NCBI RefSeq assembly: GCF_003334355.1
Contig: NZ_QOWP01000001.1
Reading direction: 5' to 3' (one strand)
Source of the DNA: Escherichia coli
GTDB lineage: Bacteria > Pseudomonadota > Gammaproteobacteria > Enterobacterales > Enterobacteriaceae
DNA length: 64,000 bases
In this document: one piece after another, positions 1 to 64,000 of the stretch
Layout of the letters: every line of letters begins with the position of its first letter
Position numbering within the stretch: the stretch's first letter is position 1
Notes under the pieces: model-generated
What the model was told of the DNA's origin: nothing
Databases searched by the model: none
Seen by the model: the letters and a program-made list of their open reading frames with translations, nothing else
Translations under genes and position numbers: made by a program

Positions 1-25190: not shown

Positions 25191-26528
25191 TTAAACGGCT
25201 TTTACTGCATCGGCGATGCGGTGTGCAAATTCAGTCACCTGCGCTTCGTCTTCGCCTTCCACCATCACGCGAATTAACGGTTCGGTGCCGGATTTACGCA
25301 GCAACACGCGTCCACGGTTGCCCAGCGCAGCTTCAACCTCTGTGGTCACGGCTTTAACTGACTCATGCTCAAGTGGATCGCCGCTACCTGCGGTGTAACG
25401 TACGTTAACCAGAATCTGCGGGAACATTTTCATGCCGCTGCAAAGGTCGTGCAGGCTCATATGGTTACGTGCCATAGCCGCCAGCACCTGCAAGCCAGCA
25501 ACGATGCCGTCACCGGTAGTAGTTTTATCCAGCAGGATCACATGACCGGAATTCTCTGCACCGATACGCCAGCCTTTCTCCTGCATTTTTTCCAGTACGT
25601 AGCGGTCACCCACTTTCGCGCGCGCAAATGGAATTCCTAACTGTTTCAGCGCCAGTTCAAGCCCCATGTTGCTCATCAATGTACCCACAGCGCCACCACG
25701 CAGCTGGCCCTGACGAAGACCTTCACGCGCGATGATATACATGATCTGATCGCCATCGACTTTATTGCCTTCATGGTCAACCATAATCACGCGATCGCCA
25801 TCGCCGTCGAAGGCAATACCGAGATCCGCTTTTTCAGCCAGCACACGAGCCTGGAGCGCGCGAACGTCGGTAGCCCCCACTTCGGCATTGATGTTTACAC
25901 CGTTTGGCTCACAACCGATAGCGATAACGTTCGCCCCCAGTTCGCGCAGCACGTTCGGCGCGATGTGATAAGTCGCACCGTTTGCACAATCCACCACAAT
26001 CTTCAGTTCACTGAGGCTAAGTTCGTTCGGGAACGTGGCTTTGCAAAACTCGATATAGCGACCCGCGGCATCAACGATACGGCTGGCTTTACCCAGTTCT
26101 GCCGAATCAACGCAGCTGATCTCCTTTTCCATTTCCGCTTCGATGGCCTCTTCTACCGCATCCGGCAGTTTGGTGCCGTCGATAGAGAAGAATTTAATGC
26201 CATTATCGTAGAACGGGTTATGCGATGCAGATATCACAATTCCGGCCTCTGCGCGGAAGGTACGCGTCAGATAAGCCACGGCCGGTGTTGGCATCGGGCC
26301 AGTGAAGAGTGCGGAAAGGCCCGCTGCCGCCAGACCCGCTTCCAGTGCTGACTCCAGCATATAGCCAGAAATACGCGTGTCTTTACCAATAATGATCTTA
26401 CGGGAGCCGTGGCGCGCCAGCACTTTACCCGCGGCCCAACCCAGCTTAAGCACAAAATCAGGTGTGATCGGCGCATCCCCTACACGACCACGAATCCCAT
26501 CGGTACCGAAATATTTACGATTACTCAT
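25191..26528 (-). CDS. glmM: Phosphoglucosamine mutase, 445 aa
   Basis: ORF track 25191..26528; ATG verified; GTDGIRG and active-site SASHNP motifs. Confidence 0.97.
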
Positions 26529-27369
26529 AGCGTTTGTTTTCCTTTGCAGACAGAGTGGCTTCCACCACCCGCATCGCTTCTACGGTTTCTTTGACGTCAT
26601 GAACACGAATAATGTGCGCGCCTTGCATTGCGGCAATGACCGCACAGGCCAGACTACCGCTCAGGCGCTCGGACGGCCCCACGTTCAGCAGCTGCCCAAT
26701 CATCGATTTTCGTGACATACCTACCAACAGCGGCAGGTTGAAATGGTGAAATTCAGCCAGGCGCGCCAGTAATGAATAGTTATGGGAGAGATTTTTACCG
26801 AAACCGAATCCGGGGTCGAGCAACAATTTCTCTTTTGCGATACCCGCCTGCTCGCAACGTGCTATTTGCTCAATAAAGTAGCGATTCACTTCTGCAAAGA
26901 CATCGTCATACTTCGGAGCTTCCTGCATGGTTTTTGGATTTCCCTGCATATGCATCAGACAAACCGGTAAACCGGTTTCTGCAGCCGCCTCCAGAGCGCC
27001 AGGTTCGGAAAGGGAGCGGATATCATTAATAATGTGAGCGCCAACTTTCGCTGACTCACGGATGACTTCTGGTTTGGATGTATCTACCGAGATCCAGACT
27101 TCGAAGCGTTGAGCAATTGCCTCAACCACAGGAATAACACGTTGCAACTCTTCTTCAACGCTAACTTCCGCCGCCCCTGGGCGCGTGGACTCGCCACCAA
27201 CGTCAATGATCGTCGCGCCAGCGTTGATCATCAGATTCGCATGTTTCACCGCATCTATCAGCGAGTTATGCGTGCCACCATCCGAAAAGGAATCAGGCGT
27301 GACGTTGAGGATCCCCATTACGTGAGGATGGCTAAGGTCCAGTGAAGTACCCTGGGCAAAGAGTTTCAT
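26521..27369 (-). CDS. folP: Dihydropteroate synthase, 282 aa
   Basis: ORF track 26521..27435; trimmed to ATG giving [32 protein letters not shown]. Confidence 0.95.
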
Positions 27370-27395
27370 GATGTTATCCCTGGTATGAATTGATA

Positions 27396-27427
27396 AGAAA
27401 AAACCCCGGAGCACGCCCCGGGGTTTT
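27396..27427 (-). terminator. Intrinsic terminator between ftsH and folP
   Basis: Hairpin ccccgg-agcacgcc-ccgggg flanked by A-run and T-run. Confidence 0.65.
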
Positions 27428-27458
27428 CGGTACAAATACAGTCATCTGATGCGGGAAC

Positions 27459-29393
27459 TTACTTGTCGCCTAACTGCTCTGACATGGTGTTACCCGGGTT
27501 CGGCGTACGCGGTTCATCAACCGGACGAGGAGCCTTTGGACTACCATTGTCGCCAGAATTGTTAGAAGCGCCTGGTTCTTCCCAGCCCGCTGGCGGACGT
27601 ACATCGCGACGTGCCATCAGGTCATCAATCTGCGGTGCGTCGATAGTCTCATATTTCATGAGAGCATCTTTCATCGCATGCAGAATATCCATATTGTCGG
27701 TCAGAAGCTGACGCGCACGATTATAGTTACGCTCAATCAGTGCTTTCACTTCCTGGTCGATGATACGTGCAGTTTCATCGGACATATGTTTCGCTTTCGC
27801 TACGCTACGGCCGAGGAATACTTCACCTTCTTCTTCCGCGTACAGCAGTGGACCCAATTTCTCAGAGAAGCCCCACTGAGTCACCATGTTACGTGCCAGG
27901 TTGGTCGCAACTTTAATATCGTTGGACGCACCGGTAGAAACATGTTCCGGCCCGTAGATGATCTCTTCTGCCAGACGACCACCGTACAGCGTAGAAATCT
28001 GGCTTTCCAGTTTCTGACGGCTGGCGCTGATTGCGTCGCCCTCAGGCAAGAAGAAAGTCACACCCAGCGCACGACCGCGTGGGATAATCGTCACTTTGTG
28101 CACCGGATCGTGTTCCGGCACCAGGCGACCGATAATCGCATGACCCGCTTCGTGGTAAGCCGTTGATTCTTTCTGCGCTTCCGTCATCACCATGGAGCGA
28201 CGTTCCGCACCCATCATGATTTTGTCTTTCGCTTTCTCGAACTCAACCATCGACACAACGCGTTTGTTGCCACGAGCAGCGAACAGTGCCGCTTCGTTCA
28301 CCAGGTTCGCCAGGTCAGCACCGGAGAAACCAGGAGTACCACGGGCAATGATTGCCGCGTCGATATCGGGTGCCAATGGTACGCGACGCATGTGAACTTT
28401 CAGGATCTGCTCACGACCGCGAACATCTGGCAAGCCAACCACAACCTGACGGTCGAAACGGCCAGGACGCAGCAGGGCCGGGTCGAGAACGTCCGGACGG
28501 TTAGTCGCGGCGATAACGATGATACCTTCGTTACCTTCGAAGCCATCCATCTCAACCAGCATCTGGTTCAGAGTCTGTTCACGTTCATCGTGACCACCGC
28601 CCAGACCAGCGCCACGCTGGCGGCCTACGGCGTCGATTTCATCGATAAAGATGATGCACGGTGCCGCTTTCTTCGCCTGTTCGAACATGTCACGAACACG
28701 GGATGCACCCACACCGACGAACATTTCTACGAAGTCAGAACCGGAGATAGTAAAGAACGGAACTTTCGCTTCGCCTGCAATCGCTTTCGCCAGCAGCGTT
28801 TTACCGGTACCCGGAGGACCGACCATCAGGACGCCTTTCGGGATCTTACCGCCGAGTTTCTGGAAGCGGCTCGGCTCGCGCAGATACTCAACCAGTTCAG
28901 CAACTTCTTCTTTTGCTTCGTCGCAGCCCGCAACGTCAGCAAAGGTCGTTTTGATCTGATCTTCCGTCAACATGCGCGCTTTGCTCTTACCAAACGACAT
29001 GGCACCTTTGCCACCGCCGCCCTGCATTTGACGCATGAAGAAGATCCAGACACCAATCAGCAACAGCATCGGGAACCAGGAGATGAAGATAGAAGCCAGC
29101 AAGCTTGGTTCTTCAGGCGGTTCACCGACAACCTTGACGTTCTTGGTCAACAGGTTATCCAGTAATTTCGGATCCTGAACCGGAATGTAAGTGGTATAAC
29201 GGTTACTATCTTTCTTGGTAACGTTGATTTCACGTCCGTTGATACGCGCTTCACGAACCTGGTCGTTATTGACCTCTTGTAGGAAGGTAGAGTAATCCAC
29301 CTTACGGCCATTAGACTCGCTGGGCCCAAAGCTCTGGAATACTGACATCAGCACAACGGCAATGACCAGCCAGAGTATTAGGTTTTTCGCCAT
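27459..29393 (-). CDS. ftsH: ATP-dependent zinc metalloprotease FtsH (HflB), 644 aa
   Basis: ORF track 27459..29402; trimmed to ATG giving [13 protein letters not shown]; Walker A GPPGTGKT and zinc-binding HEAGH motifs. Confidence 0.97.
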
Positions 29394-29492
29394 GTCACTC
29401 AAGGGATTAACCTCTTATTACAACTGTGTTAAAAACAGCGTCAGGATACTCTATATCCAGCATCTTTCAAACTTTCGTCTGAAATCTCCCGG

Positions 29493-30122
29493 TTAGGGTT
29501 TACGCCCGGTCGCTACAATATACACTTCCCGCGAACGTGCACGAGAAGAGTCCGGCTTACGAACTTTAACCTTCGTAAACAGGGAGCGAATTTCCCTTAG
29601 ATACTCATCGAAACCTTCGCCCTGGAACACCTTCACTACAAAACTGCCACCTGGCGCTAATACATCACGACACATTTCTAGCGCCAGTTCCACCAGATAC
29701 ATGGCACGGGGGATATCCACCGCCGGTGTTCCGCTCATGTTTGGTGCCATATCGGACATGACAACCTGGACTTTGCTGTCGCCAACGCGCTCCAGCAGTG
29801 CTTTCATCACCAGTTCATCACGAAAATCGCCCTGAAGAAAGTCCACACCAACGATAGGATCCATAGGTAAAAGATCGCAAGCGATGATGCGGCCTTTGCC
29901 GCCAATTTGGGTGACCACATATTGTGACCAACCACCCGGAGCAGCACCAAGGTCGACAACCGTCATTCCCGGTTTAAAGAGTTTGTCACTTTGCTGTATT
30001 TCATCAAGTTTAAACCAGGCACGGGAACGTAACCCCTTTTTCTGTGCCTGTTGAACATATTTATCGCTAAAGTGTTCCTGAAGCCAGCGGCTGGAGCTGG
30101 CAGAACGCTTCTTACCTGTCAT
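29493..30122 (-). CDS. rlmE: 23S rRNA 2'-O-ribose U2552 methyltransferase RlmE (FtsJ/RrmJ), 209 aa
   Basis: ORF track 29493..30122; ATG verified. Confidence 0.95.
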
Positions 30123-30247
30123 TTAACTTTCCCATGGGGATAACTCATCGTAACCAATTGCGTAAATTTTTACGCGCCTATTTGGTGATATATGGGAGAT
30201 GGCGGTAGAATGACCCGTTTTCAATCCCAACGTAAGCAAAAAATACG

Positions 30248-30541
30248 ATGAATCTGAGTACTAAACAAAAACAGCACCTGAAAGGTCTGGCACATCCGCT
30301 CAAGCCAGTTGTTCTGCTTGGCAGTAATGGTTTGACCGAAGGGGTGCTGGCCGAGATTGAACAAGCGTTAGAGCACCATGAACTCATCAAGGTGAAAATC
30401 GCCACCGAAGATCGCGAAACTAAAACCTTGATCGTGGAAGCTATCGTGCGCGAAACCGGCGCCTGTAATGTACAGGTCATCGGTAAAACGCTGGTGCTTT
30501 ATCGCCCAACTAAAGAACGTAAAATCTCGCTGCCACGCTAA
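30248..30541 (+). CDS. yhbY: RNA-binding protein YhbY (CRS1/YhbY domain), 97 aa
   Basis: ORF track 30248..30541; ATG verified. Confidence 0.93.
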   Translation: MNLSTKQKQHLKGLAHPLKPVVLLGSNGLTEGVLAEIEQALEHHELIKVKIATEDRETKTLIVEAIVRETGACNVQVIGKTLVLYRPTKERKISLPR

Positions 30542-30628
30542 GATTATCCTAAAGTTACACACATTTGCTGTGTAAAACGAGGGGTTTTCCGCAGGCAGGA
30601 GAGCAAAATGCCACGCTCTGTTCGTTGA

Positions 30629-30655
30629 TAAAAGGCCGCATAGCGGCCTTTTTCC
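30629..30655. terminator. Bidirectional intrinsic terminator between convergent yhbY and greA
   Basis: Hairpin aggccgc-ata-gcggcct flanked by A-run upstream and T-run downstream. Confidence 0.75.
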
Positions 30656-30696
30656 TTTCTTTACAATACATCAACATCTTGAGTATTGGGTAATTC

Positions 30697-31173
<477 letters not shown>

Positions 31174-31267
31174 TTGTTATACCTCTTGAATATTCCTGAT
31201 GGGGCAAGTCTTCACCCACCCCGGCTGTTCGGCCTGCCCGGCATAACTCCTCACCGGGACCAGAAGC

Positions 31268-31345
31268 AAAAAAATACCGACCCGGGTACAAGTCCCAGGT
31301 CAGCTACAATTCACATTTTGATAGTCATTTTACCCTGAAGTTCCC
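31268..31345 (-). ncRNA. graL: greA leader attenuator region (GraL-type short transcripts), approximate
   Basis: On the minus strand a hairpin gacctggg-acttgta-cccgggtc is followed by ggtattttttt, i.e. an intrinsic terminator inside the greA 5' leader; start not mapped. Confidence 0.4.
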
Positions 31346-31420
31346 GAAGGGTCATCGTTTACTTTATAGGGCGTTGCGCCGTAGTATGACGGCTCGATTC
31401 CAGGTTGTTAGCGCGAGATT

Positions 31421-32854
31421 ATGCGATTTTCCAGATTTATCATCGGATTGACCAGCTGTATAGCGTTCAGTGTTCAGGCCGCAAATGTTGATGAGTACAT
31501 TACTCAACTCCCCGCTGGTGCCAACCTTGCCCTGATGGTGCAAAAAGTCGGCGCGTCGGCCCCCGCTATTGATTACCACAGTCAGCAGATGGCGCTGCCT
31601 GCCAGTACCCAGAAAGTGATTACTGCGCTGGCGGCGTTGATTCAACTCGGCCCCGATTTTCGTTTTACCACGACGCTTGAAACCAAAGGCAATGTGGAAA
31701 ACGGCGTACTTAAGGGTGACTTAGTGGCGCGATTTGGTGCCGATCCGACGTTAAAACGTCAGGATATTCGCAATATGGTCGCGACTTTGAAAAAATCTGG
31801 CGTCAACCAAATCGATGGCAATGTGTTGATAGATACCTCCATTTTCGCCAGCCACGATAAAGCCCCCGGCTGGCCATGGAATGACATGACACAATGCTTT
31901 AGCGCTCCGCCTGCCGCCGCCATAGTTGACCGCAACTGTTTCTCCGTCTCGCTCTACAGTGCCCCAAAGCCTGGTGATATGGCTTTTATACGCGTGGCAT
32001 CTTATTACCCCGTTACGATGTTCAGCCAGGTACGCACCCTCCCCCGTGGTTCTGCCGAAGCGCAATACTGCGAACTGGATGTGGTGCCAGGCGACCTGAA
32101 CCGCTTTACGCTGACGGGATGCCTGCCACAACGTTCTGAGCCGCTCCCGTTGGCTTTTGCCGTGCAGGATGGAGCCAGCTATGCCGGTGCAATTCTGAAA
32201 GATGAGTTAAAACAGGCGGGTATCACCTGGAGCGGAACACTGCTGCGCCAGACTCAGGTTAACGAACCTGGAACGGTAGTTGCCAGTAAACAGTCGGCCC
32301 CGCTGCACGATCTGCTTAAGATTATGCTGAAAAAGTCGGACAACATGATCGCCGATACGGTTTTCCGCATGATAGGCCATGCGCGCTTCAATGTGCCTGG
32401 AACATGGCGGGCCGGGTCGGACGCCGTGCGTCAGATCCTGCGCCAGCAAGCCGGTGTCGATATTGGAAACACCATTATTGCCGATGGTTCAGGGCTTTCG
32501 CGGCATAACCTGATTGCCCCCGCCACCATGATGCAGGTGCTGCAATACATTGCCCAACACGACAATGAACTTAACTTTATCTCCATGCTGCCGCTGGCGG
32601 GCTATGACGGCTCTTTGCAGTACCGTGCAGGTCTGCATCAGGCGGGCGTGGATGGAAAAGTCTCAGCGAAAACCGGTTCGTTGCAGGGGGTATATAACCT
32701 GGCGGGATTCATTACCACAGCGAGCGGGCAACGAATGGCGTTTGTGCAATATCTTTCTGGCTATGCAGTAGAACCTGCGGATCAGCGTAATCGCCGTATT
32801 CCGTTAGTGCGTTTTGAAAGCCGTTTGTATAAAGATATTTATCAGAACAATTAG
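31421..32854 (+). CDS. dacB: D-alanyl-D-alanine carboxypeptidase/endopeptidase PBP4, 477 aa
   Basis: ORF track 31421..32854; ATG verified; signal peptide and active-site STQK motif. Confidence 0.95.
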   Translation: MRFSRFIIGLTSCIAFSVQAANVDEYITQLPAGANLALMVQKVGASAPAIDYHSQQMALPASTQKVITALAALIQLGPDFRFTTTLETKGNVENGVLKGDLVARFGADPTLKRQDIRNMVATLKKSGVNQIDGNVLIDTSIFASHDKAPGWPWNDMTQCFSAPPAAAIVDRNCFSVSLYSAPKPGDMAFIRVASYYPVTMFSQVRTLPRGSAEAQYCELDVVPGDLNRFTLTGCLPQRSEPLPLAFAVQDGASYAGAILKDELKQAGITWSGTLLRQTQVNEPGTVVASKQSAPLHDLLKIMLKKSDNMIADTVFRMIGHARFNVPGTWRAGSDAVRQILRQQAGVDIGNTIIADGSGLSRHNLIAPATMMQVLQYIAQHDNELNFISMLPLAGYDGSLQYRAGLHQAGVDGKVSAKTGSLQGVYNLAGFITTASGQRMAFVQYLSGYAVEPADQRNRRIPLVRFESRLYKDIYQNN

Positions 32855-32860
32855 TCAAAA

Positions 32861-32886
32861 AGAAACCCCGGCACATGGCCGGGGCT
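32861..32886. terminator. Hairpin terminator between dacB and obgE
   Basis: ccccggc-acatg-gccgggg stem-loop flanked by A/T-rich runs. Confidence 0.6.
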
Positions 32887-32917
32887 TCAGATTATTGACA
32901 AAGTGCGCTTTGTTTAT

Positions 32918-33017
<100 letters not shown>

Positions 33018-33039
33018 ATTTGGCGTTTATCATCAGTGA

Positions 33040-34227
<1,188 letters not shown>

Positions 34228-35193
34228 TCATTCGCCTGCGCGGGGTTGCGATACCACCGTTGTATGCTTACGTAATCCGCCCCAAATACGATGACCAATG
34301 GCGGAATACATCGCGCCCGCAACCACGACAAACGCACCGAGATAACCTAAAAGGTTTAACATCGGTCTGGCGAAGAAATCGGGCCAGGCCAGTGATAAAA
34401 GATCTGAAAAAAACAGCGTAAACAGTGGGGTGAGCGTGATGATCGCGCTCACCTGCGCTGCCTGCCAGCGAACCATCGCTTCCGCCAGGGCGCCATATCC
34501 TACCAATGTATTCAGTCCGCAAAAAATTAAACATGCGAGCTGCCAGTGGCTAAGCTGCGCTATCACTCCAGGCTTTGCCAGAGGGAAGAGCGCAATTGTA
34601 CATAAAGTGTACAGTAAAAACAGGATCTGCGGTGAGGCCAGCCGACGCAATAAAACCTTTTGCGCCACGCCATAACTCACCCAAACCGTCGCAGCACCGA
34701 CCCCAAAGATAACTCCCCAGGTGTAATCGGTGAGCTTTGTAAATATCTCGACCAGACTGGTGTTAAAAAACATCACCAGGCCGCTCAGGAGCATCAATGC
34801 CCCTACAACCTGAGTGCTGCGCATTTTCTCTTTCAGGATAAATACGCTGGCAACCATCATGCCAACTGGCGAGAGTTGCCCAATCACCTGCGAAGCGGTC
34901 GGACTCAGGTATTGCAAGGATGAGCTGAACAGGATGAAGTTCCCAAACAGCCCGGCGGTCGCCACTGCCAACAAAATCAACCAGCGTGGCTTACGAAACA
35001 CGCGTAATGGCGGCAACCTCTTCTTCACCGCAAGAATGGCACCCAGGCCAATACTCGCCATCAAGAAACGGTAAAACACGATTGTCGGAGGTTCCATCAC
35101 CTCCAGCACCTGCTTCATTGCGATTGGCAACGCCCCCCAGCAAATTGCTGTGGTGAGCGCCAAAAGAATGCCAATGCCTGCCTGCTGCTTCAT
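34228..35193 (-). CDS. yhbE: EamA/DMT-family inner membrane transporter YhbE, 321 aa
   Basis: ORF track 34228..35193; ATG verified; polytopic hydrophobic protein. Confidence 0.88.
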   Translation of the reverse strand: MKQQAGIGILLALTTAICWGALPIAMKQVLEVMEPPTIVFYRFLMASIGLGAILAVKKRLPPLRVFRKPRWLILLAVATAGLFGNFILFSSSLQYLSPTASQVIGQLSPVGMMVASVFILKEKMRSTQVVGALMLLSGLVMFFNTSLVEIFTKLTDYTWGVIFGVGAATVWVSYGVAQKVLLRRLASPQILFLLYTLCTIALFPLAKPGVIAQLSHWQLACLIFCGLNTLVGYGALAEAMVRWQAAQVSAIITLTPLFTLFFSDLLSLAWPDFFARPMLNLLGYLGAFVVVAGAMYSAIGHRIWGGLRKHTTVVSQPRAGE

Positions 35194-35264
35194 ACCGTAT
35201 TCCCTGCAAAGCGCATTTGCGGATTAACGTCGCACCATGCTCATTTTTACCGGTTATCGAATGT

Positions 35265-35292
35265 AAAAAGCCCCGCAACGTGTTGCGGGGCT
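35265..35292 (-). terminator. Intrinsic terminator downstream of rpmA
   Basis: Hairpin agccccgcaac-gt-gttgcggggct followed on minus strand by U-run. Confidence 0.75.
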
Positions 35293-35319
35293 TTCATCCG
35301 TTACCGGGACGCGAAAAAC

Positions 35320-35945
<626 letters not shown>

Positions 35946-36167
35946 TCAGAGTGCGCTATAAATATTCACAATAGGGCGCGAATATTACGCAAAACGCACG
36001 CCTTTGACAAGTGCTACAGTCAATACACGAAGAAAAAAAACACAACTTGTACGGTAACGTTTATCTGTGCCATTTTTTCAGTACAATCACCCTATATTCC
36101 TAACCATAAACCCTAAGTTGCCTTTGTTCACAGTAAGGTAATCGGGGCGAAAAGCCCGGCTTTTGCG

Positions 36168-37139
36168 ATGAATTTAGAAAAAATCAATGAGTTAACCGCG
36201 CAAGATATGGCGGGTGTTAATGCGGCAATCCTTGAGCAGCTTAATTCCGACGTCCAACTGATCAATCAGTTAGGCTATTACATCGTCAGCGGCGGCGGTA
36301 AACGTATTCGTCCGATGATTGCTGTACTGGCTGCACGAGCTGTTGGCTATGAGGGAAATGCGCATGTCACCATTGCTGCCTTGATCGAGTTTATCCACAC
36401 GGCGACTCTGCTACACGACGACGTTGTGGATGAATCAGATATGCGCAGGGGTAAAGCTACCGCCAACGCCGCATTTGGCAATGCCGCCAGCGTGCTGGTA
36501 GGCGATTTTATTTATACCCGCGCTTTCCAGATGATGACCAGCCTCGGTTCACTCAAAGTGCTGGAAGTCATGTCAGAAGCCGTAAACGTCATCGCAGAAG
36601 GTGAAGTTCTGCAACTGATGAATGTTAACGATCCGGACATCACTGAAGAAAACTACATGCGCGTTATCTATAGCAAAACCGCGCGTCTGTTTGAGGCTGC
36701 CGCGCAGTGTTCCGGAATTCTGGCTGGCTGTACGCCGGAGGAGGAGAAAGGCCTGCAGGATTATGGGCGCTATCTCGGCACTGCTTTCCAGTTGATCGAC
36801 GATTTACTCGATTACAATGCCGATGGCGAACAGTTAGGTAAAAACGTCGGCGACGATCTGAACGAAGGAAAACCGACGCTGCCGCTGCTGCATGCGATGC
36901 ATCATGGCACACCAGAACAGGCACAGATGATCCGTACCGCCATCGAACAGGGTAACGGTCGCCATCTTCTGGAACCGGTTCTGGAAGCAATGAACGCTTG
37001 TGGATCTCTTGAATGGACGCGTCAGCGCGCCGAGGAAGAAGCAGACAAAGCCATCGCAGCGTTACAGGTGCTCCCGGACACCCCTTGGCGAGAAGCACTC
37101 ATCGGCCTCGCGCACATCGCTGTTCAACGCGATCGTTAA
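36168..37139 (+). CDS. ispB: Octaprenyl diphosphate synthase, 323 aa
   Basis: ORF track 36168..37139; ATG verified; polyprenyl synthase DDxxD motifs (LLHDDVVD, QLIDDLLD). Confidence 0.95.
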   Translation: MNLEKINELTAQDMAGVNAAILEQLNSDVQLINQLGYYIVSGGGKRIRPMIAVLAARAVGYEGNAHVTIAALIEFIHTATLLHDDVVDESDMRRGKATANAAFGNAASVLVGDFIYTRAFQMMTSLGSLKVLEVMSEAVNVIAEGEVLQLMNVNDPDITEENYMRVIYSKTARLFEAAAQCSGILAGCTPEEEKGLQDYGRYLGTAFQLIDDLLDYNADGEQLGKNVGDDLNEGKPTLPLLHAMHHGTPEQAQMIRTAIEQGNGRHLLEPVLEAMNACGSLEWTRQRAEEEADKAIAALQVLPDTPWREALIGLAHIAVQRDR

Positions 37140-37367
37140 TCCCCTCCCCTCATCCCGCGCAGTGCGCGGGATGATTCCAGTAAACTCCATAAGAATACTT
37201 ATTCAGCGTAATAATGCACTGAAAAACCAGTGTATACATCTTTATATATTCTGAATATTCACACTCTTTACAGGAACTTTTTAGAGCAATCGGCCATCAG
37301 GAGTATAGTGATGCTCGACAGAAGAAGTGTTCTGAATGAAAGCGACTAACTTAAGGAGTGAGGAAAG

Positions 37368-37646
37368 ATGGAAAGTAATTTCATTGACTGGCATCCCGCT
37401 GACATCATTGCGGGTTTGCGCAAGAAGGGAACGTCAATGGCGGCGGAATCTCGCAGAAATGGTTTGAGTTCCTCAACGCTGGCGAATGCATTATCGCGCC
37501 CATGGCCGAAAGGAGAGATGATTATTGCGAAGGCCCTGGGAACTGACCCCTGGGTTATCTGGCCATCACGCTACCATGATCCGCAGACCCATGAGTTTAT
37601 CGACAGAACGCAGTTGATGCGTAGCTACACTAAACCGAAAAAATGA
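37368..37646 (+). CDS. sfsB: Ner-like DNA-binding transcriptional regulator SfsB (Nlp), 92 aa
   Basis: ORF track 37368..37646; ATG preceded by AGGAAAG. Confidence 0.9.
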   Translation: MESNFIDWHPADIIAGLRKKGTSMAAESRRNGLSSSTLANALSRPWPKGEMIIAKALGTDPWVIWPSRYHDPQTHEFIDRTQLMRSYTKPKK

Positions 37647-37693
37647 GTGGTCTGGCGGTAGCCCCGCGTACGGGGCTGCCAGCTTTCAGACGA

Positions 37694-38953
<1,260 letters not shown>

Positions 38954-39007
38954 TTAGTTTGTTCTCAGTTAACAATTCATATCCGCTACCGGCGAATCGC
39001 CCATAGC

Positions 39008-39262
39008 TCAAAAGCCGTTCAGTTTGCGATCGCGCGCCCACTCCGCAGGGGTATACGCTTTGATCGACACAGCATGAATGCGGTTATCCGCAATATATTC
39101 CATCAGCGGACCATAGACCGTCTGCTGTTTTTTAACCCGACTCATGCCGTCAAACAACTCACCCACGGCAATAACCTGAAAGTGGCTGCCATCGCCGGAA
39201 ACGTGGACTTCCTGGAGGGAGAGAGCGTTCATCAACACGCTCTGAATTTCATTATTTTCCAT
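39008..39262 (-). CDS. ibaG: BolA-family acid-stress protein IbaG (YrbA), 84 aa
   Basis: ORF track 39008..39277; second in-frame ATG gives [14 protein letters not shown] matching recalled 84-aa form. Confidence 0.88.
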
Positions 39263-39421
39263 GGGATCTTCAATCATCAGTTAATAAACCAGCGAAACAT
39301 CTTAGAGCAAAGTTGCGCTGGCATAAATAAGCAAAAAGCCTCGCTGATAAATCAGACAAGGCTCGACTTGCAGGCAGGTTTGCCGGACAGGCGGTTAACG
39401 CCATATCCGGCCTGAAAAAAT

Positions 39422-39714
39422 TTAACGAGGCAGAACATCAGCAGGCAAATTATACAATTTCGCCAGGGTATACACTTTGTCGTTTACCCCCTGAAGCGTC
39501 ACATTGTTGCCCTGCTTTTTCGCCAGATCGATAAGATGGAGCAGCAGTGCCAGTCCCCCCGTATCCACGCGGGAGACACGGCTAAGATCGATGCAGGTAA
39601 TCCCCTTCACCGCTTCCTCACGCATTTCCCAAAGCGGTAGCAAAACGTCCTGATCCAGCTCTCCGGATAACGCCAGCGTGTCACCCGTCTGCATCCAGCT
39701 CAGTGACTCGCTCA

Positions 39715-39715
<1 letters not shown>
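39422..39715 (-). CDS. mlaB: STAS-domain protein MlaB of the Mla phospholipid transport system, 97 aa
   Basis: ORF track 39422..39811; trimmed to ATG giving MSESLSWMQTGDTLALSGELD; start overlaps mlaC stop. Confidence 0.9.
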
Positions 39716-40368
<653 letters not shown>

Positions 40369-40920
40369 TTATTTCGTTGTACCCACAGGTTCAGTGGTTT
40401 CATTATTACCTGGCGCAGCAGCTGGCGCATCGCCACTATTCTTATTGTCATCGCCTTTACTACCGTAAAGGAACTGACCAATGAGATCTTCCAGCACCAT
40501 CGCAGACTTAGTGTCCTGAATTGTATCGCCATCCTTCAGGATAGCAGTCCCCAGTTCCGGGTCTTCAAAACCGACGTTTAATGCCAGATATTGTTCCCCC
40601 AGCAGGCCGGAAGTACGAATGCTCAGCGAACTGGTATCTGGAATGTGGTTATAACGTTGTTCAATTTCCAGCGTTACGCGCGGCAGATAGGTTTTCGGGT
40701 CCAGCGTAATATCCGCCACCCGACCCACAACAACGCCACCAATACTGACCGGAGAGCGCGCTTTCAGGCCGCCAATGTTATCGAACGTCGCATAAAGCGT
40801 GTAGGTCGGTTCAGTACGTATGGACGTCACGTTCGCCGCCTTCAGGCAAACAAACAGCGCCGCCAGCAGTGCTGCTAATAAAAAGATACCCACCCAAATT
40901 TCATTTTTTTTCGTTTGCAT
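40369..40920 (-). CDS. mlaD: MCE-domain protein MlaD, 183 aa
   Basis: ORF track 40369..40935; trimmed to ATG giving MQTKKNEIWVGIFLLAALL. Confidence 0.93.
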   Translation of the reverse strand: MQTKKNEIWVGIFLLAALLAALFVCLKAANVTSIRTEPTYTLYATFDNIGGLKARSPVSIGGVVVGRVADITLDPKTYLPRVTLEIEQRYNHIPDTSSLSIRTSGLLGEQYLALNVGFEDPELGTAILKDGDTIQDTKSAMVLEDLIGQFLYGSKGDDNKNSGDAPAAAPGNNETTEPVGTTK

Positions 40921-40924
40921 GAAC

Positions 40925-42524
<1,600 letters not shown>

Positions 42525-42733
42525 AATTCACCCTTCGTCTTGCGTTGATTTTCTAAGCATGGCGCTCAATTTAACCTTGAACCCAACATATTTACAGAAT
42601 ATTACCCGCCGTGGTTAGCGAAAGCTGGCATTTGTTTTACTTTTTAGCCGCATAAAGTCAAAATTAAGAATCCGTTACGGCTTTCTGAAAATCTTCAGCG
42701 GACCGGCGAGTATACCTGAAGAAAGGACGTTAG

Positions 42734-43711
42734 ATGCTTTTAGCTACGGCACTGTTAATTGTTGGTTTACTTTTGGTCGTTTACAGTGCCGACCGCCTGG
42801 TTTTTGCCGCGTCTATTCTTTGCCGAACCTTTGGCATCCCGCCGCTGATCATCGGCATGACGGTGGTCAGTATTGGTACATCGTTACCAGAAGTCATCGT
42901 CTCGCTTGCCGCGTCTCTGCACGAACAACGCGATTTAGCCGTTGGTACAGCCCTCGGCTCAAACATTATCAATATATTGCTGATCCTCGGTCTGGCTGCG
43001 CTGGTTCGTCCTTTTACCGTCCATTCTGATGTTCTACGCCGTGAATTACCCTTAATGTTGTTGGTCAGCGTGGTGGCCGGTTCCGTACTCTATGACGGAC
43101 AACTTAGTCGCAGCGATGGTATCTTTCTCCTCTTTCTGGCTGTGCTATGGCTGCTGTTCATTGTTAAACTTGCACGTCAGGCTGAACGTCAGGGGACTGA
43201 CAGCCTGACCAGAGAGCAGCTTGCAGAGCTGCCGCGTGACGGCGGATTGCCCGTCGCGTTTTTATGGCTCGGCATTGCGCTTATCATCATGCCAGTGGCC
43301 ACGCGGATGGTGGTTGATAACGCCACGGTGCTGGCGAATTACTTTGCCATCAGCGAGTTGACGATGGGTCTGACGGCAATTGCTATCGGAACCAGCCTGC
43401 CGGAACTGGCAACCGCAATAGCGGGGGTTCGCAAAGGTGAAAACGACATTGCTGTCGGAAATATCATTGGCGCAAACATTTTTAATATTGTCATCGTGTT
43501 GGGTTTACCCGCGCTGATAACGCCAGGAGAGATTGATCCACTGGCGTACAGTCGTGACTACAGCGTGATGTTGCTGGTGAGCATTATTTTTGCGTTGCTG
43601 TGCTGGCGGCGCTCCCCGCAACCGGGCCGTGGTGTAGGGGTATTATTAACTGGCGGATTTATCGTATGGCTGGCGATGTTGTACTGGTTATCGCCAATAC
43701 TCGTTGAATAA
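42734..43711 (+). CDS. yrbG: CaCA-family cation antiporter YrbG, 325 aa
   Basis: ORF track 42734..43711; ATG verified; repeated GTSLPE alpha-repeat motifs. Confidence 0.9.
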   Translation: MLLATALLIVGLLLVVYSADRLVFAASILCRTFGIPPLIIGMTVVSIGTSLPEVIVSLAASLHEQRDLAVGTALGSNIINILLILGLAALVRPFTVHSDVLRRELPLMLLVSVVAGSVLYDGQLSRSDGIFLLFLAVLWLLFIVKLARQAERQGTDSLTREQLAELPRDGGLPVAFLWLGIALIIMPVATRMVVDNATVLANYFAISELTMGLTAIAIGTSLPELATAIAGVRKGENDIAVGNIIGANIFNIVIVLGLPALITPGEIDPLAYSRDYSVMLLVSIIFALLCWRRSPQPGRGVGVLLTGGFIVWLAMLYWLSPILVE

Positions 43712-43724
43712 CTGGAAACGCATT

Positions 43725-44711
43725 ATGTCGCACGTAGAGTTACAACCGGGTTTTGACTTTCAGCAAGCAGGTAAAGAAGTCCTGGCGATTGAACGTGAAT
43801 GCCTGGCGGAGCTTGATCAATACATCAATCAGAATTTCACGCTTGCCTGTGAAAAGATGTTCTGGTGTAAAGGGAAAGTTGTCGTCATGGGGATGGGAAA
43901 ATCGGGGCATATTGGGCGAAAAATGGCGGCAACGTTTGCCAGCACCGGTACACCTTCATTTTTCGTCCATCCTGGTGAAGCCGCGCATGGTGATTTAGGC
44001 ATGGTTACCCCACAGGATGTGGTGATTGCTATCTCTAACTCTGGTGAATCCAGCGAAATCACGGCCTTAATTCCAGTGCTTAAGCGTCTTCACGTACCGT
44101 TAATCTGCATCACCGGTCGCCCGGAGAGCAGCATGGCGCGCGCCGCAGATGTGCATCTGTGTGTTAAAGTAGCGAAAGAAGCCTGTCCGTTAGGGCTGGC
44201 ACCGACCAGCAGCACCACCGCCACGCTGGTTATGGGCGATGCCCTCGCTGTCGCGCTGTTAAAAGCACGCGGCTTTACTGCTGAAGATTTTGCGCTCTCA
44301 CACCCAGGCGGCGCACTGGGTCGTAAACTTCTGCTGCGCGTAAACGATATTATGCATACGGGCGATGAGATCCCGCATGTTAAGAAAACGGCCAGTCTGC
44401 GTGACGCATTGCTGGAAGTTACCCGCAAAAATCTTGGTATGACTGTCATTTGCGATGACAATATGATGATTGAAGGCATCTTTACCGACGGTGATTTACG
44501 CCGTGTCTTCGATATGGGCGTGGATGTTCGTCAGTTAAGTATTGCCGATGTGATGACGCCGGGGGGAATACGTGTGCGCCCTGGCATTCTGGCCGTTGAG
44601 GCACTGAACTTAATGCAGTCCCGCCATATCACCTCCGTGATGGTTGCCGATGGCGACCATTTACTCGGTGTGTTACATATGCATGATTTACTGCGTGCAG
44701 GCGTAGTGTAA
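43725..44711 (+). CDS. kdsD: D-arabinose 5-phosphate isomerase KdsD, 328 aa
   Basis: ORF track 43704..44711; trimmed to ATG giving MSHVELQPGFDFQQAGKEVL; SIS plus tandem CBS domains. Confidence 0.95.
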   Translation: MSHVELQPGFDFQQAGKEVLAIERECLAELDQYINQNFTLACEKMFWCKGKVVVMGMGKSGHIGRKMAATFASTGTPSFFVHPGEAAHGDLGMVTPQDVVIAISNSGESSEITALIPVLKRLHVPLICITGRPESSMARAADVHLCVKVAKEACPLGLAPTSSTTATLVMGDALAVALLKARGFTAEDFALSHPGGALGRKLLLRVNDIMHTGDEIPHVKKTASLRDALLEVTRKNLGMTVICDDNMMIEGIFTDGDLRRVFDMGVDVRQLSIADVMTPGGIRVRPGILAVEALNLMQSRHITSVMVADGDHLLGVLHMHDLLRAGVV

Positions 44712-44731
44712 AGATTCAAGGATAAACAACA

Positions 44732-45298
44732 ATGAGCAAAGCAGGTGCGTCGCTTGCGACCTGTTACGGCCCTGTCAGCGCCGACGTTATGGCAAAAGCA
44801 GAGAACATTCGTCTGCTGATCCTCGACGTTGATGGCGTACTGTCAGATGGCCTGATTTATATGGGCAATAACGGCGAAGAGCTGAAAGCGTTCAATGTTC
44901 GTGACGGTTATGGCATTCGTTGTGCGCTCACCTCTGATATTGAAGTCGCTATCATTACCGGGCGAAAGGCTAAACTGGTAGAAGATCGTTGTGCCACATT
45001 GGGGATCACTCACTTGTATCAGGGGCAGTCAAACAAACTGATCGCCTTTAGCGATCTGCTGGAAAAACTGGCGATTGCCCCGGAAAATGTGGCTTATGTC
45101 GGCGATGATCTCATCGACTGGCCGGTAATGGAAAAAGTGGGTTTAAGCGTCGCCGTGGCCGATGCGCATCCACTGTTGATCCCGCGCGCCGATTACGTGA
45201 CGCGCATTGCTGGCGGTCGTGGCGCAGTGCGCGAAGTTTGCGACTTATTACTCCTGGCGCAGGGCAAACTGGATGAAGCCAAAGGGCAATCGATATGA
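44732..45298 (+). CDS. kdsC: KDO 8-phosphate phosphatase KdsC, 188 aa
   Basis: ORF track 44732..45298; ATG verified; HAD-like DVDGVL motif. Confidence 0.95.
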   Translation: MSKAGASLATCYGPVSADVMAKAENIRLLILDVDGVLSDGLIYMGNNGEELKAFNVRDGYGIRCALTSDIEVAIITGRKAKLVEDRCATLGITHLYQGQSNKLIAFSDLLEKLAIAPENVAYVGDDLIDWPVMEKVGLSVAVADAHPLLIPRADYVTRIAGGRGAVREVCDLLLLAQGKLDEAKGQSI

Positions 45299-45870
45299 GT
45301 AAAGCCAGACGTTGGGTTACCATTGTGCTATCACTGGCGGTTCTGGTGATGATCGGCATTAATATGGCCGAAAAAGACGATACCGCCCAGGTGGTCGTCA
45401 ACAACAATGATCCCACCTATAAAAGCGAGCATACGGACACGCTCGTCTATAACCCAGAAGGGGCACTAAGCTATCGATTGATTGCTCAACACGTTGAATA
45501 TTATTCCGATCAGGCCGTTTCGTGGTTTACGCAGCCGGTACTTACCACGTTTGATAAGGATAAAATCCCGACATGGTCCGTAAAAGCAGATAAAGCCAAG
45601 CTGACCAATGACCGGATGCTCTATTTATATGGACACGTTGAAGTCAACGCACTTGTGCCGGACTCTCAACTTCGCAGAATCACGACGGATAACGCGCAGA
45701 TCAATCTGGTGACGCAGGATGTTACCTCTGAAGACCTCGTCACGTTATACGGAACAACATTTAACTCCAGCGGTCTGAAAATGCGCGGCAACTTACGCAG
45801 CAAGAACGCCGAGCTGATTGAAAAGGTTAGAACATCCTATGAAATTCAAAACAAACAAACTCAGCCTTAA
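45295..45870 (+). CDS. lptC: LPS export protein LptC, 191 aa
   Basis: ORF track 45295..45870; ATG verified; single N-terminal membrane anchor. Confidence 0.93.
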   Translation: MSKARRWVTIVLSLAVLVMIGINMAEKDDTAQVVVNNNDPTYKSEHTDTLVYNPEGALSYRLIAQHVEYYSDQAVSWFTQPVLTTFDKDKIPTWSVKADKAKLTNDRMLYLYGHVEVNALVPDSQLRRITTDNAQINLVTQDVTSEDLVTLYGTTFNSSGLKMRGNLRSKNAELIEKVRTSYEIQNKQTQP

Positions 45871-46396
45871 TCTTGTGCTTGCCAGCTCACTTCTGGCCGC
45901 CAGCATTCCGGCATTTGCCGTAACCGGAGACACTGATCAGCCGATCCACATTGAATCGGACCAGCAATCTCTTGATATGCAAGGCAACGTGGTTACCTTT
46001 ACCGGTAATGTCATCGTCACCCAGGGCACCATCAAAATTAATGCCGACAAAGTGGTCGTTACCCGTCCGGGCGGCGAACAAGGTAAAGAAGTGATTGACG
46101 GCTACGGTAAACCGGCAACGTTCTACCAGATGCAGGACAACGGTAAACCCGTTGAAGGTCACGCTTCCCAGATGCACTACGAACTGGCAAAAGATTTTGT
46201 CGTTCTGACGGGTAATGCTTATCTGCAGCAGGTCGATAGCAACATTAAGGGCGATAAGATCACTTACCTGGTGAAAGAGCAGAAAATGCAGGCTTTCAGC
46301 GACAAAGGCAAGCGCGTAACCACCGTTCTGGTGCCGTCGCAGCTGCAGGATAAAAACAACAAAGGCCAGACCCCGGCACAGAAGAAGGGTAATTAA
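45839..46396 (+). CDS. lptA: Periplasmic LPS transport protein LptA, 185 aa
   Basis: ORF track 45818..46396; trimmed to ATG giving MKFKTNKLSLNLVLASSLLAASIPAFA (signal peptide). Confidence 0.93.
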   Translation: MKFKTNKLSLNLVLASSLLAASIPAFAVTGDTDQPIHIESDQQSLDMQGNVVTFTGNVIVTQGTIKINADKVVVTRPGGEQGKEVIDGYGKPATFYQMQDNGKPVEGHASQMHYELAKDFVVLTGNAYLQQVDSNIKGDKITYLVKEQKMQAFSDKGKRVTTVLVPSQLQDKNNKGQTPAQKKGN

Positions 46397-46402
46397 TTCG
46401 TT

Positions 46403-47128
46403 ATGGCAACATTAACTGCAAAGAACCTTGCAAAAGCCTATAAAGGCCGTCGCGTGGTAGAAGACGTCAGCCTGACCGTCAACTCCGGGGAAATCGTCGG
46501 TCTGCTGGGGCCAAACGGTGCCGGTAAGACCACCACTTTCTACATGGTTGTAGGCATTGTGCCGCGCGATGCGGGCAACATCATTATTGATGATGACGAT
46601 ATCAGTCTGCTGCCACTGCATGCACGCGCGCGCCGCGGTATCGGCTATCTGCCACAGGAAGCCTCCATTTTCCGTCGCCTCAGCGTTTACGATAACCTGA
46701 TGGCGGTACTGCAAATTCGTGACGACTTGTCTGCTGAACAACGTGAAGACCGCGCGAACGAGCTGATGGAAGAGTTTCACATTGAGCACCTGCGTGACAG
46801 CATGGGGCAGTCACTCTCCGGGGGTGAACGTCGCCGTGTAGAAATTGCCCGCGCACTGGCTGCGAATCCGAAATTTATTCTGCTCGACGAACCGTTTGCC
46901 GGGGTTGACCCGATCTCGGTTATCGACATTAAACGCATCATTGAGCACCTGCGCGACAGCGGCCTGGGCGTGCTGATCACTGACCACAACGTGCGTGAAA
47001 CACTGGCGGTTTGTGAACGCGCTTATATCGTCAGTCAGGGGCATTTGATCGCCCACGGCACGCCTACAGAAATCTTACAAGACGAACACGTTAAGCGTGT
47101 ATACCTTGGGGAAGACTTCAGACTCTGA
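46403..47128 (+). CDS. lptB: LPS export ABC transporter ATP-binding protein LptB, 241 aa
   Basis: ORF track 46403..47128; ATG verified; Walker [10 protein letters not shown]. Confidence 0.97.
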
Positions 47129-47175
47129 TAGGGTAGAAGTTTGCGACGTTTTAGCAGGAGAGTACGATTCTGAAC

Positions 47176-48609
47176 ATGAAGCAAGGTTTGCAACTCAGGC
47201 TTAGCCAACAACTGGCGATGACGCCACAGCTCCAACAGGCAATTCGTCTGTTGCAGTTGTCGACGCTGGAACTTCAGCAGGAGCTACAGCAGGCGCTGGA
47301 GAGTAATCCGCTGCTTGAGCAAATCGACACTCATGAAGAAATCGACACCCGCGAAACGCAAGACAGTGAAACGCTGGACACCGCCGACGCGCTCGAACAA
47401 AAAGAGATGCCGGAAGAGCTGCCGCTCGATGCCAGTTGGGACACCATTTACACCGCTGGTACACCATCCGGCACCAGCGGTGACTACATTGACGATGAGC
47501 TGCCGGTCTATCAGGGCGAAACGACGCAGACCTTGCAGGATTACCTGATGTGGCAGGTCGAGCTGACACCGTTTTCCGACACTGACCGCGCTATTGCTAC
47601 CTCTATCGTCGATGCCGTTGATGACACCGGTTATCTGACTGTCCCGCTGGAAGATATTCTCGAAAGTATGGGCGATGAAGAGATCGACATCGACGAGGTT
47701 GAAGCCGTCCTTAAGCGGATCCAACGGTTTGATCCGGTCGGTGTAGCGGCAAAAGATCTGCGTGACTGCCTGCTAATCCAACTCTCCCAATTCGATAAAA
47801 CCACGCCGTGGCTGGAAGAGGCCAGATTGATCATTAGCGATCATCTCGATCTGTTAGCCAATCACGACTTCCGCACTTTAATGCGCGTCACGCGTCTGAA
47901 AGAAGATGTGCTGAAAGAAGCCGTCAATCTGATCCAGTCGCTCGATCCGCGCCCCGGGCAGTCGATCCAGACTGGCGAACCTGAGTATGTCATTCCAGAT
48001 GTGCTGGTGCGTAAGCATAACGGTCACTGGACAGTAGAACTCAACAGTGACAGCATTCCGCGTCTGCAAATCAACCAGCACTACGCCTCGATGTGCAATA
48101 ACGCTCGCAATGATGGTGACAGCCAGTTTATCCGCAGCAATCTGCAGGATGCCAAATGGTTGATCAAGAGTCTGGAAAGCCGTAACGATACGCTACTGCG
48201 CGTGAGTCGCTGTATCGTTGAACAGCAGCAAGCCTTCTTTGAGCAAGGCGAAGAATATATGAAACCGATGGTACTGGCCGATATCGCCCAGGCTGTCGAA
48301 ATGCATGAATCGACGATATCTCGCGTGACCACGCAAAAATACCTGCATAGTCCACGAGGCATTTTTGAACTGAAGTATTTCTTTTCCAGTCACGTCAATA
48401 CCGAGGGCGGCGGCGAAGCTTCCTCCACGGCGATTCGTGCGCTGGTGAAGAAATTAATCGCGGCGGAAAACCCAGCGAAACCGTTGAGCGACAGCAAGTT
48501 AACCTCTTTGCTGTCGGAACAAGGTATCATGGTGGCACGCCGCACTGTTGCGAAGTACCGAGAGTCTTTATCCATTCCGCCGTCAAACCAGCGTAAACAA
48601 CTCGTTTGA
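47176..48609 (+). CDS. rpoN: RNA polymerase sigma-54 factor, 477 aa
   Basis: ORF track 47176..48609; ATG verified; Gln-rich N-terminus and C-terminal RpoN box [10 protein letters not shown]. Confidence 0.97.
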
Positions 48610-48631
48610 CCCAACCGATAAGGAAGACACT

Positions 48632-48919
48632 ATGCAGCTCAACATTACCGGAAATAACGTCGAGATCACCGAGGCACTGCGCGAATTTGTTACAGCCAAA
48701 TTTGCCAAACTTGAGCAATATTTTGACCGAATCAACCAGGTCTATGTTGTTCTGAAAGTGGAGAAAGTCACCCACACCTCAGATGCAACACTGCATGTAA
48801 ACGGTGGTGAAATTCATGCCAGCGCGGAAGGTCAGGACATGTACGCTGCCATTGATGGCTTAATTGATAAGCTGGCACGCCAGTTGACCAAACATAAAGA
48901 TAAACTGAAACAACACTAA
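48632..48919 (+). CDS. hpf: Ribosome hibernation promoting factor, 95 aa
   Basis: ORF track 48548..48919; trimmed to ATG giving MQLNITGNNVEITEALREFV. Confidence 0.95.
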   Translation: MQLNITGNNVEITEALREFVTAKFAKLEQYFDRINQVYVVLKVEKVTHTSDATLHVNGGEIHASAEGQDMYAAIDGLIDKLARQLTKHKDKLKQH

Positions 48920-49036
48920 TTGTCCGGGCAATTAGCATGTGCATGGCGGCCTGTTGTGCGGCACAACGGGCCATTTGTACGGTTAATGCTCCGAGCCTGT
49001 TCCACTGTTTGAGTGGGCAGGTTCTTAGGTGAAATT

Positions 49037-49528
49037 ATGACAAATAATGATACAACTCTACAGCTTAGCAGTGTTCTTAACAGGGAATGTACGCGAAGCC
49101 GCGTCCACTGTCAGAGCAAAAAACGCGCCCTGGAAATCATCAGCGAGCTGGCGGCGAAACAACTTAGCCTGCCGCCTCAGGTGGTTTTTGAAGCTATCCT
49201 GACGCGGGAAAAAATGGGCAGTACCGGTATCGGCAATGGTATTGCAATTCCGCATGGCAAACTGGAAGAAGATACTCTGCGTGCCGTTGGCGTTTTCGTT
49301 CAGCTCGAAACGCCTATAGCTTTCGATGCCATCGACAACCAACCGGTGGACTTACTTTTTGCCCTGCTGGTGCCGGCAGACCAAACTAAAACGCACCTGC
49401 ATACTCTGTCGCTGGTGGCGAAACGTCTGGCGGACAAAACCATCTGCCGCCGTTTACGCGCAGCCCAGAGCGATGAAGAGCTATATCAAATCATTACGGA
49501 TACCGAAGGTACTCCGGATGAAGCGTAG
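49037..49528 (+). CDS. ptsN: Nitrogen-related PTS enzyme IIA (EIIA-Ntr), 163 aa
   Basis: ORF track 49013..49528; trimmed to ATG giving MTNNDTTLQLSSVL; phosphorylatable His in GIAIPHG. Confidence 0.95.
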   Translation: MTNNDTTLQLSSVLNRECTRSRVHCQSKKRALEIISELAAKQLSLPPQVVFEAILTREKMGSTGIGNGIAIPHGKLEEDTLRAVGVFVQLETPIAFDAIDNQPVDLLFALLVPADQTKTHLHTLSLVAKRLADKTICRRLRAAQSDEELYQIITDTEGTPDEA

Positions 49529-49573
49529 TTATTCGGTAATGTCTCTTTTAGACGTTGTGAGGAGAAACAGTAC

Positions 49574-50428
49574 ATGGTACTGATGATCGTCAGCGGACGT
49601 TCAGGTTCAGGTAAATCTGTCGCCCTGCGTGCGCTGGAAGATATGGGTTTTTACTGCGTGGATAACCTTCCCGTAGTGTTGTTACCCGATCTGGCTCGAA
49701 CCCTGGCCGATCGCGAGATTTCTGCCGCCGTCAGCATTGATGTTCGTAATATGCCGGAGTCACCAGAAATATTCGAACAGGCGATGAGTAACCTGCCTGA
49801 CGCTTTCTCACCGCAACTACTGTTCCTGGATGCCGACCGTAATACCTTAATTCGTCGTTACAGTGACACGCGCCGACTGCATCCGCTTTCCAGCAAAAAC
49901 CTGTCGCTGGAAAGTGCTATCGACAAAGAAAGCGATCTGCTGGAGCCTCTGCGTTCGCGAGCGGATCTGATTGTCGATACCTCAGAAATGTCCGTTCACG
50001 AGCTGGCTGAAATGCTGCGTACCCGTCTGCTGGGTAAACGTGAACGCGAACTGACAATGGTCTTTGAGTCTTTCGGCTTCAAACACGGTATCCCTATCGA
50101 TGCAGATTACGTCTTTGACGTGCGCTTCTTGCCGAACCCGCACTGGGATCCGAAACTGCGTCCAATGACAGGTCTTGATAAGCCTGTCGCCGCGTTCCTC
50201 GACCGCCACACAGAAGTACACAATTTTATCTACCAGACGCGAAGCTATCTTGAGCTATGGTTACCTATGCTGGAAACCAACAACCGTAGCTACCTGACGG
50301 TCGCCATTGGTTGTACCGGCGGGAAGCACCGTTCGGTGTATATTGCAGAGCAACTGGCTGACTACTTCCGCTCGCGCGGTAAAAACGTCCAGTCACGCCA
50401 TCGTACGCTGGAAAAACGTAAACCATGA
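49574..50428 (+). CDS. rapZ: RNase adapter protein RapZ (YhbJ), 284 aa
   Basis: ORF track 49574..50428; ATG verified; Walker A GRSGSGKS. Confidence 0.95.
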
Positions 50429-50697
50429 CCGTCAAGCAAACTGTTGAAATCACAAACAAGCTGGGCATGCATGCCCGGCCTGCAATGAAGCTGTTTGAAT
50501 TAATGCAGGGTTTTGACGCTGAAGTGCTGTTACGTAATGACGAAGGCACCGAGGCTGAAGCCAACAGCGTTATTGCGCTGCTGATGTTGGATTCTGCCAA
50601 AGGACGGCAGATTGAAGTTGAAGCGACCGGTCCACAAGAAGAGGAAGCACTGGCCGCCGTTATCGCCCTCTTTAACTCTGGTTTTGATGAAGATTAA
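50425..50697 (+). CDS. ptsO: Phosphocarrier protein NPr, 90 aa
   Basis: ORF track 50425..50697; HPr-like fold, ATG overlaps rapZ stop. Confidence 0.95.
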
Positions 50698-50842
50698 TCT
50701 TCATCACTTTGACATTCAAATCCCTTCAAGCTCCCCCGGCAATAAGAAAAGCGCGTACTGAAATCGTTCTCAATCAACGTCATTTGTACATTTTGTGCGC
50801 TTTTCACTTTCAGAAGAACCTTAAGAAAACCTTAAGAAGCAT

Positions 50843-50859
50843 TGTTTAGGTTTTGTTTA
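50843..50859 (+). promoter_or_regulatory. Candidate PhoP box upstream of yrbL
   Basis: TGTTTA-GGTTT-TGTTTA direct hexamer repeat with 5-nt spacer, about 50 bp upstream of the yrbL ATG; yrbL is a known PhoP-activated gene. Confidence 0.55.
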
Positions 50860-50909
50860 AGTTAATCGACCATACTGGAGATCGTCAGAAAATATTTCCA
50901 GGAGATGGC

Positions 50910-51542
50910 ATGATTCGCTTATCTGAACAAAGTCCCCTGGGCACCGGAAGACATCGGAAATGTTATGCGCATCCGGAAGATGCCCAACGCTGTATCAAGA
51001 TTGTCTACCATCGTGGCGATGGTGGCGATAAAGAGATCCGCCGTGAGTTAAAGTATTACGCGCATCTTGGTCGTCGGTTAAAAGACTGGAGTGGAATACC
51101 GCGCTATCACGGTACCGTTGAGACGGATTGCGGAACCGGTTATGTCTACGATGTGATTGCCGATTTCGACGGCAAGCCCTCCATTACGCTGACCGAATTT
51201 GCTGAACAATGCCGTTACGAAGAAGACGTTGCACAACTGCGCCAGTTACTGAAACAGCTGAAGCGTTATTTGCAGGATAACCGTATCGTGACGATGTCGC
51301 TGAAGCCGCAGAATATCCTCTGTCATCGCATCAGTGAGTCAGAGGTTATCCCCGTCGTCTGCGACAACATTGGTGAAAGCACATTGATTCCACTGGCAAC
51401 CTGGTCGAAGTGGTGTTGTCTGCGTAAGCAAGAGCGGTTATGGAAACGATTTATCGCCCAACCGGCGCTGGCTATTGCCCTGCAGAAAGATCTGCAACCT
51501 CGTGAGAGCAAAACGCTGGCCCTCACTTCGCGCGAAGCTTAA
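50910..51542 (+). CDS. yrbL: PhoP-regulated protein YrbL (kinase-like fold), 210 aa
   Basis: ORF track 50853..51542; trimmed to ATG giving [24 protein letters not shown]. Confidence 0.85.
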
Positions 51543-52267
51543 TCCAGCTGGTGTTGTTGCATAAACGGCTCACCGCCTAACTGATACATCTGCCGTAAAA
51601 TCCACGCCTGACGGCTATGCACGTAGCCCGATGGCGCGGAGACTTTGAAACGACGTGGATTAGGTAATACAGCTGCCAGTAATGCAGCTTCCGATCGGGT
51701 AAGTTTGCTCGCGGGTTTGTGGAAATAACGTTGTGCCGCAGCTTCGACGCCAAACACACCGTCGCCAAATTCGGCGATATTCAGGTAAACCGTCAGGATA
51801 CGCTTTTTGCTCCAGACCGTTTCTATCCCCAGCGTTAATCCAGCTTCCAGCCCTTTTCGTACCCAGCTACGCCCATCCCATAAAAAGAGATTTTTGGCTG
51901 TCTGCTGAGAAATCGTTGATGCACCGCGAATACGGTTTTCATTGCGCTCGTTGTGCGCCAGGGCTTTCTCAATGGAAGCGACATCAAAGCCCCAGTGCTC
52001 AGGAAATTTCTGATCTTCTGCGGCAATCACCGCCAGTCCCATCCATGGCGAGATTTGATCCATACTGACCCAGTCAGAATGTGCCACGTAACGAAAATTG
52101 CCATGCAGCCAGGCGCTGACCTGTCGCTCGACCATTACCGCTGAGAAGGGAACAGGCGCAACGCTAAACAACGCGATGCCCCCGCCCCAGAAAACGGCGA
52201 GGACAACCATTAACCGCAAAAGAAAACGGCGAACGAAACTAAACACCGTTAAGCGGCTTTTACTCAT
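51539..52267 (-). CDS. mtgA: Monofunctional biosynthetic peptidoglycan transglycosylase, 242 aa
   Basis: ORF track 51539..52267; ATG verified; N-terminal membrane anchor and GT51 transglycosylase motifs. Confidence 0.95.
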
Positions 52268-52917
52268 TCAGCCAGAACCAGCACGCGGGATACCAGCTTA
52301 TCAATGCCGCTCGCCGCTTCTGCAATGTTCTGCGCCAGCATATATGCTGGGGTGGTGACAATCTTATTGTCTTCATCAACCACGATATCATCGACAGGAC
52401 AGGGCACATGCTCCGCGCCCATCTCTTCCAGCACTTCTGCGGTATCGATATCAGTACCGATGGTCAAACGCAGCGGGAAATCGAAAATTTTCGGCAGCAT
52501 CGCCGGGGCAATACACATAAAACCAAGCGGTTTTCCGGCCTGATGCATCGCTTGTGCCAGCGCCTTTAATTCACGGTCAACGGTGCATTCGCTACCAAGA
52601 CTGGCAAAATTGCTTAAATTCTTCGCCGCGCCAAACCCCCCCGGCACAATCAACGCATCCAGTTCAGCGGCATCGGCCTGGGCCAGAGGACGGATTTCAC
52701 CGCGCGTTATTCGTGCCGCTTCAATCAGCACATTGCGCGTTTCCGTCATCGCCTCGCCAGTTAAATGGTTGATAACATCAACCTGCTGCTTATCCGGTGC
52801 AAAGCAGACCGCCTGCGCACCGCTGCGTGAAATAGCTAACAACGTCAACACCGCTTCATGAATTTCAGAACCGTCATAGACGCCGCATCCGCTCAGAATT
52901 ACGCCAATTTTCTTCAT
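52264..52917 (-). CDS. elbB: DJ-1/PfpI-like protein ElbB (YhbL), 217 aa
   Basis: ORF track 52264..52926; second in-frame ATG gives [16 protein letters not shown]; stop overlaps mtgA start. Confidence 0.92.
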
Positions 52918-53034
52918 TGTGATCATCCTTTCGCAATTGACTGAAACACATTAATTTTTTTAATAAAAATGGTACGCATCACACATTTAACTGATTCATG
53001 TAACAAATCATTTAAGTTTTGCTATCTTAACTGC

Positions 53035-53155
53035 GTGCGGCCTGAAAAACAGTGCTGTGCCCTTGTAACTCATCATAATAATTTACGGCGCAGCCAAGTT
53101 TTCCCTGGTGTTGGCGCAGTATTCGCGCACCCCGGTCTAGCCGGGGTCATTTTTT
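53035..53155 (+). ncRNA. arcZ: ArcZ sRNA (RyhA/SraH)
   Basis: gtgcggcctgaaaaacagtgctgtgcccttgtaactcatcataataatttacggcgcagccaag...gcgcaccccggtctagccggggtcatttttt matches recalled ArcZ sequence; terminal hairpin plus U-run overlaps the arcB stop on the opposite strand. Confidence 0.85.
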
Positions 53156-55483
53156 AGTGGCTTTTGCCACCCACGCTTTCAGCACTTCTACGTCGTGACG
53201 CCACTCTTCTTTCATCTCTTCAATCCATTCACCGACGTTATCTTCCCAGGCCGGAAGGTCAGGAGACTGAATTTGCTGACCCAGCTGTTGCAGATGGCGT
53301 AACCCCACTGACCCCGCCGCACCTTTAATTTTATGTCCTTCCTCAACAATGCCTTTTTTATCCTGCGCCGTCAGATTCGACTCCAGCACGCTGACATAGC
53401 CCGGCATCATCTTCTCAAACACCGCTAACCCGTCGGTGATCAGCTTCGGTCCTACAAGTTCGAGATACTGTTCCAGCATGGGAATATCGAGCAATGCTTC
53501 TGATTTACTGTTCTCTTCTGTCGTCACCGTACTCTCCTCATCATCCAGGGTATCCCAGAATTTCTTGATCATCGCGGTTAGCGCCGGAACAGAAAGCGGC
53601 TTACTCAGCACATCATCCATTCCAGCATTGAGGTACTCTTGTTTGTCTTTCAGCACGTTAGCGGTTAAGGCCACCAGCGGCGGTAAATCCTCGCGCGGAT
53701 AACGTTTCGTCAGTTCACGAGAGATATCCAGCCCGGTCATATCTGGCAACTGAATATCCAGCAACACCAGGTCGTATTCGCCCGGTTTAAACATCTCCAG
53801 CGCCGCCTTGCCGGTCATGGCGACATCAACGCTGTTACCTAATTTTTCCAGCACAGAACGCGCAACAATCACGTTCAGTTCAATGTCTTCCACCAGCAGC
53901 ACATTCAGCGCCGGTAAAGGCATATCGTCTTCATCAAACGCATCATCGACCTCTTCTGCTACCGACGGTGCGTGGATCGTCAACGTAAAGGTTGAACCTT
54001 TGCCCTGTTCGCTGGTAACCGTAATATCGCCGCCCATATTTTTCGCCAGACGACGAGAAACGGCCAGACCAATACCGGTGCCGGTGGCAGGTTTACCGCC
54101 ATGACTGTCTTTCACCTGGTAATACATGGCGAAAATTTTATCCAGCTCATCCTGCGGAATGCCGATACCAGAGTCTTCCACTTCAAAATGCAGCATATCG
54201 CCTTCATCGTAGCGCACGCGCACGGTAACCTGGCCTTGCTGGGTGAATTTGACGGCGTTACTGATGAGGTTCCACAGGATCTGCCGTAAACGCGTCCCGT
54301 CGGTAATGACCTGATGCGGTAATGGCAGCGTCGGCTCCAGGTTAAAGCGCAATCCTTTTTGTTGCGCCTGCAATGCGGAGAGATTTTCCAGATCGGCAAG
54401 GAAGCTGGTGAAATCAACCGGTTGATTATCAAGCTGGACCTTGCGCCGTTCCATCTTATCCATGTCGATAATATCGTTAAAGATATTCCCCAGCGTGACG
54501 GCCGAAACATGGATGGTCTTGAGATATTTTTCCTGCTCGGCGGTGAGTTCGGTATCCAGCAGAATGCGGCTCAGACCGACGATACCGTTCAGCGGTGTAC
54601 GCAATTCGTGACTGATGGTGGAGATAAACGTCGTTTTGTCGCGGCTGGCCCGTTCAAGCGCATCCTGATACCGCTTACGCTCGGTAATGTCGCGACCAAA
54701 GCCCATCAAACCGTGACGTTTACCCACGCGGTCGTAGTACGGCACTTTACGGATTTCAAAGCAGGCTTTGCGCCCGTCCGGGTAATCCAGCCACTGTTCA
54801 TAGGTCAGTGACACATTATGACGGAACACTTTTTCATCGGTTTCAATGACTTTTGCGGCGGCTTCCGGTGAGTAAACATCAGCAGGTTTCAGGTGAATCA
54901 GTTGTTTTTCGCTTTTTCCGGTCAGCAGCTCCATCGCGCGGTTACAGCCGGAAAACTCTTTATCTTCGTTACGATAAAAAACCAGGTCGGGTGAAGCATC
55001 AAGGAAGGAACGTAAGAATGAGGATTGCTGCTCGAGCTGAATTTGTGTCTCTTCGCGCTCTTTGATTTCAATTTTCAGTTGGCCGAAGGTTTCCTGCAGT
55101 TCTGCTTCCGCTTTTTCACGAACGGCAATTTCCTGATTTAGCTGGGCAATATTATCTTTTAACTGAACGTTGAGGCTCAAATCGCGCTCGCGCATCTCCT
55201 CCAGTTTTTGCACCAGCCGTGACAGACGTTGTCGTGACTCCTCCAGTTGCTCGACGACCACCGATAGAAAGTAGACCGCCCACGGCGTAATCAGCAAACC
55301 AAAGAAGATAGAACGAATAACATCAATGCTTTCGACCTGACCATGCAGCACCATGGTTACCGCCATTTGTACCACAATGGCAAGAACGACGAGGGCCAGC
55401 GCCAGCAACATTGAGAAGCGCACCAGACCTAACTTCATCATCAGGTCAACATAATACTGCGCCAGCAGACGAATTTGCTTCAT
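53147..55483 (-). CDS. arcB: Aerobic respiration control sensor kinase ArcB, 778 aa
   Basis: ORF track 53147..55504; trimmed to ATG giving MKQIRLLAQYYVDLMMKLG; HisKA H-box SHELRTPLN, receiver and HPt domains. Confidence 0.97.
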   Translation of the reverse strand: MKQIRLLAQYYVDLMMKLGLVRFSMLLALALVVLAIVVQMAVTMVLHGQVESIDVIRSIFFGLLITPWAVYFLSVVVEQLEESRQRLSRLVQKLEEMRERDLSLNVQLKDNIAQLNQEIAVREKAEAELQETFGQLKIEIKEREETQIQLEQQSSFLRSFLDASPDLVFYRNEDKEFSGCNRAMELLTGKSEKQLIHLKPADVYSPEAAAKVIETDEKVFRHNVSLTYEQWLDYPDGRKACFEIRKVPYYDRVGKRHGLMGFGRDITERKRYQDALERASRDKTTFISTISHELRTPLNGIVGLSRILLDTELTAEQEKYLKTIHVSAVTLGNIFNDIIDMDKMERRKVQLDNQPVDFTSFLADLENLSALQAQQKGLRFNLEPTLPLPHQVITDGTRLRQILWNLISNAVKFTQQGQVTVRVRYDEGDMLHFEVEDSGIGIPQDELDKIFAMYYQVKDSHGGKPATGTGIGLAVSRRLAKNMGGDITVTSEQGKGSTFTLTIHAPSVAEEVDDAFDEDDMPLPALNVLLVEDIELNVIVARSVLEKLGNSVDVAMTGKAALEMFKPGEYDLVLLDIQLPDMTGLDISRELTKRYPREDLPPLVALTANVLKDKQEYLNAGMDDVLSKPLSVPALTAMIKKFWDTLDDEESTVTTEENSKSEALLDIPMLEQYLELVGPKLITDGLAVFEKMMPGYVSVLESNLTAQDKKGIVEEGHKIKGAAGSVGLRHLQQLGQQIQSPDLPAWEDNVGEWIEEMKEEWRHDVEVLKAWVAKATKK

Positions 55484-55578
55484 TAGGGAATTCCTTCGCG
55501 ACAACCTCCCCCAATAATACCCAATTCTGACAGTTACGTTATAAATTGTGTGAGAAATGCGGAATTCCCCTCAACGAC

Positions 55579-56508
55579 CTACTCCGTTGGAGGTAGCCAC
55601 GGACGTCCCAGCGCCGATCCCTGTACGCCATGTTCATTCAGATAGCGATCCAGCTCGACCATTCCCGTCCATCGATTTTCGCACCACAGCGGAGCAAGCA
55701 GCGTCGGGCGACGGGCGCTGGCGGAAATGCGGTGGTAGATCACTTCCGGTGGCGTATGGCGAATCATTTCTCCGGCAGTGAGCGTGTAATCCTCCAGTTC
55801 AATACCGTTCAAACGCCCCGCTTCCCAGGCTTTCGCCATAATGCTGCCTTTCACAATATGCAGCGGATGCAGCTTTATGCCGTCCACGCCGGTTTCAACC
55901 ACTCGCTCCAGCGTTTGCAAACATTCAGCCTGCCCTTCGCCAGGCAGGCCGACAATTAAGTGGGAACACACCTTCAGCCCGCGCTGACGTGCCAGCTGGG
56001 TTGTACGCTGATAACAGGCAAAATCATGGCCGCGGTTGATGCGATGCAGTGTTTTGTCGTGGGCGGTTTGTAGCCCCAGCTCCAGCCACACTTCGTAACC
56101 CTGGTCCTTATATTCGCAAAGCAGATCCAGCACCGCATCCGGCACGCAGTCCGGGCGGGTACCAACACACAAACCGACAATATTGGCCTGGCTCACCGCC
56201 TGCTGATACATAGAACGCAGCACCTGAACTTCCGCAAAGGTGCTGGTATACGCCTGAAAGTAGGCCAGATAGCGTTTAGCACGGTTAACTAAATTCGCCT
56301 GGTGCGCCAGTTGCTCGGCAATGGAACGATGCTGCTGCGCTTCATCGGCAAACGAGGCCACATTACAGAATGTGCAGCCACCACGCCCGATGGTACCGTC
56401 ACGGTTAGGGCAGCTAAAACCGCCGTGCAGCGTCAGCTTATGCACCTTTTGCCCATAACGACGGGTGAGATCACCACCAAACATATTGACTAATTTCTGT
56501 AACTGCAT
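55579..56508 (-). CDS. yhcC: Radical SAM protein YhcC (TIGR01212 family), 309 aa
   Basis: ORF track 55579..56541; trimmed to ATG giving MQLQKLVNMFGGDLTRRYG; cysteine-rich motif CPNRDGTIGRGGCTFC. Confidence 0.9.
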   Translation of the reverse strand: MQLQKLVNMFGGDLTRRYGQKVHKLTLHGGFSCPNRDGTIGRGGCTFCNVASFADEAQQHRSIAEQLAHQANLVNRAKRYLAYFQAYTSTFAEVQVLRSMYQQAVSQANIVGLCVGTRPDCVPDAVLDLLCEYKDQGYEVWLELGLQTAHDKTLHRINRGHDFACYQRTTQLARQRGLKVCSHLIVGLPGEGQAECLQTLERVVETGVDGIKLHPLHIVKGSIMAKAWEAGRLNGIELEDYTLTAGEMIRHTPPEVIYHRISASARRPTLLAPLWCENRWTGMVELDRYLNEHGVQGSALGRPWLPPTE

Positions 56509-56541
56509 AATCTGATAGACCGCGCCTTGAAAAGAGGCCAA

Positions 56542-57182
56542 AGCCTGCCATTTTTAGCTCAATTCGGCGATGACCTGGATCAATCGTCCCGGCCTGCTTT
56601 TATCAACTGCATAATCAATCAAAATTACCGAAATTTCATGCATAATCACATAAATCACTTTTGCTTATCTTGTGTCAGATTTTTTTATCTCCTTATGGAT
56701 TTTAGGCAAAAACAGTAGCATGAAACGTCATTACCAATTAAGGCAGTATAAAATGCTGGTTTTGTCGTCAGTTCAAGGCAGGATAAGGGTTAACACGCCT
56801 TTATGACAGTCAGGAATTGACTGTTTCTCTAACGACTTCCCTTTTAGCCTTAAAGATAAAATCTATTTTAATTTCAGTCAGTTAATAAAGAATTTTGCGC
56901 TAAAGCACATTTCTGTACCAATAAGCTTGCTATTTGACCTGTATCAGCTTTCCCGATAAGTTGGAAATCCGCTGGAAGCTTTCTGGATGAGCAGCCTGCT
57001 CATCATATTTATGCAGTAATTGAGATCCCCTCTTCACCGTATTAACCGATGCGAAAAGGACAACAAGGGGGCGAATGCGAGGCGCGCGTATGACACGCAA
57101 ACCCCGTCGCCACGCTCTTTCTGTGCCCGTGCGCAGCGGTTCGGAAGTGGGGTTCCCGCAGAGCCTGGGGGAGGTTCACGAT
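56542..57182 (+). promoter_or_regulatory. gltBD upstream regulatory region and leader
   Basis: About 640 bp AT-rich non-coding DNA upstream of gltB; established knowledge places the gltB promoter and its regulator-binding sites here (individual sites not mapped); contains palindrome gatgagca-gcc-tgctcatc near 56986-57004. Confidence 0.45.
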
Positions 57183-60100
57183 ATGTTGTACGATAAATCC
57201 CTTGAGAGGGATAACTGTGGTTTCGGCCTGATCGCCCACATAGAAGGCGAACCTAGCCACAAGGTAGTGCGTACTGCAATACACGCACTGGCCCGCATGC
57301 AGCACCGTGGCGCGATTCTCGCCGATGGTAAAACCGGTGACGGTTGCGGCTTGCTGTTACAAAAACCGGATCGCTTTTTTCGCATCGTTGCGCAGGAGCG
57401 CGGCTGGCGTTTAGCGAAAAACTACGCCGTCGGGATGCTATTCCTGAATAAAGATCCTGAACTCGCCGCTGCCGCACGCCGCATCGTTGAAGAAGAGCTG
57501 CAACGCGAAACCTTGTCGATTGTGGGCTGGCGTGATGTCCCCACTAACGAAGGCGTGCTGGGTGAAATCGCCCTCTCCTCTCTGCCACGCATTGAGCAAA
57601 TTTTTGTGAACGCCCCGGCAGGCTGGCGTCCACGCGATATGGAGCGCCGTCTGTTTATCGCCCGCCGCCGCATTGAAAAGCGTCTCGAAGCCGACAAAGA
57701 CTTCTACGTCTGTAGCCTGTCGAATCTGGTGAACATCTATAAAGGTCTGTGTATGCCGGCGGATCTGCCGCGCTTTTATCTGGATCTTGCGGACCTGCGT
57801 CTGGAATCGGCCATTTGCCTGTTCCACCAGCGCTTCTCCACTAACACCGTACCGCGCTGGCCGCTGGCGCAACCGTTCCGCTATCTGGCGCATAACGGTG
57901 AAATCAACACCATCACCGGTAACCGCCAATGGGCGCGTGCGCGTACCTATAAATTCCAGACGCCGCTTATCCCTGATCTGCACGACGCCGCACCGTTCGT
58001 CAACGAAACCGGCTCTGACTCCAGTTCCATGGATAACATGCTGGAACTGCTGCTGGCAGGCGGGATGGATATCATCCGCGCCATGCGTCTATTAGTACCA
58101 CCCGCCTGGCAGAACAACCCGGATATGGACCCGGAACTGCGTGCCTTCTTTGACTTTAACTCCATGCATATGGAGCCGTGGGATGGCCCGGCGGGCATCG
58201 TGATGTCCGACGGTCGTTTTGCCGCCTGTAACCTCGACCGTAACGGTCTGCGTCCGGCGCGCTACGTCATCACCAAAGATAAGCTCATCACCTGCGCCTC
58301 TGAAGTCGGTATCTGGGATTACCAGCCTGACGAAGTGGTCGAAAAAGGCCGCGTCGGGCCAGGCGAACTGATGGTTATCGACACCCGCAGTGGGCGTATT
58401 CTGCACTCGGCAGAAACCGATGACGATCTGAAAAGCCGCCATCCATATAAAGAGTGGATGGAGAAAAACGTCCGCCGACTGGTACCGTTTGAAGATCTGC
58501 CCGATGAAGAAGTGGGTAGCCGCGAACTGGACGACGACACGCTTGCCAGCTACCAGAAACAGTTTAACTACAGCGCGGAAGAGCTGGACTCCGTAATTCG
58601 CGTACTGGGCGAAAACGGTCAGGAAGCGGTCGGTTCGATGGGCGATGATACCCCATTCGCCGTGCTCTCCAGTCAGCCGCGCATTATTTACGACTACTTC
58701 CGCCAGCAGTTTGCCCAGGTGACTAACCCGCCAATCGACCCGCTGCGTGAAGCGCATGTTATGTCGCTCGCCACCAGTATCGGTCGTGAAATGAACGTCT
58801 TTTGCGAAGCAGAGGGCCAGGCGCACCGTTTAAGCTTTAAATCGCCGATTCTGCTCTACTCCGATTTCAAACAGCTCACGACGATGAAAGAGGAGCACTA
58901 CCGCGCAGATACGCTGGATATCACCTTTGACGTCACTAAAACCACGCTCGAAGCGACAGTCAAAGAGCTGTGCGACAAAGCCGAAAAAATGGTACGTAGC
59001 GGCACCGTGCTGCTGGTGCTCTCCGACCGGAATATCGCTAAAGATCGCCTGCCGGTTCCAGCCCCGATGGCGGTTGGCGCGATCCAGACCCGTCTGGTCG
59101 ATCAAAGCCTGCGTTGCGATGCCAACATCATCGTCGAAACCGCCAGCGCCCGCGATCCGCACCACTTCGCCGTGTTGCTGGGCTTCGGCGCGACGGCTAT
59201 TTATCCATACCTTGCCTATGAAACGCTGGGCCGCCTGGTAGACACCCATGCGATTGCCAAAGATTATCGTACCGTGATGCTCAACTACCGTAACGGCATC
59301 AACAAAGGCTTGTACAAAATCATGTCCAAAATGGGCATCTCCACCATCGCCTCTTACCGCTGCTCGAAACTGTTTGAAGCGGTCGGTCTACACGATGATG
59401 TAGTGGGCCTGTGCTTCCAGGGGGCGGTCAGCCGCATTGGTGGGGCAAGCTTTGAAGACTTCCAGCAGGATCTGCTGAATCTGTCGAAACGTGCCTGGCT
59501 GGCGCGTAAGCCCATCAGCCAGGGCGGCCTGCTGAAATACGTCCACGGCGGCGAATACCACGCCTACAACCCGGACGTGGTGCGCACGCTGCAACAAGCG
59601 GTACAAAGCGGCGAGTACAGCGACTATCAGGAATACGCGAAGCTGGTTAATGAGCGTCCGGCAACCACGCTGCGCGATCTGCTGGCAATTACGCCGGGTG
59701 AAAACGCGGTCAACATTGCTGATGTTGAACCGGCAAGCGAACTGTTTAAACGCTTTGATACCGCCGCGATGTCTATCGGCGCGTTAAGCCCGGAAGCCCA
59801 CGAGGCGCTGGCGGAAGCGATGAACAGCATCGGCGGTAATTCGAACTCCGGTGAAGGCGGCGAAGACCCGGCGCGCTACGGCACCAACAAAGTGTCGCGC
59901 ATCAAGCAGGTGGCTTCCGGTCGCTTTGGGGTTACTCCGGCGTATCTGGTCAATGCCGACGTCATTCAGATTAAAGTCGCCCAGGGCGCGAAGCCAGGCG
60001 AAGGCGGTCAGTTGCCGGGTGATAAAGTCACGCCTTACATCGCCAAACTGCGCTATTCGGTGCCCGGAGTGACGCTGATCTCCCCGCCGCCGCACCACGA

Positions 60101-61643
60101 TATCTACTCTATCGAGGACTTAGCGCAGCTCATTTTCGACCTCAAGCAGGTTAACCCGAAAGCGATGATCTCCGTGAAGCTGGTTTCCGAACCGGGAGTA
60201 GGCACCATCGCGACTGGCGTGGCAAAAGCTTATGCGGACTTGATCACCATCGCAGGCTATGACGGCGGCACCGGCGCAAGTCCGCTTTCATCGGTGAAAT
60301 ACGCAGGCTGTCCGTGGGAGCTGGGGCTTGTTGAAACCCAGCAGGCGCTGGTTGCTAACGGCTTGCGTCACAAGATCCGTTTGCAGGTCGATGGCGGCCT
60401 GAAAACGGGTGTCGATATCATCAAGGCGGCGATTCTCGGCGCAGAAAGCTTCGGCTTCGGCACTGGCCCGATGGTGGCGCTCGGCTGTAAATATCTACGT
60501 ATTTGCCATCTGAACAACTGCGCAACGGGTGTAGCAACTCAGGATGACAAACTGCGTAAGAACCACTATCACGGCCTGCCATTCAAGGTGACGAATTACT
60601 TTGAGTTTATCGCCCGTGAAACCCGCGAGCTGATGGCACAGCTTGGCGTAACACGTCTGGTGGATCTGATTGGTCGCACCGACCTGCTGAAAGAGCTGGA
60701 CGGTTTCACCGCCAAACAGCAGAAGCTGGCGCTGTCGAAGCTGCTGGAGACTGCCGAACCGCATCCAGGTAAGGCACTCTACTGCACCGAAAACAACCCG
60801 CCGTTTGATAACGGCCTGCTGAACGCGCAGTTGCTGCAACAGGCGAAACCGTTTGTCGATGAGCGCCAGAGCAAAACCTTCTGGTTCGATATTCGCAACA
60901 CCGACCGTTCTGTCGGCGCGTCGCTTTCAGGCTATATCGCCCAGACGCACGGCGATCAGGGGCTGGCAGCCGATCCTATCAAAGCGTACTTCAACGGCAC
61001 CGCAGGCCAGAGCTTCGGCGTGTGGAACGCGGGCGGCGTGGAACTGTACCTGACCGGTGATGCCAACGACTATGTCGGTAAAGGCATGGCGGGCGGCTTA
61101 ATCGCCATTCGTCCTCCGGTTGGTTCCGCCTTCCGCAGCCATGAAGCAAGCATTATCGGCAACACCTGCCTGTATGGCGCGACCGGTGGTCGTCTGTATG
61201 CCGCAGGCCGCGCGGGTGAACGTTTCGGCGTGCGTAACTCCGGTGCTATCACCGTGGTAGAAGGCATTGGCGACAACGGTTGTGAATATATGACGGGTGG
61301 TATCGTCTGCATTCTGGGTAAAACCGGCGTTAACTTCGGTGCGGGCATGACCGGCGGTTTCGCTTACGTTCTCGATGAAAGCGGCGATTTCCGCAAACGC
61401 GTTAACCCGGAACTGGTCGAGGTCTTAAGCGTTGACGCTCTGGCGATCCATGAAGAGCATCTGCGTGGTCTTATCACCGAGCATGTGCAGCATACCGGCT
61501 CTCAGCGCGGTGAAGAGATTCTGGCGAACTGGTCAACCTTCGCCACTAAATTTGCGCTGGTTAAACCGAAGTCCAGTGATGTAAAAGCACTGCTGGGTCA
61601 CCGTAGTCGTAGCGCAGCTGAGTTGCGCGTGCAGGCGCAGTAA
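57183..61643 (+). CDS. gltB: Glutamate synthase (NADPH) large subunit, 1486 aa
   Basis: ORF track 57075..61643; trimmed to ATG giving [27 protein letters not shown] (N-terminal amidotransferase Cys); FMN and 3Fe-4S domains. Confidence 0.97.
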
Positions 61644-63074
<1,431 letters not shown>

Positions 63075-63083
63075 GCTCTGTCC

Positions 63084-63136
63084 CAGCGCCGCCTCCTCAG
63101 AAAAGAGTCGGCGCTGAAATTCTCCTTTCTTTCTGG
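63084..63136 (+). terminator. Candidate stem-loop downstream of gltD
   Basis: cagcgccg ... cggcgctg inverted repeat with about 17-nt loop followed by T-rich tract; weak terminator. Confidence 0.3.
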
Positions 63137-63257
63137 AAAGCGCCTCGCATAATCTGAAGAAAACCAATGTAATACGCTCATCTGGATTGTTACCGGTAGA
63201 TGCCCGGCGTATAGCTGATTCCATTATTCAACGCAGCGCCATATAAAGGGACAGATA

Positions 63258-63737
63258 ATGGAATCGCTCTCAGAGAGAACCTCAACAGGCTACCAGCAAA
63301 TCCATGACGGTATTATTCACCTGGTCGATAGCGCCCGGACGGAAACGGTACGTAGCGTTAACGCGCTGATGACCGCGACATACTGGGAAATTGGCCGACG
63401 AATTGTCGAATTTGAACAAGGTGGCGAGGCCAGGGCTGCGTATGGTGCGCAGCTAATCAAGCGACAATCAAAGGATTTAAGTCTAAGGTATAAGCGTGGG
63501 TTCTCTGCAAAAAACTTACGCCAAATGAGGCTTTTTTACCTCTTTTTTCAACATGTTGAAATTCGCCAGACAGTGTCTGGCGAATTAACACCATTGGGAA
63601 TTCCGCAGACACCATCTGCAGAATTCCCATCGGCAAAGATTTGGCAGACGCTGTCTGCCAAATTGAGAGGCTGTTTGATATTTCCACAGCTTTTGTATTG
63701 CATCTCCTATTTTCGGTTTGTATATTCATGCAAATAA
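63258..63737 (+). pseudogene. Truncated DUF1016/YhcG-family gene (N-terminal domain only; PD-(D/E)XK nuclease domain absent)
   Basis: ORF track 63258..63737 (159 aa); residues ~30-100 (LMTATYWEIGRRIVEFEQGG...GFSAKNLRQMRLFY) resemble the DUF1016 N-terminal domain; recognisable similarity stops at the triple repeat near 63560-63670, then an unrelated tail and stop. Confidence 0.5.
63561..63669. repeat. Three tandem degenerate ~38-bp units each with a palindromic core GCAGAC-N(1-5)-GTCTGC followed by AATT
   Basis: Units: ttcGCCAGACAGTGTCTGGCGAATTaacaccattgggaa / ttcCGCAGACACCATCTGCAGAATTcccatcggcaaaga / tttGGCAGACGCTGTCTGCCAAATTgagaggctgtttga. Confidence 0.7.
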
Positions 63738-63754
63738 ACGAAGGAAAGTTGCCA

Positions 63755-64000
63755 TGATTTACATTGAACAGCTTGAATTAATCCATAAAAGTGGTGATGT
63801 GTTGTATCCAGTAAAAATAACCAGAAAATCATCAGGAAAAACTGCCTTCCACCTTGTTCCATTCGGCTTAAATAAGACTCACGACCTTCTAGAGGTGGAA
63901 GATGCTTCAGAAGCAATTCGGCTGGTGATTGATGAACGTCATTCCATTCGCTGCAGTACACTTACAGCAACTATTACGAATAAAAAGGGCAAGCGAATTA
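63755..64000 (+). CDS. Hypothetical protein, N-terminal fragment (at least 81 codons), gene continues beyond window end
   Basis: ATG at 63755 preceded by AAGGAAAG at -13 to -6; reads MIYIEQLELIHKSGDVLYPVKITRKSSGKTAFHLVPFGLNKTHDLLEVEDASEAIRLVIDERHSIRCSTLTATITNKKGKRI with no stop before position 64000; no signal peptide; not recognised. Confidence 0.5.

Follow-up and report, generated by a model that had tools for sequence, protein, structure and literature searches.

The window analysed here is a stretch of 64,000 nt of Escherichia coli DNA. The feature under study lies in the 247-bp divergent intergenic region between dacB and greA, on the greA strand and 5' of the greA ATG (Table 1). The 381 bases from 31100 to 31480 match many E. 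coli genomes with 100% identity, the region is present in all of the 5,426 complete genomes searched (5,426/5,426), and the matched E. coli DNA, identical in sequence, is annotated dacB and greA in RefSeq. In E. coli, GreA is the principal factor for transcript cleavage and fidelity, and its level has to be kept steady. The greA leader contains a G+C-rich hairpin that is followed by a U-rich tract, and just upstream of the hairpin are the elements of two overlapping promoters.

This feature matches the Rfam family RF01769 (Enterobacteria greA leader) over a stretch that runs from 31390 to 31269 on the minus strand and covers model positions 1-124 of 124. The match scores 127.5 bits (E 1.5e-24) against a gathering score of 60 bits, and it was repeated in a scan of the whole window. 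We confidently identify the feature as GraL, the intrinsic (Rho-independent) terminator of the E. coli greA 5' leader, and none of the tests made produced counter-evidence to this identification. The GraL terminator is already known: it was published in 2010, it is in Rfam, and it is visible in genome-wide 3' end maps. The element described for E. coli K-12 (PMC2836576, PMC6829880) is the same, with no sequence differences, and all of the K-12 traits are found here, namely the 11-bp stem, the AU7GCU2 tail, P1 and P2 starting with AU and AA 11 nt apart, the AUG at +150 and a hairpin that begins at +19. With RF01769 (PMC2965389) it shares the full length of the model, the genomic context and the terminator helix. 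An earlier note, made from the sequence without database searches, had proposed a terminator within the leader that gives rise to short GraL RNAs, and on this RF01769, the published anatomy and Term-seq all agree. The greA leader terminator can therefore be regarded as a positive control, a validated regulatory element recovered and named from raw sequence alone.

Table 1. Features of the greA leader and further annotated elements of the window. Coordinates are window positions.
Feature	Position	Strand	Basis or remark
greA CDS, 158 aa	30697..31173	-	ORF list and RefSeq 'transcription elongation factor GreA'; ATG at 31173
Read-through greA 5' UTR, 90 nt, with Shine-Dalgarno region	31174..31263	-	sequence
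U-rich tail A-U7-G-C-U-U, imprecise termination zone	31264..31275	-	sequence; AU7GCU2 published
Dominant in vivo 3' end, -96 from greA ATG, 6th U of U7	31269	-	Term-seq (PMC7815308)
Terminator stem 3' arm CCCGGGUCGGU	31276..31286	-	scan, fold, conserved pairing
Terminator loop ACUUGUA	31287..31293	-	scan and fold; varies more between species than the rest of the element
Terminator stem 5' arm GCUGACCUGGG	31294..31304	-	terminator scan, fold, conserved pairing
GraL 5' segment AUCAAAAUGUGAAUUGUA, 18 nt, unstructured	31305..31322	-	folds to 0 kcal/mol
P2 start, A, RNA begins AA (31311-31310)	31311	-	ApA priming, 11 nt past P1
greA P2 (sigma-E) -10 TCAAA, 16-nt spacer	31317..31321	-	sequence; conserved in alignment A1
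P1 start +1, A, RNA begins AU	31322	-	published ApU priming and numbering
greA P1 -10 TAAAAT, 17-nt spacer from -35	31327..31332	-	promoter scan; near-invariant in alignment A1
greA P2 (sigma-E) -35 GGAACTT	31338..31344	-	sequence; AACT invariant in alignment A1
greA P1 (sigma-70) -35 ATGACC	31350..31355	-	promoter scan; TGACCC invariant in 99 species
RF01769 match	31269..31390	-	only 31322-31269 transcribed from P1/P2; 31390-31323 promoter DNA
dacB ORF	31421-32854	+	ORF list and RefSeq annotation
SraG sRNA	13685-13856	+	Rfam, above threshold
Ribosomal S15 leader	14086-14200	-	Rfam, above threshold
naRNA4	15713-15783	-	Rfam, above threshold
rimP leader	20482-20582	-	Rfam, above threshold
tRNA	20674-20747	-	Rfam, above threshold
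tRNA	24533-24616	-	Rfam, above threshold
ArcZ sRNA	53035-53142	+	Rfam, above threshold

On the minus strand, 31304-31264 reads GCTGACCTGGG-ACTTGTA-CCCGGGTCGGT-ATTTTTTTGCTT. In the RNA the two arms, GCUGACCUGGG and CCCGGGUCGGU, are followed by AUUUUUUUGCUU. They form a G+C-rich stem of 11 bp, with pairs from 31304:31276 through 31294:31286, closed by a loop of 7 nt (31293-31287). The hairpin gacctggg/acttgta/cccgggtc noted earlier is present on the minus strand 5' of the greA ATG, and its 8 bp are real, but they are only the core of this longer stem, which has three further pairs. The 'ggt' that had been assigned to the tail is instead the bottom of the stem, where it takes part in pairs of the G-C, G-U and U-G type, so the true tail is A-U7-G-C-U-U, 31275-31264. 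The terminator scan reports 11 pairs (7 G-C), a loop of 7 and the tail ATTTTTTTGC, which makes the element an intrinsic terminator by the canonical definition of a G+C-rich hairpin with a loop of 3-8 nt and a U-rich tract no more than 2 nt from the stem. Its minimum free energy is -21.4 kcal/mol (z = -3.7 to -4.2 relative to dinucleotide-preserving shuffles). The hairpin begins 18 nt past the P1 start and 7 nt past the P2 start; the first base of the stem lies 131 nt, and the last base of the tail 90 nt, upstream of the greA ATG.

The sequence 5' of the hairpin contains candidate elements for two overlapping promoters at the required spacing. The P2 elements match the sigma-E consensus, GGAACTT-N16-TCAAA. 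That both promoters are active is known from the papers: primer extension and in vitro transcription were used to map P1, and P2 is sigma-E dependent in vitro (PMC2836576). Transcription was primed with ApU at P1 and with ApA at P2, the latter 11 bp downstream of the former (PMC2836576). In the published numbering from P1, the greA AUG is at +150, the hairpin extends from +19 and the termination zone ends at +59 (PMC6829880). We place +1 of P1 at 31322 because only this position fits, with the AUG at nt 150, +19 at 31304 and +59 at 31264. The P1 transcripts are 49-59 nt long (PMC6829880), so they end at 31274-31264, which is the U7GCUU tract. For P2 the published values differ slightly, the offset from P1 being 11 bp in PMC2836576 and 12, by implication, in the ranges of 49-59 and 37-47 nt given in PMC6829880. 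The AA start at 31311 supports the 11-nt offset and gives P2 RNAs of 38-48 nt, one nucleotide off the published 37-47. Two further 5' ends located downstream, P3 and P4, are probably processing products (PMC2836576). These starts also delimit the leader. Of the span 31268-31380 that the earlier note had assigned to it, 31322-31268 is RNA, but 31323-31380 is promoter DNA.

The opposite strand of the promoter region has sequences of its own. A TTTACT (31358-31363) and a TAGTAT (31382-31387), 18 nt apart on the plus strand, lie about 34 nt before the dacB ATG at 31421, and both hexamers fall in columns that are invariant across 99 species. At a guess, this pair is a divergent dacB promoter; an alternative for the same A/T-rich block (AAAGTAAAC, minus strand) is an UP-like element belonging to greA P1. 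The conservation of 31390-31320 may be owed in part to a divergent dacB promoter. Primer extension gave no dacB transcripts under the conditions used (PMC2836576), and the literature searched yielded no relevant report of where dacB transcription starts or of its promoter.

Term-seq of E. coli MG1655 provides evidence that transcripts end at the hairpin in vivo. A 3' end mapped to 3328811 on the minus strand, 96 nt 5' of the greA start codon and classed as 'orphan', has 65,239 reads in LB at OD 0.4 and 61,204 in a second condition (PMC7815308). The site is from supplementary files 1 and 3 of that paper, where it is listed without a name; neither greA nor GraL occurs in the main text. The 61-nt flank of the site in MG1655 matches window positions 31319-31259 exactly. 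The earlier note had staked its reading on Term-seq 3' ends at the U-run, and a strong end is found there, at 31269 (PMC7815308). The intrinsic-terminator score of the site is 5.2, where values of 3.0 or more suggest intrinsic termination, and its Rho score, obtained from Term-seq with and without bicyclomycin, is 0.67 and not significant (PMC7815308).

The release of the short RNAs has been reconstituted. Pure RNA polymerase releases them from immobilised (bead-bound) templates, and they persist when GreA or GreB is added (PMC2836576). They have single start sites and their 3' ends are spread across about 10 consecutive positions. Northern blots detect them in vivo only when the terminator is present, and their pattern is unaltered in rnc and rne mutants (PMC2836576). 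The efficiency of termination is 66% in vivo, as measured with reporter fusions with and without the terminator, and about 60% in vitro; it looked constant through growth. Shortening the stem from the top lowers the efficiency and makes the ends no sharper; swapping the bottom three base pairs gives sharper ends and stronger termination (PMC2836576). With canonical intrinsic terminators, for example lambda tR2 with its stem of 7-8 bp followed by UUU..., the greA leader has in common a G+C-rich hairpin, a U-rich tract and factor-independent release with an efficiency set by stem length and pairing. Unlike them, it has an 11-bp stem, a UAU7 tract that is broken at its second position, 3' ends that extend over about 10 nt, and an efficiency of only about 60-66%. 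Imprecise termination makes the leader terminator a textbook oddity.

Homologous leaders were collected with a degenerate DNA pattern of the first ten greA codons, taking one genome per species, so that the choice of relatives was not conditioned on the leader itself. The search returned 105 loci, essentially all of them from Enterobacteriaceae. The 135 nt equivalent to 31392-31258 gave an alignment of 99 distinct sequences (alignment A1), in which 97.8% of the cells of the terminator helix are paired. Compensatory changes on both sides occur at 4 of the 11 stem pairs (37 cells), and in 30 sequences the top stem pair is changed from GC to AU. The observed stem values are reached by 0 to 5 of 500 shuffles, in a control that ignores phylogeny, and sliding the partner by 1-3 columns reduces pairing to 24-55%. 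The covariation is confined to few positions and few lineages, most pairs being near-invariant, and we would call it supportive rather than overwhelming. RF01769 scores above threshold in each of the ten diverse genera examined (Shimwellia, Mangrovibacter, Salmonella, Pluralibacter, Atlantibacter, Siccibacter, Raoultella, Enterobacter and a further two), and the hairpin is stable in all relatives, with a median of -19 kcal/mol.

Two aspects of this conservation are of interest beyond the pairing. The arms of the stem are near-invariant (CUGACCUGG / CCGGGUC) across the 99 sequences, more so than pairing needs. The U-tract (columns 129-139 of alignment A1, equivalent to 31275-31264) is interrupted in nearly every genus, and this occurs in two ways: Escherichia, Salmonella and Citrobacter have UAUUUUUUU (UAU7), and most other genera have UUUUCUUUU(U) (U4CU4). 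An interrupted U-tract would fit selection for a partial, not a complete, stop. Among the collected loci, one labelled Chryseobacterium sp. 18061 (L070, CACSKA010000008.1, about 11835-12054) has a greA gene and leader of the Enterobacteriaceae type and is almost identical to the Pluralibacter-like loci L028 and L099. This contig is probably a contaminant, or mislabelled, in the Chryseobacterium assembly.

Several explanations other than an intrinsic terminator that limits greA expression have to be weighed. The leader could be a classical attenuator or a riboswitch-like element, in which an upstream antiterminator helix competes with the terminator. In RF01769 the terminator is preceded by other helices, all 124 positions of the model are matched in E. 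coli, and Naville and Gautheret (2010) reported a clear antiterminator, with structures for both the greA and the rnk leader (PMC2965389). The non-terminator helices are, however, at 31390-31320, upstream of the P1 start at 31322 or straddling it. They share sequence with the P1 -35 and -10 and with the sigma-E -35, and are therefore absent from P1 and P2 RNA. The seeds of the family were drawn from the upstream gene's boundary (at most 200 nt) as far as the terminator, without the use of start-site data (PMC2965389). The 15 pairs of the 5' helices have 0 compensatory changes in 99 species and do no better than shuffles, and every variable position breaks the pairing (e.g. in 62 of 99 at one pair). 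The 18-nt 5' segment of GraL, at 0 kcal/mol, cannot compete with a hairpin of -19 kcal/mol, and both the MFE and the centroid folds of P1 and P2 RNAs (to +59) contain the terminator hairpin. The effect of GreA is, moreover, to increase termination and not to relieve it (PMC6829880). Judged from these folds, an antiterminator is unable to form in the P1 and P2 RNA actually made, and we consider a leader of this kind very unlikely. Another alternative attributes the short RNAs to Rho termination, to pausing or arrest, or to nuclease processing of the greA mRNA. Ends across about 10 nt are unusual for an intrinsic terminator, one band behaves like a pause (PMC2836576), and the downstream P3 and P4 ends probably do arise by processing. 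This alternative is already refuted by the published release assay, in which pure polymerase releases the RNAs factor-free and they persist with GreA or GreB (PMC2836576). The unchanged pattern in rnc and rne mutants and a Rho call of 'No' at the Term-seq site (PMC7815308) also speak against it, and its probability is minimal.

The probability that the hairpin and its T-run are a functionless coincidence in an intergenic region is negligible. A terminator-pattern scan over 3 kb found 7 sites where 3.6 +/- 2.4 were expected, a count that alone is not significant. It is thus not the pattern match that makes the element significant but its fold, its conservation and the experimental data, and a chance origin is already refuted by a z of about -4, conservation with compensatory changes among the 99 species, some 65,000 reads in Term-seq at the U-run, and the reporter and northern data. 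A further proposal is that the main purpose of the leader is to produce GraL as a trans-acting sRNA, with greA expressed by leaky read-through and its regulation a by-product. Overproduction of GraL improves competitive fitness and alters more than 100 transcripts, which a scrambled control does not (PMC2836576), nudE is reported as a trans target (PMC6829880), and the sequences of the stem arms and of the 5' segment are conserved well past the needs of pairing. Against this, the 2010 study found no direct GraL target, and the effects in trans needed 20-fold overexpression or a ppGpp0 background (PMC2836576). GraL supplied in trans had no effect on greA fusions, and the cis role in greA autoregulation was demonstrated directly (PMC6829880). 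The trans role rests on overexpression phenotypes and on the reported nudE target. We consider it possible, though rather unlikely, that the trans-acting RNA is the main purpose; the two roles are compatible and not mutually exclusive.

These comparisons also bear on the family model. The first ~69 positions of RF01769 (31323-31390) appear to be conserved promoter DNA and not RNA structure, and when the model is set against the mapped RNA only its last ~55 positions correspond to the RNA element. Membership of the family, which is based on score, is unaffected by the missing covariation of the 5' helices. The sole new point of this analysis is a minor one of curation, that the 5' half of RF01769 appears to model conserved divergent-promoter DNA.

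Two other candidate elements in the leader were tried and rejected. The only potential leader peptide before the hairpin is an AUG-UGA start-stop pair (31316-31311, minus strand), 6 nt from the 5' end of the P1 RNA. It has no Shine-Dalgarno sequence and occurs in Escherichia rows only, and for these reasons it is probably meaningless. ViennaRNA predicts that the A-rich 5' segment pairs with the U-tail, by at least 3 pairs, in 87 of 99 species. On the alignment the proposed helix is paired in 91.5%, as compared with 93.1% after a shift of one column, and shuffles do equally well; the pairing is an effect of composition and not a specific structure.

Termination in the greA leader is linked to the GreA protein. 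In vivo, greA is repressed 2.5- to 5-fold by its own product, and this autorepression requires the catalytic residue D41 and persists when lacUV5 replaces the promoters (PMC6829880). Most of it disappears on scrambling of +1 to +18 or on swapping of the hairpin arms, changes after which termination still occurs, and it is unaffected by deletion of the sequence beyond +59 (PMC6829880). Deletion of greA lowers GraL about 4-fold, and GraL is restored by supplied GreA. Autorepression is independent of Hfq, of the Nus factors and of sigma-E (PMC6829880). Enhancement of termination by GreA was not reproduced in vitro with the purified system (PMC6829880), from which we infer that GreA raises termination in vivo via an extra co-factor or an indirect route.

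Together with the coordinates determined here, these results give the following mechanism. Two overlapping strong promoters, P1 and P2, start RNA just 5' of the hairpin. About 60-66% of the polymerases release their RNA at 31274-31264, giving GraL RNAs of 38-59 nt, and the others, about a third, continue through the last 90 nt of the leader to make greA mRNA. With release at this level, the terminator acts as a constitutive throttle on greA. It is at the same time the cis element for GreA self-repression: with more catalytically active GreA, GraL increases and read-through decreases in vivo, and for this the sequence of GraL is needed, both +1 to +18 and the arms of the hairpin, but not the promoters. 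The released GraL may also act in trans, with nudE as the reported target. The leader terminator is the device that keeps the level of GreA steady. The interruption of the U-tract and the conservation of the stem-arm sequence probably reflect tuning for partial, regulatable termination.

The 'attenuation-type control' of the earlier note holds to the extent that the terminator throttles greA, with about two-thirds termination, and mediates GreA autorepression in vivo. It does not hold in the sense of a switch, as the leader has no antiterminator and no leader peptide, and GreA increases termination, an effect that is not seen in the purified system. The trp leader, the T-box and SreA likewise use a premature terminator in the 5' UTR to set downstream expression, and the terminated product of SreA acts in trans, as is reported for GraL. 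Unlike these three, the greA leader has no antiterminator, leader peptide or known ligand. It differs from classical attenuators also in that its effector, GreA, enhances termination, presumably with a co-factor.

A bolder version of the proposed mechanism is that the GraL terminator is a sequence-specific sensor of GreA activity and more than a leaky terminator. A further factor, or a backtrack-prone RNA polymerase at the interrupted U-tract, would read the sequence of the hairpin, and the transcript-cleavage activity of GreA would be converted into more termination. The near-invariant stem and the interrupted U-tract are compatible with sequence-specific recognition by a factor, and taken with the published finding that GreA control is lost on a mere swap of the arms they leave room for such a reading. 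We regard this version as improbable on present evidence. If true, it would represent a new class of factor-enhanced intrinsic termination. The idea was raised as an open question by the original GraL authors, and a literature search for newer mechanistic work on GraL found none beyond the 2010 and 2019 papers, nor did a search for GraL by name in Term-seq papers add to these two.

The window contains other RNA elements and terminator-like hairpins. The SraG, S15 leader, naRNA4, rimP leader, tRNA and ArcZ matches are those expected for this E. coli region. Weak, sub-threshold Rfam matches to STnc420, STnc540 and HOTAIR_2 near 30623-30863 were rejected as chance or generic terminator matches. 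A hairpin at 30630-30652, between the convergent yhbY (plus strand) and greA (minus strand), has a good U-tract only on the plus strand. The Term-seq 3' end of yhbY, at 3328197 in MG1655, corresponds to window position 30655, just past this hairpin, and the greA 3' ends on the minus strand are found 100-180 nt beyond it, at 30526 and 30450, antisense to the end of yhbY (PMC7815308). A strong terminator-like hairpin on the minus strand at 32862-32888, with 11 pairs of which 8 are G-C, is located 8 nt after the dacB stop (32854, plus strand) and about 150 nt downstream of obgE (minus strand). A shared or bidirectional terminator is one possible reading of this hairpin.

Follow-up and report, generated by a model that had tools for sequence, protein, structure and literature searches.

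The yrbL promoter of Escherichia coli raises the question of what role, if any, belongs to a tandem repeat lying directly upstream of its PhoP box. In the DNA analysed here, a stretch of 64 kb that we refer to as the window, open reading frames for PtsN, RapZ and NPr are followed by a 212-bp intergenic spacer and by a 210-aa ORF with its ATG at 50910, the setting being the npr/yrbL/mtgA region as annotated in E. coli BE2-5 and K-12. The promoter is 100% identical to that of BE2-5, where the ORF is labelled 'PhoP regulatory network protein YrbL' (PF10707), and the K-12 ORF is b3207. The yrbL coding sequence occupies 50910-51542 on the plus strand (210 aa plus stop). A preliminary description of this DNA had regarded the repeat as not explained by the PhoP box, and had proposed either a second regulator site or an UP-like element. 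The analysis leads us to conclude that the repeat is the already known PmrA/BasR repressor box of the yrbL promoter, described in 2005 and present in regulatory databases.

The tandem repeat and its resemblance to PmrA/BasR boxes

An exact search places ACCTTAAGAA at 50818-50827 and again at 50829-50838, in agreement with the preliminary description, and no other copy exists on either strand of the 64-kb window. Each copy contains the hexamer CTTAAG (50820-50825 and 50831-50836). The repeat unit had been given as 10 bp, but the copies are offset by 11 bp and the unit is a perfect 11-mer, so that the complete feature is a head-to-tail direct repeat of two copies of AACCTTAAGAA at 50817-50838, to which Tandem Repeats Finder likewise assigns a period of 11. 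No other perfect two-copy tandem with a 9-13-bp unit exists in the window and 100 shuffles yielded none, so that the repeat exceeds the chance expectation. The pattern CTTAAG-N5-CTTAAG occurs a single time in the window, as does its degenerate form YTTAAK-N5-YTTAAK. The repeat ends 4 bp 5' of the PhoP box, whose perfect TGTTTA-N5-TGTTTA match at 50843-50859 was confirmed.

A period of 11 bp, made of two hexamers and a 5-bp gap, is the DNA-reading mode of response regulators of the OmpR/PhoB family. Within this family, the PmrA/BasR box is defined by two xTTAAk hexamers separated by a 5-bp spacer, and PmrA binds it as a head-to-tail dimer (PMC3973317, PMC10570014). The yrbL repeat has both hexamers in the expected form (YTTAAK, or xTTAAy, as a direct repeat), and they are separated by the 5-bp spacer AAAAC (50826-50830), a spacer length that is retained in every ortholog having a box. 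The TAA core of the PmrA half-sites is contacted by residues T187, N188, V192 and H195 (PMC10570014); both yrbL hexamers hold TTAA, and the TAA is kept in 13/13 aligned orthologs, being read on the minus strand in Citrobacter amalonaticus (CCTAAT). On the basis of fit to the definition, matrix score, conservation and literature, we assign the PmrA/BasR box to 50820-50836 on the minus strand, where it reads CTTAAG-GTTTT-CTTAAG (CTTAAG-AAAAC-CTTAAG on the plus strand).

For comparison, boxes were extracted from the K-12 loci of three established BasR targets, each oriented with its gene: arnB (CTTAAGGTTAAGTTAAT), eptA (CTTAAGGTTGGCTTAAT) and pmrR (CTTAAGGTTCACTTAAT). The yrbL box on the minus strand (CTTAAGGTTTTCTTAAG) shares with these activating boxes of arnB (pbgP), eptA (pmrC) and pmrR the hexamers, the 5-bp spacer and a GTT directly after the first hexamer, the two patterns being CTTAAG-GTTnn-sTTAAT and CTTAAG-GTTTT-CTTAAG, respectively. 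A 25-nt-wide matrix built from these three sites only scored the yrbL repeat at 18.0 bits on the minus strand versus 6.9 bits on the plus strand. The minus-strand box ranks first among about 128,000 positions in the window (runner-up 14.8 bits), and it is likewise the top match in 12/12 orthologs, where the best matrix match within 250 nt of the ATG falls on the minus strand at -82/-83. Since CTTAAG is a palindrome, the call on orientation rests on the spacer and flanks. We therefore hold with moderate confidence, from these bases and the three-site matrix, that the yrbL box is probably reversed relative to activating PmrA boxes. The GTT spacer is lacking in the pbgP box of Klebsiella and Salmonella, which reads CTTAAT-ATTAT-CCTAAG (PMC3973317).

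The option of a second regulator site raised in the preliminary description has thus found its regulator: by sequence the repeat is a PmrA/BasR box, and the literature reports both binding and repression by PmrA. Given this identity and these reports, the repeat does not count as unexplained. We put at roughly 90% the probability that it is a PmrA/BasR operator that lowers PhoP-dependent transcription of yrbL, with binding and repression taken from the cited literature.

Promoter geometry and published regulation

The PhoP box, TGTTTA-GGTTT-TGTTTA (50843-50859, plus strand), is in direct orientation and overlaps the -35 region, the position of a class II activator. It is the sole match to (T/G)GTTTA-N5-(T/G)GTTTA in the 64 kb, and it ends 11 nt before the -10 hexamer CATACT (50871-50876, plus strand), thereby occupying the -35 slot of yrbL; the -10 hexamer is invariant in 13/13 aligned promoters. 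In Salmonella, the S1-mapped yrbL promoter has the same CATACT with identical spacing and a 32-nt leader (PMC3335776), and by homology the E. coli transcription start probably lies at about 50878-50879. The attribution of this box to PhoP and Mg2+ in the preliminary description is well founded, as yrbL belongs to a set of 23 PhoP-activated promoters examined with DNase I footprinting, its box being listed 11 nt from the -10 (PMC3335776), and in a gel shift PhoP-P bound the identical box of Shigella (PMC5775216). Scans of 50600-51000 on both strands gave no promoter or terminator predictions; the empty promoter scan is consistent with an activator-dependent promoter having a poor -35. An Rfam scan of the intergenic region returned a sub-threshold snoRNA chance match only, and no known RNA element.

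The centre of the PmrA box lies 82 nt upstream of the yrbL ATG. Counted from the start deduced by homology, the PhoP box would extend over about -36 to -20 and the PmrA box over about -59 to -43. The four hexamers start at 50820, 50831, 50843 and 50854, and thus run through both boxes in an 11/12/11-bp register, with a gap of 6 bp between the boxes versus 5 bp inside each box and a measured start-to-start distance of 23 bp from one box to the other. The PhoP box is built like the PmrA box, as a direct hexamer repeat with a 5-bp spacer and an 11-bp period that is bound by an OmpR/PhoB-family protein, but its hexamers are TGTTTA instead of CTTAAG, and it binds a different protein with the opposite effect at yrbL.

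An activating PmrA box replaces the -35 element (PMC10570014), with 10-12 nt between its end and the -10 at K-12 arnB, pmrR and eptA. In contrast, this distance is 34 nt at yrbL, whose box does not overlap the -35, is best read on the strand opposite to the gene and, according to the literature, mediates repression. From its position and best orientation, the yrbL box groups with repressing sites like that of Salmonella pmrD, and not with the activating ones. As a separate observation, the pmrR promoter of K-12 (positions 3056-3110 of locus L020) and the yrbL promoter have the same unusual -10, CATACT, located 10-11 nt after a regulator box.

The pmrD gene of Salmonella enterica (Kato et al. 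2003, cited in PMC3335776, PMC2681069) has the same general architecture, with one PhoP box in direct orientation across the -35 (architecture I), a repressing PmrA box upstream of it, and a bi-fan or negative feed-forward wiring; it is reported to be repressed by PmrA through this PmrA box (PMC3335776, PMC2681069). The two promoters differ in that the boxes are about 38 bp apart in pmrD versus 23-24 bp at yrbL, where the PmrA and PhoP hexamers form one continuous 11/12/11-bp array. Upstream of the K-12 pmrD gene (positions 11539-11648 of locus L021), no match to YTTAAK-N5-YTTAAK with two or fewer mismatches was found.

Binding of PmrA to the yrbL promoter and its repression were reported by Zwir et al. 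2005, as cited in PMC3335776, PMC4196223 and PMC2681069; we take this from the later citing statements, which come mostly from one laboratory. In both E. coli and Salmonella the PhoP and PmrA sites of the yrbL promoters are described as about 24 bp apart (PMC2681069), a database-derived table gives 'BasR, PhoP' as the regulators of yrbL (PMC4145685), and PmrA is stated to repress yrbL and pmrD (PMC4196223). Among 20 PhoP targets of Salmonella, yrbL is the first transcribed yet the weakest expressed (PMC4196223). In a 2026 transcriptome of E. coli B adapted to Fe(III), yrbL ranks with the most strongly down-regulated genes, and basR, eptA and arn are up (PMC13405929), a direction consistent with the expected repression by PmrA. 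The drop in yrbL could also reflect Fur, for which a ChIP-seq site and Fur-dependent regulation at yrbL are reported (PMC4676285). Between 50698 and 50930 there is no convincing Fur box: the best candidate matches the 19-mer consensus at 11/19 positions, a score also reached at 320 places in the window.

Two further conserved elements flank this region. A third block, A-TTGTACATTTnGTGCnCTTT, lies at 50782-50803, upstream of the PmrA box by about 17 bp, and is invariant in 13 aligned promoters; S. enterica, Pluralibacter, Superficieibacter and Enterobacter share its core, TGTAC-N5-GTGC, which begins with TCTAC in Siccibacter. In the yrbL literature we found no regulator assigned to it. A rough comparison of this block with the consensuses for sigma-54 (-24/-12), CRP, OmpR, RstA, MlrA and the marbox gave at most one half of each, and a hairpin or terminator was rejected, as the 5' arm is unconserved. 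The block may be the site of an additional regulator. Downstream, the yrbL leader contains GTCAGAAAATATTTCCAGGAG (50884-50904), well conserved across genera, with GAAATATTTC, a near-palindrome, immediately preceding the Shine-Dalgarno sequence.

Conservation, natural variants and competing explanations

The yrbL promoter was found in 5426/5426 complete E. coli genomes, with 90-100% identity. Across six divergent E. coli variants the 17-mer of the box is invariant, and the changes fall on the one or two bases directly 3' of the second hexamer (AAG, AGG or AGA) and all along the upstream spacer. We also aligned 13 promoters from E. coli, the cryptic Escherichia clades, E. albertii, four Citrobacter and S. 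enterica subsp. arizonae. In this alignment, which has a mean column identity of 66%, TTAAGAAAACCTTAA (TTAAG-AAAAC-CTTAA) is invariant, and so is the core of the PhoP box, whereas conservation does not extend to the bases that turn the E. coli repeat into a perfect 11-mer. As these bases vary, the target of selection is the hexamers together with the spacer. The exact canonical box CTTAAG-GTTTT-CTTAAT is found in E. albertii and three Citrobacter, and C. amalonaticus has CTTAAG-GTTTT-CCTAAT on its minus strand.

More distant homologs were retrieved by protein search followed by contig look-ups. On the minus strand the box reads TTTAAG-GTTTT-CTTAAT in S. enterica, CTTAAG-TTTTT-CTTAAG in Siccibacter, CTTAAG-GTTTT-CTTAAT in Pluralibacter and GTTAAG-GTTTT-CTTAAG in Superficieibacter. 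The box of Cedecea colo and that of an Erwinia sp. have their GTTTT on the gene strand and are located farther from the PhoP-like box. One copy in Enterobacter hormaechei has a decayed box (CTTATG-TAAGT-CTAAAG) beside an intact PhoP box, and a PmrA box is absent from two non-syntenic homologs with about 50% identity. The degenerate copy in E. hormaechei means that a PmrA box at yrbL is not universal.

Three observations on individual sequences are also recorded here. E. coli EC476 has two substitutions in and around the PhoP box (TGTTTAGATTTCGTTTA, aligned to 50843-50859), one in the spacer and one changing the second hexamer from TGTTTA to CGTTTA, with the PmrA box unchanged. In E. coli 720632 (NZ_CP025842.1, about 478-777 of the locus) an IS66-family element lies directly after the CATAC of the yrbL -10; this strain is a natural yrbL promoter knockout, as the element separates the PmrA box, the PhoP box and the -10 from the gene. 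Contig NZ_JUET01000135.1 (420 bp), from the assembly of Tannerella forsythia ATCC 43037, codes for part of a YrbL protein with 98% identity to that of E. coli, and almost certainly represents contamination of the assembly by E. coli DNA.

The pattern of conservation bears on the explanations that compete with a PmrA operator. A perfect head-to-tail duplication is what replication slippage is expected to produce, and the perfect 11-mer is indeed limited to E. coli and close relatives, so that the repeat might be a functionless 11-bp product of chance or slippage. We give this almost no credence: the hexamers and spacer recur at the same position in at least seven genera, in intergenic DNA that is otherwise largely unalignable. 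Moreover, the copies outside E. coli diverge as PmrA half-sites do (CTTAAG and CTTAAT), and the repeat is the best match to the PmrA matrix in the 64 kb. The UP-like element of the preliminary description, an A/T-rich sequence that would strengthen the promoter by engaging, upstream of PhoP, the alpha C-terminal domains of RNA polymerase, is very improbable too. The repeat does lie at about -59 to -43, the usual place of such elements, and contains the A-tract GAAAAC. The UP consensus is reportedly nnAAAWWTWTTTTnnnAAAnnn at -59 to -38 (credited to Estrem and co-workers, 1998), and against this form the yrbL sequence matches 7/14 specified positions, or 9/14 with a 1-nt shift, but 8.7% of the window positions score as well or better, which makes the match unremarkable. 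Conservation is also specific to the hexamers: columns G126, C131 and C132 of the hexamers and spacer are invariant and the A-rich flanks are variable, the signature of a base-specific protein site. In addition, the region is reported as repressive, not stimulatory (PMC3335776, PMC4196223), and PhoP promoters with the architecture of yrbL are reported to be independent of the alpha C-terminal domain (PMC3335776).

It is also highly unlikely that another regulator acts mainly here, instead of PmrA or beside it. RcsB was considered, since TAAGAAAACCTTA loosely resembles an RcsB box. The RcsB/RcsAB box is a 14-bp element, TAAGAATATTCCTA, with both halves conserved; in a manual comparison, a weak test against the RcsAB consensus, TAAGAAAACCTTAA matched at 8/14 positions, but the conserved right half fails and the spacing is wrong, and this candidate was rejected. 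For QseB, a paralog of PmrA, cross-talk between QseBC and PmrAB in E. coli is documented (PMC10729948), and QseB may be an additional binder. Against either protein as the main regulator, the repeat matches the PmrA box exactly and has parallels at known BasR targets, and we found no literature that ties yrbL to QseB or RcsB.

Mode of repression and significance

For the PmrA/BasR operator, the following mechanism can be proposed. At low Mg2+, PhoP~P bound to the box over the -35 activates yrbL transcription, as others have shown. Activation of BasS/PmrB by Fe3+, Al3+, mild acid or the PhoP-induced connector PmrD would yield PmrA~P, a dimer of which would bind the two CTTAAG hexamers just upstream and lower PhoP-dependent transcription, and expression of yrbL would thus require active PhoP together with inactive PmrA. 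The Salmonella chain in which PhoP acts through PmrD and PmrA to repress yrbL constitutes an incoherent feed-forward loop, which would give early but low expression.

As the box lies about 23 bp (about two helical turns) upstream of the activating slot and is apparently inverted, PmrA~P would not contact sigma region 4, unlike at arnB. Instead, it most likely causes a steric clash that affects either the upstream PhoP protomer or the contacts made by RNA polymerase farther upstream than PhoP, if not both. From the position, orientation and register of the box, anti-activation is the most likely mode of repression by PmrA at yrbL. The alpha C-terminal domain is reported to be dispensable at the related mgtA promoter (PMC3335776), which weakens a model in which PmrA blocks a contact of this domain and, by analogy, would mildly favour interference with PhoP itself.

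The 11/12/11-bp register of the hexamers would place the PmrA and PhoP dimers next to each other on the same face of the helix. A more speculative proposal, which we consider unlikely as it stands, is that the two boxes form one composite element of four hexamers, on which inverted PmrA~P abuts PhoP~P and represses by contact or exclusion. If so, the orientation and phase of the box, rather than its occupancy alone, would set repression versus activation, and the flipped and more distant boxes of Cedecea and the Erwinia sp. would be natural variants with a different outcome.

The finding has little weight as a discovery, given that the yrbL repeat was already documented. What is added here is minor, and consists of the probable reverse orientation of the box, its continuous register with the PhoP box, its phylogenetic depth and the flipped or decayed natural variants, all read from sequence. 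Nevertheless, the PmrA box accounts for the response of yrbL to both Mg2+ (through PhoQ/PhoP) and Fe3+ (through BasS/BasR), and for its behaviour as the earliest yet weakest PhoP target. The yrbL promoter is thus a compact natural test case of how position and orientation turn an activator of the OmpR/PhoB family into a repressor.

Follow-up and report, generated by a model that had tools for sequence, protein, structure and literature searches.

Canonical arcZ in an Escherichia coli genome: a small RNA gene whose terminator shares base pairs with the end of convergent arcB

In bidirectional intrinsic terminators, a single palindromic G+C hairpin separates convergent transcription units and, as read on the plus strand, is flanked by an A run and, opposite it, by a T run. 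RprA and MicL represent a different kind of described system, being small RNAs (sRNAs) that are matured by RNase E and Hfq in the study of Chao et al. 2017 (PMC5222698). ArcZ resembles these two in that its precursor is cut at an RN|WUU motif to release a 3' fragment carrying the seed and the Hfq-binding terminator (PMC5222698); it is unlike them in being a stand-alone gene whose terminator lies inside the end of a convergent protein gene. RNase E cuts ArcZ at GA|U+1U+2U+3 in a reaction that requires Hfq, and the resulting 56-nt 3' fragment is the only active form of the sRNA; U+2 and U+3 are essential for this cleavage and U+1 is not (PMC5222698). The seed, whose motif is given in PMC11331407, pairs in trans with rpoS, which is activated, and with numerous further mRNAs, including tpx, sdaC, flhDC, and mutS, and according to the literature the U-tail 3' end of ArcZ binds Hfq. 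Published work documents Hfq binding, maturation to about 56 nt, and regulation of rpoS, tpx, sdaC, and flhDC in both E. coli and Salmonella. The sRNA gene is repressed by phosphorylated ArcA under low oxygen, and its expression peaks in aerobic stationary phase (PMC11331407). The overlap of arcZ with arcB and the terminator have already been described, the overlap being given as “usually ten bases” (PMC11331407). In E. coli K-12 MG1655, the curated record lists arcZ as b4450, a noncoding RNA of 121 nt at 3350577-3350697.

We analyzed a 64,000-nucleotide stretch of E. coli DNA, referred to here as the window, in which an earlier note had read an ArcZ sequence at 53035-53155 from the letters alone. 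When all Rfam families were scanned over positions 50000-56500, ArcZ (RF00081) was the sole match above gathering; it lies at 53035-53142 on the plus strand and scores 118.7 bits (gathering score, 66; E = 1.6e-27). The match covers the full model, positions 1-106, and all modeled pairs are standard. Aligned with the curated 121-nt arcZ of K-12, the plus-strand sequence at 53035-53155, which starts GTGCGGCCTGAAAAACAGTGCTGTGCCC and ends CACCCCGGTCTAGCCGGGGTCATTTTTT, is identical at 120 of 121 positions. Window and K-12 differ just once over the elbB-arcB spacer and the first part of the overlap, by a T for A at 53099, which makes a single substitution (A65U) within the 121 nt of the sRNA. The earlier note had named substantial divergence from the ArcZ reference as the outcome that would tell against its reading; the alignment gave none, and the sequence is not fully identical to K-12. 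The spacer containing arcZ was found in 5417 of 5426 complete E. coli genomes, many of them at 100%. Because of the Rfam E-value and this distribution, a chance match is excluded, and it follows from the K-12 alignment together with the spacer matches that 53035-53155 is a complete ArcZ unit in E. coli DNA. As to the remainder of the genomes, nine of the 5426 had no match to the arcZ region; one genome had it in two places, and one match was on a plasmid.

The gene order is elbB-arcZ-arcB, with arcZ convergent with arcB, and it is the same in K-12 and in the 116 loci that we analyzed. The ArcZ encoded here shares with b4450 its locus, its 121-nt length, its promoter region, its seed, its hairpins, its terminator, and a 9-nt overlap with arcB, and differs from it by A65U alone. 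All of the hallmarks of ArcZ that can be tested on sequence (model score, synteny, seed, RNase E motif, and terminator) were found, and we encountered no evidence against the identification. We conclude, with a probability of about 0.97, that 53035-53155 on the plus strand is the canonical E. coli arcZ, also called SraH or RyhA, in its usual place between elbB and arcB.

The curated K-12 record carries an arcZ feature, unlike the PGAP annotation of the E. coli RefSeq records at the matching locus. Most RefSeq genomes of E. coli thus systematically lack an annotation for this sRNA. Elsewhere in the window, Rfam matches to SraG, the S15 leader, naRNA4, the rimP leader, two tRNAs, and the greA leader were present (13685-13856, 14086-14200, 15713-15783, 20482-20582, 20674-20747, 24533-24616, and 31269-31390), which is the content expected of the pnp-to-arcB region of E. 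coli.

A putative arcZ promoter can be placed at 53000-53028 on the plus strand by reference to the K-12 5' end, 6 nt upstream of it. It comprises a -35-like GTAACA (53000-53005), a 17-bp spacer, and an extended -10 element, TGcTATCTT (53020-53028). A scan of 52850-53300 for the sigma-70 consensus reported no promoter; the putative promoter was missed because it agrees with the consensus at no more than 8 of 12 positions. In sequence, this region does not differ from the K-12 promoter region. We also searched 52927-53060 for an ArcA direct repeat, TGTTA-N6-TGTTA, allowing up to two mismatches; this simple pattern gave no hit, against a mean of 0.3 in shuffled sequence. Control of arcZ by ArcA in this genome would therefore rest on the literature and on the identity of the promoter region to that of K-12.

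Within the transcript, stem-loop 1 (GCUGUGCC / GGCGCAGC) occupies 53054-53094 and has eight pairs, all of them standard in the Rfam consensus structure; it belongs to the 5' portion that processing cuts away. As defined in PMC5222698, the RNase E maturation site falls at 53098-53102 and reads GU|UUU here and GA|UUU in K-12 and Salmonella, placing the predicted cut between 53099 and 53100. The RN|WUU motif is kept, with U at +2 and +3 and with U instead of A at -1. The processed, active 56-nt ArcZ would then extend from 53100 to 53155, a placement taken from the literature and accompanied by our folding. Its seed, CCCUGGUGUUGGCGCA, is exact at 53103-53118, just 3' of the processing site. The fragment is also predicted to contain a small hairpin, GCGC-AGUAUUC-GCGC, at 53114-53128.

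The terminator scan identified a hairpin, ACCCCGGTCTAGCCGGGGT, at 53129-53147 on the plus strand, with eight pairs, six of them G-C, followed by CATTTTTT. Written as a stem-loop, it reads ACCCCGGU-CUA-GCCGGGGU, and folded alone it has a predicted energy of -14.0 kcal/mol. Beyond the hairpin the plus strand continues UCAUUUUUU, in which CA precedes six U residues at 53150-53155. A Rho-independent terminator with a 3' U tail, the architecture of an Hfq-dependent sRNA, is thus present, and Hfq would bind it according to the literature.

On the minus strand, the arcB coding sequence runs from an ATG at 55483 to 53147 and encodes 778 amino acids plus the stop, by translation and by the RefSeq annotation at a 100% identical locus. 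The product is identical to K-12 ArcB at 776 of 778 residues, differing by V196I and Q646L. Neither substitution lies close to the C-terminal overlap. Together with the promoter region, the full-length ArcB bears out the description of the locus as intact. The protein ends ...WVAKATKK* (...EVLKAWVAKATKK*).

By the ORF list and the translation, the minus-strand arcB stop codon, TGA (the complement of TCA), occupies 53149-53147, with the terminator stem on one side of it and the U tract on the other. The earlier note had put the stop at 53147 on the opposite strand, as we find it, and had described the terminator hairpin as overlapping the last arcB codons and the stop codon. That holds for the U tail, the CA, and the base of the stem, and the stop codon does lie within the terminator. 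It does not hold for the G+C body of the stem (53130-53146), which is outside the arcB coding sequence in its 3' untranslated region; the stop codon sits between the stem and the T run, not inside the stem. The A of the stop codon is the partner-strand base of the U at 53147 that closes the stem, so that arcB is overlapped solely by this closing A-U pair, the CA, and the U tract. The T6 run at 53150-53155 is read on both strands: the same six base pairs supply the U tail of ArcZ on the plus strand and, on the minus strand, the two Lys codons (AAA AAA) with which ArcB ends. The overlap between arcZ (to 53155) and the arcB coding sequence (from 53147) is 9 nt, and it is likewise 9 nt in K-12, where arcZ ends at 3350697 and the arcB coding sequence starts at 3350689. 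This convergent arrangement is already known, as the earlier note had said.

We compared arcZ-arcB loci by searching bacterial genomes, one for each species, for exact matches to the 19-mer of the ArcZ seed, TTCCCTGGTGTTGGCGCAG, which returned at least 120 stretches. In each locus, arcB was located by tblastn with the ArcB C terminus from the window and extended in frame to its stop codon. Among the matches listed, this gave 116 loci, made up of about 113-114 loci from other species' genomes and those of E. coli (K-12, a second E. coli locus, and the window). Seed 19-mer matches outside the Enterobacterales (L018, L056, L066, and L081) were rejected as chance occurrences, having neither a hairpin and T run nor arcB. 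In 94 of the 116 loci among the matches listed, arcB has its stop codon, TGA or TAA, immediately between stem and T run, and ArcB ends in Lys-Lys; these come from Escherichia, Salmonella, Citrobacter, Enterobacter, Klebsiella, Yersinia, Rahnella, Erwinia, Edwardsiella, Proteus, Providencia, Photorhabdus, and Xenorhabdus, and their computed overlap is 9-11 nt. In the other 22 of the 116 listed loci, arcB stops within or beyond the T run and the ArcZ terminator is unchanged. These exceptions are mostly from Pantoea and Mixta, with others from Morganella, Hafnia, Pluralibacter, Superficieibacter, and Chimaeribacter. In Pectobacterium carotovorum, arcZ and arcB are reported not to overlap at all (PMC11331407). 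Given these 22 loci and P. carotovorum, the overlap with the coding sequence itself is dispensable.

A stem-T(C/T)A-T5-9 string was present in all 115 parsed loci among the matches listed, as TCA in 84 and TTA in 31. The string is also kept in the 22 loci (within L003-L122) whose arcB stop is elsewhere. This suggests either that the sRNA itself constrains the CA or UA that joins its stem to its U tail, or that these bases are a relic of the ancestral state. The 115 loci contain 40 distinct hairpins, in which the inner pairs alternate among G-C, A-T, and G-T; pair levels 5 and 6 are 100% standard, and compensatory G-C/A-T changes occur at levels 5-7. These compensatory changes support the predicted terminator hairpin. 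On the protein side, the residues before Lys-Lys vary freely among genera (AKATKK, AEAEKK, ADAGKK, VESRKK, and others). Because these residues vary while the stem-T(C/T)A-T run is invariant, we infer that ArcB owes its Lys-Lys end largely to the sRNA terminator, which would be the constrained element. What our analysis adds in detail is this conservation of the stop-codon slot and of Lys-Lys, the compensatory changes in the stem, and the frequency of the A65U allele.

One ArcZ-like element was set aside from the count of arcZ-arcB loci because it is located away from arcB. In Mixta sp. Marseille-Q2659, a second, truncated element at 1712-1790 on the plus strand of the matched stretch (L040) has an exact copy of the ArcZ seed together with a short hairpin and a GCGGG-U8 terminator of its own, and it begins some 40 nt downstream of the end of an IS1-type transposase gene. 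It scores 30.1 bits with the Rfam ArcZ model, which is under gathering, and the same genome also carries a normal arcZ-arcB locus (L041). The element may be a seed-sharing paralogue that is transcribed directly in short form.

The A65U substitution, at nucleotide 65 of ArcZ and position 53099 of the window, is the sole difference from K-12 within arcZ. Counted with 60-mers centered on the polymorphism, it was present in 74 of the 5417 genomes, about 1.4% of complete E. coli genomes, among them ATCC 8739 and ST540 strains; the K-12 allele was present in 5307. Across the 116 loci among the matches listed, the dinucleotide at -2/-1 is GA in 45, GT in 16, AG in 13, AA in 9, and other combinations in the rest. 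Provided that the cut has not moved, the mature 56-nt part is the same as in K-12. The substitution shifts the predicted minimum free energy by 1.1 kcal/mol, with modest local re-pairing around nucleotides 61-72.

Three other readings of the locus bear on these results. A 62-amino-acid ORF at 52969-53157 on the plus strand appears in the mechanical ORF list, so that the region could encode a small protein instead of, or beside, the sRNA. We rejected this candidate and give it almost no credence: neither the K-12 nor the PGAP records annotate it, the region is matched in full by an RNA covariance model, and what is conserved from genus to genus is mainly the 3' seed and the stems with compensatory changes, next to a highly variable 5' flank, a pattern like that of an RNA and not of a reading frame. 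For the ArcZ transcript itself, we consider A65U to be probably neutral, because the -1 base varies among genera, where A, U, G, and C all occur naturally, because the RN|WUU consensus is kept, and because the shift of 1.1 kcal/mol in predicted folding is small. The opposing view is that the RNase E cut has moved by one nucleotide, to AG|UUUU, or that its efficiency is altered, with changed levels of mature ArcZ in a minority lineage. The rarity of the allele, its location exactly at -1 of the mapped site, and the somewhat different predicted pairing near nucleotides 61-72 would fit such an effect. The substitution also extends the U run from three to four, and RNase E often cuts one nucleotide upstream or downstream, with U runs reinforcing recognition (PMC5222698). 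Natural single-base changes in arcZ of Dickeya abolish processing (PMC11331407); those variants, however, sit inside the processed part, unlike A65U. In the published consensus, -1 is N, an unconstrained position (PMC11331407), and even a change of U+1 to G had little effect in vitro (PMC5222698). The critical U+2 and U+3 and the seed are unaltered by A65U. We therefore regard an effect on processing as improbable. Still more doubtful, in our estimate, is the further proposal that U65 is a natural variant like those of Dickeya, altering the site or efficiency of ArcZ processing and thereby shifting the ArcZ/RpoS/ArcB set-point in the lineage that carries it.

The remaining reading concerns arcB. 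At the DNA level, ArcZ and arcB overlap at their 3' ends by 9 nt, and the true extent of the overlap is set by where the arcB mRNA has its 3' end. The hairpin could be a shared, bidirectional terminator for ArcZ and the arcB mRNA, in which case the transcripts would have no more in common than the hairpin and a few bases, and the arrangement would reflect economy of space and not antisense regulation. The locus does resemble bidirectional terminators in that a palindromic G+C hairpin separates its two convergent transcription units; being almost perfectly palindromic, the stem is predicted to form on the arcB transcript as well, right after the stop codon. The terminator scan of the minus strand over 52850-53300 returned no terminator-like site, which leaves no other such site between arcB and elbB, and the stem and stop arrangement is widely conserved, as expected of a shared structural element. 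The resemblance ends at the flanks. A U tract follows the hairpin on the plus strand only; from the arcB side the run precedes the hairpin (AAAAAAUGA-hairpin-UGCGCG), so that the defining U tract is missing. In that direction the hairpin is followed by UGCGCGAAUAC instead, and four or more U residues in a row first occur about 100 nt beyond it, across from the 5' end of ArcZ. Two reviews, citing Mandin and Gottesman (2010), report mutual repression of ArcZ and arcB and attribute it to cis-antisense pairing of the arcB mRNA with ArcZ (PMC4152358, PMC11331407), which needs arcB transcription to read through the hairpin. A literature search for arcZ-arcB together with “bidirectional terminator” or Term-seq found nothing specific. 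Taken together, these points make a shared terminator possible but unlikely. With no U run following the hairpin on the minus strand and no terminator-like site down to elbB, it is plausible that arcB transcription reads through arcZ. The amount of antisense pairing depends on the point at which arcB transcripts end. At 53035-53060 on the minus strand, the antisense of stem-loop 1 (GCUGCGCC...GGCACAGC) is followed by ACUGUUUUU, with five U residues, about 100 nt past the arcB stop codon. This could be a weak candidate for the arcB terminator; if arcB transcripts ended there, the arcB 3' untranslated region would be antisense to almost all of ArcZ.

Taking the locus as canonical arcZ, the literature suggests how the module would work. 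Transcription of the gene would take place in aerobic growth and stationary phase, with phosphorylated ArcA as its repressor. Hfq would bind the primary transcript, RNase E would cut it at the site corresponding to GA|UUU, and the seed of the 56-nt 3' fragment would then pair in trans to activate rpoS and to act on further mRNAs such as tpx, sdaC, flhDC, and mutS. With arcB convergent, any of its transcripts extending past the stop codon would be antisense to ArcZ. ArcZ and the arcB mRNA would repress one another, closing a feedback loop with ArcA and ArcB.

The arcZ-arcB module, which leads from oxygen sensing to RpoS, is intact in this genome, a result of little importance beyond annotation. 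As a natural variant, the U65 allele would allow the N in the RN|WUU rule to be tested at little cost. In most Enterobacterales, the same six base pairs double as the U tail of an sRNA and the Lys-Lys end of ArcB, a case in which an RNA signal can fix the end of a protein.

Follow-up and report, generated by a model that had tools for sequence, protein, structure and literature searches.

The leader of rpoS mRNA is a hub for the Hfq-dependent small RNAs (sRNAs) DsrA, RprA, ArcZ and OxyS, where sRNAs open an inhibitory stem that holds the ribosome-binding site, and it is also subject to Rho-dependent attenuation. The 5′ UTR of sodB, the gene of an iron-containing enzyme, is a target of both RyhB and FnrS, with a hairpin adjoining an AU-rich accessible stretch and pairing that takes place over the start codon. 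For the iron-sulfur enzyme glutamate synthase (GOGAT), lowering by an iron-starvation sRNA is known from other bacteria, i.e., FsrA acting on gltAB in B. subtilis, IsrR on gltB2 in S. aureus, and RyhB on gltB1 in V. cholerae. The gltBDF genes of E. coli, one arm of the main ammonia-assimilation route, have been studied almost wholly at the level of transcription initiation (Lrp, IHF, CRP, ArgR), with no attention paid to their 217-nt leader. FNR has been reported to affect gltBDF, with no FNR site confirmed, and the indirect effects of Fnr, Nac, and GadE likewise have no mapped sites.

The DNA analyzed here is a 64-kb stretch (the window) that carries the arcB-yhcC-gltB gene order of E. coli. 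The locus was identified with the 901 bp around a palindrome upstream of gltB, which matched 5417 out of 5426 complete E. coli genomes (≥ 95% identity), their annotation placing yhcC on the minus and gltB on the plus strand; MG1655 coordinates are obtained by adding 3297542 to the window coordinates. A sequence-only reading of this region had described about 640 bp of AT-rich DNA between the two genes, with a palindrome roughly 180 bp before the gltB ATG that could serve as a protein-binding operator or as an RNA hairpin in the leader. According to RefSeq, yhcC starts at 56508, instead of the 56541 taken before, and the gltB ATG lies at 57183, which widens the spacer to 674 bp (56509–57182). 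The AT-richness applies to the part upstream of the transcription start (37% GC) and not to the transcribed leader (57% GC, with 52% in the window as a whole). The palindrome itself is found where it had been placed, at 56986–57004, with its center 188 bp upstream of 57183. Its proposed layout of 8-bp arms around a 3-nt spacer is right for the RNA fold, while at the DNA level it is better described as a perfect 19-bp inverted repeat, GATGAGCAG-C-CTGCTCATC, with 9-nt arms around one central base.

The RNA form of the palindrome is a hairpin of eight base pairs closed by a 3-nt loop (− 11.1 kcal/mol; z = − 3.0 relative to shuffled sequences), and four of the eight pairs are G-C, making it a G+C-rich stem-loop of the kind found in intrinsic terminators. 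Counting only perfect inverted repeats with arms ≥ 9 and loops ≤ 5, the window holds 8 of them vs. 1.07 ± 1.0 in dinucleotide shuffles; most of the other seven look terminator-like, judging from their A-run/T-run flanks. Shuffled versions of the 674-bp spacer contained such a repeat in 1.8% (arms ≥ 9) or 6.8% (arms ≥ 8) of the cases and, because of these chance rates, the palindrome taken alone is mildly unusual, which is suggestive but not decisive, so that its conservation has to carry the case. Within the species, the 901-bp region falls below 99% identity in 2127 genomes, whereas 5376 of the 5417 carry one and the same 86-nt sequence from − 6 to + 80, with the hairpin in it. A dispersed repeat of the REP/BIME type was ruled out, as the element occupies one place per genome in the 5417 E. 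coli genomes and gives a single match in the 64-kb window.

The start of transcription was located through the product of primers gltP1 and gltP2, named the “− 325 to + 8” fragment by Paul et al. (2007, PMC1784095). The genome-matching part of gltP1 starts at 56641 and that of gltP2 ends at 56973, which sets the gltB + 1 at 56966 and therefore the palindrome at + 21 to + 39 of the 217-nt leader. This numbering reproduces the CRP site of Paul et al. (2007), at − 76 to − 55, together with the 21-bp gap to the − 35 hexamer and, independently of the primers, the earliest RIL-seq read start in gltB lies at MG1655 3354512 (window 56970, + 5), while no gltB entry was found in the start-site tables of Kim 2012. 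The promoter-proximal features are the following:

56934–56939, plus strand: − 35 hexamer TTGACC of the gltB promoter, 21 bp from the edge of the CRP site (Paul et al. 2007) and conserved
56955–56961, plus strand: − 10 region GATAAGT, at a position consistent with a start at 56966
56966 (± 1 nt), plus strand: transcription start of gltBDF, from the primer and fragment coordinates of Paul et al. (2007)
56986–57004, plus strand: palindrome and RNA stem-loop, hereafter P1 (+ 21 to + 39), based on fold, covariation, and ensemble

A scan for the sigma-70 consensus gave no match in the spacer because the real gltB promoter is too weak for a consensus rule. The − 35 region (ATTTGAC) is nevertheless invariant in nearly all orthologues, at a fixed spacing to the leader motifs, and the − 10 region is conserved across Enterobacterales as CCCGATAAGTTGG. 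The mapped gltBDF sites for CRP (− 72 to − 52), IHF (− 113 to − 75), Lrp (− 152, − 215, and − 246), and ArgR (− 361 to − 318) are all upstream of the start and none coincides with the palindrome. Coincidence with an already mapped site or a lack of conservation, which the sequence-only reading had named as the outcomes that would speak against it, was thus not what we found. A literal search of the papers covered did not find the palindrome or its flanking sequences in print.

A single scan with GltB residues 1–200 against genomes representing individual species supplied the orthologous loci, 80 in all, which extend from Enterobacteriaceae as far as Vibrionaceae, Aeromonas, and Pseudoalteromonas; covariation was assessed in the 46 leaders (Enterobacterales and two Photobacterium) that form a gap-free alignment. 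A hairpin is present at the position of P1 in these 46 leaders, embedded in a module, ATTTGAC-N33-CTGGAAGC-N29-TTATGCAG, whose spacing is identical from Escherichia to Photobacterium, i.e., in all Enterobacterales with a recognizable leader and in the two Photobacterium. The cells of the P1 stem pair in 84.3% of the cases, vs. 24–55% when the 3′ partner is slid by 1–3 columns (91% of cells pair in the 40-sequence Enterobacterales alignment). Changes on both sides of a pair were counted in 59 cells, vs. 21.5 ± 6.3 in shuffles, and the covariation score was 0.457 vs. 0.259, neither value being reached in any of 500 shuffles. Six of the eight stem positions change on both sides and remain complementary, giving stems such as GAUGGGC/GCCCAUC in Enterobacter, GGUGAGCAG/CUGCUCACC in Pseudescherichia, GACGGGU/ACCCGUC in Erwinia, GACGAGU/ACUCGUC in Rahnella, GCGGA/UCCGC in Tatumella, and GGCGAUC/GAUUGCC in Photobacterium, a further compensated variant being GAUGAACA/UGUUCAUC (other arms seen across genera are GAUGAGC and UCAGAU). 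In Yersinia and Photorhabdus, the hairpin is kept in a shifted register. The loop of P1 varies freely.

The strand on which this structure is selected can be told from the wobble pairs. Among the seven outer P1 pairs, 21 cells are G·U and none is A·C on the sense strand; since a sense A·C would be an antisense G·U, the selected structure is that of the sense-strand RNA. The local hairpin folds in all 43 distinct orthologue sequences (− 4.9 to − 13.1 kcal/mol), and in the ensemble of the E. coli leader its predicted pairing probability is ~ 1.0. When searched with a covariance model of the module, the 64-kb window contains one match; the model also detects Hafnia and, weakly, Edwardsiella, with no match in Budvicia, Morganella, Orbaceae, Vibrio, Aeromonas, or Pseudoalteromonas. 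We therefore regard the palindrome as very probably a sense-strand RNA hairpin of the gltB leader and not an operator.

The remainder of the leader was examined in the same alignments and contains the following features:

56966–56985, plus strand: near-invariant single-stranded 5′ flank of P1, (A)AUCCGCUGGAAGCUUUCUG, from the alignments
57005–57032, plus strand: near-invariant 3′ flank of P1, AUAUUUAUGCAGUAAUUGAGAUCCCCUC, from the alignments
57011–57019, plus strand: mini-ORF AUG CAG UAA (Met-Gln-stop) within the 3′ flank, read from the sequence
57048–57077, plus strand: segment of the GcvB Hfq-CLASH hybrid, CA-rich ACAACAA (Iosub 2020)
57065–57119, plus strand: stem P3, AAGGGGGCGA...GUCGCC-ACG-CUCUU in E. 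coli, from pair counts and a Term-seq end
57167–57185, plus strand: Shine-Dalgarno sequence GGGGGAGG and gltB start codon, in an invariant 28-nt block

Both flanks of P1 are predicted to be accessible, the 5′ one mostly unpaired (opening energy 2.8 kcal/mol) and the 3′ one largely so (1.8 kcal/mol), and the predicted accessibility changes only slightly when P1 is disrupted in silico. In the leader alignment, P1 is followed by the nearly invariant stretch CAUAUUUAUGCAGUAAUUGAGAUUCCCUC, and variant leader stretches are found in Photorhabdus (UAUGCAGUGAC), Tatumella (UAUGCAGUAGC), Erwinia (UAUGCAGUUAU), and Rahnella (CUGGAAGCAAU). The Met-Gln mini-ORF occurs in 34 of the 40 Enterobacterales, never exceeds 8 codons and has no Shine-Dalgarno sequence. 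Further downstream, an invariant hairpin P2 (ACAAGU-loop-ACUUGU) is present in every other genus and deleted in E. coli, and a CA-rich stretch lies between the P2 position and P3. The latter has the form AAGAGGGCGA...GUCGCC-AUG-CUCUU with a variable apex across orthologues, its cells being paired in 76–86% of the cases with weak covariation, and a Term-seq RNA 3′ end was mapped within it at MG1655 3354657 (57115, + 150; Adams 2021). Downstream of P3, a small hairpin P4 is weakly supported. A long-range helix CCCUCU:AGAGGG, which overlaps the 5′ arm of P3, could form in 90% of cells, with covariation that is not above shuffles; the ribosome-binding site of E. coli gltB is predicted to be strongly sequestered (opening energy 8.4 kcal/mol). 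The whole leader folds no better than its shuffles (z = 0.09), and among P1–P4 and CCCUCU:AGAGGG strong covariation is found in P1 only. RNAalifold additionally proposes a helix GCUG/CAGU enclosing P1, both strands of which are invariant, so that no covariation signal is possible. Searches of Rfam 15 returned no credible family match in the E. coli leader (E ≤ 10), and in nine other genera nothing at gltB attained the gathering score. As judged from these alignments, the comparison shows a deeply conserved RNA module at the beginning of the 217-nt gltB leader.

The leader was then compared with six E. coli sRNAs (the ArcZ sequence was taken from the window), using the lengths of perfect runs relative to shuffles as well as co-folding, given that RNAduplex with full-length sRNAs produced meaningless giant-loop duplexes. 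In the 3′ flank, UAUGCAGUAAUU (57010–57021, + 45 to + 56) complements FnrS nt 63–74 perfectly over 12 nt, a run that was reached in none of 1000 dinucleotide shuffles of the leader. At least 8 nt of this complement are kept in register in 45 of the 46 orthologues and all 12 nt in 27, and FnrS, including the pairing stretch, is invariant in seven genera of Enterobacteriaceae (Escherichia, Salmonella, Raoultella, Phytobacter, Pseudocitrobacter, Enterobacter sp. R1, and Siccibacter). Several observations temper this match. It lies partly within a predicted hairpin of FnrS, which counts against docking, and the leaders of Phytobacter and Siccibacter shorten it to 8 nt with FnrS unchanged, so that there is no covariation between FnrS and its candidate target. 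Some environmental FnrS variants carry an A or U opposite an invariant leader G; these metagenomic variants could not be matched with gltB leaders from the genomes they came from. Photobacterium, a genus outside the seven in which FnrS was compared, retains UAUGCAGU as well, and something besides FnrS must constrain this motif.

In the 5′ flank, GCUGGAAGC (56971–56979, + 6 to + 14) complements GCUUCCAGU, the invariant core of RyhB, through eight Watson-Crick pairs and one G·U, an 8-nt match of a length that chance alone can account for with one sRNA (P = 0.22); the complement extends to 11 nt in Rahnella and to 9 nt in one Photobacterium. Co-folding left P1 intact, with FnrS on the 3′ flank (ddG − 13.4 kcal/mol) and RyhB on the 5′ flank (ddG − 12.4 kcal/mol), and placed RprA nt 60–71 on the FnrS stretch of the 3′ flank with 12 pairs, four of them G·U. 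Two properties expected of sRNA targets are thus found here, namely accessibility in silico and a conserved part of the sRNA that the leader complements over 7 nt or more.

Published data also connect this leader with sRNAs. RIL-seq of nitrogen-starved E. coli recovered 42 gltB:::rprA chimeras (p = 7e−32), and gltB.5UTR:::oxyS chimeras were obtained in two conditions, with gltB coordinates that are broad (+ 5 to + 336) and do not place the contacts at the flanks of P1. Hfq-CLASH detected gcvB-gltB hybrids (Iosub 2020, supplementary file 8). In ribosome profiling, gltB had a log2 value of 1.06 in RyhB-minus vs. RyhB-plus cells (p = 0.014) with unchanged mRNA and was listed as a novel, unverified gene under RyhB repression, and overproduction of OmrA/B lowered GltB and GltD. 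No chimeras of FnrS or RyhB with the gltB leader were retrieved from the interactome data covered here, and no FnrS-gltB report was found in the literature searched.

The explanation that we favor, tentatively and as a possibility somewhat short of an even chance, is that P1 is the structural anchor of a 5′-proximal docking region for Hfq and sRNAs. P1 would be a stable local hairpin that holds apart two invariant unpaired segments at the 5′ end and keeps both exposed as landing sites for Hfq-dependent sRNAs. RyhB, the iron-starvation sRNA, would pair with the 5′ side (+ 6 to + 14), and FnrS, the anaerobic sRNA, with the 3′ side (+ 45 to + 56), where RprA and OxyS might bind as well, and such pairing would lower the synthesis of glutamate synthase. 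As the candidate sites are situated 130–170 nt upstream of the ribosome-binding site, the route would have to lead through refolding of the leader, premature termination by Rho, or RNase E, and not through direct occlusion. The binding of FnrS and RyhB at the flanks, the need for the hairpin, and the downstream mechanism are what we infer here. Given that glutamate synthase is an iron-sulfur protein, docking makes physiological sense, and it also agrees with precedents in other bacteria.

Other readings of P1 were weighed against the same evidence. The hairpin could be one helix of a larger cis-acting riboregulator that senses a protein or metabolite or switches folds without sRNAs, for instance by CCCUCU either pairing with AGAGGG or leaving P3 free, which would result in premature termination or translational control. 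The unusual conservation of the entire 217-nt leader with its candidate helices P2, P3, and P4 is in line with this, as are the 90% pairability of CCCUCU:AGAGGG over the 5′ arm of P3, invariant flanks that reach as far as Photobacterium, the predicted sequestration of the E. coli ribosome-binding site (8.4 kcal/mol), and the RNA 3′ end at + 150, which on this reading lies just past P3. We nonetheless consider it unlikely, given that clear covariation is confined to P1, CCCUCU:AGAGGG does not exceed shuffles, the whole-leader fold is indistinguishable from them, P2 has been lost altogether in E. coli, and no Rfam family was matched in ten genera. In a narrower version, to which we give only a slim chance, the first ~ 70 nt (the invariant tail, P1, and the CAUAnnUAUGCAGU... 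stretch) may constitute an ancient, self-contained riboregulatory module common to Enterobacterales and some Vibrionaceae that controls the expression of glutamate synthase. Its signal may be a metabolite reporting nitrogen/carbon status, a dedicated RNA-binding protein, or the ribosome acting through the Met-Gln ORF, and the sRNA complementarities would then be a secondary exploitation of an exposed site. Equally far down the scale as a determinant of mRNA stability or processing, and improbable in our view, is a promoter-proximal pause or weak intrinsic attenuator, with the polymerase pausing or terminating a few nucleotides past the stem, in AUAUUUAU. A consensus scan does pick out P1 as resembling a terminator (an 8-pair stem with four G-C pairs, tail ATATTTATGC) and its distance to the promoter is fixed in all orthologues, but the nearest plus-strand Term-seq ends are at 56599 and 57115 (MG1655 3354141 and 3354657), with none near 3354550 in the one data set of the Adams 2021 tables. 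Moreover, the tail is kept as a specific CAUAnnUAUGCAGU and not as a U-run, E. coli AUAUUUAU having five U in eight positions, and it reads AUAAAUAU or AUACUUAU in Photobacterium and AUUCUUAU in Erwinia psidii, and direct reading of the sequence revealed no G(− 10)/Y(− 1)/G(+ 1) elemental pause consensus 10–12 nt past the stem. An intrinsic terminator in the strict sense was rejected as probably not present, on the grounds of the Term-seq ends and the unconserved U-tract.

A stable hairpin followed by an AU-rich single strand is the usual context of RNase E, and 5′ stem-loops such as that of ompA stabilize mRNAs. P1 shows this arrangement and might block RNase E or RNase III, be recognized by one of them, or protect the mRNA as a stem. 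Protective stems, however, sit at the extreme 5′ end, whereas P1 begins 20 nt from it and leaves a free tail; stability alone would not demand invariant flanks, and no mapped processing site was found at P1, all of which makes this role doubtful. A DNA operator for a dimeric transcription factor, acting downstream of the start as a roadblock or repressor, was the other half of the original proposal. A perfect 19-bp dyad immediately downstream of a promoter, together with the indirect effects of Fnr, Nac, and GadE without mapped sites, would be compatible with it, but the half-sites are not conserved in sequence (both partners have changed at six of the eight stem positions), G·T cells are confined to one strand (21 vs. 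0 on the other), the register shifts in Yersinia and Photorhabdus, and no CRP, IHF, Lrp, or ArgR footprint has been mapped at + 21 to + 39. The palindrome also fits no known FNR, CRP, ArgR, Lrp, or NtrC consensus, which further counts against an operator, and the FNR-like TTGAC-N4-ATCAG sits over the − 35 region instead. The leader-hairpin half of that proposal therefore stands, at + 21 to + 39 and with compensatory and G·U changes in 46 orthologues, and the operator half is highly improbable.

Returning to the sRNA docking region, its candidate sites in the leader are concrete and can be mutated. They could explain the unmapped FNR effect on gltBDF through FnrS, the unverified RyhB effect in ribosome profiling, and the chimeras of RprA, OxyS, and GcvB with the gltB leader. 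If true, iron, oxygen, and envelope/oxidative-stress signals would be integrated post-transcriptionally on glutamate synthase.

Among the known systems, intrinsic terminators and attenuators resemble P1 in having a stem-loop followed by a U/A-rich stretch early in the leader of a biosynthetic operon, but differ in that the gltB leader has no mapped 3′ end at this place, no conserved U-tract, and no alternative antiterminator, and contains just a 2-codon ORF instead of a peptide rich in regulatory codons. The likeness to the rpoS leader lies in a long structured leader on which several sRNAs may converge with contacts far upstream of the ribosome-binding site, in the chimeras that RprA and OxyS form with both leaders in vivo, and in a premature 3′ end within the gltB leader. 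In contrast to rpoS, no long-range stem involving the P1 region is supported in gltB, and the predicted effect is repression. With the sodB 5′ UTR, gltB would share the iron-containing enzyme, RyhB and FnrS as sRNAs, and the hairpin next to an accessible AU-rich stretch, although the predicted gltB pairings lie 130–170 nt upstream of the ribosome-binding site and not over the start codon. The iron-sparing systems of B. subtilis, S. aureus, and V. cholerae have in common with the candidate E. coli regulation that an Fe-S GOGAT is lowered under iron starvation, and differ in the sRNAs and sites employed; Vibrio-type leaders, for example, carry a RyhB-complementary GCAAUG at the start codon and not at the 5′ end, as read from their sequences. 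Seen next to these systems, P1 has not been described before but is of a conventional kind, a stem-loop conserved in the 5′ UTR of an mRNA whose leader sRNAs target, and what sets it apart is the depth of its conservation and the specific candidate sites for FnrS and RyhB that adjoin it.

Hairpin P2, the second hairpin of the gltB leader (A/GCAAGU-loop-ACUUGU), is absent from the E. coli leader, as seen when positions ~57036-57046 were compared with loci L002-L054 (~locus 1340-1365), whereas it is present between CCCUCU and ACCGAUGCG in every other Enterobacterales leader. Its absence is a lineage-specific deletion in a leader that is otherwise highly conserved. The invariant stretch 3' of hairpin P1, the promoter-proximal palindrome at 56986-57004, holds a two-codon ORF, AUG CAG UAA (Met-Gln-stop, 57011-57019), which is found in 34 of 40 aligned Enterobacterales with TAA or TAG as stop codon. 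Photorhabdus, outside this 40-sequence alignment, has TGA as the stop, and the ORF did not exceed 8 codons in any case; it lacks a Shine-Dalgarno sequence. Its second codon specifies Gln, the substrate of the enzyme encoded downstream.

At the gltB promoter, TTGACctgtATCAG (56934-56947) overlaps the -35 hexamer and resembles the FNR consensus TTGAT-N4-ATCAA, matching it at 8 of 10 positions. TTGACctgtATCAG is probably the putative FNR site that was drawn, unconfirmed, as a 'dashed box' in the study of this promoter by Paul 2007. An inverted repeat also flanks the -10 element on both sides (56948-56967 in E. coli, ~locus 1262-1290 in L003, L008 and L014); it reads GGATTCCC-GATAAGTT-GGGAATCC with arms of 8-9 bp in Phytobacter and its relatives, is weaker in E. 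coli (TTTCC ... GGAAA), and may mark a site on the DNA that spans the -10 or may have arisen by chance. The context of the -10 element recurs in the 5' arm of P1 as a direct repeat with 80% identity (AGCTTTCCCGATAAG at 56946-56960 and AGCTTTCTGGATGAG at 56977-56991), which appears to be limited to E. coli.

The leader alignment also bears on the gltB start codon. The segment 57090-57182, the N-terminal GltB extension of a former annotation that placed the ATG at 57090, is indel-rich and poorly conserved, and this pattern supports the current start at 57183. Owing to the old ATG, the RNA 3' end at 57115 was labelled 'ORF-internal' in Adams 2021, while its actual position is in the 5' UTR. Published Term-seq data place another 3' end at 56599 (+ strand; MG1655 3354141), within the unnamed EcoCyc object G0-10702, some 370 bp 5' of the gltB transcription start and adjoining the ArgR boxes, which implies a plus-strand transcript ending there in the yhcC-gltB spacer; RefSeq annotates no feature at this position.

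Other long perfect inverted repeats lie in the window, the first of those listed being the most notable:

Long perfect inverted repeats elsewhere in the window
50685-50706, TGATGAAGATTAATCTTCATCA, 11+11 nt without a loop
37150-37174, long perfect inverted repeat
35267-35294, long perfect inverted repeat
63560-63586, long perfect inverted repeat
63639-63663, long perfect inverted repeat

Among the metagenomic loci of FnrS (L095-L174), the sRNA with complementarity to the 3' flank of P1, variation falls mostly in the terminator; UGCAUAGCAC is nearly invariant, and the second hairpin of FnrS has one variable position, AAUUA[C/A/U]UGCAUA. By eye, the Vibrio leaders (L071, L077, L080) do not contain the enterobacterial leader module; close to their promoter, downstream of a CTTGACC/-10 pair and about 190 nt 5' of gltB, they nonetheless have a hairpin, GAUGAA-aaugaa-UUCGUC. 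Inspected likewise, CAUUGC of the sRNA RyhB is complementary to GCAAUG of the Vibrio gltB start-codon region, and the Aeromonas leaders (L066, L069) contain UUUAUGCAG/A within a different fold.

Follow-up and report, generated by a model that had tools for sequence, protein, structure and literature searches.

The window analysed here, a stretch of 64,000 nucleotides from an Escherichia coli chromosome, runs at its right end through gltB and gltD and stops short of nanQ, and the features found in this part are collected in Table 1. The gltD stop codon is followed by a 183-bp spacer (63075-63257) and then by an open reading frame at 63258-63737, which a sequence-only reading of the window had described as a DUF1016-like fragment. 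This description was confirmed by Pfam, where the domain DUF1016_N (PF17761) matched residues 19-111 of the ORF with an E-value of 4.2e-26. At positions 62800-64000 the window shows 100% identity to E. coli PSS-12 and 99.8% to BL21(DE3), for which RefSeq gives the order gltD, a DUF1016 N-terminal pseudogene, a 306-bp gene named 'transposase' and nanQ-nanK-nanE-nanT-nanA-nanR. The window comes from a B-like E. coli chromosome, and in the gltD-nanQ interval it carries the BL21(DE3)/B allele; the truncated yhcG and the 101-aa ORF are shared, and there is no substantial difference. An artefact of assembly or sequencing might be suspected, since the arrangement falls in the last 1 kb of the window, but such an origin has next to no probability, as the 1.2 kb concerned were covered to at least 80% in 722 independent complete genomes, with 98.5-100% identity in the six listed.

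Table 1. Features at the right end of the window, with positions counted from its first nucleotide.
Feature	Position	Strand	Remarks
gltB	57075-61643		listed ORF; precedes gltD at the right end of the window
gltD, glutamate synthase small subunit	61656-63074	+	472-aa ORF; last gene colinear with K-12; 99.3% identity to K-12; annotated gltD in BL21 and K-12
53-bp leader	63077-63129	+	no K-12 counterpart; limits are alignment breakpoints
yhcG upstream region	63130-63257	+	diverged K-12 homology; about 80% identical in K-12-type genomes
yhcG pseudogene	63258-63662	+	first 135 of 375 codons; DUF1016_N only; RefSeq note 'missing C-terminus'
Three tandem 27-bp palindromes	63560-63586, 63599-63625, 63638-63664		period about 39 bp; inside yhcG
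Foreign segment	63664-64000	+	first 337 bp of 470; 40% GC; replaces 780 bp of intact-type sequence
101-aa ORF	63754-64000	+	first 82 codons; WP_000639208.1; runs past the window end; full ORF at L001 20955-21260

For the comparison with K-12, 50 kb of strain MC4100 upstream from gltD served as the reference for a megablast search with the window. A single alignment was obtained, covering window positions 14079-63076 (49,001 bp at 99.59% identity) and ending 2 nt past the gltD stop codon. The K-12 order is therefore kept upstream in one 49-kb block (99.6%) and colinearity ends after gltD, both as the sequence-only reading had it. The order downstream of gltD in K-12 is gltF, yhcA, yhcD, yhcE::IS5, yhcF, yhcG (375 aa) and nanQ; the statement that gltF lies about 560 bp past gltD and is followed by yhcADEF was accurate, the measured start of gltF being 559 bp after gltD. 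In the place of the 53 bp at 63077-63129, K-12 carries 7,079 bp, consisting of a 27-bp palindrome and then gltF-yhcA-yhcD-yhcE::IS5-yhcF. No homology to gltF-yhcF was detected in the window, nor in BL21(DE3), whose near-identical chromosome was examined for a further 20 kb, so that gltF is indeed missing here. Accordingly, none of the members of the Yhc system, neither the usher yhcD nor the chaperone yhcA nor the subunits gltF/yhcF, stands between gltD and yhcG in the window and BL21. The chromosomal position downstream of gltD is thus the same as that of the Yhc locus of K-12, but the operon is entirely absent from the window, which has the 53 bp instead, and the sequence at 63077-63129 was not found again in the K-12 locus.

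Homology to K-12 is back at 63130, upstream of yhcG, with the match on the K-12 chromosome displaced by 7,079 bp, and pairwise BLAST of window positions 63130-63663 against K-12 yhcG and its upstream region gave 91.4% identity. The DUF1016 gene does not represent new material, being the orthologue of the yhcG of K-12 itself, and colinearity therefore resumes at 63130 after 7.08 kb of K-12 have been skipped. The apparent break at 63076/63077 arises because K-12 has an extra fimbrial operon of 7,079 bp where the window has its leader.

Within the leader, positions 63084-63116 form a GC-rich stem-loop (-19.2 kcal/mol in the RNA fold, z -3.07), and its stem, CAGCGCCG...CGGCGCTG, is also present in the outgroup gltD-yhcG loci described below. 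This stem-loop may be the terminator of gltBD; its tail is merely U-rich (AAAUUCUCCUUUCUUUC) and was not called by the consensus terminator scan. The combined consensus scan for promoters and terminators found none, and the Rfam scan of the BL21 gltD-nanQ interval gave no match at E-values up to 1.

The change that belongs to the lineage of the window itself is located further to the right. Compared with an intact allele, the window and BL21 show 99.5% identity up to 63663, after which homology returns only at the nanQ stop codon. Thus, yhcG is cut at 63663/63664, after codon 135, and 24 foreign codons extend its open frame, which stops at 63735-63737. The proposal of a replacement or deletion beginning within 63075-63257 holds insofar as the structural difference from K-12 starts there, but the lineage's own replacement lies outside that interval, with its start at 63664 within yhcG. 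The predicted PD-(D/E)XK nuclease domain of YhcG comprises amino acids 235-375 (PMC1189080). This C-terminal domain with its E-D-E(I/L/V)K motif is not found in the yhcG of the window, where homology ends at 63663, and with the loss of the nuclease domain the gene is a pseudogene. In relation to the YhcG/DUF1016 family of predicted nucleases (COG4804, PF06250 with PF17761), the window keeps the DUF1016_N part without the nuclease domain. The intact YhcG of 375 aa (L003 3459-4586) was assigned to the PADLOC candidate defence family PDC-S02 with an E-value of 4e-136, and also to phrog_22762. No experimental test of PDC-S02 was found, and the papers naming this family appear to be surveys in which it is listed.

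Across E. coli, yhcG was observed to be variably present, diverged, truncated or absent, with alleles 91-97% identical to each other compared with about 99% in the flanking genes. Variation of this kind is characteristic of defence genes. In E. albertii NBRC 107761 (L013), a deletion located approximately 440-560 bp after the gltD stop codon has left yhcG with about 120 codons; this deletion is independent of the event in the window.

The sequence that has taken the place of the 3' part of yhcG is of foreign origin. The 780 bp replaced correspond, in the comparison of BL21 with an intact allele, to the rest of yhcG and the spacer between yhcG and nanQ, and in BL21 the foreign segment ends at the nanQ stop codon, 134 bp past the end of the window. 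From 63668 to about 64070 it shows 85% identity to DNA of Yersinia canariae, where a phage-type integrase at icd lies next to the shared sequence, and also 85% identity to DNA within a lambdoid prophage of Enterobacter cloacae. The shared DNA reaches further left in Yersinia and Enterobacter, and E. coli therefore holds only a fragment of it. With a 472-bp query, matches of at least 80% coverage were obtained in 719 genomes and matches of at least 99% identity in 722, including BL21(DE3). The name 'transposase' given by RefSeq and UniRef, together with the occurrence of the segment in differing genomic contexts across genera, might suggest that an insertion sequence has transposed into yhcG. 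We consider this highly improbable, since no match to Pfam, NCBIfam or PHROG families, transposase families included, was obtained, no IS-like terminal inverted repeats were found on the segment, and the full-length matches inspected occurred once per genome and were always chromosomal. Moreover, 780 bp were replaced and no target-site duplication is seen, which marks a replacement and not an insertion, the E. coli copy is a fragment of DNA that is longer elsewhere, and the predicted fold of the encoded protein resembles domains of HNH and McrB-like restriction proteins. Direct repeats of 13-14 nt with 79-85% identity, which the left junction has in common with the right end of the foreign segment, were treated as probable chance matches.

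Immediately beyond the window, an 80-bp stretch with two strong hairpins lies between the 101-aa ORF of BL21 and nanQ (L001 21250-21332). About 620 other E. coli genomes contain matches of 76-84% to this stretch, at places in accessory regions that carry no annotation; in the ST131 strain MB1159, for instance, the match is next to an ImmA/IrrE gene. No match to it was found in Rfam.

The 101-aa ORF within the foreign segment is conserved and under purifying selection (dN/dS 0.14-0.23). It had no match in Pfam, NCBIfam, PHROG or PADLOC, and its family is represented by 39 cluster representatives among 1.84 billion proteins. An AlphaFold2 model based on a shallow alignment of 18 sequences was unusable (pLDDT 45) and was superseded by a model from a 36-sequence alignment, which reached a pLDDT of 93.3 and a pTM of 0.82. 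The search of this model against AFDB50 with Foldseek, in which the targets are themselves predicted models, gave TM scores of 0.70-0.83 to domains of HNH endonucleases and AAA/McrB-like proteins, with E-values from 1e-4 to 2e-6 and with annotations including '5-methylcytosine-specific restriction protein B'. A further predicted model, of a 'ScoMcrA-like N-terminal head domain' protein, was matched with a TM score of 0.59. The fold predicted for the ORF would thus resemble that of domains of type IV restriction proteins (HNH, McrB-like AAA+, ScoMcrA-like head). Among solved structures there was no PDB match to the model, and the search of PDB sequences with a profile of the ORF returned only noise (E-value of 0.16 or worse).

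Of the five distant homologues examined, three (P0044, P0052 and P0058) have hsdR as their immediate upstream neighbour and are placed within or next to type I restriction-modification gene sets. The gene order is hsdR-ORF-hsdM-hsdS for P0052 and P0058, and the gene downstream of P0044 encodes a MADS2-like methyltransferase. In P0049 and P0060, two longer proteins in which the domain is C-terminal, no Pfam domains were found. Close relatives of the ORF, including that of the window itself, stand alone in prophages or islands. The lack of a family match, the restriction-like predicted fold and the hsdR-adjacent position of distant homologues leave the name 'transposase' unsupported, and no catalytic transposase domain was recognised. 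From the structural model and these gene contexts, a role linked to restriction or defence would be a reasonable guess.

The stretch from gltD to the convergent nanQ is polymorphic in E. coli, where at least four structural forms of it occur. The first, gltD-yhcG-nanQ, is found in an O39:H21 strain and, with a diverged yhcG, in strain 042. The second is that of K-12, with the beta-class chaperone-usher fimbrial operon gltF-yhcADEF between gltD and yhcG. The third, represented by ST131 and CFT073, is an empty site with one 27-bp palindrome and a gap of only 67 bp between gltD and nanQ, and the fourth is the form of the window and BL21, with truncated yhcG and the foreign segment. Counts were taken in 5426 complete E. 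coli genomes. The left junction of the window type, in which gltD is joined straight to the yhcG leader, was present in 3140 of these genomes, gltF-yhcA in 1148 (1146 of the 1148 at 99% identity or more) and the empty site in 947, and the full arrangement of the window was found in 722; about 190 genomes fell outside all counted classes. The left junction of the window is the commoner one, and the K-12 operon is missing in most E. coli, so that at this locus the form of K-12, with 21% of complete genomes, is in the minority.

The direction of change was examined by an outgroup scan with the conserved 3' end of gltD, using one genome per species, from which 20 loci were obtained. In Kluyvera, Citrobacter, Enterobacter and other Enterobacteriaceae, a convergent nanQ-nanK-nanE follows within 60-280 bp of gltD. 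A leader as in 63077-63129, and then yhcG, stand after gltD in E. albertii, E. whittamii, Escherichia sp. E1V33 and Pseudocitrobacter vendiensis, as well as in two further records titled E. coli, each of which is the representative of a GTDB species of its own. Escherichia sp. MOD1-EC7003 has an empty site with the palindrome. In none of the outgroups scanned (20 loci, one genome per species) was gltF-yhcADEF found at this position. The occurrence of the gltD-leader-yhcG junction in other Escherichia species and in Pseudocitrobacter vendiensis points to this as the older arrangement, and we infer from the outgroups that the left junction of the window would be the older state and that the K-12 operon was probably acquired later, in a part of phylogroup A. 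The claim that the break is strain-specific was not upheld, the left junction being present in 3140 of 5426 complete genomes and beyond the species.

This direction of change agrees with published surveys (PMC5216030; PMC3559732; PMC3032704). The yhc locus has been found in phylogroup A strains only (PMC5216030), Yhc has been called 'highly under-represented' among sequenced strains (PMC3559732), and gltF-yhcF have been tabulated as absent in three comparison strains including B, with IS5::yhcE noted in K-12 (PMC3032704). On the other hand, the lineage of the window might descend from a K-12-like ancestor in which gltF-yhcADEF was deleted. Phylogroup A holds both forms, that of K-12 and that of B, and sporadic fimbriae such as Yhc have been proposed by Wurpel et al. 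to be possibly the remnants of ancient clusters that were lost in most strains (PMC3559732). Such a descent is nevertheless very unlikely, because a deletion cannot create the 53-bp leader, which is missing from K-12 and present in E. albertii, E. whittamii and Pseudocitrobacter vendiensis. In addition, the K-12 operon is nearly without diversity, with the identities given above, and the K-12-specific segment has a low GC content (44.8%, compared with 56.9% for gltBD). The deletion suggested by the sequence-only reading has thus probably not taken place, and it would be K-12 that acquired gltF-yhcADEF, rather than the strain of the window that lost the operon.

The arrival of the operon in K-12 was not a simple insertion into an allele of the window type. 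The left junction of K-12, consisting of gltD, 13 bp and the palindrome, is identical to that of the empty-site form, and more than one event must therefore have been involved. No source could be traced for these 13 bp in either form, and no integrase, direct repeats or other signature of insertion were found at the flanks of the K-12 operon. About 35 bp to the right of the K-12 palindrome (CAAATTACTGACGAAGTGCGCGTTGTTTTC; L002 4963-5000) were observed to be homologous to a Pseudocitrobacter MAG (L020), 60-100 bp after its gltD stop codon. The homologous stretch in this MAG follows a similar palindrome between gltD and nanQ; on its left, the K-12-specific segment thus begins with old intergenic DNA that does not belong to the fimbrial operon.

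The palindrome itself, AATTCGCCAGACAGTGTCTGGCGAATT and variants thereof, deserves separate consideration. A search of the window gave three matches, where none is expected by chance, and all of them are within yhcG, where they encode a repeated I-x-Q-T-x-S motif; combined, the three fold with -61.8 kcal/mol (z -8.4). Other copies are located at L003 4600-4626, L002 4934-4962 and L004 12287-12314. Intact alleles have a similar palindrome after the stop codon of yhcG, and both K-12 and the empty-site form have one after gltD. The palindrome is restricted to the gltD-nanQ locus, where it occupies a median of two places per genome with a maximum of five. A dispersed repeat family such as REP was considered and rejected, as the palindrome is confined to one locus and occurs only three times in the window.

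The junction of the replacement in the window coincides with the 3' edge of the third palindrome. In E. albertii, the junction of the yhcG deletion is a chimeric palindrome, of which the left arm derives from an internal copy and the right arm, with its flank, from the copy after yhcG. Several independent rearrangement junctions are thus situated at or within palindrome copies, which suggests that the palindromes are prone to recombination, although the independent events are few. It might be asked whether the palindromes are the active cause of all structural forms, either as hot spots of recombination or breakage or as recognition sites of YhcG. Besides the two junctions just described, the single copy kept both at the empty site and at the left junction of K-12, and the confinement of the palindrome to this locus, would fit such a role. 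Apart from the small number of independent events, it is opposed by the edge of the K-12 palindrome, which is not a junction, given the homology of the 35 bp beside it to Pseudocitrobacter intergenic DNA. Moreover, the foreign DNA is without the palindrome in its other contexts, and the internal copies may merely reflect the repeated peptide motif that they encode. As a general cause the palindromes therefore appear unlikely.

Taken together, the data are very probably explained by a polymorphic gltD-nanQ spot at which K-12 has gained or imported an operon and at which the event in the lineage of the window was the replacement of the 3' part of yhcG by foreign DNA. This event, 590 bp to the right of the break, inactivated yhcG, a candidate defence nuclease gene. 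All that lay between the edge of the third palindrome in yhcG and the stop codon of nanQ gave way to 470 bp of foreign DNA with low GC content, which is part of a region also present in prophages and integrase islands of other enterobacteria, and the joining would most likely have occurred by illegitimate recombination at or near the hairpin. A further-reaching view would regard gltD-nanQ as a miniature site for the swapping of defence genes, at which the 27-bp palindrome, possibly a substrate of YhcG, drives rearrangement and at which the B-type allele has exchanged yhcG for an undescribed stand-alone member of a restriction-associated domain family that now bears the wrong name 'transposase'; we hold this to be quite unlikely.

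The break downstream of gltD is thus an instance of the ordinary and already published presence/absence variation of a cryptic fimbrial operon, and it becomes apparent through the use of K-12 as the reference. Two minor leads emerge from this locus. One is a palindrome, confined to the locus, which is found where several independent deletions or replacements in the gene of a candidate defence nuclease have their junctions. The other is a small conserved protein, called 'transposase' in hundreds of E. coli genomes, whose confidently predicted fold and whose genomic contexts in distant homologues point to the biology of restriction-modification.

Follow-up and report, generated by a model that had tools for sequence, protein, structure and literature searches.

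The stretch of DNA analyzed here, called the window below, comprises 64,000 nucleotides of the Escherichia coli chromosome (RefSeq assembly GCF_003334355.1, contig NZ_QOWP01000001.1). The 926 bp used as a query (63075-64000) are 100% identical to strain PSS-12 and 99.9% identical to strains HS and ATCC 8739. Downstream of gltB and gltD, this region carries a short open reading frame (ORF) with a DUF1016 domain, three palindromes, and the beginning of a second small gene. No promoter or terminator was called in the region by a simple scan. The features are as follows.

57075-61643: gltB, upstream of gltD.
61656-63074: gltD, directly upstream of the DUF1016 ORF.
63084..63116, plus strand: hairpin just 3' of the gltD stop codon, with arms CAGCGCCG and CGGCGCTG, read from the sequence.
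63258-63737, plus strand: ORF of 159 aa with an ATG start, beginning 183 bp past gltD.
63258..63662, plus strand: yhcG-derived part of the ORF (codons 1-135), ending in ...IWQTLSAK, delimited by tblastn, DNA comparison and PGAP.
63312..63590, plus strand: Pfam match to DUF1016_N (PF17761), residues 19-111, model positions 2-93 of 137.
63560..63586: palindrome unit 1, AATTCGCCAGACA G TGTCTGGCGAATT, with 13-nt perfect arms, encoding IRQTVSGEL.
63599..63625: palindrome unit 2, AATTCCGCAGACACCATCTGCAGAATT, imperfect, encoding IPQTPSAEF.
63638..63664: palindrome unit 3, ATTTGGCAGAC GCT GTCTGCCAAAT, encoding IWQTLSAK.
63663..63664: left breakpoint; 63663 is the last base in common with intact yhcG and 63664 the first that diverges.
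63664..63737, plus strand: read-through tail of 24 codons (LRGCLIFPQLLYCISYFRFVYSCK) and a stop codon, translated from the foreign patch.
63664..64000, plus strand, running to ~64134 beyond the window: foreign 470-bp patch that replaces 780 bp of the intact locus.
63754..64000, plus strand: 5' part of ORF101, whose complete gene encodes 101 aa and would end at ~64059; RefSeq names the product 'transposase' (WP_000639208.1).

A preliminary description of this DNA held that the 159-aa ORF, located directly downstream of gltD, encodes a DUF1016 amino-terminal domain but no nuclease domain, and that intact members of the family are approximately 350-375 residues long. Profile searches and comparison with relatives bear this out. 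The sole Pfam match of the ORF is to DUF1016_N (i-E 4.2e-26), Pfam is silent past residue 111, and neither the carboxy-terminal model YhcG_C (PF06250) nor any other PD-(D/E)XK domain is found in the translation, whereas intact relatives are 349-375 aa long. The same picture emerges from the PADLOC models for PDC-S02, a single-gene phage-defence candidate. Intact YhcG matches these models from end to end (residues 8-370, 3e-136), whereas the ORF matches over residues 8-111 only (PDLC04807, 2.9e-32) and so falls short of a full-length match. The copy in the window lacks the nuclease, so it is not a complete system of this type, and PDC-S02 is itself a candidate that appears in the literature searched solely as a PADLOC match.

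The natural reference for the ORF is YhcG of E. coli K-12 (b3220; DUF1016/COG4804; PF17761 + PF06250), with which it shares the start, the amino-terminal domain and three linker palindromes, and from which it differs by the absence of codons 136-375, which encode the PD-(D/E)XK domain, and of a fourth palindrome. This nuclease domain carries an E-D-E(I/L/V)K motif (PMC1189080). Two observations identify the ORF as an ortholog of E. coli yhcG, namely its position directly after gltD and the 99.3% protein identity of codons 1-135 to residues 1-135 of intact YhcG (tblastn). Furthermore, the chromosomal neighborhood from gltD to nanQ is common to the allele in the window and to yhcG of K-12, although K-12 alone has gltF-yhcA-yhcD-yhcE-yhcF and an additional palindrome (P0) inserted between gltD and yhcG. 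The gene order in E. coli NRG 857C is simply gltD, yhcG (375 aa), nanQ, and an intact ortholog also lies right after gltD in Salmonella, Citrobacter koseri and Pseudocitrobacter. Because intact yhcG occupies this place in all four, the intact state is ancestral.

At the DNA level, sequence shared with intact E. coli alleles runs from just past the gltD stop codon (63075) to base 63663 and resumes at the nanQ end. Identity to intact yhcG is approximately 99.5% up to base 63663, with all three palindromes included. The breakpoint at 63663|63664 was placed by megablast, in which matches to intact alleles stop at query base 589 (= 63663), and by side-by-side comparison, and it falls within the right arm of the third palindrome. 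After codon 135 the intact protein continues as SFPLPWSTYVRLL..., whereas the window reads LRGCLIFPQLLYCISYFRFVYSCK*, a 24-codon tail with no homology to YhcG. Relative to the intact locus, 780 bp have been lost and 470 bp gained, and the lost DNA comprises codons 136-375, which is the whole nuclease half, together with the fourth palindrome 3' of the stop codon. The right junction is situated ~18 bp beyond this fourth unit; only the left junction lies in a palindrome.

These comparisons bear directly on the most conservative interpretation, in which yhcG is intact and merely split by a frameshift or a sequencing error. There is next to no chance that this is correct. No yhcG similarity is present after 63663 in any frame, the missing 780 bp are absent from the allele, and the same junction recurs in 721 independent complete genomes. 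A tblastn search of the window and the 25-kb HS locus with full-length YhcG recovered only residues 1-135 from each. When the 3' half of yhcG was compared by megablast with 5,426 genomes, allele carriers matched in one place, over 23% of the 3'-region query, and in no second place. Since no other piece of yhcG exists in the window or the HS locus and there is no second place elsewhere, neither a frameshift nor a displaced half can account for the short ORF. Thus, both a displaced carboxy-terminal half and a full-length homolog restored by frameshift correction, which the preliminary description had named as possible outcomes, were sought and not recovered.

The three palindromes are native to the gene. 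They form 27-nt units with a 39-bp period, and the same three repeats are present in frame in the intact 375-aa YhcG of K-12 and NRG 857C. Among intact E. coli proteins there are one, two or three units, giving lengths of 349, 362 or 375 aa, respectively. In intact genes, unit 3 has 15-nt arms (AAAGATTTGGCAGAC GCT GTCTGCCAAATCTTT), of which the copy in the window has lost the outer 4 nt of the right arm. Within the 64-kb window, units with the CAGAC core occur only in yhcG. When folded as RNA, the palindrome region is far more stable than shuffled versions of itself (z = -8.8); Rfam 15 covariance models yielded no match at E<=1 on either strand of positions 63000-64000.

In the light of these data, some of the initial interpretation must be revised. 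Recognizable similarity had been said to end exactly where the triple repeat begins, but this holds for the Pfam alignment only, which extends to residue 111 at the end of palindrome 1; similarity to intact yhcG continues through all three palindromes to 63663. The view that the ORF is a gene remnant stands, whereas repeat expansion as the disrupting event does not, given that intact genes have these repeats natively and in frame, in variable number. Likewise, the suggested involvement of downstream DNA was correct in that a foreign patch is present, but the event was a replacement rather than a simple insertion.

The ORF is very probably a pseudogene, composed of the first 135 codons of yhcG and 24 out-of-context codons, in which the nuclease half has been replaced by a foreign patch. 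It is also a common allele, and one already known through annotation. The full allele (at least 99.5% identity) is carried by 721 of 5,426 complete E. coli genomes, or ~13%, among them HS, ATCC 8739, B/REL606/BL21 and O104:H4 C227-11. RefSeq annotation by PGAP, for example in E. coli HS, lists a pseudogene as 'DUF1016 N-terminal domain-containing protein; incomplete; missing C-terminus', whose HS coordinates map onto 63258-63662, the yhcG-derived part. The order of features in HS is the DUF1016 pseudogene, the 101-aa 'transposase' (WP_000639208.1), and the convergent genes nanQ-nanK-nanE-nanT-nanA-nanR.

A product without the nuclease domain cannot do what YhcG does, but it could conceivably do something else, such as serve as a stand-alone DUF1016_N protein that was kept after nuclease loss, perhaps as a DNA- or RNA-binding regulator. 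The frame is open in the listed carriers (at least 99.5% identity), and PADLOC includes many short PDC-S02 models of 107-170 positions, which indicates that proteins with only the amino-terminal part are common in databases. We nevertheless regard this possibility as unlikely. Short database entries may be other products of breakage, PGAP flags the 159-aa ORF as incomplete, and its last 24 residues come from unrelated DNA and are out of context. The near-identity of the carriers (at least 99.5%) is no evidence of purifying selection and leaves no power for a test of relaxed selection. Also, the copy in the window already has a non-conservative change at residue 69 (L69Q) relative to HS and the intact alleles.

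What replaced the nuclease half can be traced in part. From ~63668 onward, the patch aligns at 85% identity with the ORF101 gene and its upstream DNA in Enterobacter and Yersinia, where ORF101 resides in an Enterobacter prophage region and in an integrase-adjacent island of Yersinia canariae. In lambdoid prophages, a homolog with 59% identity is encoded next to the antiterminator N gene and on the strand opposite to it, where cargo genes (morons) are typically found. The length of ORF101 is conserved, and its dN/dS of 0.14-0.22 relative to the Enterobacter and Yersinia copies shows a genuine small gene subject to purifying selection. Searches of Pfam, NCBIfam, PADLOC and a phage-genome collection returned no match for ORF101, and PHROG gave only an insignificant one (E=0.15). 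Its AlphaFold model (pLDDT 45) is too poor for a fold search. A source was found for all of the patch except ~62 bp at its right end. The idea that the ORF101 segment is a discrete cassette whose left boundary is the one seen in E. coli was rejected, because the Enterobacter and Yersinia copies share ~165 bp more upstream.

The RefSeq product name raises the question of whether a transposable element has inserted into yhcG. In addition to the name itself, two Klebsiella plasmids carry a partial copy of ORF101 located 132 nt downstream of an IS110-family transposase gene. However, ORF101 matches no transposase model, the ends of the patch show neither terminal inverted repeats nor a target duplication, and the patch is single-copy and chromosomal in its carriers; the 'transposase' name is therefore unsupported. 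Full-length homologs of ORF101 are found in prophage cargo positions and in an integrase-adjacent island without transposition genes, whereas the Klebsiella copy is 5'-truncated and frameshifted and looks like a bystander cut by the insertion sequence. An IS110-linked origin of the patch was rejected on these grounds, and a transposon insertion in general is very unlikely. The misleading name may derive from plasmids of this kind, with a truncated and frameshifted copy next to an IS110-family gene.

For the pseudogene reading, the following history seems the best explanation. In an ancestor, the 780 bp of DNA from the right arm of P3 (unit 3) to ~18 bp past the fourth palindrome were replaced by a horizontally acquired 470-bp patch carrying the unrelated ORF101, and the allele then spread to its present frequency. 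Slippage, template switching or cleavage of hairpins formed by the tandem palindromes could make this spot fragile or recombinogenic, and illegitimate repair with foreign DNA might have followed a break in P3. Given the location of the junction, we infer that breakage of this kind is the likely mechanism.

Other alleles at this locus also have their boundaries at palindromes. In K-12, P0 lies 14 bp past the gltD stop codon and ahead of gltF, P1-P3 are in yhcG, and P4 is ~14 bp past the yhcG stop codon. In strain HH97, P1 is fused to the P4 flank, which corresponds to a deletion from unit 1 to unit 4, and the 3' half of yhcG is gone. The 'empty' alleles of strains 2/0 and JA0265 have a gap of only 67 bp between gltD and nanQ with one palindrome, whose left flank is of the K-12 P0 type and whose right flank is of the HH97-type P4; this allele could be the product of a P0 x P4 event or an unoccupied site. 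The shorter YhcG proteins P0069 and P0075 have internal deletions that start at or just before the first unit, as seen at the protein level only. With the allele in the window, a replacement whose left end is in P3, the gltD-nanQ interval has at least four independent allele types whose joints are marked by palindromes. A mosaic exchange of amino- and carboxy-terminal parts at the palindromes between K-12 and NRG 857C was also considered, and it was rejected because divergence does not shift across the repeats (identities of 96.4%, 97.2% and 96.9%). The LSPA-6 scheme for typing O157 uses length polymorphism of yhcG as a marker (PMC3514354), and the rearrangement hot spot marked by the palindromes explains this usefulness.

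Several familiar systems resemble this arrangement in part. The central repeats of HsdS, from type I restriction-modification systems, are in-frame units between two domains that vary in copy number among alleles, and the 13-aa units in the yhcG linker likewise vary in number. The difference is that the DNA of each yhcG unit forms a nearly perfect palindrome that many phyla have conserved, and its copy number is not known to affect specificity. The REP/BIME sequences of E. coli are short palindromic repeats, with REPs being extragenic and genome-wide, and Rickettsia palindromic elements sit in frame inside genes. Like these elements, the yhcG units are short, can form hairpins, can be present in multiple copies, can reside in frame in ORFs and mark rearrangement joints. 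Unlike them, they have a sequence of their own, match no Rfam family and are essentially confined to the DUF1016 linker among the 77 loci described below.

The palindrome of 25-27 bases (ATTnnnCAGACAnTGTCTGnnnAAT) is a conserved feature of the whole gene family, and it is apparently undescribed: the literature searched contained no mention of the core palindrome in a bacterial context and no report of a palindrome in DUF1016 genes. Close relatives already illustrate the pattern. In Salmonella, a perfect 12+1+12 palindrome (ATTCCGCAGACA C TGTCTGCGGAAT) encodes the only EIPQTLSAES motif; two units, both perfect, are found in Pseudocitrobacter, and the sole unit of C. koseri contains one mismatch. 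The family is large (24,775 cluster representatives at E<=0.001), and it was sampled by gathering 77 diverse DUF1016 genes from GTDB species with a 6-sequence alignment. These genes span Beta- and Gammaproteobacteria, Acidobacteria, Verrucomicrobia, Bacteroidetes, Nitrospirae, candidate phyla and archaea. A linker palindrome with a perfect arm of at least 8 nt is present in 71 of the 77 (median arm 12 nt), whereas a palindrome of this quality occurs elsewhere in the gene in only 14. Shuffling synonymous codons within each gene, with the protein held fixed, reduces the mean longest arm from the observed 11.0 to 5.4, and 70 of the 77 genes reach an empirical p<=0.05 by this measure. There are one to four units per gene, and 138 of 144 units share one codon phase. 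Unit density across the 77 loci is 3.8/kb in the linker, compared to 0.0/kb in the rest of the gene and 0.06-0.10/kb in the flanks. Even four-fold degenerate sites are nearly fixed, as exemplified by the G two positions 3' of the center in 137 of 144 units.

The arms of the palindrome also change together. Among 105 distinct units, two-sided changes were found at 10 of the 12 pairs. Double-changed cells numbered 209, versus 54 +/- 7 after shuffling and 15-27 for slid controls; preselection of these units for at least 10 of 12 Watson-Crick pairs inflates the percentage of positions that are paired, and the double-change count is measured against the shuffled and slid controls. The coupled changes alter the encoded peptide in pairs (P...A, R...G, L...A, W...A), with variants such as ISETVSRKF and ISESLIRKS, and therefore the constraint must act on the nucleotides and not on the protein alone. 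Mismatches are of the G:T type in 13 cases and of the A:C type in 39. The AlphaFold model of intact YhcG (mean pLDDT 81.6) shows residues 104-121 as coil with pLDDT below 50, and the last unit leads into a helix at residues 125-136 (pLDDT 64-85).

Viral contigs served as an independent check. A pattern scan that left three variable pairs free found 31 sites, and at 30 of these at least two of the three free pairs are complementary; the chance expectation is ~16% if 25% per pair is assumed, and several of the contigs are near-identical. Solitary units outside recognizable DUF1016 genes make up 12 of the 31 sites. One contig has a two-gene cassette next to an integrase, with a unit-bearing repeat of 179 nt on either side of the cassette.

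What the palindrome does, if anything, can be approached from two directions. It is possible, rather than probable, that ATTnnnCAGACAnTGTCTGnnnAAT is a cis-acting nucleic-acid element of DUF1016/YhcG genes conserved in bacteria and archaea. It would then lie in frame in the inter-domain linker as a hairpin, a cruciform or a dyad site, and it might be recognized by the gene's own NucS/resolvase-like PD-(D/E)XK nuclease or by universal machinery. Roles in autoregulation, self-targeting or recombination could be imagined, and copies of the element might serve as module joints for the loss, gain and exchange of cassettes, of which the E. coli gltD-nanQ alleles would be examples. Among solved structures, those nearest to the nuclease domain in the model of intact YhcG are NucS/EndoMS, Bax1 and Can2/Card1 (2vld E=2e-5; 5gke 1e-4), a likeness that belongs to the PD-(D/E)XK domain of intact YhcG, which is absent from the ORF in the window. 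This match agrees with a prediction made in 2005 that the YhcG nuclease resembles DUF91 (NucS) and YraN/archaeal Holliday-junction resolvases (PMC1189080). At the sequence level, YhcG has no relative in the PDB, and its helical amino-terminal domain gave no structural match.

Alternatively, the palindromes and their compensatory changes could be a mutational by-product, and the break in the window a matter of mere sequence fragility. Template switching at quasipalindromes is a process familiar from mutagenesis work in E. coli. As proposed for yhcG, it would copy one arm onto the other while selection on the protein for Q-T-x-S anchors one arm, and the quasipalindrome would thus maintain itself. 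We give this explanation somewhat less than an even chance. The mismatch counts reveal no excess of G:T over A:C and do not favor a sense-strand RNA helix, solitary units exist outside genes, and the last unit directly adjoins the folded domain, so that some of the peptide may be under constraint. Conversely, position, codon phase and core sequence of the units are maintained among bacterial phyla and in archaea, with almost invariant four-fold degenerate sites and with a density in the linker that has no counterpart in the rest of the gene. Nor would an attractor of purely mutational origin obviously be expected to stay within a single gene family.

Either outcome would be of interest. If the palindrome is functional, it provides a concrete substrate or operator hypothesis for an uncharacterized nuclease family that is a phage-defence candidate. 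If it is not, the family offers a striking natural example of a quasipalindrome that maintains itself within coding sequence. The truncated gene itself adds little, and the conserved intragenic palindrome is the part worth following up. For annotation, the repeats should be regarded as native to yhcG and not as its disruptors, and the 'transposase' neighbor as mislabeled. The likeness of a hairpin 3' of ORF101 to palindrome unit 3 consists of short matches at chance level and was not used. The hairpin at 63084..63116, which a simple terminator scan did not call, is possibly the gltD terminator in the allele type found in the window, judging from its sequence and position; in K-12 and in the 'empty' alleles, its place is taken by a palindrome of the yhcG type (P0).

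Between the two domains of DUF1016/YhcG genes, in bacterial phyla and in archaea, the linker carries a near-perfect palindrome of 25-27 nt, ATTnnnCAGACAnTGTCTGnnnAAT. Its codon phase is fixed, it stands well above synonymous-codon controls, and compensatory changes were found in 10 of 12 pairs. The element is without a matching Rfam family, and no published description of it was found. Palindromes in linkers were located as follows.

Window 63560-63664: palindromes in the linker of the yhcG remnant
L016-L018 and L020-L099 (DUF1016 gene loci): palindromes in the linkers of the DUF1016 genes

In E. coli, the stretch from gltD to nanQ is built of modules, and each of its joints is marked by a palindrome unit. 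In K-12, an additional unit lies directly 3' of gltD and another lies 3' of the yhcG stop codon. The HH97 deletion spans unit 1 to unit 4, and in the 'empty' alleles of some strains (L100 and L101) gltD, a single palindrome and nanQ all fall within 67 bp.

K-12 (L002), centers 2645, 10143, 10182, 10221 and 10983: palindrome units

Among the 77 diverse loci, a unit just 3' of the DUF1016 gene turned up in just two, the E. coli locus (L020) and L064, a Bacteroidetes MAG. In the latter, the unit lies 39 nt past the DUF1016 stop codon, in the manner of the E. coli unit that follows yhcG.

Units of the same type also occur on their own. At 12 of the 31 sites from the viral scan, the palindrome is solitary, lying outside any recognizable DUF1016 gene, and these units are located mainly in regions that lack long ORFs. 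Each could be the scar of a deletion or a site in its own right. On the IMG/VR contig L130, two 179-nt direct repeats are 94% identical and each contains a DUF1016-type palindrome. No DUF1016 gene was detected near the two-gene cassette that these repeats bracket, which, as judged from the translations alone, is flanked on one side by an AAA/PD-(D/E)XK-like ORF of 544 aa and on the other by an integrase-like (tyrosine recombinase) ORF.

L102, L106, L113, L114, L117-L120, L127 and L129: solitary units on viral contigs
L130 4686-4864 and 6008-6186: direct repeats bracketing the two cassette genes (products of 176 and 126 aa)

The palindromes can also mislead annotation. Owing to the palindromes, the minus strand of window positions 63559-63672, when translated, matches residues 100-135 of YhcG at 50% identity (tblastn E=6e-4), and this YhcG-like peptide is a pitfall for automatic annotation. 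On its coding strand, the remnant differs at codon 69 (63462-63464), with KRQSKDL in place of the KRLSKDL of HS and of every intact allele examined; this non-conservative L69Q change (cta to caa) lies inside DUF1016_N. For K-12, a transcript of stationary phase, G0-10703, has been reported that is antisense or divergent and overlaps the 5' region of yhcG by 128 bp (PMC7967276).

A second annotation problem concerns ORF101, whose name, 'transposase', is backed by none of the model libraries searched.

Window 63754-64000, continuing to ~64059: ORF101, 101 aa
L001 (E. coli HS) 12680-12985: ORF101, 101 aa

ORF101 is a real gene, with dN/dS of 0.14-0.22. In lambdoid prophages it occupies a cargo (moron) position adjoining gene N, and its other settings are an Enterobacter prophage and an integrase-adjacent Yersinia island. 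Klebsiella plasmids (L004 5000-5253; L005) carry a DNA copy of 85% identity that is 5'-truncated and frameshifted and that starts 132 nt 3' of an IS110-family transposase gene; the label may be traceable to this copy. Outside the window, the HS dcuC gene (L001 18915-20281), a few kb past the nan operon, is annotated as frameshifted.

Follow-up and report, generated by a model that had tools for sequence, protein, structure and literature searches.

In-frame palindromic repeats at the domain linker of Escherichia coli yhcG: a family-wide feature of DUF1016 genes and a candidate cis-site at the DNA level

The parS sites located in the coding sequence of parB/spo0J are palindromic protein sites that lie within the gene for that protein. 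Rickettsia palindromic elements (RPEs), ∼ 100–150 bp in length, are recent insertions that are found in-frame and scattered over many unrelated genes. REPs are extragenic, imperfect palindromes present in tens to hundreds of copies that flank the gene for a REP-associated tyrosine transposase (RAYT), and the ToxI repeats of type III toxin–antitoxin systems are non-coding, near-identical direct repeats that act as RNA. Here we describe an array of palindromic repeats in yhcG of E. coli, a member of the DUF1016 family, that shares some properties with each of these systems. A search of the literature on DUF1016 or yhcG in connection with palindromes or hairpins returned nothing relevant.

A repeat search of the window (the whole stretch of 64,000 nucleotides analysed here) identified a 27-nt direct-repeat family with three copies at 63560–63586, 63599–63625 and 63638–63664. 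Copies 2 and 3 are 74% identical to copy 1, and every copy is itself palindromic. The first-pass annotation had counted three units of ∼ 38 bp; the number was right, but the start-to-start spacing is 39 + 39 nt, a period of 39 nt or 13 codons. Unit 1 (63560–63586; no strand is assigned to any of the units) reads AATTCGCCAGACA-G-TGTCTGGCGAATT, has perfect 13-nt arms and encodes (E)IRQTVSGEL; it matches the position and reading frame of the first unit in all 77 DUF1016 loci described below. Unit 2 (63595–63629, core 63599–63625) reads TGGGAATTCCGCAGA-CACCA-TCTGCAGAATTCCCA, with 15-nt arms that contain one C:A mismatch, and encodes IPQTPSAEF. In the K-12 allele a G replaces the A at the mismatch position and the arms extend to 16 nt. 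Unit 3 (63638–63664) reads ATTTGGCAGAC-GCT-GTCTGCCAAAT, has perfect 11-nt arms and encodes IWQTLSAK(S). Its arms reach 18 nt in intact alleles (L002, 4533–4571; L007, 1836–1874, no mismatch), whereas in the window allele foreign DNA takes the place of the outer right arm. The motif originally given for all units, GCAGAC-spacer-GTCTGC, is exact in unit 3 but reads CCAGAC..GTCTGG in unit 1 and GCAGAC..ATCTGC in unit 2. The AATT noted 3′ of each unit is present but is not a 3′ feature only, as both sides of each unit are flanked by AATT or ATT.

Tandem Repeats Finder (score 30) did not report the array because the 12-nt linkers between the units are unrelated; the term ‘tandem repeat’ applies to the palindromic cores only. 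The motif CAGAC-N(1–5)-GTCTG has three matches in the window versus 0.25 expected, a number reached by none of 100 shuffles; two matches fall in the array and the other is a chance match. Searching Rfam 15 (cmscan, E ≤ 1) gave only a meaningless miRNA match (21 bits versus a gathering score of 100), and a promoter/terminator scan found nothing at the array. We agree with the initial view that REP, ERIC, RSA and box C do not apply: the array lies within a gene, matches no Rfam family and, in the window, is confined to yhcG. The corresponding 161-nt region of the intact allele is predicted to fold into three strong hairpins (−65.9 kcal/mol versus −34.7 ± 4.4 kcal/mol for shuffles, z = −7.15). 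The upstream CTCTTTTTTC might suggest a −1 frameshift signal, but we rejected this reading: it is not a canonical in-frame heptamer, its distance to the hairpin is 11–12 nt and GC-rich homologues do not conserve it.

The array sits, as first described, where the YhcG-homologous part of ORF 63258..63737 (+ strand) ends. Codons 1–135 of this ORF (63258..63663, +) are the 5′ part of yhcG, encode the DUF1016 N-terminal domain and the linker, and are homologous to intact yhcG alleles. Residues 19–111 match Pfam DUF1016_N (PF17761; hmmscan, E = 4.2e-26), and the sequence shares 98–100% identity with the 5′ part of yhcG as annotated elsewhere. The C-terminal PD-(D/E)xK nuclease domain (PF06250) is missing from the window allele, the 3′ part having been replaced, and PGAP labels the gene a pseudogene (‘missing C-terminus’). 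A read-through tail without YhcG homology (63664..63737, +; ∼ 24 codons, LRGCLIFPQLLYCISYFRFVYSCK followed by a stop) runs into imported DNA. Next to yhcG lie gltD and nanQ, or, in K-12, yhcF, and no palindrome unit is found upstream of E. coli yhcG.

The imported DNA is a prophage-derived fragment (63668..64000, +, continuing for ∼ 70 bp past the window) that replaces both the 3′ part of yhcG and the palindrome that follows its stop codon. It is ∼ 85% identical (blastn) to the edge of an Enterobacter cloacae prophage and to an integrase-adjacent locus of Yersinia canariae. The fragment is single-copy, is found at this locus only and occurs in 726 of 5426 E. coli genomes. It holds a 101-aa orphan ORF (start 63755), which is the next ORF downstream of the array, 91 bp past unit 3. 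This ORF is annotated as ‘transposase’; it has no Pfam, NCBIfam or PHROG family and no transposase signature. An insertion sequence whose transposase targets the palindrome was therefore rejected, given the lack of a family match, the single copy and the prophage-edge origin. Donor-type loci of the insert in Enterobacter and Yersinia have no such palindrome, including upstream of the 101-aa ORF. In megablast, query position 564 (window 63663, among the last bases of unit 3) is the last to align with intact yhcG alleles, and foreign DNA starts at 63668. An insertion boundary had been suspected earlier, and the array does coincide with an insertion or replacement boundary: in this strain the break in yhcG lies in the right arm of unit 3, where a prophage-derived fragment replaces the 3′ part of the gene.

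Of 5426 complete E. coli genomes, 2698 have the contiguous array inside an intact gene, with intact downstream sequence. The units are an in-frame part of intact YhcG, with the peptides IRQTVSGEL, IPQTPSAEF and IWQTLSAKS. The array is therefore neither an independent repeat family nor a slipped duplication that disrupted the gene, the latter having been entertained in the first-pass annotation. Copy number, which that annotation had suggested comparing between strains, does vary: different yhcG alleles, within E. coli and in other species, carry one, two or three units. E. coli has an additional palindrome unit after the yhcG stop codon. In a divergent mosaic allele the right boundary lies in the right arm of unit 3, as does the prophage-fragment junction, and units 2–3 have been removed both by an 80-nt frameshifting deletion and by a 78-nt in-frame deletion. 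The array is recombinogenic and a recurrent site of rearrangement.

To sample the family, 80 loci were gathered via C-terminal peptide patterns unrelated to the palindrome, and 77 of these were analysable. Every one of the 77 has at least one palindrome unit in the same reading frame, and the position is constant, in the linker between the N-terminal domain and the PD-(D/E)xK domain. In these loci the density of palindromes whose arms reach 11 nt or more is 3.38 per kb for the linker window versus 0.074 per kb elsewhere, a 46-fold enrichment. Eight out of eight plasmid genes with 30–41% identity, spanning Actinomycetota, Cyanobacteriota, Bacteroidota, Campylobacterota and Gammaproteobacteria, also have a palindrome, at residues 91–103, with quite different sequences. 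The codon position is shared from Actinomycetota to a Candidatus Methanoperedens (archaeal) MAG. The helix consists of 11 pairs (positions 2–12 from the centre), single units have perfect arms of 11–13 nt, and the 3-nt centre is invariant in ∼ 140 units as well as in distant subfamilies, which fixes the half-site spacing around the dyad. The consensus among closer homologues is A-W-W-nnn-CAGAC-RSY-GTCTG-nnn-W-W-T. In the AlphaFold model residues 103–121 have pLDDT < 50. A profile search of the family returned 24,528 cluster representatives. YhcG matches the PADLOC candidate defence system PDC-S02, and its fold is closest to NucS/EndoMS and Bax1 (Foldseek; the match is to the nuclease core only); a sequence search of the PDB gave no match.

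The pattern is largely specific to these genes: 96 of the 131 matches in metagenomes and 24 of the 40 in viral sequences are inside or adjoining DUF1016 ORFs. The metagenomic matches elsewhere are nearly all intergenic and are not in-frame in other families. Overall, DUF1016 genes do not account for ∼ 20–25% of the matches, a number of which are near Type I restriction–modification or integrase genes; they may in part be unrelated hairpins or may be a sign of another partner. Copies also accompany DUF1016 genes outside the coding position. Units after the stop codon were found only in E. coli and in one other locus (L048), and this rarity led us to reject, as a general mechanism, inversion or excision of the nuclease segment with unit 3 and the post-stop unit as its end points. 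Pseudarthrobacter has a copy 54 nt upstream of the start codon that is near-identical to the in-gene unit, two further loci (L193 and L202) have copies 70 and 117 nt upstream, and in a paralogous pair (L073/L077) the intergenic copy upstream of one paralogue is the same as the in-gene unit of the adjacent one. Only ∼ 5% of genes have an extragenic copy, therefore a classical promoter operator is not the general role. Intergenic units of the same type are also found: one lies next to a large serine recombinase (L087), another where DNA inserted into an IS3 transposase gene ends (L129), and others in Type I restriction–modification neighbourhoods; in L116 a two-gene cassette next to a tyrosine integrase is flanked by two copies that are identical over at least 65 bp.

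Across the units, 94.8% of cells are paired, a value inflated because units were partly located by their palindromy, versus 72.1% in shuffles (none of 500 reaches the observed value) and 22–47% when partners are slid; the 46-fold enrichment and the codon statistics are free of this bias. All 11 stem pairs change on both sides, with 186 double-change cells versus 45 expected. Core variants such as GAGAC/GTCTC, CCGAC/GTCGG, TCGAC/GTCGA and CCATC/GATGG are still paired and yield non-conservative peptides, for example ILPSVMVK. Codon choice, compared between the units and the remainder of the same ORFs, is heavily biased: ATT makes up 91% of Ile codons in units versus 31% in the rest, TCT 82% versus 12% of Ser codons and CAG 97% versus 60% of Gln codons. 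Within units NAA outnumbers NAG by 108:0, and Thr is encoded only by ACA or ACG. G·U cells are scarce (∼ 10 of 946, ∼ 1%), which favours DNA over RNA, and sense-strand mismatches number 21 of the G:T type versus 33 of the A:C type. The nnn positions vary between the units of one gene but are symmetric within each unit (92–96% paired). Such symmetry is not required for a dimer on duplex DNA; it fits intrastrand pairing or homogenization of the arms by template switching. Position 2 is C-G in 126 of 132 units and the centre is R-S-Y, so the loop and closing positions are constrained. As 77 of 77 and 8 of 8 genes keep the symmetry while the sequence changes, it is the dyad symmetry of the DNA that is conserved, rather than the peptide or the precise sequence.

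The three units are tandem in-frame copies of a palindrome belonging to the DUF1016/YhcG family. We propose that this palindrome is a DNA-level cis-site co-inherited with the nuclease, an explanation to which we give an even chance. The palindrome would be a site capable of forming a hairpin or cruciform, and its location inside the gene would ensure that site and nuclease are always inherited together. Arms of 11–13 bp extrude poorly as cruciforms in vivo, a point against the proposal. The putative trans-acting partner would most likely be the product of the gene itself, a candidate defence nuclease that has structure-specific nucleases as its nearest structural relatives. The site could serve autoregulation or self-recognition. 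For example, a newly made N-terminal part might bind the site just downstream and so limit the synthesis or activity of the nuclease part. Units may be gained and lost by slippage or unequal exchange between units, and hairpin formation could give rise to the deletions and junctions at the array.

A bolder and decidedly more tentative proposal is that DUF1016/YhcG genes are self-contained modules of a nuclease plus its cognate palindrome. The nuclease of each subfamily would recognize its own linker palindrome, as duplex, hairpin or cruciform, for autoregulation in cis or for discrimination between self and non-self in phage defence. Further sites of the same system would then be provided by the additional copies found in promoters, past stop codons and within defence islands.

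The palindromes could instead act in the mRNA, where hairpins between the two domain-coding parts might pause ribosomes, block exonucleases or provide a processing or binding site, tuning the amount of full-length nuclease relative to the N-terminal part. The strongly negative z-score of the three-hairpin fold, the compensatory changes in every stem pair and the location of the in-gene elements, always within the transcript and at the domain boundary, are all consistent with such a role. Typical conserved RNA helices, however, tolerate G·U, whereas here it is found in about one cell in a hundred and G:T-type mismatches are not above the A:C type. Matched copies upstream of the start codon and in intergenic DNA lie outside the transcribed gene body, and there is no Rfam family. 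We consider an mRNA role unlikely, mainly for want of G·U pairs.

Less probable again is that the palindrome has no function of its own. A quasi-palindrome within a permissive linker would then stay perfect through template switching or intra-palindrome conversion and would hitch-hike with the gene. Template switching at quasipalindromes is an established source of mutational hotspots in E. coli. It could account for the symmetry of the free-sequence nnn positions, which equals that of the rest of the stem; the linker, modelled by AlphaFold as disordered, is tolerant, and the palindromes here are mutable, as the deletions and junctions illustrate. A neutral, deletion-prone feature would, however, be expected to be lost in many lineages, whereas all 77 loci and all eight plasmid genes, down to 30% protein identity, share position, frame, geometry and the 3-nt centre. 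The sequence constraint on the R-S-Y centre and on position 2, and the matched copies outside the gene, also argue against it.

It is similarly improbable, and if anything slightly more so, that a mobile or recombinase-targeted palindrome, REP/MITE-like or an attachment or cassette-boundary site in defence islands, colonized DUF1016 genes. The intergenic units beside the serine recombinase, the IS3 insertion, the integrase cassette and the Type I restriction–modification genes point this way, as do the two independent E. coli junctions in unit 3 and the post-stop unit. Against this, the homologous codon position and frame in DUF1016 genes indicate common descent rather than repeated invasion. 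In-frame occurrence is essentially limited to one family, copy number per locus is low and the donor loci of the E. coli insert lack the palindrome. The pattern has ∼ 16 fixed bases, and some of the extragenic matches may be unrelated hairpins.

That only the protein repeat I-x-Q-T-x-S-[GA]-[EKQ]-[FL] is selected, the DNA palindrome being a by-product of codon choice, is very hard to sustain. The Pfam DUF1016_N model does cover the first unit, the peptide recurs one to four times in many homologues and AlphaFold places unit 3 in a helix. Selection on the peptide would not demand the extreme codon choice seen for ATT, TCT and NAA, however, and substitutions track base complementarity rather than similarity between amino acids (Q to E, P or S paired with G/A to R, G or E). 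Distant members have the palindrome but unrelated peptides (IVVTLSRQL, FVQQVVGQI, IASALRTQL), and non-coding copies exist. Finally, the notion of an operator array for the downstream 101-aa ORF, raised in the first-pass annotation and suggested by its place 91–195 bp upstream of that ORF, is refuted as an evolved function, incidental regulation aside, and we give it virtually no credence, because the ORF is a later import that arrived with foreign DNA starting past the array, the 2698 genomes above have the array without the ORF, and other hosts of the ORF have no such palindromes upstream.

DUF1016/YhcG is among the commonest uncharacterized nuclease families and is frequent in restriction–modification loci, plasmids and integrative elements. 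A symmetric site within the gene is the first concrete handle on control of, or recognition by, these nucleases. The site overrides the usual codon usage and is a natural case of dual coding, for peptide and DNA structure, with covariation at the level of codons. It also accounts for the many yhcG genes that are truncated or polymorphic precisely here, and serves as a warning for annotation: fragments named ‘DUF1016 N-terminal domain-containing protein’ stem from a fragile palindrome.

Among known systems, folded single-stranded DNA sites such as integron attC, IS200/IS605 ends and CTX attP likewise conserve structure more than sequence, with compensatory changes in the arms. The yhcG units differ in their fixed centre geometry and their place within coding sequence; they have no integron integrase or Y1 transposase next to them, no extrahelical bases and no R/L-box pattern. 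The operators of C-proteins and other dyad operators of restriction and defence systems share dyad symmetry and fixed spacing with the yhcG palindrome and go together, as the palindrome would, with the tight control of a nuclease that may be toxic; some DUF1016 loci, few in number, resemble them further in having a copy 54–117 nt upstream of the start codon. The universal copy, however, lies in the gene rather than in the promoter, and its symmetry extends over non-conserved positions. ToxI/ToxN also has a tandem array with a ∼ 36–39-nt repeat placed before a nuclease-coding segment in one transcript, but the yhcG units are coding, 74% identical to unit 1 and palindromic, and lack the G·U tolerance typical of RNA. 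Like RPEs, the units are palindromic DNA that adds peptide in-frame at a permissive place; in contrast to them, the units are ∼ 27 bp long, ancient and found at one homologous position in one gene family, without insertion into many unrelated genes.

Further parallels are with REP/BIME and RAYTs and with parS. The former are likewise short hairpin-capable palindromes paired with one nuclease gene, matched to it in sequence and variable between lineages with symmetry kept. The yhcG palindrome is perfect rather than imperfect, low-copy and in-frame in the gene, the enzyme is PD-(D/E)xK rather than HUH/Y1, and instead of many dispersed extragenic copies the 64 kb contain the motif only in yhcG, apart from one chance match. 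A parS site in parB shows the same co-inheritance of site and protein that we propose for yhcG, where binding by YhcG is what we infer. The yhcG palindrome has no partition function or partner ATPase; it is placed at a domain linker, is family-wide and has perfect arms of 11–13 bp. If the module proposal is correct, DUF1016 genes would provide an intragenic counterpart of the REP–RAYT or parS–parB relationship, and a new way for a DNA site and protein coding to share the same bases across phyla.

The window ends with E. coli gltB-gltD and then an ORF (63258..63737) that matches Pfam DUF1016_N. A repeat search placed three 27-nt palindromes in this ORF at a spacing of exactly 39 nt. Unit 1 (63560-63586) has perfect arms of 13 nt, unit 2 (63599-63625) arms of 15 nt with one mismatch, and unit 3 (63638-63664) perfect arms of 11 nt. 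The threefold palindromic repeat of the first-pass annotation is thus confirmed, with a period of 39 nt instead of the ∼ 38 proposed and with hexamers that vary among the units. The core motif is over-represented (3 matches versus 0.25 expected) and folding of the region far exceeds that of shuffled sequences (z = -7.15). Tandem Repeats Finder did not call the array because relatedness is confined to the palindromic cores (74% identity to unit 1).

Of 5426 complete E. coli genomes compared by megablast, 721 show the window's arrangement. In thousands of others the homology enters an intact 375-aa yhcG ('PDDEXK nuclease domain-containing protein') and ends at 63663, the end of unit 3. In the translation of an intact allele the three units read IRQTVSGEL, IPQTPSAEF and IWQTLSAKS in frame, with FPLPWSTYVRLL and the nuclease domain coming next. 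Since, in addition, a 201-nt probe (array plus intact downstream sequence) matches over its full length in 2698 of the 5426 genomes, the array is a conserved coding segment of yhcG, the outcome that the first-pass annotation had named as refuting its reading. A fourth copy, ATTCTGCAGACA-G-TGTCTGCAGAAT, follows the gene in intact E. coli alleles; it starts 15 nt past the stop codon and reads ILQTLSGES in a read-through variant.

The palindrome occurs throughout the family. Searching 1.84 billion cluster representatives without a profile yielded 24,528 relatives; among the best 150, a '..Q[TSA].S...' unit is present at least once in 73 and at least twice in 31. We then compared the DNA of 80 DUF1016 loci, one genome per species, whose selection was blind to the palindrome because the query used C-terminal peptide patterns only. 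They span Proteobacteria, Acidobacteria, Chloroflexota, Planctomycetota, Verrucomicrobia, Nitrospirae, Bacteroidetes, Elusimicrobia and a Candidatus Methanoperedens MAG. Across the 77 analysable loci, palindromes (arms ≥ 11 nt, ≤ 1 mismatch) occur at 3.38 per kb in a 330-nt linker window versus 0.074 per kb elsewhere; at a looser threshold 77/77 carry at least one unit, in an identical reading frame. Eight much more distant plasmid genes (30-41% identity; Rhodococcus, Pseudarthrobacter, Leptolyngbya, Hymenobacter, Phocaeicola, Sulfurimonas, Moraxella and an IncHI E. coli plasmid) each carry, in frame at residues 91-103 and directly ahead of an LSWSHY/LPWGHN motif, a palindrome of entirely different sequence (e.g. 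CAATTGTCGTGAC-GCT-GTCACGACAATTG and CCATTGCGTCCGC-ACT-GCGGACGCAATTG). The gene in the archaeal Methanoperedens MAG (L028, from ∼ 913) is 59% identical to E. coli YhcG and has the same palindrome, ATTTCGCAGATAGTGTCTGCGAAAT, which suggests a recent cross-domain transfer.

It is the symmetry, rather than the peptide or the sequence, that is conserved. In a set of 132 units, Watson-Crick pairing reaches 92-98% at positions 2-8 from the centre, each of which shows several pair types; position 12 is A-T in 130, pairing past position 12 is random and the 3-nt centre is invariably R-S-Y. An 87-unit alignment shows double changes in all 11 pairs and 94.8% of helix cells paired, versus 72.1% when shuffled and 22-47% with partners slid; the percentage paired is inflated, as units were located partly by palindromy, a bias absent from the enrichment figure and the codon tests. 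Paired core variants (GAGAC/GTCTC, CCGAC/GTCGG, TCGAC/GTCGA, CCATC/GATGG, CAATC/GATTG) encode peptides with non-conservative changes. A function as an mRNA hairpin is the best-placed alternative, yet we think it unlikely: unlike in conserved RNA helices, G·U pairs make up only ∼ 1% of cells and sense-strand mismatches of the G:T type (21) are no commoner than those of the A:C type (33), a pattern that favours constraint at the level of DNA. Unit 1 reads AATT-CGC-CAGACA..TGTCTG-GCG-AATT in some E. coli alleles and AATT-GTG-CAGACA..TGTCTG-CAC-AATT in others; the two forms differ at three positions in each arm, and both are perfectly symmetric. That template-switch mutation maintains a palindrome without function is, in our judgement, improbable.

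The array is also a point of breakage. E. coli yhcG alleles have 1, 2 or 3 units, so copy number does vary between strains. Four separate events map to it. Two are deletions, one of 80 nt that removes units 2-3 and shifts the frame (O26) and one of 78 nt that is in frame (349-aa alleles); the other two, the right-hand end of a highly diverged mosaic block and the prophage-fragment junction, both fall in the right arm of unit 3. The mosaic block, ∼ 150 bp over which otherwise near-identical alleles differ sharply (window 63500-63655 versus 2900-3060 of the comparison locus L005), covers the last N-domain helix and the units. In the K-12 derivative Stbl4 (L003, 3488-3607) yhcG is cut short by a near-perfect palindrome of 120 bp, whose 60-nt arms have one mismatch; since this palindrome adjoins a TonB-receptor fragment and an rRNA operon, it is probably a scar of strain construction or rearrangement. 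Many DUF1016 database 'families' (PADLOC PDLC04797-04830) and cluster representatives are fragments that end at ∼ residue 100-110 or begin at ∼ residue 130-150, i.e. at the palindromes; DUF1016 genes, assemblies or gene calls therefore frequently break there.

Copies outside the gene were sought in sequence collections with the pattern ATTnnnCAGACnnnGTCTGnnnAAT. Viral contigs gave 40 matches, 24 in or adjoining DUF1016 ORFs and 2 in remnants. Metagenomes gave at least 131; among the matches listed, DUF1016 ORFs contain 96 and lie within 3 kb of another 6, and 29 have no such ORF. Units matching that of the neighbouring gene precede the start codon by 54 nt in Pseudarthrobacter and by 70 and 117 nt at two further loci (L193, L202); in E. 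coli and at L048 they follow the stop codon. At the tandem paralogues L073 and L077, neighbours on contig CAIWHK010000007.1, an intergenic copy is identical to the in-gene unit of the adjacent paralogue. Both are surrounded by repeated modules, in which a YhcG-type palindrome is followed by ..AAAATTCCAAG and, 40-60 nt on, by the GC-rich palindrome GACTTGCGCCGGCGCAAGTC (at least five occurrences); an AbiEi-like gene is transcribed divergently from one module. Further units occur in Type I restriction-modification and AAA-ATPase/PDDEXK_9 neighbourhoods, one lies beside a large serine recombinase and one at the end of an insertion within an IS3 gene; we nevertheless regard a mobile or recombinase-targeted element as a doubtful explanation. 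At L116 two identical copies of at least 65 bp (4740 and 6062), each with a unit, bracket a 1.3-kb two-gene cassette, apparently a toxin-antitoxin pair, between an AAA-ATPase/PDDEXK_9 gene and a tyrosine integrase; the copies look like attachment sites or a duplicated cassette boundary. Some of the units in these further settings may be unrelated hairpins fitting by chance a pattern with 16 fixed bases. Two gut-metagenome contigs with no DUF1016 gene (L141, 4565-4613; L156, 4501-4549) carry a 49-nt perfect palindrome with a YhcG-type core, GGCGGTTCACAAATTAGTCAGACAGTGTCTGACTAATTTGTGAACCGCC, near hsdS/integrase, an AAA-ATPase/PDDEXK_9 gene and a recurrent 229-248-aa HTH protein. A different palindrome, AAACTGTGGCAAATTGCCACACTTT, lies twice upstream (306-330, 352-376) and once downstream (1381-1405) of the DUF1016 gene of Moraxella osloensis plasmid pNP7-5 (L254); it adjoins a ParB/RepB gene and may serve in partition or regulation, with no relation to the in-gene unit.

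Codon usage was compared between the units and the remainder of the same ORFs. Ile is ATT in 91% of cases (31% elsewhere), Ser TCT in 82% (12%) and Gln CAG in 97% (60%); NAA codons outnumber NAG by 108 to 0, and Thr is only ACA or ACG. This sharp departure excludes a purely protein-level repeat and leaves a pure peptide repeat as a very remote explanation. In an AlphaFold2 model (mean pLDDT 79.7) the sole internal very-low-confidence stretch, residues 103-121, covers units 1-2, and unit 3 lies in a moderately confident helix running into the conserved FPLPWS segment; on this model, the units are predicted to sit in a permissive linker. A PDB sequence search found no relative. The nuclease core fold is closest to the structure-specific nucleases NucS/EndoMS and Bax1, and to Card1/Can2, and PADLOC classes YhcG as the candidate single-gene defence system PDC-S02.

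In the window allele ∼ 470 bp substitute for the 3′ part of yhcG and encode a 101-aa ORF (WP_000639208.1; window 63755-64000, on to 9960 of L001, the overlapping locus). PGAP names it 'transposase', a name that looks unsupported; Pfam, NCBIfam and PHROG gave no signature, transposase or other. Its family is an orphan one confined to Enterobacterales; in Enterobacter the ORF borders a lambdoid prophage remnant, and in Yersinia it adjoins a phage integrase beside icd. From 63668, ∼ 405 bp are ∼ 85% identical to these two loci. The junction falls within the right arm of unit 3, which reaches 18 nt in intact alleles, and the array does mark an insertion boundary, as the first-pass annotation had considered. 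Because the segment is single-copy and confined to this locus in 726 genomes, REL606 and BL21 among them, it is one old event and not an active element. A hairpin with a 10-bp stem, GGCACAGAGC..GCTCTGTGCC (L001 9962-10001, ∼ 60 bp past the window end), begins 2 nt past the stop codon of the 101-aa ORF, within the final ∼ 60 bp of the insert, which find no counterpart in the donor loci; the hairpin may represent a terminator or be left over from a junction. The donor loci are without a YhcG-type palindrome, and we give practically no credence to the array being an operator for the downstream ORF.

In the array, a palindrome that is found across the family and is constrained at the nucleic-acid level stands three times in tandem and in frame, at a rearrangement-prone point of the gene. 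With moderate confidence, and from sequence comparison, we propose that the palindrome serves as a cis-site in DNA, one that can form a hairpin or cruciform and is kept inside the gene for co-inheritance. So placed, it would always be inherited with the nuclease; the gene's own product would most probably recognize it, which would allow autoregulation or self-recognition. We rate the palindrome as a gene-embedded palindromic cis-element; on a further reading, the DUF1016 gene may be a self-contained nuclease-plus-site module. Literature and Rfam searches found no description of yhcG palindromes. The nearest known relationships are REP-RAYT, parS inside parB, the in-frame Rickettsia palindromic elements and hairpin recombination sites, each of which differs from the yhcG palindrome in a defining respect.
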